The notes under the pieces: model-generated
The model's database searches: none
What the model saw: the letters and a program-made list of their open reading frames with translations, nothing else
What the model was told of the DNA's origin: nothing
Position numbers and translations under genes: made by a program
Shown here: positions 1-64,000 of the stretch, piece after piece
Position numbering within the stretch: position 1 is the stretch's first letter
Layout: every line of letters begins with the position of its first letter
NCBI GenBank assembly: GCA_965116925.1
Contig: OZ220744.1
Coordinates: 4,672,001 to 4,736,000, forward strand
Direction of reading: 5' to 3'
DNA length: 64,000 nucleotides
DNA from: Candidatus Poribacteria bacterium
Lineage (GTDB): Bacteria; Poribacteria; WGA-4E; PCPOR2b

Positions 1-78
1 TCCTAACCTCGCCGATTTGCAGTGTCCAATTAATTCTAAAATCTACCATAGTACGAAAGACCCGATTAGCTTATACAA

Positions 79-1683
79 ATGTCCAAAATCGATACCCTCC
101 TCAAATTTATTGCCTATCAAAAGCAACACCCCCAAGCCAACGACAAAGAAATTGCCCAAGGGATTGGAATGTCAGCGCGACATGTCAGCCGGTGCAGAAA
201 AGAGGTGAACCTTCTCAAACACCAGTTGGCTGAACCAACCTTGCAACCGGGACAGATCCAATTTATATTGTCACTGCTGAACCGACGGGAACCGGATCAG
301 CAGGAGATTGCCCAACAGCTTCAAAAGCAGATGGGGGTCTCCTACACCGGAAGCCTTCGTGCCACGCGCCCCAATGAGGAGGCACCTGTTAGCTGGCTCG
401 AAATCGGCGAGTTGATTCCAGTTGAAATGGGGGCTTTAGACCGCTTGCACCCAGTACTAAGTTTCTGGCTGCAAAACCTGTGCTATGATCCCCTCCTGAT
501 GTCTCACCGAAATGGCGAAATCGAAGGACGGCTCGCAACAGGTTGCGAGGCGGTGCAAGGAAATTCGGAGTGGCATCTGACCTTGAGAAAAGACCTGCGT
601 TGGAACGATGGAAAACCGATTACCCTTGAAGAGGTGATCGCGGCGTTTGCTGCGAGCCGCATCGCGCCGATTATCGCAGAGATGAAACCGGATGGCAAGG
701 ACCAACTTCGAGTTCAACTTACTCAAGAGGACCCGTTCTTTCCACTTCGTCTGCGCAATATCTCCCCACTACCTTCCCACGCGTCCCAACCCTACCGTGT
801 GATCTCAGGTCCCTATCGACTGAAGTATTTCCGTCCGGATGCCATGACCTTTCGCTTTGAGCCGAATCCAGATTACTATCGTGAGGGAAATCCCCACATT
901 GATTGGTTGACCGTAAGGCGCTTCACACTACCCGCCAATGCGGTTAAGGCAGTTGAAAATGGGACACTGGATCTGCTTTTTGTCCCTTTTTATGCGATGC
1001 AGTCCCTCTACCAATTCCCAACGACGGTGCCTTGTCAACAGTGGCCCTTTTTTGAAGATAACTACTACGCCCTATTCCTCAACCGCTATCATGGACCTCT
1101 TTCGGACAAAAAGAACTGTAGGCTGCTTAAAGGAGCCATCGATTATCAGACAATCAACCTCTACCTGCGCATGGGACAGGTTGTTGAGGAAGAAAATCTC
1201 CCATCACTTCCTCACTCCCCTTTTGACATTCGGATTGCCTGCTCACGCGGCAGCTTTCGCTATTTGGCTCATCTCATCGGAAAGTCAGCGGGTTCTTCTG
1301 TGGTGAATCCTATCTCTGTCAAAGGGGAGATGCGGGAGGAGGCGGATGCCTTTTTAACGCAGTTCTTTTTCGGTTTTGGATACAGCAATCTTTCGCAATT
1401 CTTCCACTCCGACGGAGAACACAACTTTTTCGGCTACTCCAGTCCCCAAGTTGATGAGATGCTCTCTCAGCTCAACGGAATGTCGAACCCAAGCGCAAGA
1501 AGTAGGATTGGGCGGCAGGTATTGTCCCTCATACAGGAAGATTTCGCGGCGATCCTGTTGGCACCCTGCTTCCAATATACACTCTCGCCGTTAGAAATCC
1601 AGTTCGACGATAGCCTCACCGATACGATCGATCTGATTCAAAACATGAGCCAACTCACCGTGGAACGTCACCGGACCGGTTAG
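79..1683 (+). CDS. SgrR-like regulator: N-terminal HTH fused to a family-5 solute-binding domain, no signal peptide
   Basis: HTH-like NDKEIAQGIGMSARHVSRCRK; SBP_bac_5 motifs LRKDLRWNDGKPIT, SGPYRL, FEPNPDYY. Confidence 0.75.
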   Translation: MSKIDTLLKFIAYQKQHPQANDKEIAQGIGMSARHVSRCRKEVNLLKHQLAEPTLQPGQIQFILSLLNRREPDQQEIAQQLQKQMGVSYTGSLRATRPNEEAPVSWLEIGELIPVEMGALDRLHPVLSFWLQNLCYDPLLMSHRNGEIEGRLATGCEAVQGNSEWHLTLRKDLRWNDGKPITLEEVIAAFAASRIAPIIAEMKPDGKDQLRVQLTQEDPFFPLRLRNISPLPSHASQPYRVISGPYRLKYFRPDAMTFRFEPNPDYYREGNPHIDWLTVRRFTLPANAVKAVENGTLDLLFVPFYAMQSLYQFPTTVPCQQWPFFEDNYYALFLNRYHGPLSDKKNCRLLKGAIDYQTINLYLRMGQVVEEENLPSLPHSPFDIRIACSRGSFRYLAHLIGKSAGSSVVNPISVKGEMREEADAFLTQFFFGFGYSNLSQFFHSDGEHNFFGYSSPQVDEMLSQLNGMSNPSARSRIGRQVLSLIQEDFAAILLAPCFQYTLSPLEIQFDDSLTDTIDLIQNMSQLTVERHRTG

Positions 1684-1759
1684 TAATAGTTGCTAGCAAC
1701 ATTTACTAATAATCGGGCGAATCGCTTCAATGACTTTTTTAACATTTGCCGTTGAAAGC

Positions 1760-1797
1760 CTGATGCTGACTGACTTTGGAGCATCAGCGTTTTCTTT
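1760..1797 (+). terminator. Possible intrinsic terminator after the regulator
   Basis: CTGATGCT...AGCATCAG stem followed by CGTTTTCTTT. Confidence 0.4.
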
Positions 1798-1811
1798 GGC
1801 ACGGTAATTGC
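1797..1811 (+). promoter_or_regulatory. Sigma-54 (-24/-12) promoter for peptide gene 1
   Basis: TGGCAC-GGTAA-TTGC matches TGGCAC-N5-TTGC; similarity to the paralog leader starts at about 1825, near the expected TSS. Confidence 0.65.
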
Positions 1812-1912
1812 CCCTACTTGAGATTGTCCCGAATCAAAGATTCGGAAGAGTTCTATCTCTAACAGCAGAAGTAGATTGCTTGCTTCTGCAAATCCGAAAG
1901 GAGTTACTCATA

Positions 1913-2110
1913 ATGTTACGGAAAGCATTGATACTCGGAATGGTTTTCATTTTCGCACTGAGCCTATTGGCCGTGTCAATGATTACATGTTTTACCCATG
2001 AAGCAGAGGCACACGACTGGCAGCACCCGGGCGTTCACTGGAATTGCGGGGACGACGGGGTTTTCCACTTTGATCCAGGCTTCGCTGGCTGCACTTGGGA
2101 AACACATTAA
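1913..2110 (+). CDS. Small secreted His/Cys-rich peptide precursor (65 aa), copy 1
   Basis: GAAAGGAG RBS before ATG 1913; signal peptide ending EAEA; paralog at 7468. Confidence 0.85.
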   Translation: MLRKALILGMVFIFALSLLAVSMITCFTHEAEAHDWQHPGVHWNCGDDGVFHFDPGFAGCTWETH

Positions 2111-2122
2111 AATTGGGCCTCT

Positions 2123-2164
2123 TCGTTATGCTAAAAGCCTATGGCGAGGCTTTTAGCATAACGA
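2123..2164. terminator. 18-bp stem-loop after peptide gene 1
   Basis: TCGTTATGCTAAAAGCCT-ATGGCG-AGGCTTTTAGCATAACGA; conserved at 7710-7751. Confidence 0.6.
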
Positions 2165-2622
2165 CCTACCTGCTTTACCATCTGTTTGGTCCTAATTTGC
2201 TTGGTCCTAAGTACCTTGATTTCATCCAATGAATGCGGGGTTCTATACATTTCTCAAGCGTCCACAAATGTAGGCCGGCATTGAGCAGAAGCCGAGTCAA
2301 AAGGGCACCAACAGACTCCAGAAACCTTTTGACCGCAAAAGAGGCGAAATTCGCTCATTTTGCCCCTTTTTGCCTCATTGCTGAAAAGTTGGATCCCTGT
2401 CGTAGCAAGGGTGGAAAAGGTTCGCTGTGGAAATCTTGACCCTTTGAGATTGCTTGATAATGCACCGGCACTGGGTTGATTAGCCTTTGACAGATCAATA
2501 ACACCCTTACTTGCTTGGACAAAAATTAGGTATTTACAAATGACTCTAGATGAACACTCCTCCCCGTAATGAAGCGATTACGTTGCCTTCCTACTCCGAA
2601 GGAGGGCAACATTTGAAAAGAG

Positions 2623-2780
2623 TAGGACTTACACGTTTTAGTAGGGAACAACAATTGTCGTTCCCTACAGACATCTTATAGGGCCTCTGCTGTAGTTGCT
2701 CGTTTCTTAATCCCGATGTATCGGGGCGGCGATAAATCCCCGAACTACAAAACCTTGAGCGTTCAACTGCGTCAGTCCTA
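2623..2780. mobile_element. MITE family A copy carrying REP-like hairpins
   Basis: TAGGACTTACAC...TGCGTCAGTCCTA ends, AAGAG on both flanks, internal GTAGGGAAC...GTTCCCTAC. Confidence 0.65.
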
Positions 2781-2986
2781 AAGAGAATAGAATGAACAAA
2801 AGGTTAGCGAAAAACATCCTCCAAACGATTGGTGGTGTTCTCGCGCTAATAGCTTTTCAGAAAATATTTGCTAATTACGGATTATGAAGAAGGCATGAAG
2901 CGGATATTGGCAAAGCAGATACAGCAAATCCTTGAACGAGAAAAACAACCTAATCTAACCTCTACTGTTGCACAATCCACCTCCCA

Positions 2987-4690
2987 ATGAAACCGTTCTC
3001 CCAGAAAACTTCCTCAATTTTTTTTGCCGTGTGTTTATTCGTTGTTGCAAGTGCATCTCGATTGTTCTCTCTGGGGGCACACTGGACCTCTGATGAGGTT
3101 GGGTGGCTAGACCATAGTACGGTGTTTATGGCCGCAGTCGAGATGGGTGCCTTTTCAGAAACTCTGGTCACTTTTCATCCCGGTGTCATAACGATATGGC
3201 TTGCTGCCCTCCGCACCTTTTTTACCGAACCGCATATAAGTGTTCAAGGTTTAGCGTTAGCCCGGTGGTTCATCGGTGTCGCCCTGTTAAGCGGAATTGG
3301 TGTAGCAGCGATGCTGCTGTATCGATTGCTTGGACGTTGGGTTGCGGTCATCGGTGCGACGTTTCTGTCCTTCTCTCCACTCTTTTTAGCCCAATCCCGT
3401 CGCGTCCACACCGATGCCTTGGCGTCGATGTTTGTCCTGTTGACAGTCCTATCCCTCCTACTCTATTGTGGGGCACCCCAAAAACGCCGTTACCTTATCG
3501 GTTCTGGAATTGCATTCGGTCTAGCCTGCCTTGCCAAAAGCAACTCCCTTATTCTGCTCTTGTGGCTGCCTATCTGCTTCGTCCTGTTTCGGAATCGGGA
3601 GGAGACGTGGCGGCAGTTCTTTCTCCGGGGGCTTGGAGGGTGCCTCTGTTTCCTGAGTTGCACGCTACTCACCGTTTTCGCGCTGTGGCCCCTCTTTTGG
3701 AATCCCGTCTTTCTGATGTTTGGGGTGTGTCTGTTAGGTGTCACGCTGCTTGCGGATCGGGAGTTACAGAAAGGGGCACATGGACGACTCACCCTATATT
3801 TGGTATCGGTGGTGGTGGTAGGTGTGGTATCCGGCTATATGGTCCGAACCGTATGGCGGGTGTTCGATGGCGTTGCGTGGGCGATTACCACACCGCATAA
3901 CGTCGAACACTTCTTCCTCGGACAGGTGTTATATGACCCCGGCTGGCTCTTCTACCCGTTGGTGCTCTGTACAGAGACCACGCCGTTAACCCTTCCCTTA
4001 GTATTCGCTGGGTGTCTCTTTCTGTGGAGGAAACGCCATCAGGAAGGGTATGCGCGACAGTTTCGGATAGCACTCGCGTTGGTGGCGGTTGTCCTACTGT
4101 TCACCCTCTGTCTCTCGCTGACAAGCAAAAAGTTTAGTCGATATCTGCTACCCGCTTTCCCAATTCTGGAGATACTTGCCGCCATCGGCTTTTTTGAGTT
4201 TCTTAAATGGGGTTACTCCTATATCGACTCCCGTTTTGGGACCGAGACAAACTCCCAAAAACTCACCTTTTCTATCGTGACCCTCCTCTGTCTCTTCCTG
4301 ATCCAAATCCTGCCGGTCCTACGGCTTCACCCCTACTACGGCACCTACTACAACCTCTGCTTCAAACTCACTGATATCAGAAAAATTATCACAGTTGGCG
4401 CAGGTGCGGGGTATGATCTTGCGGCAAAATACCTAAATAGGAAGCCAAATGCACAAGCGCTACGGGTTCACACCTTTCCACCAAGTGCCCAATTCTTTTA
4501 TCAATACTTTATTGGACAGTCCTCCTGGTCCGAATCAGGTGAAGTGGCCGTCCCAGATTATGAGGTGGTCCATCTCCGCGAATCCCAAGCGGGATGGGTG
4601 CCGCAAACGGGAACGCTCAACGGACAGCTAGAACACGTGATAACCCTCAACGGCATTGACTATGTTTGGATTTATAGGATACCACGATAG
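2987..4690 (+). CDS. GT39/ArnT-PMT-like membrane glycosyltransferase
   Basis: N-terminal TSDE acidic motif, HPG, many TM segments, RYLLP motif. Confidence 0.75.
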   Translation: MKPFSQKTSSIFFAVCLFVVASASRLFSLGAHWTSDEVGWLDHSTVFMAAVEMGAFSETLVTFHPGVITIWLAALRTFFTEPHISVQGLALARWFIGVALLSGIGVAAMLLYRLLGRWVAVIGATFLSFSPLFLAQSRRVHTDALASMFVLLTVLSLLLYCGAPQKRRYLIGSGIAFGLACLAKSNSLILLLWLPICFVLFRNREETWRQFFLRGLGGCLCFLSCTLLTVFALWPLFWNPVFLMFGVCLLGVTLLADRELQKGAHGRLTLYLVSVVVVGVVSGYMVRTVWRVFDGVAWAITTPHNVEHFFLGQVLYDPGWLFYPLVLCTETTPLTLPLVFAGCLFLWRKRHQEGYARQFRIALALVAVVLLFTLCLSLTSKKFSRYLLPAFPILEILAAIGFFEFLKWGYSYIDSRFGTETNSQKLTFSIVTLLCLFLIQILPVLRLHPYYGTYYNLCFKLTDIRKIITVGAGAGYDLAAKYLNRKPNAQALRVHTFPPSAQFFYQYFIGQSSWSESGEVAVPDYEVVHLRESQAGWVPQTGTLNGQLEHVITLNGIDYVWIYRIPR

Positions 4691-4879
4691 GCTGAATGGG
4701 GAGGTAAAATAGCCTATATAAGTTGATTTCTAACGAGCACAAAATTATTGTCTGAATCGCGGATTAACCAGATGACGCGGATTGCGCGGATTCATGTATG
4801 AATCAAGATTTAAGGATTTACAGGATACTCCTCAGCCCCTGAACTAATGTTAGGAGCGTTGAGGATTCGCTAGGTAAAT

Positions 4880-4907
4880 GTAGGGAACGCAGATCTGCGT
4901 TCCCTAC
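4880..4907. repeat. GTAG-type REP palindrome
   Basis: GTAGGGAACGCAGATCTGCGTTCCCTAC, identical copy at 49327-49354, variant at 2641-2668. Confidence 0.8.
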
Positions 4908-5086
4908 GATGCCCCAAAAGGGTAGGCGTATCAGGAGAAGGATTTCCGCAGCCCAAACCCACAGTGGGAGAGGCTGCCTCGCCTCAATGTATACGCTATC
5001 GGTCTCATTAGCGATTCAGACACGTGCCACATGTCGCCCCGCTGGGGCTAAATGAACCAACGACCCTGTTCCCATTTTCACCCATT

Positions 5087-5164
5087 GGCTCATGTTAAGA
5101 AATCGTGCAACAGGGATCTGGGATGGAAGAAAGAAACCGAGTTTTCAAGAAAAAACTCGGTTTC
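5087..5164. mobile_element. Partial MITE family B
   Basis: GGCTCATGTTAAGAAATCGTGCAA end plus GAAACCGAGTTTT...AAAACTCGGTTTC hairpin. Confidence 0.55.
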
Positions 5165-5190
5165 AAACCTCAAATACCTAAAAACCTACG

Positions 5191-5973
5191 ATGAATCTGA
5201 TTAAACTCCTATCTACCGATTTTTTCACCGGTCAAATCTTGTTCTCAGGGAAGGGGTTGCTCGATATCCTGTGGTTTCTCATCCGCAACCCCCAAGTAAA
5301 GTCTCTAAGACTCGCTGTGCTCATCCTGCAGCTGATCCCCAAATATACAAAGGTGTCGGTGAAGCGACTGATAAATCTCTACCGCTTGACACAAAAGGTA
5401 AACAAACTGAGATTACCCGGAGATATAGTCGAGTGTGGGGTGTGGAATGGCGGATCTGCCGCCATGATGGGGGTAGCGGACCGAGACGATGAAACCTCCG
5501 GCAAAGTCAGGAAGTTATGGCTATTTGATTCGTTTCGTGGGCTGCCACCGCCAAGCAACAGAGACGGAAAACAGGCAAGGGAAACCTATTTTCAAGGGTG
5601 GTGTCACGGTGAGACGGAGAAGGTTAAACAAATTTTCCGGCGATTTCGGCTCTCGTTACAGCATATCAACATTGTTCCCGGGTGGTTTGATGAAACATTG
5701 CAGACAGCAGATCTTCAAACCATCGCTCTCCTGCATATTGACGCCGATTGGTATGCGTCGGTCAAGATAGTTTTAGAAACCTTATATGATAAAGTGGTTG
5801 AAGGCGGGTTTGTTGTCTTGGATGATTATTGGAGATGGCCCGGATGCCGTGAGGCGGTAACAGATTATCTCAAAGAACATCAGATTCAAGGGGTAGTATT
5901 AAAAAAAGCGGACCTACACGGCGTTTATTTTCAAAAACCGCACCGATGCAGAGGAGAAACAGTCGATAATTGA
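5191..5973 (+). CDS. TylF/MycF/NovP-family O-methyltransferase
   Basis: GDIVECGVWNGGS, FDSFRGLP, GWFDETL, LHIDADWY, DDY motifs. Confidence 0.9.
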   Translation: MNLIKLLSTDFFTGQILFSGKGLLDILWFLIRNPQVKSLRLAVLILQLIPKYTKVSVKRLINLYRLTQKVNKLRLPGDIVECGVWNGGSAAMMGVADRDDETSGKVRKLWLFDSFRGLPPPSNRDGKQARETYFQGWCHGETEKVKQIFRRFRLSLQHINIVPGWFDETLQTADLQTIALLHIDADWYASVKIVLETLYDKVVEGGFVVLDDYWRWPGCREAVTDYLKEHQIQGVVLKKADLHGVYFQKPHRCRGETVDN

Positions 5974-5975
5974 TG

Positions 5976-6992
5976 TTATCGGTCGATCTGTTTGAGCCGT
6001 CCCCACATTGTAAACTTTTTGCCAGAGGAAGAGACCGAAAAAGGAGAGTTAAACCATGCAGGATTAATGTCATCATGATGGGGATTATTGGTGAGGTTTT
6101 GAAGATTCTTACCATTGACGTTCATCACGTAGATTTCTGCGCCCCCCTTCCTGTAGGACGCGAAGGCAATCCGTTTACCATCAGGGGACCATGAGGGATC
6201 TCTGTCATTCTGGCGATTTTTTGTGAGTCTTCGTTCATTCTGTCCATCGGCATCCATCACGTAGATTTCAAAGTTTTGAAGTTCCCCCTTTCCATCAGAC
6301 GCGAAGACAATCCGTTTACCGTCCGGTGACCATGAGGGATACCAGTCATTCTTTCGATTTTCAGTAAGTCTTTGTTCATTCCCCCCATCGGCGTCCATTA
6401 CGTAGATTTCATAAGTGATTCCAAATTTGTTTTCAAAGTGCCCATCTCTACGGGCACTGAAGACAATGCGTTCACCGTCGGGGGACCATGAGGGATGCCT
6501 GTCATCATCACCATCGGGATTTTTAGTGAGTCTTTGTTCATTTTGCCTATCGGCATCCATCACGTAGATTTCATAGTTAAAACGCCCATCCCTATCAGAC
6601 GTGAAAGCAATCCGTTTACCGTCGGGGGACCATGAGGGATCCCACTCATGCCCGGGATTTTCAGTAAGTCTCTGCTGATTATCCCCATCGGCGTCCATCA
6701 CGTAGACTTCATAAGTGATTATAAGACCGTGTCTAAAGCCATCTCTATTAGAAAGAAAAACAATGCGCTTGCCGTCGGGAGACCATGAGGGGTCCCTATC
6801 ATCGGAAGGATTGTTAGAGAGGTTTTGCTGATTCTCCCCATCAACATCCATCACGTAAATTTCCCAGTTCCCATCCCTCTTAGACGAGAAGGCAATTTGT
6901 GCCTGTGAGTCAACGCATACCATCAGCGGCGTTAGACCCAACACTACAACGATAGCTAAAACCAAATGTCCGAGATTGTCCCTTCGGTGCAT
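5976..6992 (-). CDS. Secreted TolB-like PD40 six-bladed beta-propeller, paralog 1
   Basis: Signal peptide, five PSWSPDG repeats plus closing PAWF blade, tail GKKFTMWGRLKQ. Confidence 0.9.
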   Translation of the reverse strand: MHRRDNLGHLVLAIVVVLGLTPLMVCVDSQAQIAFSSKRDGNWEIYVMDVDGENQQNLSNNPSDDRDPSWSPDGKRIVFLSNRDGFRHGLIITYEVYVMDADGDNQQRLTENPGHEWDPSWSPDGKRIAFTSDRDGRFNYEIYVMDADRQNEQRLTKNPDGDDDRHPSWSPDGERIVFSARRDGHFENKFGITYEIYVMDADGGNEQRLTENRKNDWYPSWSPDGKRIVFASDGKGELQNFEIYVMDADGQNERRLTKNRQNDRDPSWSPDGKRIAFASYRKGGAEIYVMNVNGKNLQNLTNNPHHDDINPAWFNSPFSVSSSGKKFTMWGRLKQIDR

Positions 6993-7221
6993 CTGTTATT
7001 CCTCCTCTGTTTTCAAATCGTATTTTTTATCCTTTGGGGTTGATAGAGATAAGCTCGTGTTGGCAATTCTTTCCAATTAAAGGGTGGCGTGTGCATAAAT
7101 ATATCTTTTATTACAAACTATTTGAGTAATTTATGCAAAACTGTACCAAAATAAGGCATCAAACAAACAAAATCACTAACATATTCCACCGCGAAACATT
7201 ATGCACGCCCCTCAATTATGA

Positions 7222-7337
7222 AGTATATCAACCAATAACCTTAAAATGCCAGCTAAATTTAAGGGGACTGGACATATTATGTCATAACTCTCCCAAAAGT
7301 GACTTGAATTGTTATCGGTTGGCTGGTATTTTATAAT
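7222..7337. promoter_or_regulatory. Divergent promoter region between propeller 1 and peptide 2
   Basis: Minus-strand extended -10 TGATATACT; plus-strand TTGTTA-17-TATAAT (7309-7337); GACATA-T-TATGTC palindrome (7271-7283); homologous to 10551-10640. Confidence 0.6.
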
Positions 7338-7467
7338 TGTAACGGGGCAGATAAATTCGTGAACTGTAAAAGTTGTTCATGCCTGTCCCGAAATTGGAAG
7401 ATTTAGAAGTTCTATCTCTAGCAGCAGAAACCGATTACTTCTGCAAATCTGAAAGGAGTTAACCATA

Positions 7468-7683
7468 ATGTTAAGAAAAGCATTGACCCTCGGAACGGTT
7501 TTCATTTTAGCACTAAGCCTGTTGGCTGTGTCAATGATTACATGTTTTACCTATGACTCAGAGGCAGACCCTGGGCACGCAGGCGATCACTGGGATTGCG
7601 GGGACGCCGGGATTTTCCACCATGATCCAGGCCCGCCCTTGGACTGCACATTTATCCCCGGTGGCCATGTTACTGGAGAATAG
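7468..7683 (+). CDS. Small secreted His/Cys-rich peptide precursor (71 aa), copy 2
   Basis: GAAAGGAG RBS; signal peptide near-identical to copy 1; shared HxGxHWxCGDxGxFHxDPG..CT core. Confidence 0.85.
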   Translation: MLRKALTLGTVFILALSLLAVSMITCFTYDSEADPGHAGDHWDCGDAGIFHHDPGPPLDCTFIPGGHVTGE

Positions 7684-7709
7684 ACTTCAGTGGTGCAAAT
7701 CAGGCACCT

Positions 7710-7751
7710 TCGTTATGCTAAAAGTCTTGTCATAGGCTTTTAGCATAACGA
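7710..7751. terminator. 18-bp stem-loop after peptide gene 2
   Basis: Same stem as 2123-2164 with one G-U pair and a different loop. Confidence 0.6.
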
Positions 7752-8168
7752 CCTACCTGCTTCGCTGGCTGTTTGGTTCTAAGTGGAGTATACGCCAGCC
7801 TATTTACAAATGACCTTAGGTGAGTGTTCCTCCTCTGTTCTCAAATCGGTTTTCTATTCTTTAGGGTTGATACAGGTCAACTTGTTTAGGCAACCCCTTT
7901 CCAATTAAGTCCCGCCTCTGTTGTCTCGTTTAAGAACGGACGGAATAGTTGATTCCTCCGATTTATGCCGATTTATCAAGCAGCCTTGACAAGTCCCGAT
8001 TCTCGGGATGCTCGGAACGGACCTGGAACGGCTTGGTAATGTCTCGATTAGATCGGAACAAATCAAGTCGGAAGTGGCAATTCAGATCATTATCACATGG
8101 AGTCTTCCGACCCTTCTTTGACGTTTATGACCCAACCTCAACAAACATTGTTTTCTCAATAATGGCAA

Positions 8169-9194
8169 TTATTGGTCGACCTGTTTGAGCTGTCCCCATA
8201 TTGTAAACTGTTTGTCGACAGAAGAAACCGACAACGGAGAGTTAAACCATGCAGCATTAATGTCATCATGGCGATTATTGGTGAGGTTCTGCTGATTTCC
8301 ACCATCAGCGTCCATCACGTAGATTTCACGGTTTCCATCTCTATCAGACGAGAAGGCAATCCGTTCACCGTCAGGGGACCAGGAGGGAAACCTGTCATGA
8401 ACGCGATTTTCAGTGAGTTTTTGTTGATTCCCCCCATCAGCGTCCATCACGTAGATTTCAATGTTTACAAGGTCCCCCTTCCTATCAGACGCGAAGGTAA
8501 TTCGCTTACCATCGGGGGACCATGAGGGACCCCAGTCATTCTTTCGATTTTCAGTGAGTCTTTGTTGATTTCCACCATCGGCGTTCATCACGTAGATTTC
8601 ATAAGTGACTGCAAACTTGGTTTCAAAGTGCCCCTCCCTACGGGCACCGAAGACAATGCGTTGACCATCAGGGGACCATGAGGGATGCCTATCATCAAAA
8701 AAGGGACTGTCAGTGAGTCTTTGTTGATTCTCCCCATCGGCGTCCATCACGTAGATTTCAAGAGATTGAGGGATCTTCCCATTAAACGCGACTCTACTAG
8801 ACGCGAAGGCAATCCGTTTACCGTCAGGGGACCATGAGGGATATCTGTCATCATTGCGATCCTTAGTGAGGTTTTGAGGGTTGCCCCCATCGGCGTCCAT
8901 CACGTAGATTTCAGAAGTGAGTCTACCATCTATAGCGTGCCCATCCCTATTAGAGAAAAAGGCAATGCGCTTGCCATCCGGAGACCAAGAGGGGTCCCTA
9001 TCATTAGAGGGATTGTTAGTGAGGTTTTGTTGATTCCCCCCATCGGCATCCATCACGTAAATTTCCCAGTTCCCATCCCTATCAGACGAGAAGGCAATCC
9101 GTGCTTGTGCGTCAACGCATACCATTAGCAGCGTCAGGCCCAAAACTATAACACCAGCTAAAATGAGGTGTGCAAGATTCTTCCTTCGGTGCAT
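8169..9194 (-). CDS. Secreted TolB-like PD40 beta-propeller, paralog 2
   Basis: Signal peptide, five PSWSPDG repeats, tail DKQFTIWGQLKQ. Confidence 0.9.
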   Translation of the reverse strand: MHRRKNLAHLILAGVIVLGLTLLMVCVDAQARIAFSSDRDGNWEIYVMDADGGNQQNLTNNPSNDRDPSWSPDGKRIAFFSNRDGHAIDGRLTSEIYVMDADGGNPQNLTKDRNDDRYPSWSPDGKRIAFASSRVAFNGKIPQSLEIYVMDADGENQQRLTDSPFFDDRHPSWSPDGQRIVFGARREGHFETKFAVTYEIYVMNADGGNQQRLTENRKNDWGPSWSPDGKRITFASDRKGDLVNIEIYVMDADGGNQQKLTENRVHDRFPSWSPDGERIAFSSDRDGNREIYVMDADGGNQQNLTNNRHDDINAAWFNSPLSVSSVDKQFTIWGQLKQVDQ

Positions 9195-9235
9195 CTGTTA
9201 TTCCTCCTCTGTTTTCAAATCGCTTTATTATTCTT

Positions 9236-9368
9236 TAGACTTACGCAGTTGAACAGTCAAAGCCCTGTAGCTCGGCGATTCATCGCCGTTGGACACCGTT
9301 ACCAACCCTGGTCTCGGAACGGACGCCCGATGAATCGGGCAACTACAATCTGGAGTGCGTAAGTCCTG
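9236..9368. mobile_element. MITE family A inserted in the leader of propeller 2
   Basis: TAGACTTACGCA...TGCGTAAGTCCTG with 6-bp TSD ATTCTT; paralogous leaders (about 7030, 7860) are empty sites. Confidence 0.85.
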
Positions 9369-9533
9369 ATTCTTTGGAATTGATAGAGGTCAGATTGGGT
9401 TGGCAACCCCTTTACGATTAAAAGGGCAATTCGTATTATTATCGTCCGAACTTATCGCCCCTTCGTTGGCGTTTATGAGCTACTCCCGTATGTTTCCGCG
9501 TCTCAGCAAACGCTGTTTTCTCAACAATAGCAG

Positions 9534-10496
9534 TTATCGGTCAATCTGTTTGAGCCATCCCCACATTGTAAATTTTTTGCCAGCGGGAGAGATCGAGAAA
9601 GAAGAGTTAAACCATGCAGGCTCTTCTTCATCCTCGGGATGATTGGTGAGGTTCCGAGGATTACTCCCATCGGCAGCCATGACGTAGACGTCCGGATTCA
9701 AATCCCTCGTCCTATTCGACACGAAGGCAATTCGCTTACCGTCGGGTGACCATGAGGGAGACCGATCAGCATCGGGATGATTGGTGAGGTTTTGCTTATT
9801 ATCCCCATTGGTGTCCATCACATAGATTTCCCAGTTTCTCAGCCTCCCGGAAGTAAAAGCAATGCGCTTACCGTTAGGAGACCATGAGGGGCTAGAGTCA
9901 GAATCTTCATGATGGGTGAGTCTACGCTGATTCCCCCCATTGGCGTCCATCACGTAGATGTCAATGTTCCCACCGCTACTGGAAACAAAGACAATGCGTT
10001 TACCGTCGGGTGACCATGAGGGATCCTCGTCAAAACGGTTATTATTGGTGAGATTTTTAGGGTTGCCCCCATCGGTGTCCATCACGTAGATTTCACTGCG
10101 CCCCTTCCTATCAGACACGAAGACAATCTGTTTACCGTCAGGCGACCATGAGGGGTTCCATTCATCAAAGTCATTATTAGAAAGGTTTCGCTGATTGCCC
10201 CCATCGGCATCCATCACATAGATTTGCCGGTTCCAATCCCTATCATTCCTATCAGCAGTAAAGGCAATCCGTTTACCGTCAGGCGACCATGAGGGATGTT
10301 TATCATCACCAGGATTGTTAGTGAGATTTCGCGGATTATTCCCATCGGCGTCCATCACGTAGATTTCCCAGTGCCAATCCCTATCAGACATGAAGGCAAT
10401 CCGTGCCTGTGCACCAACGGCTACCATCAGCAGCGTTAGAACCAAGACGACAACGCTAGCTGAAACCAAATATGCGAGAGTGTCCCTTCGGTGCAT
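9534..10496 (-). CDS. Secreted TolB-like PD40 beta-propeller, paralog 3
   Basis: Signal peptide, five PSWSP(D/N)G repeats, tail GKKFTMWGWLKQ. Confidence 0.9.
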   Translation of the reverse strand: MHRRDTLAYLVSASVVVLVLTLLMVAVGAQARIAFMSDRDWHWEIYVMDADGNNPRNLTNNPGDDKHPSWSPDGKRIAFTADRNDRDWNRQIYVMDADGGNQRNLSNNDFDEWNPSWSPDGKQIVFVSDRKGRSEIYVMDTDGGNPKNLTNNNRFDEDPSWSPDGKRIVFVSSSGGNIDIYVMDANGGNQRRLTHHEDSDSSPSWSPNGKRIAFTSGRLRNWEIYVMDTNGDNKQNLTNHPDADRSPSWSPDGKRIAFVSNRTRDLNPDVYVMAADGSNPRNLTNHPEDEEEPAWFNSSFSISPAGKKFTMWGWLKQIDR

Positions 10497-10540
10497 CTGT
10501 TATCCCTCCTCTGTTCTCAAATCGGTTTATTATTTTTTGG

Positions 10541-10640
10541 GGTTGATATAAAGTATATCAACCAATAATCTCAAAATACCAGCCAACTTTAAGGAGTCTG
10601 GACAGAATACGTCTACACTCTCTGGAAAATGGTTGAGATT
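10541..10640 (-). promoter_or_regulatory. Promoter/operator region of propeller 3
   Basis: GGTTGATATA-AAG-TATATCAACC inverted repeat overlapping extended -10 TGATATACT; homologous to 7222-7310. Confidence 0.55.
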
Positions 10641-10672
10641 ACATGCAAGAATAATTTATATTGTTATATTGT

Positions 10673-10857
10673 TAGGAGTTACGCACTTCAGTTTGTAGTA
10701 GCGCAATTCATTGCACGTTACCACGGGCGATAAATCGCCCGACTACGAACCTTTATCCCTATTGTAGTTGCCCGATTCATCGGGCGTTGGAAACGGTATC
10801 CTACGGCGATTCATCGCCGAGCTACAGGGCTTTGATTGTTCAACTGTGTAAGTCCTA
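10673..10857. mobile_element. MITE family A
   Basis: TAGGAGTTACGCA...TGTGTAAGTCCTA with 6-bp TSD TATTGT; several GTAG hairpins inside. Confidence 0.85.
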
Positions 10858-10871
10858 TATTGTATAAAATA

Positions 10872-11095
10872 ATCTAAGTTGCTAGTTGTTGTTCCGGTGT
10901 TTGTCTGAACCGTGAAACGAAGCGTAATAGGTAATGCGAGGATCGCAGATTAGGCAATCTGCGCCACGATTAGTAACATTTGCCCGACGACTGGGATTCT
11001 ATAACATAAACCAAGTCGTTAGAATCAGACAGAAAGCGAGTTTTGAAGAAAAAACTCGGTTTATAGTGCTTGGTCTATCAACTAGCAACTTGCGT
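10872..11095. mobile_element. MITE-like element, family C
   Basis: AAGTTGCTAGTTG...CAACTAGCAACTT inverted ends, TAAAATA on both flanks. Confidence 0.6.
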
Positions 11096-11151
11096 TAAAA
11101 TAACGTGATTCTCAACTTTTATAGAAAAATGAATTACATAGGAGGACAACC

Positions 11152-11961
11152 ATGTCAAATATGTCAAAACACGTGACAACCTGTATTCTTGTTGCAACTT
11201 TTTTTACTGCCGTGATTACACCGGTTTTTGGACATGAGCAGCAGTGGATATTGCCCAACTTTTTCTATACGGACCATGAATCTCCTTGGTTGGGTATGGA
11301 GCACACAGCGGGAGATCAACGGTTTGTCTCTGGACATGGGTTAGGAAGCCCTTTATGGATTATCCATCCGGAAGGATGGCGTATGGGACGACCATCATCT
11401 ATTTTTGTTGGTCAGACGAGGACTGTCGGGGAGATAGAACTGCGAGAGCCGGGCACCTATCGAATCGAAACAAACCATCCGGTCCAATATGTGACAGAAT
11501 TTGAGGTAGATGGCAAAAAGAGGTGGGCTGGCAAATCGAAAGACCAACTACCCGGCAAAAAGATTCTCCAGTCGGCACATCGATGGTCTCAGACCACCAC
11601 TTTTGTGACGGTGAAGAAATATACGAAACGTGTTTTGGAACCTGCCGGTGCATTTTTAGAAATCGTGCCAGTAACCCATCCAAACAAGATTTTTGTGGGA
11701 AAGCCATTTGCAGTTCGCGTTCTATCAAGAGGTCAACTGGTTCCGGGCCAAGAGGTTCAAGCTTACTCGGAGATGGACAGCGGACATGACACACCCCTAG
11801 TAACAGTTACCAACGCCGATGGTGAATGTGAATTAACCTTTCCATCTTCCGGTATGTATCTACTAACCGCCCGACTCCGTCAGGATGCCAAAGATTCTTC
11901 CCGCGCCAATATTGATGTATTTAATGTATCAATGCTGGTAGAGGTTAGGAAGAAAAGGTAA
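11152..11961 (+). CDS. DUF4198-like secreted protein (family often linked to Ni/Co uptake)
   Basis: Signal peptide followed by H-x-x-x-W-I-L-P; LEIVPVTHP and TNADG motifs. Confidence 0.7.
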   Translation: MSNMSKHVTTCILVATFFTAVITPVFGHEQQWILPNFFYTDHESPWLGMEHTAGDQRFVSGHGLGSPLWIIHPEGWRMGRPSSIFVGQTRTVGEIELREPGTYRIETNHPVQYVTEFEVDGKKRWAGKSKDQLPGKKILQSAHRWSQTTTFVTVKKYTKRVLEPAGAFLEIVPVTHPNKIFVGKPFAVRVLSRGQLVPGQEVQAYSEMDSGHDTPLVTVTNADGECELTFPSSGMYLLTARLRQDAKDSSRANIDVFNVSMLVEVRKKR

Positions 11962-12076
11962 CAGTATTGATGTGTCTGCTGTCGGTCTGGTAAGTTGACA
12001 ATTCCTTGCTTTGGATTTTTGAGCTTCGTTGCTGTGGTTATTTTGGCTACGATTAAATATCGACAGAACCCGTCTA

Positions 12077-12140
12077 CGGGCGGGGAGACCCCGCCCCTAC
12101 GATTTCACTTCGCATTTTGCACTTTTTTTTTACATGAGCC
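12077..12140. mobile_element. Partial MITE family B with REP hairpin
   Basis: GGGCGGGGAGACCCCGCCCCTAC...TGCAC(T-run)ACATGAGCC, as in 35213-35303. Confidence 0.6.
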
Positions 12141-12193
12141 CACACTTTAACTGCGTACTCCCCGGTTTATGTGAGGGACGAGGGTGAAATTGC

Positions 12194-12222
12194 TTGACTT
12201 TGAAATCCGATTCCACTACAAT
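12194..12222 (+). promoter_or_regulatory. Sigma-70 promoter
   Basis: TTGACT-17-TACAAT. Confidence 0.55.
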
Positions 12223-12276
12223 CAGCGGAATTGAACTTGTTCGCACAACGTATGACCACTTCAAAAGGAGCAGTTT

Positions 12277-13362
12277 ATGACCACGCCATCTTTCACCCGA
12301 TCTACCCCACAAGACCTTGTCCGCGTTGGTGTGATAGCCGGTCCCGGCGGGCACATGCACGGTATCTGGGGCAATACGATGAACCCGCCCGCGGGTCAGA
12401 TCCGCACGACAGGTATGCTGCTGACACACGCTTGGACCATTAGACCTGATATGGGCGAGCGACTGAATTCACTATTCCAAGGCGTTGAAATTGTCGGACA
12501 CCCCGCTGATATGATCGGCAAGGTTGATGGCGTGTACATCGACGATGTCACTGCGATTTCGTTGTATCCGCTGTTCGCAAAGCCTTTCCTTGAAGCAGGC
12601 GTCCCGACCTTTGTCAATCGCCCCTTTGCTACCTCTCTAGCGAAGGGTCAGGCGATGGTAGATTTGGCGGAGAAACACGGCACCCCACTCTTGACCGCAT
12701 CAACGTGGGAGTATACCGAGAGCGTGGGCGACCTGCGTGCGAAAGCCGCTGACCTGAACGACATCAAAGGCTATGTCGCACACAATTCGATGAGCGATTA
12801 CTATTCGCACGGGCTACACGGCGTATGGTACATCCACGCTGTCCTGCGGGACGAGATTAAGAAAGGTCGGGGAAGAATGACGGGGGCGGCGTATCACACC
12901 CCGAATTGGCGAAAGCCGAATGGCCTTGTGGTGTATGAGCATGACCATCCGACGCATCCGTACTACGGTTCATTGGAATTGGTGAGTGGGGCGGATGCAC
13001 AGGGGTATATGCGTATTTTCGGGGACCATCAAGGCGATGCGGAGGGCAAGATACCGGGGCGTCCGGGGCATTTTCGCTACAACACGTGGAACGCCTTGCA
13101 GCTGGTTATTCAGGAGATGTTTGAAACAGGCGAATCACCGGAGACCGGCGACGACTTAATGGAAAAATTGACGATGTTTCTCCTACCGTTCTATTCGACT
13201 CTGGAACGTAGCGGAAACTTTGTCCGTCGTGAGGAATTGGGAGATTGGGAGGTTCCGAACCCGTCGCCTGTGTTGATGGAGGATGGAGAGCCGACGGATA
13301 GCGCATTCCAACAACCGTACACCGAGGCGGAGTTAGATAATGTTGAGGATATGTTGTCATAA
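12277..13362 (+). CDS. Gfo/Idh/MocA-like oxidoreductase (divergent)
   Basis: VRVGVIAG, MIGKVDGV, PFLEAGVPTFVNRPFA, YYSHGLH. Confidence 0.6.
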   Translation: MTTPSFTRSTPQDLVRVGVIAGPGGHMHGIWGNTMNPPAGQIRTTGMLLTHAWTIRPDMGERLNSLFQGVEIVGHPADMIGKVDGVYIDDVTAISLYPLFAKPFLEAGVPTFVNRPFATSLAKGQAMVDLAEKHGTPLLTASTWEYTESVGDLRAKAADLNDIKGYVAHNSMSDYYSHGLHGVWYIHAVLRDEIKKGRGRMTGAAYHTPNWRKPNGLVVYEHDHPTHPYYGSLELVSGADAQGYMRIFGDHQGDAEGKIPGRPGHFRYNTWNALQLVIQEMFETGESPETGDDLMEKLTMFLLPFYSTLERSGNFVRREELGDWEVPNPSPVLMEDGEPTDSAFQQPYTEAELDNVEDMLS

Positions 13363-13509
13363 TAACTGGTGCTAGTTTGCAAATGTTGATACGCTTACCG
13401 ATCAAAAAACCGCGAGTGAAACGTGATGCGTGAAACGTGAAAACCATTTGTTCGTGGGTTCATGAATGAACTAGTGAACTAATGAACTTTTGAACTAGGA
13501 GGGTAAGTT

Positions 13510-14319
13510 ATGAGAGTCGGTATACACGCAGGTTCCAGCAGTGCAGACGAAATTGCGGCGAGTTGTCGTGATGCAGGGGTGAATGAGATTTTTCTCGGCG
13601 CGGGTGCGGTTCCGGGTGCTTCAGATCGAGGGTATATGACGTCGGACGACTTCAAGCCTTTTAGGGATACGCTTCAAGAGTGCGGGGTTCAGGTATCTGG
13701 GATGATTGCACCGCCGCCCTCCAAAGAGGCGGTGCTCGGTGAAAATGAGTCAGAACTAGATGCCCTGTGCCGGACGCTGCGCGGGATAGGGGAATCCGGT
13801 GTTGATGTCGTGCTTTTCTATCCGCTGGATCGGTTAATCTATTTTAACGAATATCACCCCGGCAGACCGCTGATGGTGATGCCGGGTGAGGACGGGTGGG
13901 ATACGGTTATTCAATTTTTTAGGCGGGTGGTGGGTGTAGCTGACGAGGTAAATCTGAAGTTGGCAAATCATCTATGGGCGATCGATGTGCTGCACGAGGT
14001 TTGGGAGACGGTGCCAAGCCCCAATAACGGCGTGACCTACTGCCAAGGGATGTCTCTCTTTGGTGAAGACCCGCATTCACCCGTTGAGACATGGGGTATG
14101 GATCGGATCTTTTTCTCTCATGCGCGTAACCAAGTTAGACACAGTCAAGTCATGATGGATCACGACGAGGTGCCGCTGGACAGCGGTGATGTCGACATCC
14201 CCCGATGTGTAAGGGCGCTGATGAAAGCGGAATACGATGGACTCATTATTCCCGAACATCTCGGTCCTCAGAGCATTCCCGATGCCGTCGCCTATCTGAA
14301 AGGGCTGATTGATAGCTAA
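13510..14319 (+). CDS. Xylose-isomerase-like TIM barrel (UxuA-related)
   Basis: LANH, GVTYCQG, FSHARN, DSGDVD, IIPEH motifs. Confidence 0.7.
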   Translation: MRVGIHAGSSSADEIAASCRDAGVNEIFLGAGAVPGASDRGYMTSDDFKPFRDTLQECGVQVSGMIAPPPSKEAVLGENESELDALCRTLRGIGESGVDVVLFYPLDRLIYFNEYHPGRPLMVMPGEDGWDTVIQFFRRVVGVADEVNLKLANHLWAIDVLHEVWETVPSPNNGVTYCQGMSLFGEDPHSPVETWGMDRIFFSHARNQVRHSQVMMDHDEVPLDSGDVDIPRCVRALMKAEYDGLIIPEHLGPQSIPDAVAYLKGLIDS

Positions 14320-14368
14320 TCGCGCTTAAGTTCTGTTAATATTTGAAAATTGAGCCAATATTGATGCA

Positions 14369-14624
14369 TCTGAAGCAGTATTTTGGGCAACCACAAGGGT
14401 TGCCCCTACATTGGGTCAATTCCTGTAGGGGTTGGGTTTCCCAACCCTTTGGGCGAGGAAACCTCGCCCCTACGACAGGGAACTTATAGGCGAATTTCTG
14501 AAGCAGTATTTTGGGCAACCACAAGGGTTGCCCCTACATTGGGTCAATTCCTGTAGGGGTTGGGTTTCCCAACCCTTTGGGCGAGGAAACCTCGCCCCTA
14601 CGACAGGGAACTTATAGGCGAATT
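14369..14624. repeat. Exact 128-bp tandem duplication of a REP-hairpin cluster
   Basis: 14369-14496 equals 14497-14624. Confidence 0.9.
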
Positions 14625-14688
14625 ATTGATGAACGAAAAAGCACCCGTGCAAAAACTCGAAACCTTCGCACGGGTGCCAGATTCTACT

Positions 14689-15951
14689 TTAGCGGGACCA
14701 GACCGACTGATAAAGTCCCTCTGTCCCTTCCTCTGCTGGATAAGCGATCGCCGCAGATGGGTATACCGCTACCTTCGGTTTCTGGTCTCGATATATCTGC
14801 TTCAACATATCCAAAATCTCATCCCACGAGTCCATTAATTTGGCTCTGGGTTGCGCTTCCAAGACCTCCATCGGACCCACAGCGTCGGAGAAGAGGATAT
14901 AATCCCAGTCCTCAGATCTGACCAACGGCTTCCGTTCTTCGCGTTCTTGGCCTTCAGCCTCACGGCGAAGTCTCGACCCAATGATGCCCGCTCGGTGATA
15001 ACACACACCCTCATCCCCGGAGGAGACCAAGATGCGCGTCGCTTCCGGCGATGCATGCCGCATGGGCCACCCACCGATCTGTCCATAGCTGAGATCATGA
15101 TCACGGGGATAGCCGGTAGTGACTACGATGTCGGCATCCTTCATCGGCGTAATCGCATAGGCGACCCTTGAGGTCTCGACAGCAGCGCGATGAGCGTCAA
15201 CCAAATCCCCGACGAAAAGGGCGGTAATCTCCCGTCTGTCGTTAAGGGTAGTTATCACCGTTGTATTCACCCCCAGCATTCGGGCAGCTTCCTCGGAGTT
15301 GAGCCGAAATTCATTCTCGACGTTCCCCGCATTTCCACCGCTTTCCATCGTTCCGTGGGCGGTGCTGATGGTTTTATGGTTCGACACGCCGGGGATGACA
15401 ATCTTCCCACCGCCGCTAAACGCCGCGGTCCCATGGGGCCAAGCACCCCCGACGCCGATCTTTACATCGCAGTCTACCACCCATTGGTTGCAGTGGAGCG
15501 GGACCCCACGCGAGGTCTCGCCTATGTAGATGTAGGCGTCGTCCAACTCGTTCTGCTTGACACGAAAACGGCGTACCGTGTCCTCGCCCAACTTCTTCAC
15601 CAAGTCAGCATGCTTCATGCTTCTGTGACAACCGAAGCCCATGAAGAAAATGATATTTTCTTCAGAAATACCGCCCTCCTGAAGCTCCTCTAGAATAAAG
15701 GGGATCACCTCTGAAGAGGGGGTTGGACGGGTTAAATCGTCGCAAATGATGACAGCACTGTTTTGGCCCTGGGCTATCTCCGCAATGCGTGGTGACCCAA
15801 TCGGTTCATGGAACGCCTGTCGGAGTTGGTCTTGGGTCAGTACCGGATGCTTTTCATACGCAATGACGTTGATGTCCCAATCGTCGGGAAACGTCAAGTC
15901 GACTTCTCTATCACCATACCAAGCACCTGTTAAAACTTGAACAGATTGCAT
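14689..15951 (-). CDS. LarA-family nickel-pincer-dependent racemase/epimerase, paralog 1
   Basis: DDLTRPTP, GCHR, PHG, FSGGGK...PG motifs. Confidence 0.8.
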   Translation of the reverse strand: MQSVQVLTGAWYGDREVDLTFPDDWDINVIAYEKHPVLTQDQLRQAFHEPIGSPRIAEIAQGQNSAVIICDDLTRPTPSSEVIPFILEELQEGGISEENIIFFMGFGCHRSMKHADLVKKLGEDTVRRFRVKQNELDDAYIYIGETSRGVPLHCNQWVVDCDVKIGVGGAWPHGTAAFSGGGKIVIPGVSNHKTISTAHGTMESGGNAGNVENEFRLNSEEAARMLGVNTTVITTLNDRREITALFVGDLVDAHRAAVETSRVAYAITPMKDADIVVTTGYPRDHDLSYGQIGGWPMRHASPEATRILVSSGDEGVCYHRAGIIGSRLRREAEGQEREERKPLVRSEDWDYILFSDAVGPMEVLEAQPRAKLMDSWDEILDMLKQIYRDQKPKVAVYPSAAIAYPAEEGTEGLYQSVWSR

Positions 15952-15980
15952 ATTTTTCTCCTTCTATCTAGAGCCGTACT

Positions 15981-17204
15981 CTAATCCCGTGGATAAGCGA
16001 TCGCTGACGAGCGATATATCGCTACCTTCGGCTTCTGGTCACGATATTTCTGCTTCAGAAAGTCGAGAATTTCATCCCACGATTCCATCAATTTGGCTTT
16101 GGGGTGAACTTCCAATACCTCCATCGGACCCACGGCATCAGAGAAGAGGATATAATCCCAGTCCTCCGATCTAACCAGCGGCTTCCGTTCTTCGCGTTCA
16201 CGGTTCTCCGCTTCACGAAGTTGTCTGCCTCGGAGGAAGCCTGCCCGATGATAGCCAACCCCCTCGGTGCCGGTGTTAATCAGAATACGCGTTGCCTCCG
16301 GTTGAGAATGTCTCATGGGCCAACCGCCCTGACCGCCGTATGGAAGGTCATGGTCACGGGGATAGCCGGTGGTAATTACAATATCGGCGTCGGACATTAC
16401 TTGGACCGCGTAAGCCTCTCTCGCCTCCTTAACGGCGGTGCGGTGTGCTTCGACCAAATCGCCCACAAAAAGCCCAGTAATCTCGCGTTTATAGTCCAAG
16501 ATGGTGAGCACCGTTGTATTCAATCCAGCCATTCGAGCGGCTTCTTCGGAGTTAAGGCGAAATTCATTTTCAACATTTCCAGCCCTGCCCCCGCCCTTCA
16601 ACGTGCCGTGTGCGGTGCTGATAGTTTTGTAACTTGCTATACCGGGGATAGCGAGTTTTCCACCGCCGCTGAAACCTGCCGTACCGTGTGGCCACGTTCC
16701 ACCGATACCAATTTTGAGCTCGCAGTCCATCACCCACTGGTTGATATGCAGCGGAACTCCCCGCGACGTGTCCCCTAAATAGACGAATGGATCATCCAAC
16801 TCATTCTGTTTGACTCGGATACGATTTACAGTATCCTCACCGAGTTTCTTTGTGATGTCATCGTGCCGCATCTGTCTGTGGCAGCCATGCCCTATGAAAA
16901 TTAAGATATCCTCTTCAGCGATGCCCCCTTCACCCAATTCATCTAAGATGAAGGGCATGACCTCTGAGGTCGGAGTGGGCCGCGTGAGATCATCGGCAAT
17001 GAGGACAGCACTTTTCTTTCCCTGCGCGAGTTCTGCGATTCTCGGTGACCCAATCGGTTGATGGAACGCCTGCCGCAGCTGATCTTGTGTCAGCACCGGG
17101 CGTTCTTCAAAAGCGATAAGGTTAAGGTCCCAACCGTCAGGAAACGTTAAGTCCACCTCTCGGTCGCCATACCAAGCGGCTGTCAAAACCTGAACTGATT
17201 GCAT
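15981..17204 (-). CDS. LarA-family racemase/epimerase, paralog 2
   Basis: Same motifs; ATG 17204 preferred from RBS spacing and alignment to paralog 1. Confidence 0.8.
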   Translation of the reverse strand: MQSVQVLTAAWYGDREVDLTFPDGWDLNLIAFEERPVLTQDQLRQAFHQPIGSPRIAELAQGKKSAVLIADDLTRPTPTSEVMPFILDELGEGGIAEEDILIFIGHGCHRQMRHDDITKKLGEDTVNRIRVKQNELDDPFVYLGDTSRGVPLHINQWVMDCELKIGIGGTWPHGTAGFSGGGKLAIPGIASYKTISTAHGTLKGGGRAGNVENEFRLNSEEAARMAGLNTTVLTILDYKREITGLFVGDLVEAHRTAVKEAREAYAVQVMSDADIVITTGYPRDHDLPYGGQGGWPMRHSQPEATRILINTGTEGVGYHRAGFLRGRQLREAENREREERKPLVRSEDWDYILFSDAVGPMEVLEVHPKAKLMESWDEILDFLKQKYRDQKPKVAIYRSSAIAYPRD

Positions 17205-17295
17205 TATCAATCCCCCTTGCGGAATTAGTGAATCTATAGATGAGGCAACCGCGAGAGTTACCTCGTTGTTAAGACGTTAAGTCGAGAAGATGGTA

Positions 17296-18060
17296 TTAAA
17301 CATAATTCGGAAATTCTTGACCGCAGATCAACGGATAATCAGGCTTAGGTGCATCTCCCAAATATTTCGTCTTTGAACCCATATAGTGCGTAGCATATCC
17401 CCGGCGCTGCTTCGATGACCGATTGGCATGGCTGCCGTGCAGAAGCAGACTGTGGTGGAAACTACAATCGCCGGACGCTAGTTCAACGGGGGCTTCATTC
17501 TCCCACTCGCCTTCAAGTGCGCTGCTCTCGATTTCCTGCTCCCGTTCTCTGCTGATCAGTCCCCACTTGTGACTCCCCGGGATCACCCACAGGCACCCAT
17601 TTTCAAGCGTCGCATCGTCCATCGCCGCCCAACAACTCACGAGGTTATATGGGACGAGGTGCTTCCATGAATTTGAGTCTTGGTGATATTCCTTACGCGA
17701 ACCGTGCTTCGGTGGCTTCATGAACAACTGATCGCCGTACAGTTTAATATCGGGACCCAGCAAATCGACGATGACCTCCACAATTTTCGGGTTGGCAGCG
17801 TGCGCTCGCATCACTTCGTCGTGAGGCACAAGGTTCCACAACTTACGCACGGATTCGATCTTTGAATCCGCCTGAATCTCGCCCCTTTTGATAGCAGGTT
17901 CTACCTGAATCCATTCTTCTGGCACATGCGCTGCCTCACCGGAGGCGATGAGGTTCGCTCGTTCTTTGAGGGCTTTCACTTCATCTTGGGTGAGGAGGTT
18001 CCGGACGACGAAGTAGCCGTTTTCCCAAAAACGCTGTTTCTGTTCATCTGTCAACGCCAT
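17296..18060 (-). CDS. PhyH-family Fe(II)/2OG dioxygenase
   Basis: HQD...PGSH...LLHGS..N.S...R. Confidence 0.9.
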   Translation of the reverse strand: MALTDEQKQRFWENGYFVVRNLLTQDEVKALKERANLIASGEAAHVPEEWIQVEPAIKRGEIQADSKIESVRKLWNLVPHDEVMRAHAANPKIVEVIVDLLGPDIKLYGDQLFMKPPKHGSRKEYHQDSNSWKHLVPYNLVSCWAAMDDATLENGCLWVIPGSHKWGLISREREQEIESSALEGEWENEAPVELASGDCSFHHSLLLHGSHANRSSKQRRGYATHYMGSKTKYLGDAPKPDYPLICGQEFPNYV

Positions 18061-18221
18061 ATTGGTCTGCTCCTTTTTCCAGCGAGTCGTAAAAAACTCT
18101 CCCGGTCAATATTACCGAAAAGCGAGAAAAACACCCGAATCCTTCTTTTGTCCTGACTGTTAATTATAGTATAACAGCCGAGACTCAGTCAAGCCTATAC
18201 TTTATTGAAGTGCCTCCAAGG

Positions 18222-20597
18222 TCAGGGGTTGGGGGTGAGCGTCAATGTGTGGGCAGTTGGTCCTTGTAGGAAAGGTAGAGGTTCTCCTTTCAACCAGTAG
18301 CTGAACTGGTCCTTGTAGTTTTCTGATAAAGGATGCCCCGATTGACCGCCAGGTATGTGTAGAATTCCATCTGCTTCGCGCCCCGGGGAGATAACCATGC
18401 GTTCAGATGCGTACGGGGAACGAACGCAAAGACCGTCTCCCGGCAGCGGATCTTGAGGCATATTCAATATCTTGCCTAGCACAGGAATAAACCCAAGCGG
18501 ATGTGAGATTTGAGTTGTATGAATGCTGCCCCAGGTCAATTGGTCTAACGAATCAAAATTGTGTTCACTAAGCAGCTGTTCAATAGATTTTTCTAATTTC
18601 GCGAGGATGAACTTCTCCCAGTCTGGATAATTCACTGGATCTGGAAGCGTTTCTGCGATCTTTTCTCTCAGCAGGGTACGAAGAGGAGGTTCCGTATTCC
18701 TCCAAGCGTATGAAAATTCCTCATCAGCCTCATGACAGAGGACTAAAAAGGGTTCAAGTACATCTTCAGCCAGAATGTCCCGAAACCGAACCAGAATTCC
18801 GAAAGCTACACTGTCCACCCCCGCTTTACCATCCCAAACTGCTATCTGTTTTTGTGCCTCTAGTAAGAGTGGCTCATTTGCAATCGCATCCTCCGTTAAG
18901 ACGGATAACGCTAGCTGTTGGTAAAACTCATAGAAGTGGATCACCGTATCCAGCTGGAGTTGAAACATATCCTGTTCTGTGACCTGATCCATTTCCTGCA
19001 ACCGCTTATTGATGCGATAAGCCCGATGGCTATTGGCGAAGTTGTAGCCGATGATATACGGATAGTCTTTACCAAGCGTCCGATCATTTGCAGTCGCTAT
19101 AAAACCCTCTGGTGGAGAAATCACACGTGGCAATTCAGATGGTGGAATATAACCCTCCCAACCAATGTCACCATTCGCCCAAGACTTGGCAGAAGATCCG
19201 TCAAATCCTTTTCGGATAGGGATTTTTCCACAGTATGTCCAAGCAATTTGTCCGGCGTCATCAGCCATAACCACATTCAGCGGCACACCGCGGAAGCGAT
19301 TCATGATGAATAGTGCATCTTCAACCGTCATTGCCTCATCCATATCAAGCAGCTCCATGCCAACTGCTTCGGGCTGTAGTGCTGTCCAATGGATGGCAAC
19401 TGGTTGACCCATCAACGGGGTTTGGCTGACAGGCCCCCATATTGTGAGCTTGACGGGTTGGATGATATACTTCCCTCCCTTAATTTCGATCCGTTCGTCG
19501 ATAACCTCAAACTGTTTCCAGCCATTTGGTGTCTTGTATTCATCTGGGTTTTCGGGATTAATTTCCAACCAGACAAGGTCGAGAAAATCCCCGCAGATAT
19601 AGGTGAATCCCCATGCTACATGACCGTTAGATCCGACAACCACAGCAGGGGTGCCCGGCAGAATAATACCCGAAATCTCAACGTTTTCGTAGCGGAGGGA
19701 TGCCCGATACCATGTATTGGGTATAGACAAACCGAGGTGCATATCGTTCGCTACAATCGCCCGACCATCTGCGGTCTTCGACTGGCCCACCACCCACCCG
19801 TTTGACCCGACGACGTGGTGCGTTGTGCGAATTAGCCGTTTTCCGCTTTGCTTGGGTGCACGGCGAATTGCAGCGAGTGCTTCGACAGGAATCGGCTGTA
19901 TTGGTCGATGGGAGTCTGTTCCGCCCAAGAGAGGTTGAGTATAGCTATCTGTATCAGGGGTGAAAAAAGTGACAACTTCCGGCGGGAGCGACTTTTCCAT
20001 GATAGTCATCATCCGCTCGTCATTTTCCCTGAAAGCTAACGATTGAAAAATATTCATGACGACGAGGAGGCTGTCTTCCACCGTCCAAGGTTCTGGCTGA
20101 TAACCCAGGAGGAGAAATTCAAAAGGTGCGGTATCCATTTGGCTGATAAAGGCATTCACCCCATCGGCGTATGCAACGAGGAGTTCCCGCTGTTCATTGG
20201 ATAGGTTGGCAACAATCGCTTGGGTCACACGGTAGAACCCAATAACTCTCTGTCGTTTATCGGTTTTTACCGCAATATCGCCGACGATTTCGGAGAGCCG
20301 TCCGGAGGCACGACGGCGTAGTAAATCCATTTGAAAGAGCCGATCTTGGGCGGTCACATATCCCAACGCCAGTGCGGCGTCCCTTCGCGTTGATGCAGTA
20401 ATTGTTGGAACCCCAAAGCGATCTGTAGTCACTGTGACCGGCAGGTATAGTTCTTTAATTTGCAATTCACCGTCGCGGATTGGCAGAGATGCCCGTAGTT
20501 TGATAATGCTGAAGATTCCTACACCTACTAGCACTAACAAAAGGATTAATAACAGGTAGAGAGTGGCTTTTAGAATTCGTTTTCTCTTACGAGCCAT
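18222..20597 (-). CDS. Penicillin acylase family Ntn hydrolase
   Basis: AQDRLFQMD, GSNGW nucleophile, ANDMHL, PGGQSG. Confidence 0.9.
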   Translation of the reverse strand: MARKRKRILKATLYLLLILLLVLVGVGIFSIIKLRASLPIRDGELQIKELYLPVTVTTDRFGVPTITASTRRDAALALGYVTAQDRLFQMDLLRRRASGRLSEIVGDIAVKTDKRQRVIGFYRVTQAIVANLSNEQRELLVAYADGVNAFISQMDTAPFEFLLLGYQPEPWTVEDSLLVVMNIFQSLAFRENDERMMTIMEKSLPPEVVTFFTPDTDSYTQPLLGGTDSHRPIQPIPVEALAAIRRAPKQSGKRLIRTTHHVVGSNGWVVGQSKTADGRAIVANDMHLGLSIPNTWYRASLRYENVEISGIILPGTPAVVVGSNGHVAWGFTYICGDFLDLVWLEINPENPDEYKTPNGWKQFEVIDERIEIKGGKYIIQPVKLTIWGPVSQTPLMGQPVAIHWTALQPEAVGMELLDMDEAMTVEDALFIMNRFRGVPLNVVMADDAGQIAWTYCGKIPIRKGFDGSSAKSWANGDIGWEGYIPPSELPRVISPPEGFIATANDRTLGKDYPYIIGYNFANSHRAYRINKRLQEMDQVTEQDMFQLQLDTVIHFYEFYQQLALSVLTEDAIANEPLLLEAQKQIAVWDGKAGVDSVAFGILVRFRDILAEDVLEPFLVLCHEADEEFSYAWRNTEPPLRTLLREKIAETLPDPVNYPDWEKFILAKLEKSIEQLLSEHNFDSLDQLTWGSIHTTQISHPLGFIPVLGKILNMPQDPLPGDGLCVRSPYASERMVISPGREADGILHIPGGQSGHPLSENYKDQFSYWLKGEPLPFLQGPTAHTLTLTPNP

Positions 20598-20656
20598 AGT
20601 GATAATCTCTCTATAATAGTAGGCATTATAGCCCTTATGATTGGTTAATCCTTTGC

Positions 20657-21160
20657 CTATATTCCCAGTCGTAACGCAACTGCAGCAAGCAGAATAAGCA
20701 GGGAAAACACACCGATAAGACTCGACACCACCGCCATCTGACCACGCATCTTGTCGACGTGTTCGGGCAGTTCCTCGGTACCCGGTTCCAGTTCCTCAAC
20801 AGCCCGCGCTAACCGCGGTGCCATGATGAAACCGTGAATTCCGGTCAGGATAATTAAAATAAGGACAAGGAGGAGTTTGATACCAAGCATCCGCATGAAA
20901 GGACCAATCAAATCTGGACTCGCCAACACACCAGCGGTAAAGATGTTAACCAGACCGGAGAAGATGAGAACGACCACACACGCCCACCCAATCGGTTCAA
21001 AACTTCTGCCGATCTGGGTCATGATTTTGATTCGTTCCACAGGAGGCATCGAGCGTTTGAAGTAAGGCACAATCACCATCGCTATCATAAAGTTACCACC
21101 AACCCAAATTGTGGCAGCAGTAACGTGTAACCATAAAACCAACATACCCAGTAATTCCAT
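20657..21160 (-). CDS. CopD/DUF4149-like membrane protein
   Basis: LHVTAATIWVGG motif, four TM helices. Confidence 0.65.
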   Translation of the reverse strand: MELLGMLVLWLHVTAATIWVGGNFMIAMVIVPYFKRSMPPVERIKIMTQIGRSFEPIGWACVVVLIFSGLVNIFTAGVLASPDLIGPFMRMLGIKLLLVLILIILTGIHGFIMAPRLARAVEELEPGTEELPEHVDKMRGQMAVVSSLIGVFSLLILLAAVALRLGI

Positions 21161-21193
21161 GAAATCTCCTTTCTTTTTGGAACTGTAGCGTTC

Positions 21194-22000
21194 CTAAATC
21201 TTTTCGATTGCATCCGCAGTTAGCCACCCTGAATTTTCATCGGGGAGATAGATTTTTACCCAATCGTTACGTTCCTCCTGAAGCTGAACCTTGGTGCCCT
21301 CATGTAGCGGTAGGGCAATTGTTTCGGACCCCACATCGGGTTCACTCCGCACAGTAACTTCGTTTGCAACGACGATAGCATACGGCAGGTTAATCTCTCG
21401 AATCTTCAAACCTAAAACCGATAAAGAGACAAGCCATGTAATACCCCCAATCAGGAGGACGTAACGCAACGCTCGTTGAAAAGGACGGTTCTGAGCGAAT
21501 TGGATCGCGATGAGACTAATGCTTGCGATCCAATACGGAATGAGCCCCGCCCAAACAATCTCATTTGGGTGTAGTGCACCATATAAAAGCGAAAAACCGG
21601 AGGGTGGCTTCACGAGGTCAAAGGAATCAACATTCCGTGCTTTGGCGACTTTGAGGTTGAAATTTGTATCTTTATCCCTTGGCATCAATCGCTTCGCACG
21701 CTCGTAGTTTAGAATAGCTTTTCCCCTATTCCCAAGACGAAAGTATGCGTTACCGAGATTATAATAAACGGCACCATTTTGGATTGAACCTGCAATCTGT
21801 TCATACTTTTCAGCCGCTTGTTGATACTGTCCTGCCTGATATAAAGCATCAGCACTCCGATAACTCGCCTCCAAAGTTGATTGCGATTGGGAATAGACGT
21901 GCTTCCATCCAGAAGAGAGACAGAGAAAGCAGATAAGAAACGTCAAACGTGAAACAAATTTTTTCTTATCTTCAATCCTTCCATTCTTCCATTCTTCCAT
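21194..22000 (-). CDS. batE: BatE-like TPR + SH3 protein
   Basis: YYNLGNAYFR TPR, two TM helices, LHEGTKV..W.KI...GW SH3; follows batD. Confidence 0.8.
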   Translation of the reverse strand: MEEWKNGRIEDKKKFVSRLTFLICFLCLSSGWKHVYSQSQSTLEASYRSADALYQAGQYQQAAEKYEQIAGSIQNGAVYYNLGNAYFRLGNRGKAILNYERAKRLMPRDKDTNFNLKVAKARNVDSFDLVKPPSGFSLLYGALHPNEIVWAGLIPYWIASISLIAIQFAQNRPFQRALRYVLLIGGITWLVSLSVLGLKIREINLPYAIVVANEVTVRSEPDVGSETIALPLHEGTKVQLQEERNDWVKIYLPDENSGWLTADAIEKI

Positions 22001-22037
22001 TCTTCCAATCTCCTTACTTCATTATACACAATACCGA

Positions 22038-23906
22038 TTATATCTTCAACTGACGTTCTTTCTCTATCTCGTTAATTGATGTTCTAGCACGATTGAGCGC
22101 ATCTTCCATATCTGTTGGATTTGTATCAACTGGGGCGAACCGCATATAGTCATACTGCACCAACGTATCAACAATTTGTGCTGTCGCAGATTCAGGGAAG
22201 CCCGCCTCCTCACATCGCTGACGTACCAGCTCAGGATTGAGTCCGCCGGGTGAAATATCGAAGATGTCTCCAATGTATTGATATAACCCATTGGCGAGCG
22301 TACCATAGAACGCTGCCGGTTCATCCGTGGTGTGCTTTTTAGCGTCCTCAATGATTTGCAGAGCGTTCTTGGCGGCATACTGCTCTCGAAGCTGTTTGGG
22401 ATCGCGCTTGGCTTGTCGCCGGCGATAGAACCATACAAACAGAACAACGGCGATAGGTAAGGTCTGGACACCCCAAAATGATATGCGCTTATAGGGCTGA
22501 AGGTGCTGATTCGATAATTTGAGCGAATCCGGCTTGATATATCGAATGTCCTGCTTGAGGAGGTGTATGTCGGATTGTGCCGTGTAGGAAGGTGTTGTTC
22601 CAATTGCCCCATTCGGATTAGGAACGACGTTAATAGTAATGGGCACAGTGCGTGCAACTTGGTAGCTCTCCGTTTGTGGCTCGAAATAAGGGTAGTCAAT
22701 CGCAGGAATTGTCCAATCCCCCTCTTTTGATGGAATAATAACATATTCATACGTCCGACTTCCCCGAACTTTTGAATCCACTACCCCAATGGCATCTGTA
22801 ATCTGGGGGTCATATATCGCCATATTGAGGAGTGTCGGAACGGTTGGGGCAGGCACAGTCTTAATATTCCCCGTCCCAGAAACCTGCACTCGCAGGGTGA
22901 ATCCATCTCCCGCTTCAATTGTCCCCCGGTCGGTTTGTGCATGAATACGATATTGACCAACGGTGCCTGCAAAGTTTGTCGGTTTTCCCTCCTGGGGGAG
23001 TGGACGAACATCGACTTCGACCGGGTTTGTGATAAGCGTGTTGGACGATTGGGGGCGCCCCCGTCTCGTAGAGAGCGGAAGTGACAACTTCGCCGGTTCA
23101 ATTGTGACCCCGCCAGCAGTAATTGGAAACAACCCAACCTGAATTTCCTCAATCCAGTAGAGGATTCCATCAATCATTTGTCGCTGAGCTCGTTTTCTTT
23201 CTAGCTCTGTTGTCCAAAACTGCCTCAAGGAAGGTGGTGTATATTTGGGACTATTGAAACTTGGGATGCGGGCAGTATAGAGATATCGAAAGGTATATAC
23301 GATCTGCTCATTCACATAAGGGCGTGAATTATCGACAGAGGCTTCAACCTTATGCGTGCTGCTCGAAAATGCGTCCATAAAAGTATCCTGCGTTGATTCG
23401 CTTTGGGAAGGTTTCTCAGATTTCGGTAACACCTTGACGGCGATCGGATCCGCTGTGTAGGTTTTGTTGCCGTGGGAGATCTGAATTTCGGACACCGTAA
23501 ATTGTCCCACCTGCTTAGGTCGCAACACGTAAGTCCAAGTTACTGACACAGAGATCTGATTACTGCTGAGATTATATTGGCTGGATGAACCGCCGTAAGA
23601 AACATTGAACTCCGGCAACGCCTTGAACTTTGGCGGTGCAATATTTCCCAGTTGCTGATCCGCAGAAATCGTTAGACGCAAAGTCGCTGTTTCGTTGAGG
23701 CTAATAATTTTTGGGGTGACATCGGCCGATACGGTGATGTCTTGGCTATAAGCAGCGTTGCTAAAAAGAACGGAAACCAAGAATCCAAAAAGCGCGAAAC
23801 GTAAGGTGTGAAACGTGAAACGTGAAACGTAAAATACAGAGGGATACCTAAACATCCGAGTCCCCGAACGTTTGAATGCTTTGTCCTGTACCTTCCCTAT
23901 TCCCAT
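22038..23906 (-). CDS. batD: BatD-family protein
   Basis: PYVNEQ, VRPLP..GKP..F.G.VG, SGTGN, YFEP motifs; start could be 23855. Confidence 0.85.
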   Translation of the reverse strand: MGIGKVQDKAFKRSGTRMFRYPSVFYVSRFTFHTLRFALFGFLVSVLFSNAAYSQDITVSADVTPKIISLNETATLRLTISADQQLGNIAPPKFKALPEFNVSYGGSSSQYNLSSNQISVSVTWTYVLRPKQVGQFTVSEIQISHGNKTYTADPIAVKVLPKSEKPSQSESTQDTFMDAFSSSTHKVEASVDNSRPYVNEQIVYTFRYLYTARIPSFNSPKYTPPSLRQFWTTELERKRAQRQMIDGILYWIEEIQVGLFPITAGGVTIEPAKLSLPLSTRRGRPQSSNTLITNPVEVDVRPLPQEGKPTNFAGTVGQYRIHAQTDRGTIEAGDGFTLRVQVSGTGNIKTVPAPTVPTLLNMAIYDPQITDAIGVVDSKVRGSRTYEYVIIPSKEGDWTIPAIDYPYFEPQTESYQVARTVPITINVVPNPNGAIGTTPSYTAQSDIHLLKQDIRYIKPDSLKLSNQHLQPYKRISFWGVQTLPIAVVLFVWFYRRRQAKRDPKQLREQYAAKNALQIIEDAKKHTTDEPAAFYGTLANGLYQYIGDIFDISPGGLNPELVRQRCEEAGFPESATAQIVDTLVQYDYMRFAPVDTNPTDMEDALNRARTSINEIEKERQLKI

Positions 23907-23921
23907 GTTCCGCTTTACCCC

Positions 23922-24731
23922 CTACCAATCCTTCTCAGATCGCTGGCGTCTTGAGAATCGCTTTTGTAATATCTTCTTCTGGATCTCTTTTTCATTATCC
24001 TTGACAGCCTCCAGTAGTCGAATGGCATCTTCCTCAGACATTTCAACCGGCTGCTGTGTTGATTCTTGTTCTGATTGCGGCGGTGATTCTTCGGAGGCGG
24101 CTTCTTGTTCAGATGATTCTTGATTCTGTTGCTGCTGTTCTGATTCTGACGAATTCTCCTGATCTTGCTGATCCGGTTCCTGTTCGTCTCTATCCTGTTG
24201 ATTTTGATTCTGCTGTTGCTGGTCCTGTTCTTGCTGGTCTTTGCCCTCATCCCCAGACTCAGATCGGTTCTGCTGTGATTTCTGTTCCAATTTCTCAAGT
24301 GCAAGTTCTAGGTTATGCTTCGCATCTAAATCTGCTGGATTCAGGCGCAACGCACTTTTATAGGATCGGATTGCTCCCTCTATATCATTGAGTTGGACTT
24401 GAGTGTTTCCCAAATTGTAGTATCCTTGCGCTTGATGGACTGGATCTGCGGCATCAAGTGACCGCCTGAATTCATCGGAGGCTTTCTCAAATTGCTTTTT
24501 TTGATACAAGGCTGTTCCTAGATTGTAACGGGAAATTGCATCTTCCGGTCGATCTTCTGCTGCTGATTGGTATGCCTCAAGCGCGGCATCATACGCCTCT
24601 GCTTTGTAGTGTGCATTTCCGCGCTTAATCGCCTGAGACCAACCCCCTATCCACCCAATCAGAAAGAAAGGTAAAACAAGGAGTAGGTAGTACACAGGAC
24701 GACTAGGAGATTGGGATGATTTTACACTCAT
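23922..24731 (-). CDS. batC: BatC-like TPR protein with Q/E-rich tail
   Basis: YNLG TPRs, AKHNLEL, MSEEDAIRLL...EKDW C-terminus. Confidence 0.8.
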   Translation of the reverse strand: MSVKSSQSPSRPVYYLLLVLPFFLIGWIGGWSQAIKRGNAHYKAEAYDAALEAYQSAAEDRPEDAISRYNLGTALYQKKQFEKASDEFRRSLDAADPVHQAQGYYNLGNTQVQLNDIEGAIRSYKSALRLNPADLDAKHNLELALEKLEQKSQQNRSESGDEGKDQQEQDQQQQNQNQQDRDEQEPDQQDQENSSESEQQQQNQESSEQEAASEESPPQSEQESTQQPVEMSEEDAIRLLEAVKDNEKEIQKKILQKRFSRRQRSEKDW

Positions 24732-24895
24732 TTTTTCTTTTCTCCATAACTATATTGCTTACTATATGAGACTTAGCAGACCAATGAACTAGCGATCCCA
24801 TAATGAATCTCTTACGCATCACGCATTACGTTTCACGTTCCGCATTCAGCCGAACAACCCAATAAATGGCAACTTGCCTCAAATTAGAGAGAATT

Positions 24896-26176
24896 TCACA
24901 GACTGTCTATAGTGTAGGCATCTAGCAATTTTTCATCAATCTCAACACCAAATCCGGGGCTGTCATCCAACGTGAAGAAGCCATCGCGGGGCGCAGGACG
25001 CAAGCAGCGATAGAGTTCATTCTCTGTAGATTTGCGTGAGGGACCAAAGGTTTCCGCCCGACACGGCATTGGCAAACAAGCAATCAGGTGCAACCCCCAA
25101 GGGGTTCCACCCTGATGGGGCCAAGTCGGAACCCCATGTGCTGCTGCCTCGTTGGCGATTTTGAGACACTCGCCGAATCCACCTGCCCAACTGATATCGG
25201 GTTGAATCATGTGGGCAGCTTTCCAGCGCAGCAGCTCACGAAATCCGTATCGGGTGAATTCGTGTTCGCCGGAGACAATCCAAGTGGAGTCGATCTCTCG
25301 AACCAATCGCGCCATACCCGCATAGTCGTCCAAGGGGATGGCTTCCTCAATCCATTTGAGATTGATATCGGCGGCAGCCTCCGCAAAACGAAGTGTGTAA
25401 TCCACGTCCCACCGCAGATAAATATCCGCCATCAGTTCAATATCGGGTCCAATCACCTGACGGGCTTCACGGATGATCTCAAGGTTCTTTGCAAAACCTT
25501 CCTCTCCCTCCGCGAGTCCGTTTCGGAGTCCCGGCTTGCAAGCGGTAAAACCTCGCGCCACGTAATAGCCGACATCCACGCCGGTGGCATATGCCGGTAT
25601 CTTGAGTTGTGGCTCATCTGTGATTAAGCTATAGACCGGTGCGTCCAGAATTTTGCCGCAGAGATCCCAAAGGGCAAGCTCAATACCACTGAGGGCATAA
25701 ATAACAACCCCCCGTCGTCCATAAATCGACGTGATGTGATAGAGGTTGTCCCAGATCTCCTCCACGTCAAGCGGATCACGCTCCAGCGTGAAATACTTCA
25801 TATGTCGGTCAATGATGAGTGCTCCGGCAAGGCCACCACCACCGAGCCCATAACCCTTCAGCCCTTTGTCGGTCGTAATTTCCACCATCAGTGCCCCCGC
25901 CTGTGTAGCAAAGGGGCCGCGCCAGTCTACATGGGCGTTTTTCGGTTCTGGTGGCATCTGGATTTGCCTACCAGCCTTGGAATACGCCATTGATGACATT
26001 GCAGTAGGATTCAGGTTAAGGTGCCAAGTCCGAATACCAACAATTTTGTGACGGGTTTTCGCTCGATCCTTCCATTCTGCGGCACGAGCCTGTGCTTCGG
26101 CGACGTAATCCGGTGGTTCGATTCTAATGCTTGCTTCATTCCCAGTATCTACAGAAGATTGCCGTTTGTTAGCCAT
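24896..26176 (-). CDS. Mandelate racemase/enolase-superfamily sugar-acid dehydratase (L-rhamnonate dehydratase-like)
   Basis: YGRRG, ALWDL.GK, LMAD, WIEE, SGEHEFT, QPD. Confidence 0.85.
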   Translation of the reverse strand: MANKRQSSVDTGNEASIRIEPPDYVAEAQARAAEWKDRAKTRHKIVGIRTWHLNLNPTAMSSMAYSKAGRQIQMPPEPKNAHVDWRGPFATQAGALMVEITTDKGLKGYGLGGGGLAGALIIDRHMKYFTLERDPLDVEEIWDNLYHITSIYGRRGVVIYALSGIELALWDLCGKILDAPVYSLITDEPQLKIPAYATGVDVGYYVARGFTACKPGLRNGLAEGEEGFAKNLEIIREARQVIGPDIELMADIYLRWDVDYTLRFAEAAADINLKWIEEAIPLDDYAGMARLVREIDSTWIVSGEHEFTRYGFRELLRWKAAHMIQPDISWAGGFGECLKIANEAAAHGVPTWPHQGGTPWGLHLIACLPMPCRAETFGPSRKSTENELYRCLRPAPRDGFFTLDDSPGFGVEIDEKLLDAYTIDSL

Positions 26177-26200
26177 AATCGTTACCCCTCTATTTATTAA

Positions 26201-26302
26201 TAGGACTTACACAGCGCGTTCATAAGTCCCCCTGGTAAGGGGGATTTAGGGGGTTAAAAATCAAAAATCTCCGCCCCGTGTGCTAAATTTGTGTAAGTCC
26301 TG
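26201..26302. mobile_element. MITE family A (102 bp)
   Basis: TAGGACTTACAC...GTGTAAGTCCTG with 6-bp TSD TATTAA. Confidence 0.85.
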
Positions 26303-26366
26303 TATTAATGCACATTATAACCATCACCAGATCCAACCTTTTCGACGAACTCTGAAACGCCCTTCA

Positions 26367-27269
26367 TCAAAATGATTCCCGCACCGCACGCTGCCGAAAG
26401 AAATGGATTAATGGTTCAACGTAAGACTGCTCCGTCCGAATTTCGATGTTGTCAATTTTGTTTGATTGGAAGAACTTTCGACGCGCTTCAACGACATCGA
26501 GATTGAGTCGTTGATACATCTCTCGTGCCTTGGGGTCCTGTGTATCTAAGACAACCACCTCACCGGTTTCTACGTCCTCAAGTTCAATCAGCCCCACATT
26601 TGGCAACGTTTCTTCCCGCATATCTTGGAGCGTAATCGCGATGAGGTCATGCCGTTTGCTCGTCACTTGTAACCGCTTCTCGTATCCACGATCCATGAAG
26701 TCGGAGATCAGGAACACAACACTCTTTCTCCGAATGACGCGGTCAACGTACTCTAACGCAGCACTGATGTTCGTCCCACGCTGCTGTGGCTCAAAGTATA
26801 AGATCTCCCGGATGACACGCAGGACATGCTTTATTCCCTTACGCGGTGGAACAAATAGCTCCACATCGTCCGTGAAGCAGATCAGCCCGACCTTATCACT
26901 GTTTTTGATAGCGGAAAAGGCGAGCAGCGCGGAGATCTCCGCAGCAATCTCGGCTTTTGTTCGCTGATATGTCCCAAAATCCGCAGAACCACTGGTATCA
27001 ACGAGCAGCATCATCACCAACTCGCGTTCCTCTACATATTTTTTGATATACGGTTGTCCCATCCGGGCGGTCACGTTCCAATCAATCGTGCGGATATCGT
27101 CGCCGGGCTGGTATTCACGCACTTCCTCAAATTCCATACCCCGCCCCTTGAATACGCTTTCGTATTCTCCGGCGAAGATGTTGTTGACAAGCCGGTTGGT
27201 GGAAATTTCGATTCGGCGGATCTTTTTCAGAATTTCTTTCGTGTTCATCAGGAACTTCCCATGCTCCAT
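26367..27269 (-). CDS. DUF58 (MoxR-associated vWA-like) protein
   Basis: GMEFEEVREYQPGDDIRTIDWNVTAR, DTSGS, ISDF. Confidence 0.92.
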   Translation of the reverse strand: MEHGKFLMNTKEILKKIRRIEISTNRLVNNIFAGEYESVFKGRGMEFEEVREYQPGDDIRTIDWNVTARMGQPYIKKYVEERELVMMLLVDTSGSADFGTYQRTKAEIAAEISALLAFSAIKNSDKVGLICFTDDVELFVPPRKGIKHVLRVIREILYFEPQQRGTNISAALEYVDRVIRRKSVVFLISDFMDRGYEKRLQVTSKRHDLIAITLQDMREETLPNVGLIELEDVETGEVVVLDTQDPKAREMYQRLNLDVVEARRKFFQSNKIDNIEIRTEQSYVEPLIHFFRQRAVRESF

Positions 27270-27464
27270 ACGTTGTGCTACTGCTCATTTTATCAAGATG
27301 GCACTATAGAATCAAACAAAAAAGTGAACCAAAAAGTGTTGAATTTTTGTCCTTTTGTTGATATTCTTATTGCCAAAAGCATTTTGCGCCGGTGTGAAAC
27401 TTTGGGTAATCTGGGTCTACCAAACGAACTCCGCATAGCGGAGCCTAATTGAAAGGAGCGGGAC

Positions 27465-28310
27465 ATGGACAAAGAGTGGCTAAAATACTGTGCTACTGAT
27501 GAACAACTTCAAACGTTTGACGATGAGGGCTACCTAATCGTTGAAAATGCCCTATCGTCAGAGATGGTTGACAAAATGACCATTGCTATTAATCGAATTG
27601 ATGCGGAGGAACGAAAGAGGCAAGGACTCGGACCACACGATCTGATGAAAAAGTTTCGTACCATTGCCGCGGATGATCTGTTTCTCGAATTACTTGATAA
27701 CCCGAAGGTATTTCCGTTGTTGTGGGATATCCTCGGCTGGAACATCCAACTCTACATTTCTCACTTAATCGTTTACCCACCGGAAGGACCCGATGTACCG
27801 CGAACCCAAAAAGGGGCGGGATGGCATCAGGATGGAGGCAGACCTGTGCAGGAGATGGAACGGCCACATCCACGGTTGTCTCTCAAGGTGAGTTATTGGT
27901 TCAGTGATGTGAGGGGACCGGATCGAGGCGCGATGCGAATTGTCCCCGGCAGCCACAAACTCGATGAACGCCCACCCCAAAGCGATCCGGAGGGCGATCC
28001 GGACGGTGCAATTGAGTTGCAGATTGAACCGGGGACAGCGGTGTTGTTTGATCGCCGGTTATGGCATTCCCGCGGTTGGAATTTTTCGGACGTAACACGG
28101 AAGGTCTTGTTCATCGGCTACAGTTATCGCTGGCTGCGCGGACTTGACTACAATGTGATGCCACCCGAACTCCTTGCTAAATGCGATCCGATTCGTCGGC
28201 AGCTACTTGGGGACGGGGTAGATATCAAAGGCTGGTGGCAGCCAACCGATGAAGATGTACCGTTGAAACAGTGGTTAATGGAGCATCGTGGAGAGGAGTA
28301 TGTGCGTTAG
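27465..28310 (+). CDS. PhyH-family dioxygenase
   Basis: WHQD, VPGSH, FDRRLWH. Confidence 0.9.
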   Translation: MDKEWLKYCATDEQLQTFDDEGYLIVENALSSEMVDKMTIAINRIDAEERKRQGLGPHDLMKKFRTIAADDLFLELLDNPKVFPLLWDILGWNIQLYISHLIVYPPEGPDVPRTQKGAGWHQDGGRPVQEMERPHPRLSLKVSYWFSDVRGPDRGAMRIVPGSHKLDERPPQSDPEGDPDGAIELQIEPGTAVLFDRRLWHSRGWNFSDVTRKVLFIGYSYRWLRGLDYNVMPPELLAKCDPIRRQLLGDGVDIKGWWQPTDEDVPLKQWLMEHRGEEYVR

Positions 28311-28333
28311 GAACTGCGGACAGAAAATTCAAA

Positions 28334-28367
28334 AAGGGGAGGCGGAGGTTTCGCTTCTCCTTTTTTG
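28334..28367 (+). terminator. Intrinsic terminator
   Basis: GGGGAGGCGGA-loop-TTCGCTTCTCC followed by T-tract. Confidence 0.6.
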
Positions 28368-28484
28368 TTGGCAACCTCCTGATGATGTGCTATTCTATTC
28401 GACTAATAGATGTGCACAGCATTCAAACACTAGTCCGTTATCGAAACAGGTATAATTACGAAATAGAACTTGAAACGACAAAAA

Positions 28485-28586
28485 CAGGACTTACGCAAAT
28501 TTAGTGAGCGGCGCGATATTTTTTTATTTTTAACCCCCTAAATCCCCCTTATCAGGGGGACTTATGAACCAACTACGTAAGTCCTA
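28485..28586. mobile_element. MITE family A (102 bp), inverted relative to 26201-26302
   Basis: CAGGACTTACGCA...TACGTAAGTCCTA; internal sequence is a near reverse complement of the 26201 copy. Confidence 0.8.
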
Positions 28587-28611
28587 AAAAAGAAAAAACC
28601 GAGGAATATCA

Positions 28612-29637
28612 ATGAAACTGGTTACTTTTGAACTCACAACACAACTTGGGAAACAGCAGCGACTGGGAGCGATGGTTGACGGCGATCAAATCGTCGATCT
28701 CAATTCTGCCTACGCGCTTCATCTTTCAGAGACACAGGGGCAACCCGCTGCCTATCAGAGTGCGGATGCCATCCTGCCGTCGGACATGATCCAATACTTT
28801 GAACGGGGAGAAAGATCGAGAAAAGCGGCGCAAGCGAGCCTTGAACAGCTTGATGGCACCAATGCCACGGGCGTCCGAGGCGAACAGATTGTTTATTCGG
28901 CAGATCAGGTAAACCTACTTGCACCATTCCCACGTCCTGCTAGCCTACGGGATTTCGGCGTGTTCAAGACGCACATGGATGCCGCTGCATTGATCACCGG
29001 CAAGGAAATCTCCCCGGAATGGTTTAAGCTGCCGAACTATTATCGTGGTAGCACGAGTCCCGCTTCCATCGCTGGACACGAGGCACCCGTGACGTGGCCC
29101 AACTATACCGACAAACTTGACTTTGAGTTGGAATGGGGCGTTTATATCGGTAAGGAAGGGAAGAACATCTCGGTTGAAGACGCACCAAACTATATCGGCG
29201 GCTATACAATCTATAATGACATCAGCGCGCGTGACATCCAGTTTCGCCACATGACGTTGGCACTTGGACCCGCCAAAGGGAAGGACTTCGATAACAGCAA
29301 TATCATGGGCCCCTGCCTCGTCACACCTGACGAAATTGACGATCCGTATAACTTGCGGATGATTGCACGGGTCAACGGCGAAGTCTGGGCGGACGGAAAT
29401 ACGTCGGATATGTACTACACTTTTGCAGAGATGATCTCCTTTGTTTCGCAGTCTGAAACTCTTTGTGTGGGGGATTTTCTTGGATCTGGCACAGTTGGCA
29501 AAGGCTGCGGTTGGGAGTTAGATCGGTGGATTCAGCCCGGCGATGTCATTGAGCTAGAGGTTGAGAGGATTGGGCTGCTCCGCAATCAGATTGAGGAGAA
29601 ATCGGAGAATCCAGCGGCATGGCAGGAAAAGCAATAG
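28612..29637 (+). CDS. Fumarylacetoacetate hydrolase family protein
   Basis: LDFELE, NDISARD, KGKDF, GSGT. Confidence 0.9.
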   Translation: MKLVTFELTTQLGKQQRLGAMVDGDQIVDLNSAYALHLSETQGQPAAYQSADAILPSDMIQYFERGERSRKAAQASLEQLDGTNATGVRGEQIVYSADQVNLLAPFPRPASLRDFGVFKTHMDAAALITGKEISPEWFKLPNYYRGSTSPASIAGHEAPVTWPNYTDKLDFELEWGVYIGKEGKNISVEDAPNYIGGYTIYNDISARDIQFRHMTLALGPAKGKDFDNSNIMGPCLVTPDEIDDPYNLRMIARVNGEVWADGNTSDMYYTFAEMISFVSQSETLCVGDFLGSGTVGKGCGWELDRWIQPGDVIELEVERIGLLRNQIEEKSENPAAWQEKQ

Positions 29638-29654
29638 AGGGAGAAAAGCGTGCT

Positions 29655-30404
29655 ATGAGACTTGAAGGAAAAGTTGCAATCATCACTGGTGCCGCCTCCG
29701 GCATCGGACAGGCAACGGCGCTCCTATTTGCCAAGGAAGGAGCAACGGTTGTCGTAGCGGATCTGGATGAAGCCGGGGGAAACGAAGTGGTCAAGCAGAT
29801 CAAAGCTGATGGCGGCAAAGCGATGCTCATCCGCACCGATGTAACAGAGGCGACAGATGTACAGGCGATGGTCAAATCGACGATCGACACTTACGGCAAG
29901 TTGGATGTGCTGTTCAACAACGCAGGCATTGCGATGCGTTTGCCCGTCGTGGAGTTGCCGGAGGAAGATTGGGACCGCTGCGTAGACATCAACCTGAAAG
30001 GGGTTTTTCTCGGCTCAAAGTACGCTATCCCCGAAATGATTAAGAATGGCGGCGGTTCGATTATCAATATGGCATCGATCTACGGTCTCGTCGGTGCGCC
30101 GACCCGCGCGGCTTACGTCGCTACAAAAGGTGGGGTCGCCAATCTGACCCGTGGTATGGCACTCGACTATGCCACCGACAACGTCCGTGTCAACTGCCTC
30201 TGTCCCGGTTTTACCGAAACCCCGCTCCTAGCAGGCGTTCTGAAAACCGAGGCGGAATATCAGGCACTCGCCGAGCAACACCCGATGAAACGCCTCGCTA
30301 CGCCACAGGAGATTGCCTACGGTGCACTGTTCTTAGCGTCGGATGAATCTGTTTTCGTGACAGGAATCGCGCTACCAATCGACGGTGGGTTTACAGCGGG
30401 TTAG
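29655..30404 (+). CDS. Short-chain dehydrogenase/reductase
   Basis: TGAASGIG, NNAG, YVATK; ATG 29655 preferred. Confidence 0.92.
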   Translation: MRLEGKVAIITGAASGIGQATALLFAKEGATVVVADLDEAGGNEVVKQIKADGGKAMLIRTDVTEATDVQAMVKSTIDTYGKLDVLFNNAGIAMRLPVVELPEEDWDRCVDINLKGVFLGSKYAIPEMIKNGGGSIINMASIYGLVGAPTRAAYVATKGGVANLTRGMALDYATDNVRVNCLCPGFTETPLLAGVLKTEAEYQALAEQHPMKRLATPQEIAYGALFLASDESVFVTGIALPIDGGFTAG

Positions 30405-30470
30405 GCAAAGCAGAGATTAGGGGCAGGTCTTGTGCCTGCCCAAAGGGATAAGGACAGGGAGACGGAAAAA

Positions 30471-31718
30471 ATGACCATGCAGGTCCATCCCAACTATGCA
30501 CGACTTGTTGACTTGGCGCGTGAGAGTCACGAGAAAGGGCGCACGCCAGCGGAGATTACGTCCGAAGATGTTGCACTAGCACGCTTGTATAGCTACGCAT
30601 TTCGCGGTCATACAATTGGTGCCTTTCACGCCACACGATTGGCAATTGATGAAATTGAGATGTGCGATCCACTCACCGAGGCGCATCGCAAGCGGGCAGT
30701 AGAACTCTTGATAGACCTAGCGAATCAAACGATGGATGCCGTGGAAGCTGACTTTCGTGCCTTGATCTCTACGTTCTACCGCTACGCCACCAACATCCCA
30801 AGAGTCATCGAATCACTAAGCGAGGGGATCGAGACGTGCAAATTGGAGTCAATGCGGAAGGTTCGAGATCGGTTCACCGAACTGATGGAAGAGATCACTA
30901 ACGGCAACGGTATTCATACGACGTTGGACACGCACGCCCCGGAGCAAGCCAGTTTCATCGTGCCAAATCTCGGTATCACAATTGTACCGCTCGTTTATGG
31001 GGATTATCACTCATGGAATCTGGCGTACCTTGATGGTCCTCGGTCGGATGTGCCATTTCATCTCCATCAGGATGGTGTTGAGATCCATCTGGGCTACGGA
31101 CCGTTGCACGGCAATACGGTTCTCGGTGAATTCCATGCGGAAGTGGACGAAGGCTATGCCATGCCTATTCCCCCAAAGGTGAGACACGGATATGTTAACG
31201 ACAGTACCATGCAGCATCACGTTCCGTTCATCTTTGGATCGTTGACCCGCGGCGGGTGGGGCGTGTTTCTGGACGTGGAGGCGCAACCGATTGACCTAGA
31301 CAAACTTGATAAGACGCCCGTCTACAGCCGTCAAATGAATCAGACGATCTATCTCGAACGCGAAATCGAGAAAGCTGCAGGGAGGTTCTCCCCTGTGCGT
31401 TACCCAATCATCCCGGCTTCCGCTACCGACGGAGATGGGATTGGGGGGCTAGAGTTGTCTGTAGCGCGTGTCAATGGATATGGGTTGAACTTGCGAACTG
31501 ATCGCTTCTGCATCGTCTCCGTTGTCCGTGGACAAGGGGTTGTGCAGATGGCTGGTGTTAAGAAGAAGGTAGGACCTCACGAACATTTCTGTGTGCCGGC
31601 GGGTATCCCTGCATTCCTGCAACAAGAAGGAAACGAACCGATGGTGACGTTGGATGCGGTGATTAAGGAAGCGCGAAGCCCAATATCTAACCCAAAATGG
31701 CGACGGAATCGCCCTTGA
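30471..31718 (+). CDS. Uncharacterised protein with cupin metal-binding motifs
   Basis: PFHLHQDGVEIH and IPPKVRHG cupin motifs; second cupin-like region at the C-terminus; start uncertain. Confidence 0.6.
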   Translation: MTMQVHPNYARLVDLARESHEKGRTPAEITSEDVALARLYSYAFRGHTIGAFHATRLAIDEIEMCDPLTEAHRKRAVELLIDLANQTMDAVEADFRALISTFYRYATNIPRVIESLSEGIETCKLESMRKVRDRFTELMEEITNGNGIHTTLDTHAPEQASFIVPNLGITIVPLVYGDYHSWNLAYLDGPRSDVPFHLHQDGVEIHLGYGPLHGNTVLGEFHAEVDEGYAMPIPPKVRHGYVNDSTMQHHVPFIFGSLTRGGWGVFLDVEAQPIDLDKLDKTPVYSRQMNQTIYLEREIEKAAGRFSPVRYPIIPASATDGDGIGGLELSVARVNGYGLNLRTDRFCIVSVVRGQGVVQMAGVKKKVGPHEHFCVPAGIPAFLQQEGNEPMVTLDAVIKEARSPISNPKWRRNRP

Positions 31719-31733
31719 CGAACACAGAACAAG

Positions 31734-32486
31734 TCAAGGCTTCCCCATTGTAAAGCGGAAGTTACTTCTGAGAAAATAGGATAGCAGCTTATTGCCTAAC
31801 AGGATTCTCCCCGGCGAGCGCAGTGTATTAAAGGAGGTCCATCTAACCCTTGGATTAACGAACCCGACCTGACTTAACAGATCCACCCAAACTTCCGGTG
31901 CCTGATGCTTATGCCACTCTATCGTGGGAGCGAAAGGATTCTTAATTCTGAGTAAGGCGAAGAAATTATATCTTGAGCAGTCACAAACGATTAGCTTTGC
32001 CCCACGATCTGCAAGTGAACTGAGTTTTGAACACATATTCAGATAAGTCGCCTTGGACGCTTCATCGCTGAGCAGGTTAATACAAGCAGTCTCATCTAGG
32101 TGGTTTATTGAGTTGTGGAGCAAGATAATATCAAACTGCTTTCCTGCGGGTTCAAAGGCTTGAAAAGTAACCGGTTCAAATTTTACCTGATTGTATCCGA
32201 GAATCCCACCTAGCTTCCTAAACTTTGCCTCCATCCCAGAGCGGCTCCCCTCCGTTTCCGGTTCGAGGCATACAACCTCTTTAGCACCCATACAAGCCGC
32301 ATAGAAACTGTGTAAGCCGCTCCCTCCGCCGATATCAAGCACTCGCCTATTTTCGAGAACAATGTTCTCGAACAAAGTCTTCAGGTGGAATTGAAGGTTT
32401 CCTCTATTTGGATATAACCCTTCTTTGATAACGGTGGAGAGGTACTCTTCAAGGTCTGGCTGGGTTGACATCTCTGCACCCGTCAC
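31734..32486 (-). CDS. Class I SAM-dependent methyltransferase
   Basis: VLDIGGGSG, FDIILL; GTGA overlap with the upstream gene (start may be 32471). Confidence 0.85.
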   Translation of the reverse strand: MTGAEMSTQPDLEEYLSTVIKEGLYPNRGNLQFHLKTLFENIVLENRRVLDIGGGSGLHSFYAACMGAKEVVCLEPETEGSRSGMEAKFRKLGGILGYNQVKFEPVTFQAFEPAGKQFDIILLHNSINHLDETACINLLSDEASKATYLNMCSKLSSLADRGAKLIVCDCSRYNFFALLRIKNPFAPTIEWHKHQAPEVWVDLLSQVGFVNPRVRWTSFNTLRSPGRILLGNKLLSYFLRSNFRFTMGKP

Positions 32487-33064
32487 GGATCTTCAGCCAC
32501 TGGTGCCGATGGCAGATCCCCTGTATCAAGGAAATCCTCCAACTCAACGCCGAGTGCACCGGCAATCCGGTTGACGGAATTGAAGAACCCGACAACTTCG
32601 ACGACATCGAAAATCGTTTCGTCATCCAAGCCGTGCGATCTGAGTAGATCCAGATCTGATGGTTGAACTGTATAGGCAGCAAGGGTGACCTTCTCTGCAA
32701 ATTCTAGGATCGCTCTCGTAGTTGCATCCAAATCCGCAGAGTGGAAATCTGTTTTGATCTGACTAACCAGTTGATCTTCGTTGACCTGTTCCCGCAGGTC
32801 TTCACCGTGCGCTTGCACTCAGTATCGGCAGCTATTAATTTGCGAAACCACTGTCGCTATCATCTCCCGTTGCGCCCGACTCAGTTTGGAAGGACCGAAC
32901 ATCGCGACTTCATACTGGTTGATGAACACTTTGAGGCTTTCCGGCTTGATGCTGAACAACTTGACGATATTGTAAACTCGCCCGGCACGCTTGATTCCTG
33001 CTTCATACTCTTCCTTGACGATACCTATCGCCTCTGATTCGGGAACGGTTCGGATCCATGCCAT
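32483..33064 (-). CDS. AhpD-like/peroxidase-related selenoprotein (193 aa, Sec82)
   Basis: Two in-frame ORFs joined by TGA at 32819-32821 give REMIA..VS..NSCRY-U-VQAHG. Confidence 0.88.
32783..32818 (-). promoter_or_regulatory. Putative bacterial SECIS element
   Basis: GACCUG-CGGGAA-CAGGUC hairpin; loop starts 24 nt after UGA with G at position 2. Confidence 0.65.
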
Positions 33065-33087
33065 TTTCTGTTACCTTGAGGTTGAAG

Positions 33088-33117
33088 TTGACATCTAAAA
33101 AGTTATGGTGCTATAAT
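33088..33117 (+). promoter_or_regulatory. Consensus sigma-70 promoter
   Basis: TTGACA-18-TATAAT with extended -10 TG. Confidence 0.7.
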
Positions 33118-33444
33118 GACACACCTTTTATCGGAGTCCAAGAAACGGAATCGGGGTTTCTTAGTCCCTATGGACTTGAAACGTCGGAATCAATCTTCCG
33201 GTTGCGGCTTTTCAAACAAAATGGTAACAAAGCTGAAAACTATAGTGAATTCTAAAAATATCTGTTAGATTATGATCCCCTTTCGCAAACTAACAGTTCG
33301 CGTGACTTATGGCAGATTCCCCTTTACATCGGAGACATGCACTGTGTGCCGTACCCCTGCCAACAAGTTTCTGACGAGCTCGTTCACAGTGTCTCATTAA
33401 TTCTGAAATCTACTATAAATAGCCCATGGAGGACACCTCCCCTC

Positions 33445-34143
33445 ATGCGAACACGGGAACTCATTGAACCCGATATAGTCACCATCCCCGAAGGAGATTT
33501 CCTTATGGGAAGCGACAACGGTGCGGTGAACGAACGGCCTATCCACCGTGTATGGGTGGACACTTTCGGCATCGCCCGATACCCTGTGACCAACCGGGAG
33601 TATAAGTCCTTTATGGAGATGACAGACCATTCGCCGCCACGGTTTTGGGGTGAGTCCAAGTTTCAACACCCAGACCAGCCGGTTGTCGGACCCAGTTGGT
33701 ATGATGCCGTCGGCTATTGCGAGTGGTTAAAGGATTTGGTTGGCAAACCCTATCGTCTCCCAACGGAAGCAGAGCGTGAAAAAGCAGCGCGGGGTGGATT
33801 GGAAGGTAGGGACTATCCGTGGGGCGATGAGCTGCACGAGGACCATGTGGGCGGGCGGAATGCCCCGCATCTTCCAGTTGGGACTGACGGTCCTAACGGT
33901 TATGGGCTTTACAATATGTCAGAAGGCGTCCACGAATGGTGCGCTGATAATTACGATCCAACTTACTACGAAATCTCACCGGATCGCAATCCGACCGGTC
34001 CACAACACAGCGATCGCCGTGTGGCACGCGGCGGTTCATGGCGTCATAGTGTCCGCTTTGCTCGCTGTGCGGCACGGAGCAGTCTCAGTCCAGAAAAGCA
34101 GTTCAGCGACTTCGGATTCCGATGCGCGATGACAATTGAGTAG
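33445..34143 (+). CDS. FGE-sulfatase (SUMF1/EgtB/PvdO) domain protein
   Basis: FLMGS, VTNREY, RLPTEAE, PNGYGLYNM..GVHEW, GFRC; start uncertain. Confidence 0.88.
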   Translation: MRTRELIEPDIVTIPEGDFLMGSDNGAVNERPIHRVWVDTFGIARYPVTNREYKSFMEMTDHSPPRFWGESKFQHPDQPVVGPSWYDAVGYCEWLKDLVGKPYRLPTEAEREKAARGGLEGRDYPWGDELHEDHVGGRNAPHLPVGTDGPNGYGLYNMSEGVHEWCADNYDPTYYEISPDRNPTGPQHSDRRVARGGSWRHSVRFARCAARSSLSPEKQFSDFGFRCAMTIE

Positions 34144-34228
34144 TTGTCTTTCATGGTGCAATGACCCAATGTACTAATGAACGAACGAACCCAATGGCCT
34201 TCACGTTTTACGTTTCACGTTTCACGCT

Positions 34229-35155
34229 ATGAAATCTTCACTGATTTGCATTGTTGGTCCCACCGCTGTCGGCAAAACGGAAATAGCGATTCAACTCGCG
34301 CAGTACCTCGACGCCGAGATTGTGTCGCTCGATTCACGGCAGATCTACCGGAAGATGGACATCGGTACGGCAAAGCCAACACCGGACCAACAGCGAGCGG
34401 TGCCCCACCACCTCATTGATTGTGTGGGGGTGGACCAATCCTTCTCTGTCGCAGAATATCAGCGATTGGCAGATAGCACGATTAAAGAGATTCAGGAACG
34501 TGGCAAACGGAGGATGGTTGTCGGCGGGGCGGGACTGTATTTTCGGGGTCTCATTGATGGGCTTTTCGACGGTCCCGGTGCGGATGCCGAGATTCGATCG
34601 AAACTCCAGCGAGCAGCGGACGAACACGGCAACGTCGCTCTGCATGAACAGCTGCGCCGATGCGATCCGGAGACCGCGGATCGGGTGCACCCAAATAACC
34701 GCGTCAAAGTCATTCGTGCCTTAGAGGTTTACGAACTGACAGGGAAACCCATTTCTGCCTTACAACAACAGTGGAAGAGGAATAAATCCCGCTACCCATT
34801 CCGGGCATTCGGGCTTAACATGCCGCGTGAGGCACTTTATCGGCGGATTGAAGATCGCGTGGATCAGATGGTAGAGGTCGGCTTAATTGAAGAGGTCAAA
34901 GGGTTATTAGATCAGGGCTACCCACGCAACTGCGTCGCAATGCAAAGTTTCGGATACAAGGAGCTCATCGAGTATCTCGACGGAAATCGAACTCTTGATG
35001 AAGGGATTGCACTCTTAAAACAGAACACCCGCCGATTCGCTAAACGGCAGTTAACATGGTTTTGCAACGATCCACGAATTGAATGGCTAGACATCTCTCC
35101 GTTTTCATCAATAGACGGAATTGTGGATAACCTTCTAGCAAAGAACCCCGTCTAA
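34229..35155 (+). CDS. miaA: tRNA dimethylallyltransferase
   Basis: GPTAVGKT, DSRQIYRKMDIGTAKP, RALEV, FAKRQLTW. Confidence 0.97.
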   Translation: MKSSLICIVGPTAVGKTEIAIQLAQYLDAEIVSLDSRQIYRKMDIGTAKPTPDQQRAVPHHLIDCVGVDQSFSVAEYQRLADSTIKEIQERGKRRMVVGGAGLYFRGLIDGLFDGPGADAEIRSKLQRAADEHGNVALHEQLRRCDPETADRVHPNNRVKVIRALEVYELTGKPISALQQQWKRNKSRYPFRAFGLNMPREALYRRIEDRVDQMVEVGLIEEVKGLLDQGYPRNCVAMQSFGYKELIEYLDGNRTLDEGIALLKQNTRRFAKRQLTWFCNDPRIEWLDISPFSSIDGIVDNLLAKNPV

Positions 35156-35212
35156 TGGATAAAATGCCAGTATCAAAAGTGCGAGATCTGTATAAAACCT
35201 GTATAGCAGAAA

Positions 35213-35303
35213 CGCTCATGTTAAGAAAACGTGCAACAGCGGGCGGGGTGACCCCGCCCCTACGATTTCGTTTCGCGTTTTGCACTTACTTTTTATATGA
35301 GCC
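35213..35303. mobile_element. MITE family B with 8-bp TSD
   Basis: CGCTCATG...TATGAGCC flanked by AGCAGAAA on both sides; internal REP hairpin. Confidence 0.85.
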
Positions 35304-35326
35304 AGCAGAAAAAATGGAACTTTTTC

Positions 35327-35749
35327 ATGGCTGAAGAAGTGGTGGTAATAGAGAAAATCATAGCAAAAGAACCGCTTACAAAGGAAATGATCGACGCAGG
35401 TGCTAACGTCTTGCGTCATCTCAATAAAGCGAATTTTGATGTTCAGGCGGCTTTGTGGATCTACCGGTTGGAATCAAATTCTTGGCGTCTTGTTTTTGCT
35501 CTGCCCGAAGTAGAAAAAGATGGACCGCTGAAAAGTTATACGAAAATACGGCGTATCCTCTCCCAGATTCCAGACAACCAACCCCGTCTGACTCTATCCG
35601 ATATCAAGGTATCCGAAACCGATCATGGCTTGATTACTGCATTGCGAAAGAGAAATAGTCTTGCGAATAAAGAGTTTCCGCAACATGTTTATCATGTCGG
35701 AGGACGCGACCACCACGTTGACGAGGGATATATCTATCAACTACGGTAA
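35327..35749 (+). CDS. Hypothetical protein
   Basis: Plausible globular ORF (AALWIY...SWRLVFA); the ATG at 35297 lies inside the MITE end. Confidence 0.65.
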   Translation: MAEEVVVIEKIIAKEPLTKEMIDAGANVLRHLNKANFDVQAALWIYRLESNSWRLVFALPEVEKDGPLKSYTKIRRILSQIPDNQPRLTLSDIKVSETDHGLITALRKRNSLANKEFPQHVYHVGGRDHHVDEGYIYQLR

Positions 35750-35783
35750 CACTACAAAATAAAAAACAGACTGGAGGTAAACA

Positions 35784-38700
35784 ATGGCAGCAAGGGAAGG
35801 TTACACAGAGCTACAAGCAAGAGTTTTGGCAGCCCGCCGTGTCTGGAAACGAACACTCTTTTGGACCGGCTGTGCAATTGCTATCGTTGGACTGATCGTG
35901 ATTCTCGCCGGTGCAGCGATCGTAGACCTGCTGATGCCGCTACCGGGCAGCATTCGCCTTGCGCTGCTGATCGGTGTTATTGGGGCTGTAGGCTACCTGC
36001 TCTATAGATATCTCATTCAACCGCTTCGGGCAAAACTGACGCCGCATGATGTCGCGCTCAACGTCGAGCGGAAGCACCAAGACCTTGAAGATCGCCTCGT
36101 TAGTGCCCTCCAGTTTGGCGAGGTGGAAACCGACGATCCAATCAAATCACATCTGTTGCAGCGACTGGTCACGGATGCCGTAGAACGGACTGAGGGAATT
36201 GATTTCAGAACCACAGTCGATAAAAGCAAAAAACGCAAGCACATCGGTATTGCGGTTGCCGCACTCACCGGATGCGCGCTAATCGCACTAATTTTTCCCA
36301 CCGAACTTAACACTTCTCTGAATCGCCTGCTCAGTCCTTGGGAAAAAACCGAGCCCGTGTTTACAACTAAACTGACCGTCGAACCGGGGAACGCCCGCAT
36401 TTTACGGGGCCGAAGCCTTGCAATCAACCTCGAAGTGACCGGCAAAGCTGCCGATAAAGCGCGGCTTATTTATACAAAGGGAAACCCAATCGCTGACACC
36501 ACCTCTCTTCCCCCCGCAAGCGGGGGGATACAGGGGGGGCGTCAAGAAATTGATATGGTGCGAATCGAGGGTGAGAAGCGCAGGTTTGGCTATGAAATCT
36601 TCAACATCAATGAGAATATGGAGTACTATGTAACAGCGAACGGAGCAGAATCGGAACGTTACACCGTTGAAGTGTTCGACACCCCCAAAGTTACCGCGAT
36701 TGAGATTGCCTATACCTATCCCGAATACACAAAATTGAAACCGATTATACAGCAGGGAGAGGGAAATATCCGCGCTGTCGTCGGATCTCAAGCAGAAGTC
36801 CGTATTACGACCAACAAAGCCATCCAATCAGCAACGCTCACAGTGGAGGCAGAAGATTCGGTCCCCATGCTTATCCCCGATGGACGCACGCTCACCATGA
36901 CTCTTGATGTGTTGAACGACGGAAAGTATACCGTTAAACTGCTCTGCGTTGATGGCTTTAATAACCAAGCTCCAATCGAATACACCATTACAGCAATCCC
37001 CGATGAACCGCCTGAAATCGCCATCAAGGAGCCGGGCAGGGACATCAAAGCCACAAAATTAGAGGAGGTCAGAGTCCTCGCAGAAGCGACAGATGACTAC
37101 GGCGTTGAAGAAATGACGTTGATGTACAGCATCGGATCCGGTGAACCGCAAGAATTGCCAATAGAATCCGTTGAGGTTAAAGCGGATAAAATAATCTCCG
37201 GTGCTTACGTTTTCTATCTCGAAGAGCTCGATGTGGAGCCGGGGGAGCTTATCTCCTATTATGCCCAAGCTATCGATAACAATACGCGGACGGGACCAGG
37301 GACAAGCACCTCTGAACTCTATTTCATCGAGGTACGTCCGTTCAATGAACGGTATATGCAGATGGATGCAGAAGGGCAGCAAGCTCAACAAGAAGGACAA
37401 CCGTTCCCCAATCTAATCGCAGATCAACGGACAATTATCAAGAAAACATGGAAGCACATCCACTCCCGTCCGTCCCCCATGACGGAGGACTACCAATCTG
37501 CTGTCAAACAGATAGGGGTAGAACAGGAGCAACTCAAAGACAAAACGCAACGGGTTACTGATGAGTTGAGCATGTCGATGCGCGACGCAAACGTAGACCC
37601 TGAAATGCTGATGAATCTGGAGGCAGCCGTCGCCAAGATGGGTGAAGCGACTGATGAACTCTATGCTGTAAAACCGAAAGCGGCGCTGCCACACGAACAG
37701 GACGCCCTCGAACTTCTCACCAAAGCCATGATGGAGTTAGATAAGGTCTTGACACAGATGCGATCGGGTGGCAACCGAGAAGTCGCCGATAATATAGAGA
37801 TGGATATGGAGGATCTCCAAGACACGATTGAGCAAGATCAAAACGAGTTGGACGATCAGATGCGCGAGGGTACGCAAGAGCTACTGGATCAAGCGAGAGA
37901 TATGCTCGCCCAACAGGAACAACTCACGGAACAGAGCCAACAGCTGGCACGGGAGGGACAGCCTTCACAACGAGAGATGCAGCAAAACAGCCAACAAGAG
38001 GGACGGTTGGCGCAACAAGCGCAGCAGATGGCAGAACAAGCCCAACAGATGGGTCAGTCAGTCGGGCAGGGTGCAGGAAACAGTACAGGACAGCGTATGG
38101 TTCAAGCGGGCGAAGCATTGGAACAAGCATCTGAAAATATGGAGGCAGCTTCAGAGAACATGGGGGCTGGACAGCCACAGATGGGGGCTGCGAAGGGACA
38201 AAAAGCCGAAGAAAACCTGCAGCAGGCGATTGAGGAACTTGAGAAGGTCGCGGCACAGTACACCGATCAGGCCCTTGAGGATGTGACCGAATCACTCGAC
38301 CAACTTACGGCTGAACAATCGGAGATACGAGAGCAAACGGAAACGCTTGAGGAAGAAACTCGACAGGATGGCATTAGCGTTGAAGATGCGCGGAATGCTT
38401 CTGAGTTGGCGAATCAACAGCGAACCCTCCGCCGAGACCTTGAGCAACTGCAACGCAATCTCTCAAATCTGCGGGAGGCACTTAACGAAAATGAACCCCA
38501 AGCGGCCCGAAATGTCGCGGACGCAAATCGTCGTATCATTGAGGAACAGGCATCTGGGAATATGGAGGACGCACAACGGGCATTGCAGTGGCGGAACTTC
38601 CAATCTTCAGAGCGAGAGCAGCGGGAGGTGCTCGATACCCTTTTGGATGCGCGAAATGACCTACAACAAGCTAGGACAAATCTAGCGGAGACCGAGGAGG

Positions 38701-39188
38701 AGCGACTCGACGCAGCGTTGGACCAGATCGAAAGCTGGGCAGCCCAGATGGAGGATATCCAGCGTGAGCTCGAGGCAATGGACAATCAGGAGACTCCACT
38801 AACGCCTGAACAGGAGGCACGGCAACAACAGTTGTCCGAGCAGCAGGAACAGATACAGCAGCGCGCCCAAGAGGCAATGGAAGCACAGCAGCAAGGGGAT
38901 GCTCAGGGGGAGGAACAGGCACAAGTGGGCGGCGCGGAGTCGGACCGTGAACTCAGGGAACTCTGGCTTGACGCGATTCGTGCTATGGACAATCGTCCCG
39001 GAACCCGGAGGGCACCGTTTCCCGTCTACGATTTCTCTCTGCGTGAACTCAGGAAACTTGAGCGAGCGATTGAAGAACGTCTGGCTACAATTCAAGAAAA
39101 GAAACAACTCGCACAGGTGCTCAAAGAGGATGTGCCGCCTGAATACCGGAGACTGGTCGATCAGTACTATGAATTTCTGGCAAAGTGA
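35784..39188 (+). CDS. DUF4175-like membrane-anchored protein with Ig-like and coiled-coil regions
   Basis: N-terminal TMs, ATDDYG, Q-rich coil, VPPEYRRLVDQYY C-terminus. Confidence 0.75.
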   Translation: MAAREGYTELQARVLAARRVWKRTLFWTGCAIAIVGLIVILAGAAIVDLLMPLPGSIRLALLIGVIGAVGYLLYRYLIQPLRAKLTPHDVALNVERKHQDLEDRLVSALQFGEVETDDPIKSHLLQRLVTDAVERTEGIDFRTTVDKSKKRKHIGIAVAALTGCALIALIFPTELNTSLNRLLSPWEKTEPVFTTKLTVEPGNARILRGRSLAINLEVTGKAADKARLIYTKGNPIADTTSLPPASGGIQGGRQEIDMVRIEGEKRRFGYEIFNINENMEYYVTANGAESERYTVEVFDTPKVTAIEIAYTYPEYTKLKPIIQQGEGNIRAVVGSQAEVRITTNKAIQSATLTVEAEDSVPMLIPDGRTLTMTLDVLNDGKYTVKLLCVDGFNNQAPIEYTITAIPDEPPEIAIKEPGRDIKATKLEEVRVLAEATDDYGVEEMTLMYSIGSGEPQELPIESVEVKADKIISGAYVFYLEELDVEPGELISYYAQAIDNNTRTGPGTSTSELYFIEVRPFNERYMQMDAEGQQAQQEGQPFPNLIADQRTIIKKTWKHIHSRPSPMTEDYQSAVKQIGVEQEQLKDKTQRVTDELSMSMRDANVDPEMLMNLEAAVAKMGEATDELYAVKPKAALPHEQDALELLTKAMMELDKVLTQMRSGGNREVADNIEMDMEDLQDTIEQDQNELDDQMREGTQELLDQARDMLAQQEQLTEQSQQLAREGQPSQREMQQNSQQEGRLAQQAQQMAEQAQQMGQSVGQGAGNSTGQRMVQAGEALEQASENMEAASENMGAGQPQMGAAKGQKAEENLQQAIEELEKVAAQYTDQALEDVTESLDQLTAEQSEIREQTETLEEETRQDGISVEDARNASELANQQRTLRRDLEQLQRNLSNLREALNENEPQAARNVADANRRIIEEQASGNMEDAQRALQWRNFQSSEREQREVLDTLLDARNDLQQARTNLAETEEERLDAALDQIESWAAQMEDIQRELEAMDNQETPLTPEQEARQQQLSEQQEQIQQRAQEAMEAQQQGDAQGEEQAQVGGAESDRELRELWLDAIRAMDNRPGTRRAPFPVYDFSLRELRKLERAIEERLATIQEKKQLAQVLKEDVPPEYRRLVDQYYEFLAK

Positions 39189-39215
39189 AACATGACGTGT
39201 GAATTTAATAGTTAA

Positions 39216-39446
39216 GGCTCATGTAAAAAGAAAGTGCAAAACACGAAGCGAAATCGTAGGGGCGGGGTCTCCCCGCCCGCCGTAAGGGTTGGGGGACCCA
39301 ACCCCTACGAATATTCGGTTTCTTTGCACTAAATCTTAACATGAGCGTAGGATTCGCTCATATAAAAAGAAAGTGCAAAACACCATGAGAAACCGAGTTT
39401 TTTCTTCAAAACTCGGTTTCTATTGCATGATTTCTTAACATGAGCC
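39216..39446. mobile_element. Two tandem MITE family B copies (39216-39347, 39355-39446)
   Basis: GCTCAT...ATGAGC ends with different internal hairpins; second copy flanked by (G/A)TAGGATT. Confidence 0.8.
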
Positions 39447-39499
39447 ATAGGATTATACGGACTCTATGATCAATTTATAACACGGAAGGATTCATCTTC

Positions 39500-40318
39500 A
39501 TGGAAAACACCGAAACCGTTACCCTCACCCCCGCACAACGGCTGCATTTTGACATCTACGGTTTTGTATTGCTAGAGAACGTCTTGACTACCGACGAAGT
39601 GGCTCGCATGAAGGACGCGCTCCATCGGATGAAAGCCGATCCGGATCTTGAGTCCAAGCGGGTCTACACCCACAAGCGTGGTGAGCATCATATACTGCTG
39701 GGCAATCTGGTAGAGTATGATCCCGCCCTGCTAGAATACGCCGCCCATCCCAAACTGGTGCCGCTCGTTGAGGAGGTGGTCGGTGGCAAGGTCCGCCTTG
39801 AGGAGACCGAGGCGATTATCAATCGCAGAGATCCGGAGGCAGATACTGAGGAACTCCACAAACGACGCTATAACCCCACCGGATTTCATCGCGGAACGCA
39901 GCACGGCTGGGGAACCTACATCGAACAGAGCAAATTCCACTGCATCTTTGTCAAGACATTGACCTACCTCACCGATGTGGGACCCGACGATGGCGGCACC
40001 TGTTTTATCCCCGGCAGCCACCGGCTCACTTGGGACAGGGAAGAGATGATCGAAGCCGCCCTCTCCGATGACAAGCTGATCTATCAGGTAGAGGCAACCG
40101 CCGGTTCTGTTTTGCTCTTTCCAGAATCACTCATCCACAGCACGACCGCTATCCGTAGCGACAAGGAACGCACAATCCTAGTCGCTGGGTATACCCCACC
40201 GATGGTGCGTGAGTGGCCCGGTAACGAGGTTAGTCCTGACTTCATCGAAACCCTACCCGAAGATATTAAGCCACTCATTTCCGGAAGCGATAGCTGGCGT
40301 TGGGAAAGACGATATTGA
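39500..40318 (+). CDS. PhyH-family Fe/2OG enzyme with HxG motif
   Basis: GFHRG, YLTDV.PDDGG...PGSH, FPESLIH. Confidence 0.85.
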   Translation: MENTETVTLTPAQRLHFDIYGFVLLENVLTTDEVARMKDALHRMKADPDLESKRVYTHKRGEHHILLGNLVEYDPALLEYAAHPKLVPLVEEVVGGKVRLEETEAIINRRDPEADTEELHKRRYNPTGFHRGTQHGWGTYIEQSKFHCIFVKTLTYLTDVGPDDGGTCFIPGSHRLTWDREEMIEAALSDDKLIYQVEATAGSVLLFPESLIHSTTAIRSDKERTILVAGYTPPMVREWPGNEVSPDFIETLPEDIKPLISGSDSWRWERRY

Positions 40319-40454
40319 CAGTGATTCGCGTTAAAAGAAAGTGTAAAATGCTAAGAGCGTGAAACGTGATGCGTGAAACGTAAAGAAAATTGGTTCATTG
40401 GTTCATTGCGTCGTGACAAAAGAATGAGAAAACGATAAAAGAGGATAAGAATAA

Positions 40455-40763
40455 ATGCCAAACGTTAAGATGTATACAACCAGTTTCTGCCCATACTGCT
40501 ACAAGGCGAAAGGTATCCTTGACAGGATGGGAATCGACTTTGAAGAAATCAACATCAAAGGGGATCCCGCGATGCGCGATGAAATTGAGAAGCTAACCGG
40601 TCGCCGCGATGTACCACAAATCTTTATTGATGATCAACATATCGGCGATGACGACGATTTAGCCGAACTCGCAGCATCGGGAAAACTGAATGAAATTTTT
40701 AACATAGAAGGAGAAACAGATGGCAGAGATAAGAAACGGAAGCGATGGTTTGGAAGAGCGTAA
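40455..40763 (+). CDS. Glutaredoxin (GrxC-like)
   Basis: CPYC, VPQIFI. Confidence 0.92.
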   Translation: MPNVKMYTTSFCPYCYKAKGILDRMGIDFEEINIKGDPAMRDEIEKLTGRRDVPQIFIDDQHIGDDDDLAELAASGKLNEIFNIEGETDGRDKKRKRWFGRA

Positions 40764-41691
40764 CATCATCATTATTGGTGGCGGCACGGCAGGTTTCGCC
40801 GCTGGGGTTTACACCTCACGGGCAATGCTGGAGCCGCTACTCATCACCGGAGACGCACTCGGTGGACAACTCTCACTGACCCTCGACCTTGAGAACTATC
40901 CGGGCTTCTTCGGCACCGAAGCCGCAGAGTTTATTACAGGGATGCAGAAACAGGCAGAGCGTTTTGGGACCGAAGTAAAGTTTGACATGGTGACGGAGGT
41001 AGACTTCAACCGCCACCCATTCTACTTGAAAACTTATGACCAAGAATATCTCGCGAAATCGGTTATCATCTGCACCGGTGCTTCACCGCGAACACTGGAC
41101 ATCCCCGGCGAGGAAGGATACGGCGGACGTGGTGTCTCCTACTGCGCCACCTGCGATGGATTCTTTTTCCAGAACCAACGGCTTATCGTTGTCGGTGGCG
41201 GCGATGCCGCCCTTGAGGAGGGGATATTCCTGACAAAGTATGCGTCGGAGGTCTATATCGTCCACCGCAGAGACCAGCTTCGTGCCAGCCAAATTATGCA
41301 GGAACGCGCCTTCAAGAACGATAAGATCAAGTTCATCTGGGATACGGTTGTCGAAGAGATCCAAGGGGACGACGAAAAGGTCACCGGTGCGCTGCTCAGA
41401 AATGTGAAGACCGACGAAAAGCAGGTGTTCCCGATTGACGGCGTTTTTATCTTCATTGGACACATCCCGAACACCGAGCTATTCAAGGGTGTGATCGACA
41501 TGGATGAGCAGGACTACATCGTTGTGGACAAACTACAGCGTACCAATATCGACGGTGTCTTTGCAGCAGGCGATGTACATGATCACATCTTCCGTCAAGC
41601 GATAACGGCGGCGGGTGCCGGTGCCGCCGCAGCTATCTCCGCCGAAAAGTTCATCGCTGAGTTAGAGAACCGCGCTTATCCGGGGCAGTAG
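40720..41691 (+). CDS. trxB: Thioredoxin-disulfide reductase
   Basis: GVSYCATCDG, GGGDAALEE, VFAAGDV, RQAITAA. Confidence 0.95.
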   Translation: MAEIRNGSDGLEERNIIIIGGGTAGFAAGVYTSRAMLEPLLITGDALGGQLSLTLDLENYPGFFGTEAAEFITGMQKQAERFGTEVKFDMVTEVDFNRHPFYLKTYDQEYLAKSVIICTGASPRTLDIPGEEGYGGRGVSYCATCDGFFFQNQRLIVVGGGDAALEEGIFLTKYASEVYIVHRRDQLRASQIMQERAFKNDKIKFIWDTVVEEIQGDDEKVTGALLRNVKTDEKQVFPIDGVFIFIGHIPNTELFKGVIDMDEQDYIVVDKLQRTNIDGVFAAGDVHDHIFRQAITAAGAGAAAAISAEKFIAELENRAYPGQ

Positions 41692-41781
41692 GTATTCAAA
41701 CAGAGGAAGAATTAGTTTTGAGGAAAGCATCTACCTTAGCGAATTTCTTCAGCACAGAAGAAATTATGAAGGAAATAAAAG

Positions 41782-42888
41782 ATGTTAAAAATCATTGACA
41801 ACGGGGTCATTTCCCACCAGAGCGAACGGGGTGCTTATATGCCTGTAATTACCCCCCTCGCAGACGGCAGTTTCATCGCCTGCCAGCATGTCGGGGAAGG
41901 GCTAGGCACACCGGACAATCACATCGAGATCCTTCGTTCAACGGACGGGGGCGCAACATGGGTCAACGAAGGGAGTATCCATCCCGATGGCGTACCTACG
42001 GATGGATGGTGTTACCGGGGTCCAAAGATCAGCGAGGTGCCCGACGGTCGCTTGGTGATGAACGCAACCCGTTTTGAGACGGAAGGCGACACGCTCTTTG
42101 ACACGGAATCGGAAGCCTTGCAGCGTCCGGAGATATTGCTGTTCTGGTCAGAAGATCGGGGCAAAACGTGGTCAGCACCGCAGGTCGTACCGGTAGACCT
42201 GCCGCCCGAAAAGTACACATGGAACGGGGCGGGACCGCTTCTACAACTCGCGCCGGATCGGTGGATGTACCCCCTCGAAACGTGGAAGCCGGAAGGGTAT
42301 GAAGGTCCGCCCGATCAGAAGGCAGCAGCGGTATTCTCCGCGGATCAGGGACAAACGTGGGGAGAGTTTACCGTCGTCGCAGATGACCTCACAGGCGCAT
42401 TGCTCTGGTGGGATCAGATGTGCTCCCTCTTGCCGGATGGACGGATCTATACCCTGATCTGGACGCACCAGTACGGAACCTCCGAGGATCTGACGAACCA
42501 CTGGGTAATCTCCGAAGACGGTGGACGCACCTGGTCCGAACCCCGACCGACGAATCTGCGCGGTCAGGTCTGCACCCCCATCCCGCTGCCTGACGGTCGC
42601 GTGGCGGCGATCTACAATTTCCGACACGAACCCCAAGGCATCCATGTGGCACTGACCGAAGACCTTGAACATTTCGACGTGGAAAATGAAGTCGTGGTCT
42701 TTGACGCCGGAAAAGAGGCGACCCTCGGCGAACCTGAGAACGAGAACTTCCTCGCTGAACACATGCAGATCGCTTTTGGCAAGCCCGGCGGGACAACCCT
42801 GCCGGACGGGGATATAATGACCTATTTCTGGTGTACGGTGGCGGGAGTCACCCATACGCGCTGGGTAAAATTACGATTGGAAGGTTAA
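41782..42888 (+). CDS. BNR/Asp-box (sialidase-like) protein
   Basis: Four SxDxGxTW Asp-boxes. Confidence 0.8.
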   Translation: MLKIIDNGVISHQSERGAYMPVITPLADGSFIACQHVGEGLGTPDNHIEILRSTDGGATWVNEGSIHPDGVPTDGWCYRGPKISEVPDGRLVMNATRFETEGDTLFDTESEALQRPEILLFWSEDRGKTWSAPQVVPVDLPPEKYTWNGAGPLLQLAPDRWMYPLETWKPEGYEGPPDQKAAAVFSADQGQTWGEFTVVADDLTGALLWWDQMCSLLPDGRIYTLIWTHQYGTSEDLTNHWVISEDGGRTWSEPRPTNLRGQVCTPIPLPDGRVAAIYNFRHEPQGIHVALTEDLEHFDVENEVVVFDAGKEATLGEPENENFLAEHMQIAFGKPGGTTLPDGDIMTYFWCTVAGVTHTRWVKLRLEG

Positions 42889-42996
42889 TGCCCCGGTAAC
42901 AGAAACGTGCTACTATAAACAGCGGGGCAAGATGCCCCGCCTACCGGATAGGGATAGACAAAAAACTAAATGACGCGGTAATGGAAAGGAGTTCAG

Positions 42997-43758
42997 ATGG
43001 ATTGGCAGAAAAATTCAGGACAACTCAAAGATGCCTTTGACCGAGATGGATTTGTGGTCATTCCCGGCTTCTACACCCCGCAAGAGACAACGGCATTAAA
43101 CGCTCATATCGACCAGTTTATCGCGAAGACGCTGCCCCAATTGCCATCGGAGGCAGCCTTTTACGAAGTCAAGGATCAGCCCGAAAGCATTATGCGGTTG
43201 CAGGGCATGGCATCTTACGACGACCATTTTAAGGAACTGACCGAGAGTGACCGGTTTGCCAAACTGGCGGAATTGCTGCTAGACGATGGGGTTATAAGTA
43301 AGAACATGGAATGGTTCACGAAACCCGCCCACAGCGATGCAGAGACACCACCCCATCAGGACGGGTTCTACTTCATGCTCGAACCGAACGAGGCGTTGAC
43401 GTTGTGGTTGGCACTAGATACGGTGAATGACGAGAACGGCTGCATCCACTATGTACGGGGTTCTCACCGTCGAGGTATGCGCCCCCACGATCAGACAGCG
43501 GTATTCGGGTTTTCCCTAGGAGTCACAGACTACGGCGAATCGGACTACCAAGAAGAGGCAGCTATTCATGCTGCGCCGGGCGATATGATCGTGCATCACT
43601 GCATGACAATTCATCGCGCAGGTTCCAATTCCACCCCAAACCCACGCCGGGCACTGGGGCTTGTCTATTACGCCCAACGTGCCAAGGCGAATGCAGAACG
43701 TCAGGCGGCGTACAAGAAAGAGCTCATGGAACGGTGGAAAAAAGAGGGAAAAATTTAG
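42997..43758 (+). CDS. PhyH-family dioxygenase
   Basis: TPPHQD, RGSH, TIHRA..N. Confidence 0.9.
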   Translation: MDWQKNSGQLKDAFDRDGFVVIPGFYTPQETTALNAHIDQFIAKTLPQLPSEAAFYEVKDQPESIMRLQGMASYDDHFKELTESDRFAKLAELLLDDGVISKNMEWFTKPAHSDAETPPHQDGFYFMLEPNEALTLWLALDTVNDENGCIHYVRGSHRRGMRPHDQTAVFGFSLGVTDYGESDYQEEAAIHAAPGDMIVHHCMTIHRAGSNSTPNPRRALGLVYYAQRAKANAERQAAYKKELMERWKKEGKI

Positions 43759-43923
43759 TGCGCTTCAGTTCTAAAAGCAGTTACGGACGCAGATTGCGCT
43801 GATTTTCGCAGATAAAAATAGAAAAACGAAACTCATACAACCCGGAGAAACCGAGTTTTGAAGAAAAAACTCGGTTTCTGTGAACTATTTCTTAACATGA
43901 GTGATCACTGATAGGAGTAAGCA

Positions 43924-44700
43924 ATGCTGACCGATGCACAACTCTACCATTTCGCTGTTCACGGCTGGGTGCTTCAGGAGGACGTATTCAGTTCCGAAGA
44001 AATCGATGCCTTCAAGCGCGGACTAGATCACCTCTATGAACGCAAAATCTCGACGATGAAGGACACCGAGGACATCAAGAACATCAACAACATGGTGAAC
44101 TACGACCAGATCTATCGGGATTGGATCATGTCGCCAAAGATCACCCCCGTTCTGAAGCAGCTCTTGGGAACGCCGCCACGTTTTGAGTGTTGCCACGCGA
44201 TGATAAAATCTCCGCACCCCGACCGATCGACGCGGCGCGATGAACTTCGGGATGCGGAAAAGATGGGGTGGCACCGCGGCATTCGACCGAAATATGGTAT
44301 CGTGCCAGCGAACAACCATCCCTACATCAACACAACATTTCTCAACAATGCCACCTACCTAACGGACGTTGACCCTGAACATGGTGGTACGATGATTCTG
44401 GACGGCTCACATCGAATCGAGGCGCAGGATTGGAAAGAAATTTTCGATCCCGCAATGGTAGTTCAGATTGAAGCAAAGGCAGGATCGGTGATGCACTTCA
44501 CGGAGGCATTGGTTCACACCGGCGTCCCGATCCTCTCCGAGCGAACCCGTTATACGATGTTCTACGGCTTCACCCCACCGTGGATGCAGTGTTGGCCCGG
44601 CTGCAGCCCGACGCAGGAAGTTATTGATGCCAGCGAAGGGGAGCTCAAGGAAATCCTCGGAGGTCGCACCGGATATATGGGACAGTATGGACCTGAGTGA
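43924..44700 (+). CDS. PhyH-family Fe/2OG enzyme with HxG motif
   Basis: GWHRG, YLTDV, DGSH, FTEALVH. Confidence 0.85.
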   Translation: MLTDAQLYHFAVHGWVLQEDVFSSEEIDAFKRGLDHLYERKISTMKDTEDIKNINNMVNYDQIYRDWIMSPKITPVLKQLLGTPPRFECCHAMIKSPHPDRSTRRDELRDAEKMGWHRGIRPKYGIVPANNHPYINTTFLNNATYLTDVDPEHGGTMILDGSHRIEAQDWKEIFDPAMVVQIEAKAGSVMHFTEALVHTGVPILSERTRYTMFYGFTPPWMQCWPGCSPTQEVIDASEGELKEILGGRTGYMGQYGPE

Positions 44701-44755
44701 GTGGGAACCTCCGCACCCAAAATTTGAATCTCTTGCAAGAAGGAGAAAATATCCG

Positions 44756-45562
44756 ATGTTATCCGATTTGGAAGTTGGACAATTTTGGACATTCGGGTTC
44801 ACTGTTTTGAGAGGTTGTCTAAGTGGAGAAGAGGTAGACCGTCTACAGGAGGCGCACCGTCGCGTCATTGCAGAAGCACCGGTCTACAACTATTTCGCCG
44901 AAAATGGGACACGGATGCTCAGTCCTTTTGTCCAAGCGGACGATGCTTTCGCAGATTTAATTGAGCAGCCCGGTGTGATGGAAGCCATGCGCGATATCTG
45001 GGGAACGGAGTGCCTCTACATCGCCGGTAGTGATATGTGGGCGAACCGAGACGATACCCCTTGGCACACCGACGGTCAGCCGGGACGACACACCCTCACA
45101 CTCAAGACCGCCATATACCTCGACGAGCAATCCAAGGATTTCGGATCGTTGAACCTGATTCCCGGCAGCCACCATCCCGAATACTCTGCGGCACTCTTCC
45201 GTTCTTGCGGTTACTGGGATAGGGGGAGACCCCGTCTACGCCTCGATCCCCATGCCATTCCGGGAGTTCTCTCCGTCCAGACCTGTCCCGGGGACGTTGT
45301 GTTATGGGATAACCGACTGTGGCACTCCGCCTTCAAACGCAAGGACGGTCAGCCCCGTCGGACAATGTTTATCGGCTATATGCCGGATCCCCAAGATGAC
45401 CTGCTCGCGCTCAAAGACCTGCGAACAACGGTTGAAACCCAGATAACTGAGCAGCAACCGTTCGTCTATAGCAAGGAAATGATGGACAAGGGTGGTCCTA
45501 GGCGTAAGAAGATGGCAGCACGGCTAGAGGCATTGGGTGTGGAAAAAGTGAGAGAGTCATAA
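44756..45562 (+). CDS. PhyH-family dioxygenase
   Basis: PWHTD, IPGSH, WDNRLWH; AAGGAG RBS before ATG 44756. Confidence 0.88.
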   Translation: MLSDLEVGQFWTFGFTVLRGCLSGEEVDRLQEAHRRVIAEAPVYNYFAENGTRMLSPFVQADDAFADLIEQPGVMEAMRDIWGTECLYIAGSDMWANRDDTPWHTDGQPGRHTLTLKTAIYLDEQSKDFGSLNLIPGSHHPEYSAALFRSCGYWDRGRPRLRLDPHAIPGVLSVQTCPGDVVLWDNRLWHSAFKRKDGQPRRTMFIGYMPDPQDDLLALKDLRTTVETQITEQQPFVYSKEMMDKGGPRRKKMAARLEALGVEKVRES

Positions 45563-45610
45563 CTTCCCGACAGGAAAACCAACAAAAACACTCAAAAAGA
45601 AGGAAAGACA

Positions 45611-46702
45611 ATGACCAACGGATCCTGTTCGCTGCGCGTCGGCGTGGTTGGCTGCGGTGGGTTTGGGCGTAACGCTTATATCAACAATGTCGTCGAAAAC
45701 CGTGACGCTAGTCTGGTCGCACTCTGCGACATTGATATAGAACAGGCGGAAGGGGCAGCACGTGAGGTCTTTGATGAGGGAGGCAGAGAGCCACGTCCGA
45801 CGCTTTACACAGACTATAAAGCGATGATCGACCAAGAATCCCTCGATGTGGTCATGGTTGGAACGATGGCAGACGTCCGTCCACGTGTGGCTATCTATGC
45901 GTTGAATGCCGGTGCCCACGTCCTCGCTGCCAAGCCGATGGCGCCTTCTTTAGCAGAGGCAGAGGAGATGCTCCAGAAGGCAAAGGAAGCAGACAGGATT
46001 CTGATGGTCGGTTATAACTTCCGATTCCGCGATGATGCACAAATTGTGCACCGCTTTATCCGTGATGGTGGTATCGGGGGGCCTCGCTTTGCCCGCGCTT
46101 GGTCATTTGCCGCTAGCGTACCGATCCGCGGATCGCACTACAAAGCGGGGTCGGGTGGAGGTTCACTCGCCAGAACGGGGATTCACCCAACGGATCTGGC
46201 AATCTGGTTTCTCGGTAACCCACCCCTCATCTCGGTACATGGGCAGGCACTCTCACGTTTTGCCGACCTTCCCGCGCTGCCCTCCGAATTGGAACCCCTC
46301 CGAGGCGACTACGACGATCCAGATCTGGTCAGCGGCTATGTCCAGTTCGCCGATGGGGTCACGTTGTCTGTCGAGAGTATGTGGATGGCACCGCCGCAGA
46401 TTGGCGATCACGGTGTCGAAGTGTGGGGGACCCAAGGCTACGCTTCGGTGACACCGTTGCGATTGCTGACTTGGCAGGATGGCGATTACGTTGATGTGAC
46501 CGAGCAGGTTGCGCCCGGTGTTGCGGATTCCTTCCACGACCATTCGAGCAACCGGCTACGCCGCGAGGTCTTTCACTTCATCGACTGCGCCCTTGGCAGA
46601 GAGACACCCCTCATAACGCCGGAAGAGATGTGGACGGATCAGGCAATTGTTGATGGAATTTACGCCGGCACGAAAATAGTGAAACAAAAGGAGGGGCACT
46701 GA
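45611..46702 (+). CDS. Gfo/Idh/MocA oxidoreductase
   Basis: VGVVGCGG, HVLAAKPMA, GGGSL. Confidence 0.88.
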   Translation: MTNGSCSLRVGVVGCGGFGRNAYINNVVENRDASLVALCDIDIEQAEGAAREVFDEGGREPRPTLYTDYKAMIDQESLDVVMVGTMADVRPRVAIYALNAGAHVLAAKPMAPSLAEAEEMLQKAKEADRILMVGYNFRFRDDAQIVHRFIRDGGIGGPRFARAWSFAASVPIRGSHYKAGSGGGSLARTGIHPTDLAIWFLGNPPLISVHGQALSRFADLPALPSELEPLRGDYDDPDLVSGYVQFADGVTLSVESMWMAPPQIGDHGVEVWGTQGYASVTPLRLLTWQDGDYVDVTEQVAPGVADSFHDHSSNRLRREVFHFIDCALGRETPLITPEEMWTDQAIVDGIYAGTKIVKQKEGH

Positions 46703-46853
46703 AAGTATTTTGGGCAGCGTTTTGTTGAGATATGAATATCGACCTACAACCAACTCGATCTGTCGGGACTGAGAGCAGTTCCCGTAGGTCGGGCGATTGC
46801 TGCAAGAAGGAGGAGGTATTCGACGTTATTCGATAGTGTCGTGTCATGGACAG

Positions 46854-46892
46854 AAAAAAGCGGTATCAACCCCGTGAAAATGGGTGGATACC
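46854..46892 (-). terminator. Intrinsic terminator for 46934-47707
   Basis: GGTATC-ACCC...GGGT-GATACC stem with a minus-strand T6 tract. Confidence 0.55.
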
Positions 46893-46933
46893 ACCGACAT
46901 CAGATTTGATTCTCTATATCTACGGAGAAGCTT

Positions 46934-47707
46934 CTAATGGTCATCAAGAAAGGTTTCAGGATCATATCCTGCACTGCCATAGTCAACAAATTTTACGCCG
47001 GGATACATAGTCCTATAAGCACCCGAAGTCAACTCTTCAACTGTAAAAAGCCCCCCAAGTGCATCTGGATCTGAAGATCTCGCATGAGTCGCAAGAGCGA
47101 ACCGGGGAAATCTGACAATCTCCTCATCAGGATCGTCACTAACGGTTTCGCCCCACTCAATATATACCAAATCGCGATAGAGCGGGTAGACTCTGTCGTT
47201 GTCATGCTGATAGACGCCATTCACAAAATCGTGGTCCCCCTGATTCCACAGTTTAATCAGAACACGGTACATCATTTCGTGTTCATACATATCCCCTTTC
47301 TGGTAATTAGGAAACTGTATCCAGACCGGCGTGAGATCCGAGGGAAATCCGTTGGGAACTTCAGGAAAATCCCCCTTTTCAACAGGGGACTCCTCCAACT
47401 CTTGTAAAAGTGCATCTAGTTCATCATCGGTTATATCCGGAAGGGGTGTTGAAACAGCATCATCACCGGATAATTCCTCTGTCTCTGAAACCAATGCCCC
47501 TTCGAGCGATTCGGCAGCTGGAGAACCAGAAACGGAAGTTTGTTGATTCGCTGTTGGATAATGGGGCTCTATCGTCAACAGATGCTCTGGCACCGGCTCG
47601 ACATCACCGTAGTACCAGTGGCTTCCGAAATAACTTCCCACAACGAATAGCGCAGCGAACATAATCGCCCCACCTATCCATAGTTTCGGCTGACTCGTGA
47701 AAGACAC
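46934..47707 (-). CDS. N-terminally membrane-anchored hypothetical protein
   Basis: One TM/signal anchor, acidic linker, globular C-domain; GGAGG RBS with GTG start. Confidence 0.75.
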   Translation of the reverse strand: MSFTSQPKLWIGGAIMFAALFVVGSYFGSHWYYGDVEPVPEHLLTIEPHYPTANQQTSVSGSPAAESLEGALVSETEELSGDDAVSTPLPDITDDELDALLQELEESPVEKGDFPEVPNGFPSDLTPVWIQFPNYQKGDMYEHEMMYRVLIKLWNQGDHDFVNGVYQHDNDRVYPLYRDLVYIEWGETVSDDPDEEIVRFPRFALATHARSSDPDALGGLFTVEELTSGAYRTMYPGVKFVDYGSAGYDPETFLDDH

Positions 47708-47809
47708 GGCTTGTCACCTCCTATCATGGGAGGTAGGTGTGAATTCTCAATAAGAGCTAAGCTCACCCTCCCGATAACATTGAAATTTAGCGCAATTTAT
47801 CAAGATCTC

Positions 47810-48481
47810 TCAGTTATTCTTCTGATGCTGAGAAGCGTTAAGGTAACCTTTTTTCAATTTCGCACAGGCAGTGTTAATCAGTTGACTCACACGCCCCTTC
47901 GTTACACCAAGCACTTTAGCTATCTCAACCCCCTTTTTCCCCTCAAAAAATCTCAACTTTAAGGCCCGGCGTTCTCCCTCAGACAAATCCGCTAAAAGTT
48001 GGGGGAGCAACTGCTCGAATTGCTCAATCTCAACATGGTGAATTACCTCTTCATCAACTCCTCCACACTGACACGCATCGGCTGCCAACCCATCAATCGA
48101 CGGATTGTTCCTAAGTGGGTCAGGACCGCCCTGATAAAATTGGGATTCAGCAGAACTTGTATCATCAAGGGATAAAAATGGTGTTGACCGGAGGTGTTTT
48201 TTCCCTTCATCCCAGAGCTTACCACACACCTGAGAACGAATAAACGTGGTGAAACTCGCACCACTTTCATGTGCAGGGTCATACGTCGGAACCGCTTCGA
48301 GAACGGTCTCATACGCGATTTGGCGCAAATCCTCTTTCACGCACTGAAGTCGTTGGTCGCGGCGGATGGCACACGCCACACATCGATTGATTGACTCCTT
48401 GGCGGATAGAGGCGATTCTGGATCGATATAGAAAGGACACTTCGCTGAGTTTTGCGGATTTCGTTGTTGTGTCATGGTCAC
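47810..48481 (-). CDS. Alternative sigma-70 family factor (regions 2 and 4)
   Basis: EDLRQ...YDP...ASFTTF; LSEGERRALKLRFF...EIAKVLGVTKGRVSQ. Confidence 0.85.
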   Translation of the reverse strand: MTMTQQRNPQNSAKCPFYIDPESPLSAKESINRCVACAIRRDQRLQCVKEDLRQIAYETVLEAVPTYDPAHESGASFTTFIRSQVCGKLWDEGKKHLRSTPFLSLDDTSSAESQFYQGGPDPLRNNPSIDGLAADACQCGGVDEEVIHHVEIEQFEQLLPQLLADLSEGERRALKLRFFEGKKGVEIAKVLGVTKGRVSQLINTACAKLKKGYLNASQHQKNN

Positions 48482-48592
48482 ACCTCTTTCTAAATAGGGG
48501 TTGATTTGCTTCTATCACCTTCAAGAGGATCTCGCCTTTACTATATATATTGCGCTCGTTTGGGAAAGTTTAGCTTTTTTTTATATTTTTTT

Positions 48593-48684
48593 CGCTCATG
48601 CTCAGAAATCGTGCAACAGAAACAGAGTTTTTTCTTGAAAACTCTGTTTCTTTTCGTGCTTGGCATTTTCCTTTGACGTGAGCC
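48593..48684. mobile_element. MITE family B (degenerate)
   Basis: CGCTCATG...CGTGAGCC ends with GAAACAGAGTTTT...AAAACTCTGTTTC hairpin. Confidence 0.65.
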
Positions 48685-48701
48685 AAAGGGTTTACGTGCT
48701 T

Positions 48702-49262
48702 TCAGAGAAACGCCTTCTCTCTCGCTTCCGCCGAGCTATCCCACGCACGGTCATATTCATAATCGTCCCGACGCGCCAACAGTGCCCGTAAATCGTGTCG
48801 CAGCTCCTCCACGGTAGGCCTTCCAACAAACCACCAACCGTTGTAAATCTTGTAGATCTCGCGATCGCTGTCAAGAACGAAGGTATAAGGGATGGGAATC
48901 GGAGAATGGTTGGGATCCGTGTTGTCTACGATGTCTAATTCATTGATCAACGCCCGATCAAGGTCAATCAGGAAGGGCCACGTCGCACCGATACGCTCAC
49001 GAAGTGCCCTCGTTGTTTCCTCATCATCGACGGAGACAGCGATTAGCCTACAGTAGTTGACCTCCAATTCGGGCTGCAAATCCTTTGCATAATTCTCCAA
49101 CTGGAGAACATCCTTCGGTCAATATGCCCCACGCCAAAAGACCAAGATTGTGGGCCAGCCACGCATCAAATCCTCCAGCGTTCTGATTATGCCATCCTGA
49201 TCGGGACGTTCAAAGTTTGGGAATTTGTTACCGGATATCATCAAATCTTCACGGATTTTCAT
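48702..49262 (-). CDS. AhpC/TSA-redoxin family selenoprotein (186 aa, Sec48)
   Basis: AAGGAGG RBS, ATG 49262, FPNFERPDQDG...VFWRGAY-TGA-PKD in frame with ORF 48702-49100 (AVSVD, PFLID, GRP). Confidence 0.88.
49093..49118 (-). promoter_or_regulatory. Putative bacterial SECIS element
   Basis: UUCUCC-AGUU-GGAGAA hairpin; loop starts 16 nt after UGA with G at position 2. Confidence 0.6.
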
Positions 49263-49326
49263 TGTGATTTCCTCCTTACGAGAGCGCATGAAATTTTTGC
49301 GGCGTTCGCTAGGTGAAATAACCTAT

Positions 49327-49354
49327 GTAGGGAACGCAGATCTGCGTTCCCTAC
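49327..49354. repeat. GTAG-type REP palindrome
   Basis: Identical to 4880-4907. Confidence 0.8.
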
Positions 49355-49383
49355 GGAAACCTTTTCTTAATCAAGGAAGCAAT

Positions 49384-50547
49384 TTAGGGTTGTACTGTTT
49401 CCCAGCGTTCCGTCTCCCATGAGCGTTCAATCGCACCCAACACCTTAGCCACAGCCAACGCCTCACGAAAGGCAGGCTCACCTTGAAGTCCATCCCGAAT
49501 CGACTTCAAGAACTGATAGGATTCGATCATTTTCAAATCTTCGTAGCCTAAACCGACACCGGGACCGGGGTTGAAATGTGCATGAAACGGGTGTTCGGGA
49601 CCACTCATAATACGGGTGTAGCCATTAGGCGTGCTATCGTCGTCAGAGAGCAACAGATGGAGTTCGTTCATACGCTCAAAGTCCCAGTTTAGCGCACCGC
49701 GTGTGCCGTGCACCTCAAACGCCATCTGACATTCGGGACCATTTATGACACGACATCCTTCCAGTGTGCCGTGTGCTCCATTGGCAAATTGCACCAGCGC
49801 ACCGACATAGTCTTCGTTAGTGACTTCGCCCGTTGGACCATCTGTGCGGACAGAAAAATGCGTACCTTCGCCGGGCGTAGCAAGCGGCCGTTTTGAGAAG
49901 AAAGTCTCGCGGTTGCCCACCAAACGGTTGATCGGACCGGCAATCATCTGCGCCATATCAACGACATGCGACATCAGATCACCCAAAGTGCCCAACCCCG
50001 CCACCTCGCGCTGAAAACGCCACGACAATACAGCGTGCGGATTGCTGGCATAACCCGCAAAGAAACGCCCCCGATAGTGTGTGAGCCTGCCGAGACGGCC
50101 TTCCTCAATCAGTTGCCGGGCATACTGCACAAGCGGCGTCCATCGGTAATTATAACCCACACAGGTCAACACACCAGCTCGTCGCGCAGCATCTTCGATC
50201 GCAGCCGTCTCTCGTGGATTTCGACCAACAGGCTTCTCGCAGAAGATATGCTTCCCCGCTTCGGCAGCCGCTGTCGCAATTTCGAGATGCATACTGTTTG
50301 GCGCGGTAATGTTGACAAGTTGCACCTCCGGATCAGCGATAACCTCTCTCCAATCCGTAGCGTATCGTTCAAAGCCCAAAAACGTCTGTGCTTCACGAGC
50401 ACGGGCTTCCACCTCATCGGCGCAGATGACTAGGCGTGGCTGAACCCCACAGTCCTGAAAGCGGATCGGAATCTGTCGGTAGGAGCGGCTGTGCACAGTC
50501 CCCATCCACCCCATACCGATGACACCGATACCTATCGTTCGTGTCAT
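49384..50547 (-). CDS. Gfo/Idh/MocA oxidoreductase
   Basis: [25 protein letters not shown]. Confidence 0.92.
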
Positions 50548-50575
50548 AACTGACCTCAGAGTTTAGGGCCTCTTG

Positions 50576-51199
50576 TTAGGTGCGTTCCAACGCGATTTTG
50601 CATATCGTCTTCTCTGCGTCATCGCCGTACCAGAGATTGGCACCATCCCACGTCAAGCCGTGCGGTTCGCCGGGGCATTCAAAAGAATCCAAAACCGCCC
50701 CGGAATTCGGGTCAATTTGGGAGACCACATGCGTGTCGGTGTCCGCACTCCACAACGTCGTTCCATCCCAAGCAATCCCGTGCGGGCGCGTGCCGGGTGA
50801 GGGAAATTCTGCCAATATTTCCCCCGTTTCAGGAGAGACCTTATAGTGCCGGTCTGACTGCACATCGGCGCTCCACAGCGATTCGCCATCCCAAGCGAGC
50901 CCATGCGGACTCGGTCCCGGCGGTGGAAATGAGGTGACAACCTCCAAATCCGACACTCTTAATTTGTACAGGATTTTTTCCCCGATGTCGGAATACCAGA
51001 AATGGCTACCGTCACATTCAAGTCCGCTGGAACCCGCTGTGGGCGGGTTTACGGTAACGATAACCTCACCGGTTTGCGGATTAATTTTGTGTAACGTCCC
51101 ACCACCCTCGACACTCCAGATGGCGTCATCTTGCCAAGCAAGCCCGTTGGTGCCTGGTCCCGGACAATCAAAACTGGTTGCGATTGATGCTTTTAACAT
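50576..51199 (-). CDS. Small beta-propeller repeat protein (glutaminyl cyclase/YncE-like)
   Basis: About five SF.xPG..PHGLAWDG repeats; no signal peptide. Confidence 0.7.
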   Translation of the reverse strand: MLKASIATSFDCPGPGTNGLAWQDDAIWSVEGGGTLHKINPQTGEVIVTVNPPTAGSSGLECDGSHFWYSDIGEKILYKLRVSDLEVVTSFPPPGPSPHGLAWDGESLWSADVQSDRHYKVSPETGEILAEFPSPGTRPHGIAWDGTTLWSADTDTHVVSQIDPNSGAVLDSFECPGEPHGLTWDGANLWYGDDAEKTICKIALERT

Positions 51200-51263
51200 T
51201 GTCAATCTCCTTCCTATGGTTGAGACAACTATATTTTATCTTCAATTCCAATTTAGCTATCAA

Positions 51264-52481
51264 CTACGGTCTGACCACCGATCCATCTGCTTTTCGATCT
51301 TCGGCGGCATAATTGGGCACCTTCGCTCGTTCAGCGTCCAGAAGTTGTGCCGCCTTCGCTTCGTCAATGTCAATCCCCAGTCCCGGTTGATCATTGGCAT
51401 AGAGGTATCCGCCCTCAAGGATTGCGTGACCGGGGAAGATGTCAAGTTCCTCTTGACTGAAGTGATTTTCCTCCTGAATACCGAAACTCCAACTTGCTAG
51501 ATCCAAGTGCATTGCTGCCGCCTGATTAACGGGATCATTGTCTCCGCCCTCCTGCCACGCCGTATTAACACCGAACCATTCACAGAGGGTAGCAATCTTC
51601 CTGCACGGAGTAATACCGCCGCCCTTCGACACCCGGACTCGGACGAAATCGATAAGTCGTTCAGTGATGAGTGGCGTCCATTCGTGAGGATTAATGAATA
51701 ACTCACCCATCGCCTGCGGGGTGGTGCACTGCTGCCGAATCAGGCGAAACCAATCAATCTGTTCAGGCGACAGGACATCCTCAAGGAAAAAGAGGCGGTA
51801 CGGCTCTAGGAGCTTCGACAACGTTACCGCACACTGCGGACGGAGGTGCTCGTGCACGTCGTGCGTGAGCTTTGGTCCGAAACCTAACTTCGATCGCAGA
51901 TATTCAAACATCTTCGGGATGCTCTCAATATATGCTTCATCATCGAAGGCAGGGGCATTAGACCAAGGGTTCTTCGGCTGCCCCGCTTTATCAGCGTCAA
52001 TGAATCCGCCACCACCGTACCCGCCAAGCTGGCATCGAATGACCGAATACCCTTCCTCCATATAGCGCCGTATATCGTCCTCAAGCTCGACAAAATCGCC
52101 GCCGCCAGCATGGGCATAGCACGGCACGGCAGAACGACACGGACCGCCGAGAAGTTGGTAGACCGGCATCCCAGCCTCTTTCCCCTTGATGTCCCAGAGT
52201 GCCATGTCGATGCCGCCCAATACGGTGTTTGAAATTGCCCCATTCCGCCAGTAACCACTCGTGAGGGTCGACTGCCAAATATCTTCAATATGCCCAACCT
52301 CCCGACCAATCAGGCGAGGCGCAATACACTCCTCCACCGCCGTGACGACTGTTTGTGCATGGTAGTGGTCGCTGGCAGAGCCGATACCGTAGAGTCCCGG
52401 TTGGTCGGTAGTAACCTTCACAATAACCCAAGTCCCATTTACCCGTGTACGAATACATCGAATCTCTTTGATTTTTGCCAT
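51264..52481 (-). CDS. D-mannonate dehydratase-like enolase-superfamily enzyme (RspA/ManD subgroup)
   Basis: YWRNG, ALWDIKGK, HDVHE, FFLED, AMGE, GIQE. Confidence 0.88.
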   Translation of the reverse strand: MAKIKEIRCIRTRVNGTWVIVKVTTDQPGLYGIGSASDHYHAQTVVTAVEECIAPRLIGREVGHIEDIWQSTLTSGYWRNGAISNTVLGGIDMALWDIKGKEAGMPVYQLLGGPCRSAVPCYAHAGGGDFVELEDDIRRYMEEGYSVIRCQLGGYGGGGFIDADKAGQPKNPWSNAPAFDDEAYIESIPKMFEYLRSKLGFGPKLTHDVHEHLRPQCAVTLSKLLEPYRLFFLEDVLSPEQIDWFRLIRQQCTTPQAMGELFINPHEWTPLITERLIDFVRVRVSKGGGITPCRKIATLCEWFGVNTAWQEGGDNDPVNQAAAMHLDLASWSFGIQEENHFSQEELDIFPGHAILEGGYLYANDQPGLGIDIDEAKAAQLLDAERAKVPNYAAEDRKADGSVVRP

Positions 52482-52856
52482 AGAAAATTTCCCTTTTTGG
52501 TTGTATCCATCGTCCTTTTCAGAAATAGTTCATGATACCTTACAGTTACATGCTGCTTATCGACGAACAAAGCTATAAATTCAACTGTTACAATTTCTTC
52601 TAACATACCCCACTTGGAGTCCGTTGTCAACAAGAAATTGTGCTTATGCTTATAAAGCTGTCCCACATTTTTTTCTTGATTATTTTCTCAAAATCGCCTA
52701 TCATTTCCTTGTTTTCACCCCTATTTTCATGAGGGTGAGTTTGGGCAGAAAATACCTAGAATGGTTGCGCTATAGGTTTTAGTCAATTGAGCCAAGAATG
52801 TTATGCGACATGCTAGGTATCTTCCAACAATCAAAAGTGAAAGGAGACACAAGCAC

Positions 52857-53288
52857 ATGATCTTGACATTTCTAGATAAACATCGAGACATCGGTTTATT
52901 AATCCTTCGGATCGGACTTGGGTGTATGTTCCTCTTTCATGGGCTTCCGAAACTGTTTGGTGGTCCCGAGAGGTGGGAAGGGCTCGGCGGAGCAATGGCG
53001 CGTCTCGGCATTACGTTCCTACCGGCGTTTTGGGGCTTCATGGCTGCGATTTCAGAGTCTTTGGGAGGTATCTGTCTCATCTTCGGTCTCTTCGTTAGAC
53101 CCGCTTGTATCCTTTTGACAATCACGATGTTAATGGCTACCATTTTTCATCTAGGTCGCGGTGATGGCTTGAAAGGTGCTGCACACGCAATCGAAGTCGG
53201 TATCGTTTTCCTAAGCTTGATTCTGATTGGACCCGGTAAATATAGTCTTGATGAAAAACTAAGCTCTGATCCCGGCGACGACGCATAA
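52857..53288 (+). CDS. DoxX family membrane protein
   Basis: LRIGLG.MFLFHG.PK, E..GG, GPGKYSLD. Confidence 0.9.
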   Translation: MILTFLDKHRDIGLLILRIGLGCMFLFHGLPKLFGGPERWEGLGGAMARLGITFLPAFWGFMAAISESLGGICLIFGLFVRPACILLTITMLMATIFHLGRGDGLKGAAHAIEVGIVFLSLILIGPGKYSLDEKLSSDPGDDA

Positions 53289-53315
53289 TACTGTTTGACA
53301 CACAGGGAAAATTAG

Positions 53316-54182
53316 ATGGCAGAAAGAGATTACTATGAAGTCCTTGGGGTGGGGCGGAGTGCGTCTCCAGAAGAGATTAAGCGTGCCTACCGCAAGGTCG
53401 CGCTGCAGCATCATCCCGATAAAAACCCGGGAGATAAGACAGCGGAAGAGAAATTTAAAGAAGCCTCAAATGCTTACGATGTGCTATCGGATCCAGAGAA
53501 ACGGAAGATCTACGATATACGCGGGCACGCAGGAGTCCATAACGCTGGATTTCAAGGGTACACGAACTTTGAGGACATTTTCACCAATTTTGGAGATATC
53601 TTTGGGCGTGAGGTTTTTGGGAATTTCGGCGATGTATTCGGCGATGTATTCAGTAGGGAAAACCCTACCGGTTTCGGCCCACAACGCCGCGGTAATCTGC
53701 GAACAAAATTGACAATTCCATTTGAGGAATCTATACTGGGTGCCGAAAAGCGGATTCAGGTGAATGACCGAACCCTTACTATTAAGATTCCTGCGGGGAT
53801 AAAAAACGGTCAATCATTGCGCCTCACCGGTCAAGGAGACCTGACTGCAAGCGGACAGCGTGGCTCGCTGATTGTAAAAATCGCCGTTCAACCGCACCCG
53901 AATTTTAAGCGGGAGAATCTAGATCTCGTAACCCAAGTCACGGTGCCTTTCACACGTGCAGCCTTGGGCGGTAAAGTGCGTGTGCCAACCCTGAAGGGAG
54001 ATATTGATCTGAAGATTCCTGCGGGGACGCAGCCGGACCAACAGCTGAGAGTCCGCGGGGCTGGTGTTGTCGATTCGTCAAAGCGCAAAGGCGATCTACG
54101 CGTCCTGATCAAAATCGAAATCCCACGTTCATTGACAAGAAAACAGAAGGAATTATTAAAAGAACTAGACAAAAACTTATAA
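53316..54182 (+). CDS. DnaJ-class chaperone lacking the zinc finger (CbpA-like)
   Basis: J domain with HPD, G/F region, C-terminal domain, no CxxCxGxG repeats. Confidence 0.9.
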
Positions 54183-54263
54183 TTCAGTGATAGGTGAGCG
54201 GCAGGGCGGTGGAATGTTTGCCTGCGCCTCACCTATTACACATCACAACAAATAGGCAGCTAA

Positions 54264-54728
54264 ATGAACCCAGAGAAAACCTTAGTTTTGATTAAACCGG
54301 ATGGCGTTCAACGCGGACTCATCGGCGAAATCATCGCTCGCTTTGAGCGCAAGGGACTTAAACTCGTAGGACTTAAATTACTCCAACTCCCAAAAGATCG
54401 AGCGAATCAACTCTACGCGCCACATCAGGGAAAGTTTTTTTACGATTACCTCATCCAATTTATGACTTCGACACCGATCGTAGCGATCGCCCTTGAAGGG
54501 CGAGATGCCATTGACCTAGTGCGTCTAGTAAATGGGGCAACAAGGCCCAACGAATCCCAACCCGGCAGTATTCGTGGTGATTTCTCGATCGATATCACTC
54601 ACAACGTTGTCCACGCCTCAGATTCGCCTGAGAACGCGGAACGCGAGTTAAACATTCTATTTGATCCAAGCGAACTTGTCGATTATCCACGAATTGATGA
54701 CGCGATTCTTTATAGCCCGGATCTGTAG
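54264..54728 (+). CDS. ndk: Nucleoside diphosphate kinase
   Basis: IKPDGVQR, PGSIRGDF, NVVHASDS. Confidence 0.97.
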   Translation: MNPEKTLVLIKPDGVQRGLIGEIIARFERKGLKLVGLKLLQLPKDRANQLYAPHQGKFFYDYLIQFMTSTPIVAIALEGRDAIDLVRLVNGATRPNESQPGSIRGDFSIDITHNVVHASDSPENAERELNILFDPSELVDYPRIDDAILYSPDL

Positions 54729-54785
54729 TCCACTGTACAACAAGTTGCGTCAGGTGTAACGAAGCAGCATCGCAGAGGAAAAATC

Positions 54786-55805
54786 GTGGCTCAAAACAAC
54801 GACCTACTTTTTAGTACCGACGATTGGGTTGAAATCTGCCGCACGACAGACGAGTGGGAATCAAACCTGATTCAGACAATGCTCGGCAATAAACAGATTC
54901 GTTGCCGCCCTGAATACATACGGAACCCTGATAGGCAACGTCAGATTATCCTTTTCGTTGACCCCGAGGACCTAGTCGATGCCTTAGAAGTCGTTAGTCA
55001 AACCGGTCTAGCAATAACGAATGAGGAATATGAAAATCAGCATGTGGATGGTGAAAGCGACCCCGATTTGGAACGCGATGCAAGGACTTCAGAAAGCGAT
55101 CTTCCACAACCAACGCCGACAGCGGGAACCGCAACCATAATTGCGGAGCGCGAGGGGATCGGCAAAATCGCCCATCACGCCGGACAAGGATATGAGCTGC
55201 AAGTTGGACCAACACCGTATTATATGGTCGAAGAAGATCGATGGGAAGAGTTTACCGATTTTAGTGCCCAACGCCAAGAGTTCTCAATTCTCATCAGGCA
55301 CGAGTATCCCAACCTGTCCCAATGGCTTAGACGAGAGAAGCTATTCGCAGAATTCACCCATTTAGTGGAAGCCACCTATCGTGGTGATGTGCCGCCAGCC
55401 CGCACGGACAACCGACAACAAACCGAATCCGCACCTGACAATGCCGGTGCAGCTGAAGCCCAAATCAACCGCCTTGCCAAGTTCGGTCTGTGGGTATCGT
55501 TGGTTGCCCTGCTAGGCGTGATTGTCCAACTACCGTGGTATGCCAGTCTGATTCTCGCCTTACTCGCTGTCGTCACCGGCTGCATCGCAAAATATCAGAT
55601 TGATCGCAGCAATGGAGCACTCAAAGGAAATCTAATCGCTTTCCTAGCAATTATTATCGCTTGCATTGTGATTGCTATAGCTTGGACACAACGCCAGCCG
55701 AGTCTACCAGAATCATCGGATTTGCAATCCGCCTTCCAACCCCATCAAGCAGACACCCGTTACAACACACAACTGGGGAGCAAAATATGGCTGCTTGTGT
55801 CATAG
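54786..55805 (+). CDS. Hypothetical membrane protein (DUF4190-like C-terminal helices)
   Basis: Long ORF with RBS; INRLAK...TMs...G..LIA pattern. Confidence 0.65.
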   Translation: MAQNNDLLFSTDDWVEICRTTDEWESNLIQTMLGNKQIRCRPEYIRNPDRQRQIILFVDPEDLVDALEVVSQTGLAITNEEYENQHVDGESDPDLERDARTSESDLPQPTPTAGTATIIAEREGIGKIAHHAGQGYELQVGPTPYYMVEEDRWEEFTDFSAQRQEFSILIRHEYPNLSQWLRREKLFAEFTHLVEATYRGDVPPARTDNRQQTESAPDNAGAAEAQINRLAKFGLWVSLVALLGVIVQLPWYASLILALLAVVTGCIAKYQIDRSNGALKGNLIAFLAIIIACIVIAIAWTQRQPSLPESSDLQSAFQPHQADTRYNTQLGSKIWLLVS

Positions 55806-56473
55806 TTTTCGTGAAAAATCCTGTTCCCGGTCAAGTTAAAACCCGTCTCACACCTTATCTTTCGCCAGAGCAGGCTGCGTCCCTGTATCAGGCGTTCCTC
55901 GTCGATTGGTGTAGTGCCCTTTCCACAATCTCTACAACTCACCGTGTAATTGCCTATACACCGCCCGAAGGCTTGAACGCCTTGCAAACTCTAATCGGTG
56001 AAGATCCGGTTTATATCCCTCAAGTGGGCGCATCGCTTGGGGAACGCTTAATTGCTGCTGCGCGGTGGGCGTGCGATCAGGATTATGCGAAATTCCTATT
56101 CGTAGGATCGGATAGCCCAACGTTACCGATTCAGTATGTCGAACGCGCGCTTGATTTACTAGAATCGCGCGATATCGTTATCGGTCCCAGTGTGGACGGT
56201 GGCTACTACCTGATCGGCTTTTCAAAGCACGGGGCATCGTTGTCAATCCCCACTATCTTTGAAGAAATCGCATGGAGCACCGAGGTCGTCTTCCGTCAAA
56301 CCCTTAAGAAACTTCAGGAGATTAACGTACAGTTGGGCTTGCTGCTGCCATGGTACGATGTAGATACCCCCACAGGATTGCAGCTATTACGGGATCATCT
56401 GTTTGGGATGGACCTCGCGGGGGAAAATAACCCCGCACCTCAAACATATAGCAAACTGAGAGAGTGGTTCTAA
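55787..56473 (+). CDS. DUF2064/TIGR04282-like transferase
   Basis: FVKNPVPGQVKTRL, Q...LGERL, GSDSP, GPSVDGGYYLIG, YDVDT. Confidence 0.88.
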   Translation: MAACVIVFVKNPVPGQVKTRLTPYLSPEQAASLYQAFLVDWCSALSTISTTHRVIAYTPPEGLNALQTLIGEDPVYIPQVGASLGERLIAAARWACDQDYAKFLFVGSDSPTLPIQYVERALDLLESRDIVIGPSVDGGYYLIGFSKHGASLSIPTIFEEIAWSTEVVFRQTLKKLQEINVQLGLLLPWYDVDTPTGLQLLRDHLFGMDLAGENNPAPQTYSKLREWF

Positions 56474-56647
56474 ATCGCCAAAACAAGAAAGGTTTGATGG
56501 TAACTTTATGCCCTAACTATCGTTCTACATACTACGATTAGCATTTTGGTGGTGTGGACTGTAGCGATTAGAATTGGTCCCTGTCTGTAGACTTAATTTA
56601 TGTCAAGCGTATCTTGCGTTGCGAGGTTTACTGCACCATTTTTCGGC

Positions 56648-56676
56648 TTGACGAAGGTTGAGAGATCGGGTATTAT
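56648..56676 (+). promoter_or_regulatory. Sigma-70 promoter of the yqeY operon
   Basis: TTGACG-17-TATTAT. Confidence 0.55.
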
Positions 56677-56722
56677 TTCATCCTGCTGACAATAGATTAT
56701 ATAAAAAAATAAAGGATTTTTT

Positions 56723-57166
56723 ATGGGACTCAAAGAACAGTTAAATGAAGATATGAAGCAGGCGATGAGGGCGAAAGACAAAAATCGTCTGTCTGCGATT
56801 CGCATGGTGCGTGGTGCCGTCCGGGATAAGGAAATCAATAGTCAGGTTGAGTTGGATGATGACGGCGTTTTAGAGGTAATCGCCAGCCAGATTAAGAAAC
56901 GGAAGGACGCGCTGGAACAGTTGCGTAAATCCAATCGCGACGACCTCGTTGATGTTGAGACAGAACAGATTAATATATTGCAAGACTTCCTCCCTGCCCA
57001 ACTTTCGATGGAAGAAATCGAAGCCGCCGTTACAGGCGCGATTGAGGAGCTAGGGGCGACATCAATGCGAGATATGGGCAAAGTTATGGGTAAACTTGTT
57101 CCGCAGTTGAGAGGCAAAGCAGACAACTCGGTTATCAGCCAAATCGCCAGACAGAAACTAGGTTAG
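56723..57166 (+). CDS. yqeY: GatB/YqeY domain protein
   Basis: DMKQAMRAKD, FLPAQLS, DMGKVMG. Confidence 0.92.
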   Translation: MGLKEQLNEDMKQAMRAKDKNRLSAIRMVRGAVRDKEINSQVELDDDGVLEVIASQIKKRKDALEQLRKSNRDDLVDVETEQINILQDFLPAQLSMEEIEAAVTGAIEELGATSMRDMGKVMGKLVPQLRGKADNSVISQIARQKLG

Positions 57167-57170
57167 CGCG

Positions 57171-58598
57171 ATGAACGACCAAACCACTATCCTCGTTGTT
57201 GATCCGGACCAACGACAGCGCGAAACAACTTGTCTCACGCTTGAGCGCGAAAGGTTGCATGTGCTTGCAACCCGCACGATGTACGAGGCGTTAGACCGCA
57301 TCGAACGCTTAGATATTGATGTGTTGATCGCCCCACTCATAGGGGAGCGCATTGACGGACTCAAGCTCCTTGAAGCTGCCTACGATCGGAACCCCGACGT
57401 CGGCGTGATCTTTGCCACAGCACCAAACGTCCTGGAAACCGATGTTGGTATCAAAGCGACGATCCACATGGGAGCAAGCTATTTTCTTCCAAAACCCCTC
57501 AACCCAGCCCAACTGATAGCCCTCCTCCACAAGATATTTGAGAATCAGCGGCTCACCGTAGAAAATCGGCAACTACAGTCCCAGATCGATGAGCGGGTCG
57601 GACTCATCCAATTAACAGGGCATTCACCGAGAATCCAAGAGATCCGGGATCTCATTGCACAAGTTGCCCCAACAAAAGCAACCGTCATGATCCGTGGGGA
57701 ACGCGGCACTGGAAAAGAACTAGTTGCCCGTGCTATGCACCACCGAAGTTTACGGCGGGGCCCCCTCGTTATATTCAACTGTGCAGCCTTGAACGAAGGC
57801 CTTGCAGAATCCGAGCTTTTTGGACACGAACGCGGGGCGTTTACAGGCGCGTATCAGACGCGGAAAGGGCGATTTGAAGCGGCACACGGAGGAACGCTAT
57901 TTCTCGATGAAGTGGGACAATTAAGTTTATCAAACCAAGCAAGGCTCTTGCGAGTGCTTGCTGAGAGGGAGTTTCAGCGCGTCGGTGGGAATGAATTAAT
58001 AGAAATCGATGTTCGTGTCATCTGTGCGACGAACCGTAATCTTGAAAAGGCGGTGGAACAGGAAAGGTTTCTACCGGATCTTTACGATCGTTTGAACGTA
58101 ATCCGAATCGCTCTACCACCGCTCCGTGAGCGAAGCGAGGATATCCCCCTCCTAGTCAAAGCCTTCACAGAAGAATTTTGCCGGGAAAACCGGATGATGA
58201 CCAAGGGTATGACTCCCCGCGCGATGCGAGTGTTGATGACATATGATTGGCAGGGAAATGTGCGAGAGCTGAGAAACTGTATTGAGGGTATGGTTATTAT
58301 GTCGAACCAGCCAGATCTCGACATTGATGATATTCCGGAGCATATTCTCAAATCCGCCGGAGTCAGCTCTCCCGTTATCCTCTCCGCTCCCACCGTTATA
58401 GATACTAGCGCGGCAACCTTGCCTTCATCGGGATTGGACGTTGAAGTCGGGATGTCAATGGCAGAAATTGAGAAGGAAGTTATTCAATCGACACTCCAAT
58501 ATGCTGGCAATAACAGAGCAAAAGCTGCAAAAATCTTAGGGATCTCAAAACGAACAATCTTCAGGAAAATCAAGGAACATAATTTGTGCGACGAATAA
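57171..58598 (+). CDS. Sigma-54 enhancer-binding regulator with atypical receiver domain
   Basis: GERGTGKE, ESELFGHERGAFTGA, LFLDE, Fis-type HTH. Confidence 0.92.
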   Translation: MNDQTTILVVDPDQRQRETTCLTLERERLHVLATRTMYEALDRIERLDIDVLIAPLIGERIDGLKLLEAAYDRNPDVGVIFATAPNVLETDVGIKATIHMGASYFLPKPLNPAQLIALLHKIFENQRLTVENRQLQSQIDERVGLIQLTGHSPRIQEIRDLIAQVAPTKATVMIRGERGTGKELVARAMHHRSLRRGPLVIFNCAALNEGLAESELFGHERGAFTGAYQTRKGRFEAAHGGTLFLDEVGQLSLSNQARLLRVLAEREFQRVGGNELIEIDVRVICATNRNLEKAVEQERFLPDLYDRLNVIRIALPPLRERSEDIPLLVKAFTEEFCRENRMMTKGMTPRAMRVLMTYDWQGNVRELRNCIEGMVIMSNQPDLDIDDIPEHILKSAGVSSPVILSAPTVIDTSAATLPSSGLDVEVGMSMAEIEKEVIQSTLQYAGNNRAKAAKILGISKRTIFRKIKEHNLCDE

Positions 58599-59374
58599 TT
58601 AATTCAACCTCTGTTTCAATTTGCGTCCAATTTGCACTGGGAACTCATCTCTTTGCAGCGAGTAACGATCTCAATAGCAATAGTGGAAATCCGGGCATTT
58701 TTGGCGCGATTCTTGGCGTTGTGGTCCCGGCACTGCTCGTCATTGCCCTCGGAGGGTGTATCTATGTCTGGTTGCGCCGGAACAAACCCTCGCTGACTAC
58801 CTTATTTCCACGGCGACGAACATTAAAAACCTGGGATATATCACCACCGACATATACATCAGCTTCGCCATCTTCGATTTCTCCCCGTGGCACTGTTCGC
58901 CCTGACAGTCCTGATCTATTGACAGAACCGGATAGACAATTAGAACGCGATGAGTATGCCCTTGAGTCTATTGCACTTGTGGACCTAGAGAGGGTGCTAC
59001 CCTTGCGCGAATCAAACCGCATCCAAGAATACTACGAAGCAATTGCGATAATTATCAAGCAGTATGTGGGAGAAAAGTATCAAATTAAGAGCCTCGATAC
59101 TACTACAGGACAAATCCTATCCGCACTCCCCAACGGCTTGACCGATAGCGTTACAGATCATGTTGGTGAGATACTCCTATCATGTGACATGGTTCAATTT
59201 TCTAGGCATCGCCCCTCCCGTTCAGAATTGGACCGTATCTATCAGACAGCACGGGAGTTTCTTGAAAGCCAAATTGTTGGGGTATCCATTGAAGCAGATG
59301 AATTTAAAGTGGAAGAAGCAGCCGAGGAAGATAGTGAGATCTATAAACATTATAGGAGGCAGCTTCAAGACTGA
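58586..59374 (+). CDS. MoxR/Bat-associated membrane protein
   Basis: TM followed by EYALE..L, YY..I....KQY......TTGQI, DMVQFS; upstream of moxR. Confidence 0.6.
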   Translation: MRRIINSTSVSICVQFALGTHLFAASNDLNSNSGNPGIFGAILGVVVPALLVIALGGCIYVWLRRNKPSLTTLFPRRRTLKTWDISPPTYTSASPSSISPRGTVRPDSPDLLTEPDRQLERDEYALESIALVDLERVLPLRESNRIQEYYEAIAIIIKQYVGEKYQIKSLDTTTGQILSALPNGLTDSVTDHVGEILLSCDMVQFSRHRPSRSELDRIYQTAREFLESQIVGVSIEADEFKVEEAAEEDSEIYKHYRRQLQD

Positions 59375-59406
59375 ATCTCGGCGTTCGCCCAAATCAAGGA
59401 GCAAGG

Positions 59407-60399
59407 ATGAGAGAATCTGACCTGACAGGGTTGAACGAAAAGATTCAGGAGGCGAGCGCCTTCGTTGAAGAGATTTTTGAAGAAATACGGAAGGTTATCA
59501 TTGGACAGAAGTATATGATCGAGCGGATGATTATCGGATTACTCTGCAACGGTCATATCCTGTTAGAGGGTGTTCCCGGTCTCGCCAAGACAACCGCTGT
59601 CCAAGCACTTTCCAGCACAATTGCCGTCTCTTTCAAACGCTTGCAATTTACCCCTGACCTTCTGCCCGCCGATCTGATCGGCACCCAAATCTATAACCAA
59701 CGTTCAGGCGATTTTTATGTCAAAAAGGGTCCCATCTTCGCTAACCTTGTTCTCGCCGATGAGATTAACCGTGCCCCCGCCAAAGTGCAAAGCGCACTCC
59801 TCGAAGCGATGCAAGAACGTCAGGTCACAATCGGTGATGAGACCTACCCGCTCGACCCGCCATTCCTTGTCCTAGCAACCCAGAACCCAATCGAGCAAGA
59901 GGGAACTTACCCCCTGCCAGAAGCGCAGGTAGACCGGTTCATGCTCAAATTGCAGGTGACCTATCCCTCGCGGGCAGAAGAGCTTTCCATCTTACGACAT
60001 ATCACACGCGAAGAACCTCAACCGATTCAACAGGTTATATCTCCTCAAGAAATTATCCAACTCCGCACAACAGTCCGTGAAATCTACATGGACGAGAAGA
60101 TCGAAAACTATATTGTTGACCTCGTCTGCGCTACCCGTGAGCCAGCAAGGTATCAACTGGATCAACTGACAGATCTCATCGAATACGGCGCATCGCCACG
60201 GGCGACGATCTTCCTCGCAACGGCTGCCAAAGCGCACGCCTTTCTCCGTCATCGCGGGTATGTAACGCCAGAAGATGTCTACGCAGTGGGCATGGATGTC
60301 CTCAGACACCGCGTCATCGTCAGCTACGAAGCGGAGGCGGAAGAGATTTCTTCCGAACAGATTATCAAACAGGTTTTTGAAGGGGTCGAAGTGCCTTAG
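59407..60399 (+). CDS. moxR: MoxR-family AAA+ ATPase
   Basis: LEGVPGLAKT, QFTPDLLPAD, LADEINRAPAKVQSALLEAM, LPEAQVDRF. Confidence 0.95.
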   Translation: MRESDLTGLNEKIQEASAFVEEIFEEIRKVIIGQKYMIERMIIGLLCNGHILLEGVPGLAKTTAVQALSSTIAVSFKRLQFTPDLLPADLIGTQIYNQRSGDFYVKKGPIFANLVLADEINRAPAKVQSALLEAMQERQVTIGDETYPLDPPFLVLATQNPIEQEGTYPLPEAQVDRFMLKLQVTYPSRAEELSILRHITREEPQPIQQVISPQEIIQLRTTVREIYMDEKIENYIVDLVCATREPARYQLDQLTDLIEYGASPRATIFLATAAKAHAFLRHRGYVTPEDVYAVGMDVLRHRVIVSYEAEAEEISSEQIIKQVFEGVEVP

Positions 60400-60488
60400 A
60401 AAAGGGTCTAGTATTCTGTGCAATAAATGGGATTAAACTGATATAGATTCGTTCTTCTCCGTGCTCTCTGCGCCTCTGCGGTTGTCTT

Positions 60489-60590
60489 TATAGTAGATTT
60501 TAGAATTAATGGGACACGCCAAACCGGTGCGGTTACAAACCGCACCTACCGGGGGGCGCAAGTGTTTCTTTATTTTTTGAATTCACTATA
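60489..60590. mobile_element. MITE-like element, family D, with REP hairpin
   Basis: TATAGTAGATT...AATTCACTATA ends; GGTGCGGTT-ACA-AACCGCACCTAC inside; similar end at 33241. Confidence 0.5.
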
Positions 60591-60642
60591 ATGTCGATAA
60601 TCCACCTCCTAAGTTAGCAAGCCAATCAATGCAAGCAAAAAC

Positions 60643-61431
60643 TTAATTTCTGTTCTCCTCATCCAAAAGTTCCTCCAACTCCGCTAGAAAATCCACCGCA
60701 TCGTCCTCATCTTCGTCGTTCTCTCCTCGTTCCTCCAACTCCTCTTCCACTGATTCCAGATCTGACCGAAACTCAATCAGGTTACTCAAATAACGTTCAC
60801 GGGTAACGTTTTCCGCATCGCCATAGTTCTCGCGCAAACACTCACCACAGAATTTCCCGATGCGTTGAATTCCTAAATTGACCTGATCCAATGCACCTTG
60901 ATGGTCATCTTCCATAAGGCAAAGTTCAGCGTGCGCCATGCTGTTCATCATAAGCATATAGCCTTTATACTGGTAACTTTCCCACGCAATCTCAGAAGGG
61001 GCAAATTTCTTCGCCATATTCGTAGTAGCAAGATTTGTGTCGGTGTCTCGCTTGACATCTGCCCACCGCTTAATGCCCGCAAACAGCAGATAACGGGTAT
61101 ACCTGTCGTAAGACTCTCGGAATAAGACACGCCAATCCTCCGGCGTTAAGCCAAACCCCTCATCGCTACCGTGCTGCTGCTTATAATCCTCAAGTTGTTC
61201 GCAGAAGTACTCATAGTAGGACTCTCGCCCATGGGGTCTTTTGCCATCGGGACGCCCGGACGTATAGATACGCGAAATTGTGAACGCATTCGATTGCACT
61301 ACAACAACCTCTTTGCCTTCCGCCAACTTCAAGACCTTTATCGGGTGAGTAACATCAAACGATAAACTATCTAAAATTTCATCCAGTGCACGTACCAGAC
61401 GCGTGTTTCTTTCAACCTGATTCGTTGCCAT
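60643..61431 (-). CDS. Conserved hypothetical protein
   Basis: GRPDGKRPHG, RY, VKRDT..NL motifs; acidic tail; AAGGAG RBS. Confidence 0.7.
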   Translation of the reverse strand: MATNQVERNTRLVRALDEILDSLSFDVTHPIKVLKLAEGKEVVVVQSNAFTISRIYTSGRPDGKRPHGRESYYEYFCEQLEDYKQQHGSDEGFGLTPEDWRVLFRESYDRYTRYLLFAGIKRWADVKRDTDTNLATTNMAKKFAPSEIAWESYQYKGYMLMMNSMAHAELCLMEDDHQGALDQVNLGIQRIGKFCGECLRENYGDAENVTRERYLSNLIEFRSDLESVEEELEERGENDEDEDDAVDFLAELEELLDEENRN

Positions 61432-61543
61432 TTTTATCTCCTTCCCATCAGTATGTAGTATGCCATGTTATATTGCTAAGGTTAAGGGCACCCTGTAAAA
61501 TTTCCCAAGAATTATCTCCTTCTATTTCTTCATGCCTCACGTC

Positions 61544-64000
61544 TTATGTTACATAATAATCCTGTAACGGGGTCACAGTAATCTCGCCACGGCGGAGCGC
61601 GTCAATGCCATTGATTGCGGCTGACGCACCTGCGATCGTAGAAAACAGGGTAATCCCGTAATCAATTGCCATCTGCCGAATTAATTCTTCATTTGGACGG
61701 TGCGCATACCCGGTCGGTGTATTGATAATCAGATCGACGGCGTTGTTTTTGACATAGTCGTGGATGGTCGGACGCCCTTTGCCGATACTATGAACCAGCG
61801 TCACCTCCATACCGTTACGACGAAGCACCTTCGCTGTGCCGTGTGTGGCAATCAGTTGAAAGTCTAGATCAACTAGCTTCTTAGCGATGAAGATGATCGC
61901 ACGTTTATCTTTGTTCTTTACGCTGATGAACGCATGACCGCCGAGAGGTAACCCATAGCCTACCGCCTGTTGTGCTTTGGCAAAGGCGATGCTCAGATCT
62001 GCATCAATCCCCATCACCTCACCTGTCGATTTCATCTCAGGACCGAGCTGAGAATTTGCTCCCGGAAAACGATTGAACGGAAACACAGGTGCCTTTACTG
62101 AAAAATAATCCGGCTCAATTTCCCGTGTGAATCCAAGTTCTTCAAGGGTCCTTCCCGTCATGATGCGGGCGGCGAGTTTTGCCAAGGGCACCCCAATGGT
62201 CTTGCTCACAAACGGCACGGTTCGCGATGCCCGCGGGTTGACTTCTAACACATAAATCTCATCGTTTTTTATCGCATACTGTATATTCATCAGTCCGCGC
62301 ACGTTGAGTGCCTTCGCAAGCGCGTCAGTATATTCCTTGAGCGTATCAATCTGCTCCTCAACAAGGGTGTAAGGCGGCAGCACACAGTCACTGTCTCCGG
62401 AGTGGATTCCTGCTTCTTCGATATGTTCCATGATTCCGCCAACGACGGTAAGATTCCCGTCGGAAATCGCATCAACGTCAACTTCGATCGCATCCTCAAC
62501 ATACTTATCGATCAACACAGGATGCTCCGGTGAAGCTGCGACCGCCGAATCCATATATGCCTCTAAAGCCTCCGGATCATAGACAATCTGCATTGCCCGT
62601 CCTCCCAAAACATACGAAGGACGCACCATAACCGGGTATCCAAGCGCAGCGGCAATCGGCTTCGCTTCTTCGACCGAAGTTGCCGTCCCATTTGGGGCTT
62701 GCTTCAAGCCGAGCCCATCGAGCAGCTCTGTAAATTGTTTTCGATCTTCAGATCGTGCAATGTCTTCTGGACTTGTCCCGATAATTGGAACACCCGCTTT
62801 CTGGAGTCCGAGCGCGAGATTCAAGGGTGTCTGTCCGCCAAGCTGTACGATGACCCCGTCCGGCTTTTCTCGATCAACGATGTTCAACACATTTTCGTGC
62901 GTAAGCGGTTCAAAGTAGAGTCGATCCGAGGTATCGTAATCCGTGCTCACGGTTTCGGGATTGCTGTTAACCATAATGGTCTCATAGTTATCCTCTTTAA
63001 GCGCGAGTGCCGCGTGAACGCAGCAGTAATCGAACTCAATTCCTTGACCGATTCGATTTGGACCGCTGCCCAAAATCAAGATCTTCTTCTTCCGGCTGGG
63101 TCTGACCTCATCCTCCATGCCATAGGTGGAATAGTAGTAAGGTGTCTCCGCTTCAAACTCCGCAGCACATGTATCCACTGTCTTAAACGTCGCTTCAATC
63201 CCGTGTTCCTTCCGCAGCCCTCGGATACTCTCTTCAGAGGCGTCCCAAAGCTCCCCTATCTGACGGTCTGAAAAGCCGTACTGCTTTGCCTTGTGGAGCA
63301 GGGAAACGGACGAATCAGGCAGCTGAGAAATATCCAAAGCGTCCAATTTACTCTCGCTTCCGACTTTCCGAATTTCTTCTTCAAAATCGACAATCTCCTT
63401 TATATTATACAGAAAAAATGGATCGATGTGTGTATATCCGTGAATCTGTTCGATACTCATTCCACTTTGGAATGCCTGCTTTATATATAGGATCCGTTCC
63501 ATATTGGGGATGGTCAGCTTCTGCGGAAGCTCTGATACCGGCAATTTCTCAATGGGGTGACTGTCGAGTCCCATCCAACCGTTTTCTAAGGATCTCAACC
63601 CTTTCTGCAAGGATTCCTTGAACGTCCGTCCAATTGCCATCGCTTCACCCACGGACTTCATCATCGTCGTCAGCGTCTCATCGGTGCCAGCAAATTTCTC
63701 AAATGCCCAACGCGGAATCTTTGTCACAACGTAATCAATAGTCGGTTCAAACGATGCAGGGGTTTGGCGCGTAATATCGTTGGGAAGCTCGTCGAGTGTG
63801 TATCCGACAGCCAGCTTCGCTGCGATCTTCGCTATCGGAAACCCAGTTGCTTTCGAGGCAAGCGCAGAACTCCGTGAGACCCGCGGGTTCATTTCAATCA
63901 CAACCTGTTTCCCTGTATCTGGATCGACCGCAAACTGGATATTTGAGCCGCCCGTATCCACGCCAATTTCACGAATAATTTTAATCGCCGCATCCCGCAT
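61544..64000 (-). CDS. carB: Carbamoyl-phosphate synthase large subunit (5' end outside window)
   Basis: IEMNPRVSRSSALASKATG, GPNRIGQGIEFDY, RPSYVLGG, MGS-like tail. Confidence 0.98.
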   Translation of the reverse strand: MRDAAIKIIREIGVDTGGSNIQFAVDPDTGKQVVIEMNPRVSRSSALASKATGFPIAKIAAKLAVGYTLDELPNDITRQTPASFEPTIDYVVTKIPRWAFEKFAGTDETLTTMMKSVGEAMAIGRTFKESLQKGLRSLENGWMGLDSHPIEKLPVSELPQKLTIPNMERILYIKQAFQSGMSIEQIHGYTHIDPFFLYNIKEIVDFEEEIRKVGSESKLDALDISQLPDSSVSLLHKAKQYGFSDRQIGELWDASEESIRGLRKEHGIEATFKTVDTCAAEFEAETPYYYSTYGMEDEVRPSRKKKILILGSGPNRIGQGIEFDYCCVHAALALKEDNYETIMVNSNPETVSTDYDTSDRLYFEPLTHENVLNIVDREKPDGVIVQLGGQTPLNLALGLQKAGVPIIGTSPEDIARSEDRKQFTELLDGLGLKQAPNGTATSVEEAKPIAAALGYPVMVRPSYVLGGRAMQIVYDPEALEAYMDSAVAASPEHPVLIDKYVEDAIEVDVDAISDGNLTVVGGIMEHIEEAGIHSGDSDCVLPPYTLVEEQIDTLKEYTDALAKALNVRGLMNIQYAIKNDEIYVLEVNPRASRTVPFVSKTIGVPLAKLAARIMTGRTLEELGFTREIEPDYFSVKAPVFPFNRFPGANSQLGPEMKSTGEVMGIDADLSIAFAKAQQAVGYGLPLGGHAFISVKNKDKRAIIFIAKKLVDLDFQLIATHGTAKVLRRNGMEVTLVHSIGKGRPTIHDYVKNNAVDLIINTPTGYAHRPNEELIRQMAIDYGITLFSTIAGASAAINGIDALRRGEITVTPLQDYYVT

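Follow-up and report, generated by a model that had tools for sequence, protein, structure and literature searches.

What do two short, hypervariable secreted peptides, encoded beside a membrane glycosyltransferase, beta-propellers and a putative regulator, do for the bacterium that makes them? Poribacteria are bacteria met chiefly in sponges, and the window analysed here is a 64,000-nt stretch of contig OZ220744.1 from Candidatus Poribacteria bacterium (GCA_965116925.1), in which all coordinates are given (Table 1). An earlier note on this DNA described a duplicated cassette in which peptide and propellers form the unit. The reading favoured here, to which we assign a probability of roughly 45%, is that the exported disulfide peptides are O-glycosylated by a three-component system.

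The genes named for the locus are all present, namely HTH+SBP_bac_5, two peptides, PMT_2/GT-C, TylF and three PD40 propellers. The four non-coding homologies are also upheld, with 70/90 (1825-1912 vs 7384-7467), 65/76 (2121-2195 vs 7708-7782), 26/33 (2531-2563 vs 7801-7833) and 70/91 (7222-7310 vs 10551-10640) identical columns. The genes, hairpins and homologies are real, but the boundaries of the unit had been wrongly drawn. The GT39 and TylF genes, which had been taken for an interruption, are rather what the unit normally contains. Copy 2 is a shortened form whose downstream DNA passes into the 5' region of a propeller gene (7825-7910 vs 6997-7082, 68/87). The GT-C gene, TylF and one propeller gene were probably lost at this junction; a third copy with identical gene order lies elsewhere in the genome. 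The supposed common promoter does not hold either: 1680-1824 and 7239-7383 agree at only 78/157, copy 1 carrying a sigma54-type box and copy 2 the palindromic element. The earlier note is borne out in seeing here a set of co-regulated genes not described before, among them one for a true secreted peptide; no description of such a system was found in a literature search made at abstract level and with few subscription papers.

Table 1. Features of the locus, in window coordinates
Feature	Position	Strand	Support
SgrR-like regulator: N-terminal putative HTH and family-5 solute-binding domain, no signal peptide	79..1683	+	PF00496 E 9e-22
AT-rich inverted repeat ~90 bp 5' of the sigma54-type box, candidate activator site	1680..1709	.	
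Sigma54-type -24/-12 box of peptide 1	1797..1811	+	sequence
5' leader with ribosome-binding site, common to both peptide genes	1825..1912	+	70/90 vs 7384-7467
Peptide 1: 33-aa signal with A-x-A end, 32-aa His/Cys/Trp core, two Cys, Thr at -2	1913..2110	+	
18-bp hairpin 1, no U-tract	2123..2164	+	inverted repeat, folding vs shuffles
Remains of two deleted genes, fused: 5' part of membrane-anchored partner, 3' part of small Cys-motif membrane protein	2792..2990	+	
GT-C fold membrane glycosyltransferase, PMT_2/ArnT-like, conserved Asp36-Glu37	2987..4690	+	PF13231 E 2e-11
TylF-family O-methyltransferase, usual follower of GT-C in the genus	5191..5973	+	PF05711 E 7e-50
Secreted PD40 beta-propeller 1, expanded family	5976..6992	-	
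29-bp palindrome centred on 7277, propeller 1-peptide 2 intergenic region	7263..7291	.	
TATAAT -10-like hexamer, promoter class of peptide 2	7332..7337	+	sequence
Peptide 2: signal as in peptide 1, different 38-aa core, Thr at -3	7468..7683	+	
18-bp hairpin 2	7710..7751	+	inverted repeat, folding vs shuffles
Junction: spacer after peptide joined to copy of propeller 5' region	7801..7910	.	26/33 to 2531-2563, 68/87 to 6997-7082
Secreted PD40 beta-propeller 2	8169..9194	-	
Secreted PD40 beta-propeller 3	9534..10496	-	
Palindromic element 2, centred on 10607, propeller 3-DUF4198 intergenic region	10593..10621	.	
DUF4198 protein, secreted, recurrent at loci, palindrome 5'	11152..11961	+	PF10670 E 2e-29

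Both peptides (65-71 aa), which match no family in Pfam or NCBIfam, belong to one unannotated Poribacteria family of 268 clusters that joins an ordinary 33-residue signal to a His/Cys/Trp-rich core. Export by Sec and closure by a disulfide are predicted for the peptide. In the AlphaFold2 model of peptide 1 (pLDDT 87), short strands flank both Cys residues, and a Foldseek search of the PDB returned nothing at E 0.001; the best ESM Atlas scores, 0.87 to a 66-aa cluster for peptide 1 and 0.77 for a membrane-anchored partner discussed below, serve as leads only. The core is hypervariable, diverging faster than adjacent silent sites (pN 0.46, against 0.24-0.27 for silent change in flanking codons). 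With its diversifying core, the product most likely has an extracellular role in recognition or conflict. His makes up 12% of the cores and stands first in 54 of 112 parsed ones, and His-based metal binding is probable. Adenine-only mutagenesis of the DGR type was considered and rejected, since five close pairs show other substitutions and in-frame indels instead.

The GT39-type GT-C gene is the most conserved partner of the peptide. It lies 3' of the peptide within 1.5 kb in 25/38 cases and within 6 kb in 29/38, the nine without it downstream including copy 2. In the genus, the same genomes hold peptide (12/19 relatives) and GT-C (11/19), the difference being a single 260-contig assembly. The enzyme is under purifying selection (pN 0.061, pS 0.243), and its model (pLDDT 90) matches the folds of ArnT (Z 28.2) and Pmt1-Pmt2 (Z 23.9), ArnT being also its sole sequence match in the PDB (E 3e-4); as ArnT is a lipid A enzyme, the fold does not name the acceptor. 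The membrane-anchored partner is left behind only 6/38 peptides, with GT-C still kept, and the remnant in the window retains 17/20 identity to its N-terminus and up to 29/36 to the C-terminus of the small membrane protein. At 57 GT-C loci from other genera, which formed the outside comparison, a small secreted protein with two or more Cys, unrelated to the window peptides, lies upstream in 38 and a GT2 gene downstream in 38; a sigma54 activator is found upstream at 10, a propeller at 2, and HTH-SBP5 or radical SAM at none. GT2 (PF00535) and LPG_synthase_TM genes adjoin each other 4.6-6.5 kb left of the window, and in other families they follow GT-C directly. The LPG_synthase_TM cut-off is passed by 4 of 9 downstream membrane proteins tested, one of the four from this genome, and the family may supply a flippase; the best matches of GT2 are the ArnC and PgfS models, below cut-off. 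Of the features that define three-component glycosylation systems, the GT-C fold and a linked GT2 polyprenyl-phosphate glycosyltransferase were both found.

In the proposed operon, the hypervariable His/Cys-rich peptide gene is followed by GT-C and then by the methyltransferase. GT2 and the flippase-like protein would load and flip a polyprenyl-phosphate sugar, TylF may methylate that sugar, and GT-C would attach it, outside the cytoplasm, to Ser/Thr at the C-terminal end of the peptide. Two or more Ser/Thr among the last four residues occur in 17/26 unrelated GT-C-linked families against 2/46 control ORFs (Fisher p 3e-8; 9.6% expected from composition), a comparison in which the controls come from one genome and include probable false ORFs, and kin are not independent. 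In the window peptide family, 118/120 members have Ser/Thr in the last four residues, with 6.6% Ser/Thr before the last Cys; the residue stands at -2 in 72% and is never the final one (0/120), and many outside GT-C-linked families end in Ser/Thr. Within families, the excess is weak for two or more tail Ser/Thr (10/15 linked vs 7/17 unlinked, p 0.18) and amounts to 6/15 vs 1/17 for three or more (p 0.03), the linked rows being those that prompted the idea. Ser/Thr is absent from the last four positions in one GT-C-linked His-rich family (3 copies), and two Ser/Thr-tailed peptides have no such GT-C within ~10 kb and no match in their genomes. In one peptide family, relatives without this GT-C often have another (STT3 or PMT_2) downstream of the peptide, and N-x-S/T sequons do not separate STT3-linked (3/5) from GT39-linked (3/6) peptides.

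There are precedents for such an arrangement. The acceptor of TfpO and TfpM is the product of the adjacent upstream gene, which they glycosylate at its C-terminal Ser/Thr (PMC9829042), and the pilin systems resemble this one in having the acceptor gene directly 5' of a membrane glycosyltransferase and a Ser/Thr after Cys at the C-terminal end. They differ in that the candidate acceptor here is a small Sec-type peptide with an A-x-A signal and no Pfam or NCBIfam match rather than a pilin, that the enzyme, PMT_2/ArnT-like and 567 aa long, comes with GT2 and flippase-like genes of its own, and that the hydroxyl residue of the window family lies at -2 to -4 and never last. GT-A plus GT-C enzymes are described as glycosylating Ser/Thr outside the cell (PMC12041528), and a GT2 polyprenyl-phosphate synthase, a putative flippase and GT-C are likewise combined in GtrABC and Arn (PMC11127046) and streptococcal Pgf (PMC12041528). 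Their known acceptors are O-antigen, lipid A and Ser/Thr-rich regions of large proteins, whereas here the lead gene encodes a hypervariable disulfide peptide.

A broader and distinctly tentative reading is that these are phylum-specific ribosomal glycopeptides. Peptides of dozens of unrelated kinds, all exported by Sec, folded by disulfides and hypervariable in their cores, would use a single periplasmic GT-C pathway keyed to a Ser/Thr tail at the C-terminus. The products would be secreted glycopeptides of eukaryote style for host or competitor recognition, and in this genus the pathway would be wired into an SgrR-like regulon via a new 29-bp operator. The peptide glycosyltransferases known from ribosomal natural products are cytoplasmic and take nucleotide sugars as donors; if a GT-C enzyme does glycosylate disulfide peptides after export, by way of a short portable tail, this would be a new glycopeptide route. 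The tail might then serve as a glycoengineering tag, as the short sequon of TfpM reportedly has, and the glycopeptide would be a concrete product for an abundant uncultured sponge symbiont.

Alternatively, the GT-C set may act on other envelope targets and leave the peptide unmodified; the latter, still co-transcribed, would then be a disulfide hairpin whose His residues bind Cu, Ni or Zn in a metal or envelope-stress response. Such targets could be lipid A, secreted proteins other than the peptide, or the Ser/Thr-rich linkers that membrane-anchored proteins carry. This we consider less likely than glycosylation of the peptide, albeit with several observations in its favour, among them the His-rich, often His-initiated cores, ArnT as the nearest fold and the palindrome ahead of DUF4198. 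The membrane-anchored partner lies 5' of GT-C at 51/57 outside loci (the peptide at 38/57), and its linker is 12-24% Ser/Thr, like the streptococcal Pgf targets (PMC12041528). Nickel-binding SBPs head the PDB list for the regulator family, with peptide binders close behind. Metallophores with a signal peptide do exist: bufferins (PMC11626156) resemble the peptides here as small Cys-containing bacterial products with a Sec signal, a dedicated sigma factor and possible metal binding. However, many GT-C-linked peptide families are not His-rich and are still Ser/Thr-tailed, and most copies in the genus have lost the partner but retained GT-C. In addition, a core pN of 0.46 beside flanking silent change of 0.24-0.27 goes beyond the needs of relaxed metal buffering, and MNIO (PF05114), the enzyme of bufferins, has no match in this 99%-complete genome, the control genome being positive.

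The 29-bp palindrome is likely the operator of the HTH-SBP5 family, tying together propellers, peptides and glycosylation genes, since it occurs in exactly the same 17/41 genomes as HTH-SBP5. Regions 7222-7310 and 10551-10640 had been read as propeller promoters; the element lies between divergent genes and is not propeller-specific, being found also ahead of peptides, DUF4198, flippase/GT2 genes, HTH-SBP5 and a radical SAM gene. It offers a first candidate regulon for the expanded propeller arrays of this symbiont. Its variation is symmetric (9/13 pairs changed on both sides), which may reflect palindrome correction and is no proof of structure. A terminator was considered and rejected, as the T-run lies 5' and the A-run 3' of the stem, and the copy in the window shows no folding advantage over shuffles; Rfam returned nothing at gathering score for window positions 1-12000. 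In the regulator, the SBP domain is clear and the HTH Pfam matches are weak (4/10 family members, best E 5e-4 to 8e-3). It resembles SgrR/DsvR (10.64898/2026.04.01.715812) in joining a putative HTH and SBP_bac_5 in one predicted cytoplasmic protein, with a candidate box by its own gene and a small gene nearby; it differs in a regulon of secreted and envelope genes and in scoring 14.1 bits against the NCBIfam SgrR model (cut-off 476). The genome has six paralogues, two of them ahead of a peptide, and the position directly 5' of the peptide, as seen here, recurs at only 17/38 peptides across loci.

The copy in the window lies directly 3' of a radical SAM/SPASM gene just beyond the window edge, an arrangement that bears on an improbable alternative: as a RiPP or signal, the peptide would be cross-linked by this enzyme, re-imported and sensed by HTH-SBP5. 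The enzyme resembles peptide maturases (TIGR04280), at 231.6 bits and thus under the 400-bit cut-off; its gene stands directly ahead of that for HTH-SBP5 in another order too, and family-5 SBPs bind peptides. Yet it is found within 6 kb upstream of only 7/38 peptides, is broken in two peptide-adjacent copies, and was not found in three peptide-bearing genomes while present in two without peptides. Moreover, a second locus in the genome has the radical SAM-regulator pair with no peptide, and the regulator occurs in 4 genomes without the peptide.

As the earlier note expected, peptides rarely stand away from propellers in the genus, with a propeller within 6 kb downstream of 31/38 (facing in 29), and both carry the palindrome. 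Even so, there is little likelihood that peptide and facing propeller were duplicated jointly as a pair, be it ligand with receptor or toxin with immunity protein. The propeller family comprises 51 close paralogues in 12 arrays, only two of which (5 genes) are near a peptide; 46/51 lie away from peptides, which for the propellers is the outcome that the earlier note had itself named as refuting. In a tree from a quick rather than careful search, the linked label is clustered (15 changes vs a mean of 23.8; 0/500 shuffles), but linked propellers are spread over the tree rather than forming one clade, with well-supported branches requiring 8 or more changes of label, and a dedicated one-to-one partner clade, looked for there, did not appear. 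In four relatives the regulator, the palindrome and 5-44 propeller matches occur with no peptide match, the out-of-genus peptide has no facing propeller, and propellers are rare at outside GT-C loci (2/57). A predicted complex of propeller 2 with peptide 2 scored 0.13 (mark 0.32), which speaks neither for nor against a pair. The neighbouring propellers seem to belong to a large family and to be co-regulated, and do not look dedicated to the peptides; under the glycosylation reading they would come along in the genus as co-regulated surface proteins. WD40-type repeats are reportedly abundant in Poribacteria (PMC3909097), and the propellers here belong to the same family as the TolB-like PD40 arrays of the phylum; unlike TolB, they fall below TolB cut-offs, lack the length for its N-terminal domain and have 51 close paralogues.

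That the gene set is a mere by-product of insertion sequences and of recombination at the repeated palindrome, gathering unrelated surface genes, is very improbable: ORFs that we take from their sequences to be transposase-like stand at many loci with moved contexts, and left and right arm types are mismatched in several palindromes, but the order peptide, partner, GT-C, GT2, flippase is repeated across families with unrelated peptides.

Transcription of the peptide would start from a sigma54 promoter (15/38 copies) or a palindrome-controlled one (22/38). The sigma54-type box lies 107-122 bp ahead of the 15 genes, the genome encodes RpoN, and an enhancer-binding protein is linked, which together point to a sigma54-dependent operon; the inverted repeat at 1680..1709 has counterparts 5' of other sigma54-box genes in the genome. 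In class-B upstream regions, a TATAAT-like hexamer is kept ~55 bp past the palindrome. Contigs from four RNA runs are ~90% alike, hold 7-11% of words and are unfit for expression ranking. The two hairpins were correctly recognised earlier (z -5.9 and -8.3; 0/200 shuffles equally good). The strict hairpin pattern lies 3' of 33/38 peptide genes, with compensated variants at 2 more, and is likely an mRNA-stabilising stem-loop for the peptide part of the transcript.

The GT-C gene, which encodes a PMT_2/GT39-type membrane glycosyltransferase, is a deep partner of secreted peptides. Linkage was counted for 38 of the 42 peptide matches, parsed across 32 stretches of ~20 kb, with four matches bearing altered starts or remnants excluded. 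A downstream GT-C gene is found within 1.5 kb of 25/38 peptides and within 6 kb of 29/38, the commonest order being peptide, GT-C, TylF O-methyltransferase and facing PD40 propellers. The earlier note had taken the GT39 and TylF genes for an interruption; copy 2 in the window is rather a shortened form of this usual order. The spacer between peptide 1 and GT-C holds a fused remnant of a small Cys-motif membrane protein and the partner, a membrane-anchored protein that accompanies 6/38 peptides.

The peptide is a real gene, and the window contains every gene and each of the four non-coding homologies that the earlier note lists. A profile search matched 268 clusters, and homologues carry Candidatus Poribacteria as their source name; its 42 genomic matches are spread over 14 genomes of the 176 from the phylum, 13 of them belonging to the window's genus and one to a sister genus. 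Comparison with Pfam and NCBIfam families gave no match. Among 112 sequences parsed out of 120 listed, a 33-residue signal ending in A-x-A precedes a core of 29-48 residues with 2-4 Cys, 12% His and 6.5% Trp, His being the first core residue in 54. The AlphaFold2 model of peptide 1 (signal helix, short strands flanking both Cys, pLDDT 87) is consistent with a predicted disulfide-closed loop. Strong hairpins lacking a U-tract follow 33/38 genes by a strict pattern and two more as compensated variants. Across 37 genes, the signal part (pN 0.064, pS 0.267) and GT-C (0.061, 0.243) evolve similarly; the core shows pN 0.457 and 35% identity, with pS likewise high (0.70), for which alignment noise accounts in part. 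One pair has near-identical cores although the signals are more distant, which points to core exchange probably acting in addition to selection.

GT-C matches occur in 64/176 phylum genomes. Among the best 60 of the listed loci, 57 lie outside the genus, some cut by contig ends; upstream of GT-C at these 57 are a membrane-anchored protein (51), a small secreted protein with at least two Cys (38) and a sigma54 activator (10), while GT2 lies downstream in 38, a propeller occurs at two, and HTH-SBP5 and radical SAM genes occur at 0/57 each. Followers tested comprised GT4, methyltransferase and LPG_synthase_TM proteins (the last in 4/9). Additional genes at some loci encode ECF sigma factors, a C39 peptidase-domain protein, or a MacB-type permease together with a WD40 protein. 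The window's own genome carries GT2, LPG_synthase_TM and GHMP-kinase genes immediately to the left of the window and again next to the third peptide locus. The modeled enzyme has a GT-C fold closest to ArnT (Z 28.2, rmsd 7.6, 418 aligned), followed by ALG12, STT3 and Pmt1-Pmt2 (the last Z 23.9, rmsd 4.0, 393 aligned); Asp36 is invariant and Glu37 nearly so. Besides the enzyme, the genome's third GT-C locus encodes membrane proteins and a Cys-rich precursor of 146 aa with a Ser/Thr end, along with a sigma54 activator, a C39-peptidase-domain protein, a flippase-like protein, GT2 and a GHMP kinase.

The 44 GT-C-linked small proteins were grouped into 26 families and one representative of each was scored: 17/26 carry at least two Ser/Thr among the last four residues versus 2/46 control ORFs of this genome, the baselines being 7% among the genome's long ORFs and a composition-based expectation of 9.6%. 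In the window's peptide family, 118 of 120 listed members have Ser/Thr there, mostly at -2. A fairer test, comparing linked with unlinked members (17 loci) within three families, was weaker than this between-family contrast for at least two Ser/Thr (10/15 versus 7/17, p 0.18), with p 0.03 for at least three (6/15 versus 1/17) and p 0.014 by rank. Counter-examples run in both directions, and six unlinked members precede a different GT-C enzyme instead (one confirmed STT3, one PMT_2, four assigned by likeness). These six cases fit a general rule that pairs peptides with GT-C enzymes. In view of the weaker within-family test, the two-way counter-examples and the other GT-C followers, glycosylation of the exported peptides by GT-C is a tentative reading put at roughly 45%, with an acceptor other than the peptide as a somewhat less probable alternative. 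If glycosylated, the peptides would form a new class of glycopeptide. A secreted peptide family with 10-17 Cys (L237, L239, L240, L243, L246) is followed by an STT3-like transferase replacing the GT39-type enzyme; in most cases a WD40-like protein plus a membrane protein of permease size stands in between.

The interpretation given in the earlier note was upheld only in part: the peptide-propeller link is real within the genus (a propeller within 6 kb in 31/38) but not specific, since only 2 of the genome's 12 arrays of close full-length paralogues (51, among 101 matching ORFs) lie near peptides. On a quick tree, peptide-linked propellers require 15 label changes, at least eight forced by well-supported branches, yet are nonetheless more clustered than shuffles. 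Four relatives combine regulator, palindrome and 5-44 propeller matches; searches of these four for peptide and GT-C matched neither. Propellers share a C-terminal tag, whose motif matches 89 genome ORFs of 150+ aa; tagged genes also sit ahead of HTH-SBP5 in another order.

The SgrR-like HTH-SBP5 regulator lies within 1.5 kb upstream of 17/38 peptides, and a radical SAM gene within 6 kb of 7/38. The radical SAM gene pairs with the regulator, not with the peptide, and this pair is kept in another Poribacteria order. Peptide upstream regions form two classes. In class A (15/38), a sigma54-type box precedes the start by 107-122 bp and is itself preceded by an inverted repeat; class B (22/38) has a 29-bp palindrome ~191 bp ahead of the start. 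The genome encodes RpoN as well as a sigma54 response regulator ~3 kb to the left of the window, and class A-type promoters are also found ahead of other small secreted proteins that are followed by membrane-anchored ones. With a matrix built from 13 palindromes, all from other genomes, 13 sites were found here, every one intergenic, whereas a shuffled genome scanned at an equal score gave none. These sites mark propeller arrays, peptides, DUF4198, flippase/GT2 genes, three HTH-SBP5 genes and the radical SAM/activator gap; only 4/12 close-propeller arrays have one within 2.5 kb. By covariance model, the palindrome occurs in 17/41 genomes, the identical 17 that carry HTH-SBP5, all being kin and four lying outside the training set. 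We infer that the regulator may bind the palindrome; SgrR-type proteins control their own genes (10.64898/2026.04.01.715812). The HTH-SBP5 gene is itself tandemly duplicated in three relatives (L067, L088, L118).

Features in and around the window and elsewhere in the source genome
Feature	Position	Remark
Radical SAM/SPASM peptide-maturase-like gene	G000:C1:4670395-4671744 (L001:10395-11744)	outside window; directly 5' of HTH-SBP5
Second radical SAM/SPASM peptide-maturase-like gene	C1:3588501-3589859	directly 5' of HTH-SBP5
Third GT-C locus	G000:C1:3569052-3579821 (L138)	
Tandem Lar_N (lactate racemase-like) genes	window 14689-15951, 15981-17210	3 kb from DUF4198
Repeated non-coding unit, ~120-bp	window 14336-14620	seen as repeated ORF text
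REP-like inverted repeats	window 2641-2800, 4879-5164, 9238-9367, 10674-11062	
Shared C-terminal tag of propellers	window 6960-6992 ends, and genome-wide	motif in 89 ORFs of 150+ aa
Further small secreted proteins	G000:C1:2832020, 2220455, 2773123, 2776021, 269468, 4237380	behind sigma54-type promoter or palindrome; membrane-anchored protein next in order in all six

The individual parts belong to known kinds, namely three-component GT-C systems (PMC11127046), Pgf (PMC12041528), pilin-TfpO/TfpM pairs (PMC9829042) and bufferins (PMC11626156); in the accessible portions of the literature searched, no account of the peptide/GT-C/propeller/regulator combination was found. Four of the six further small secreted proteins were compared with Pfam and gave no match. 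The Lar_N genes near DUF4198 represent a possible nickel link. In two other stretches (L074, L095), a YceI-domain protein with an N-terminal Asn-Pro-Cys repeat lies 3' of the propeller and adjoins a Crp-type regulator and GT2.
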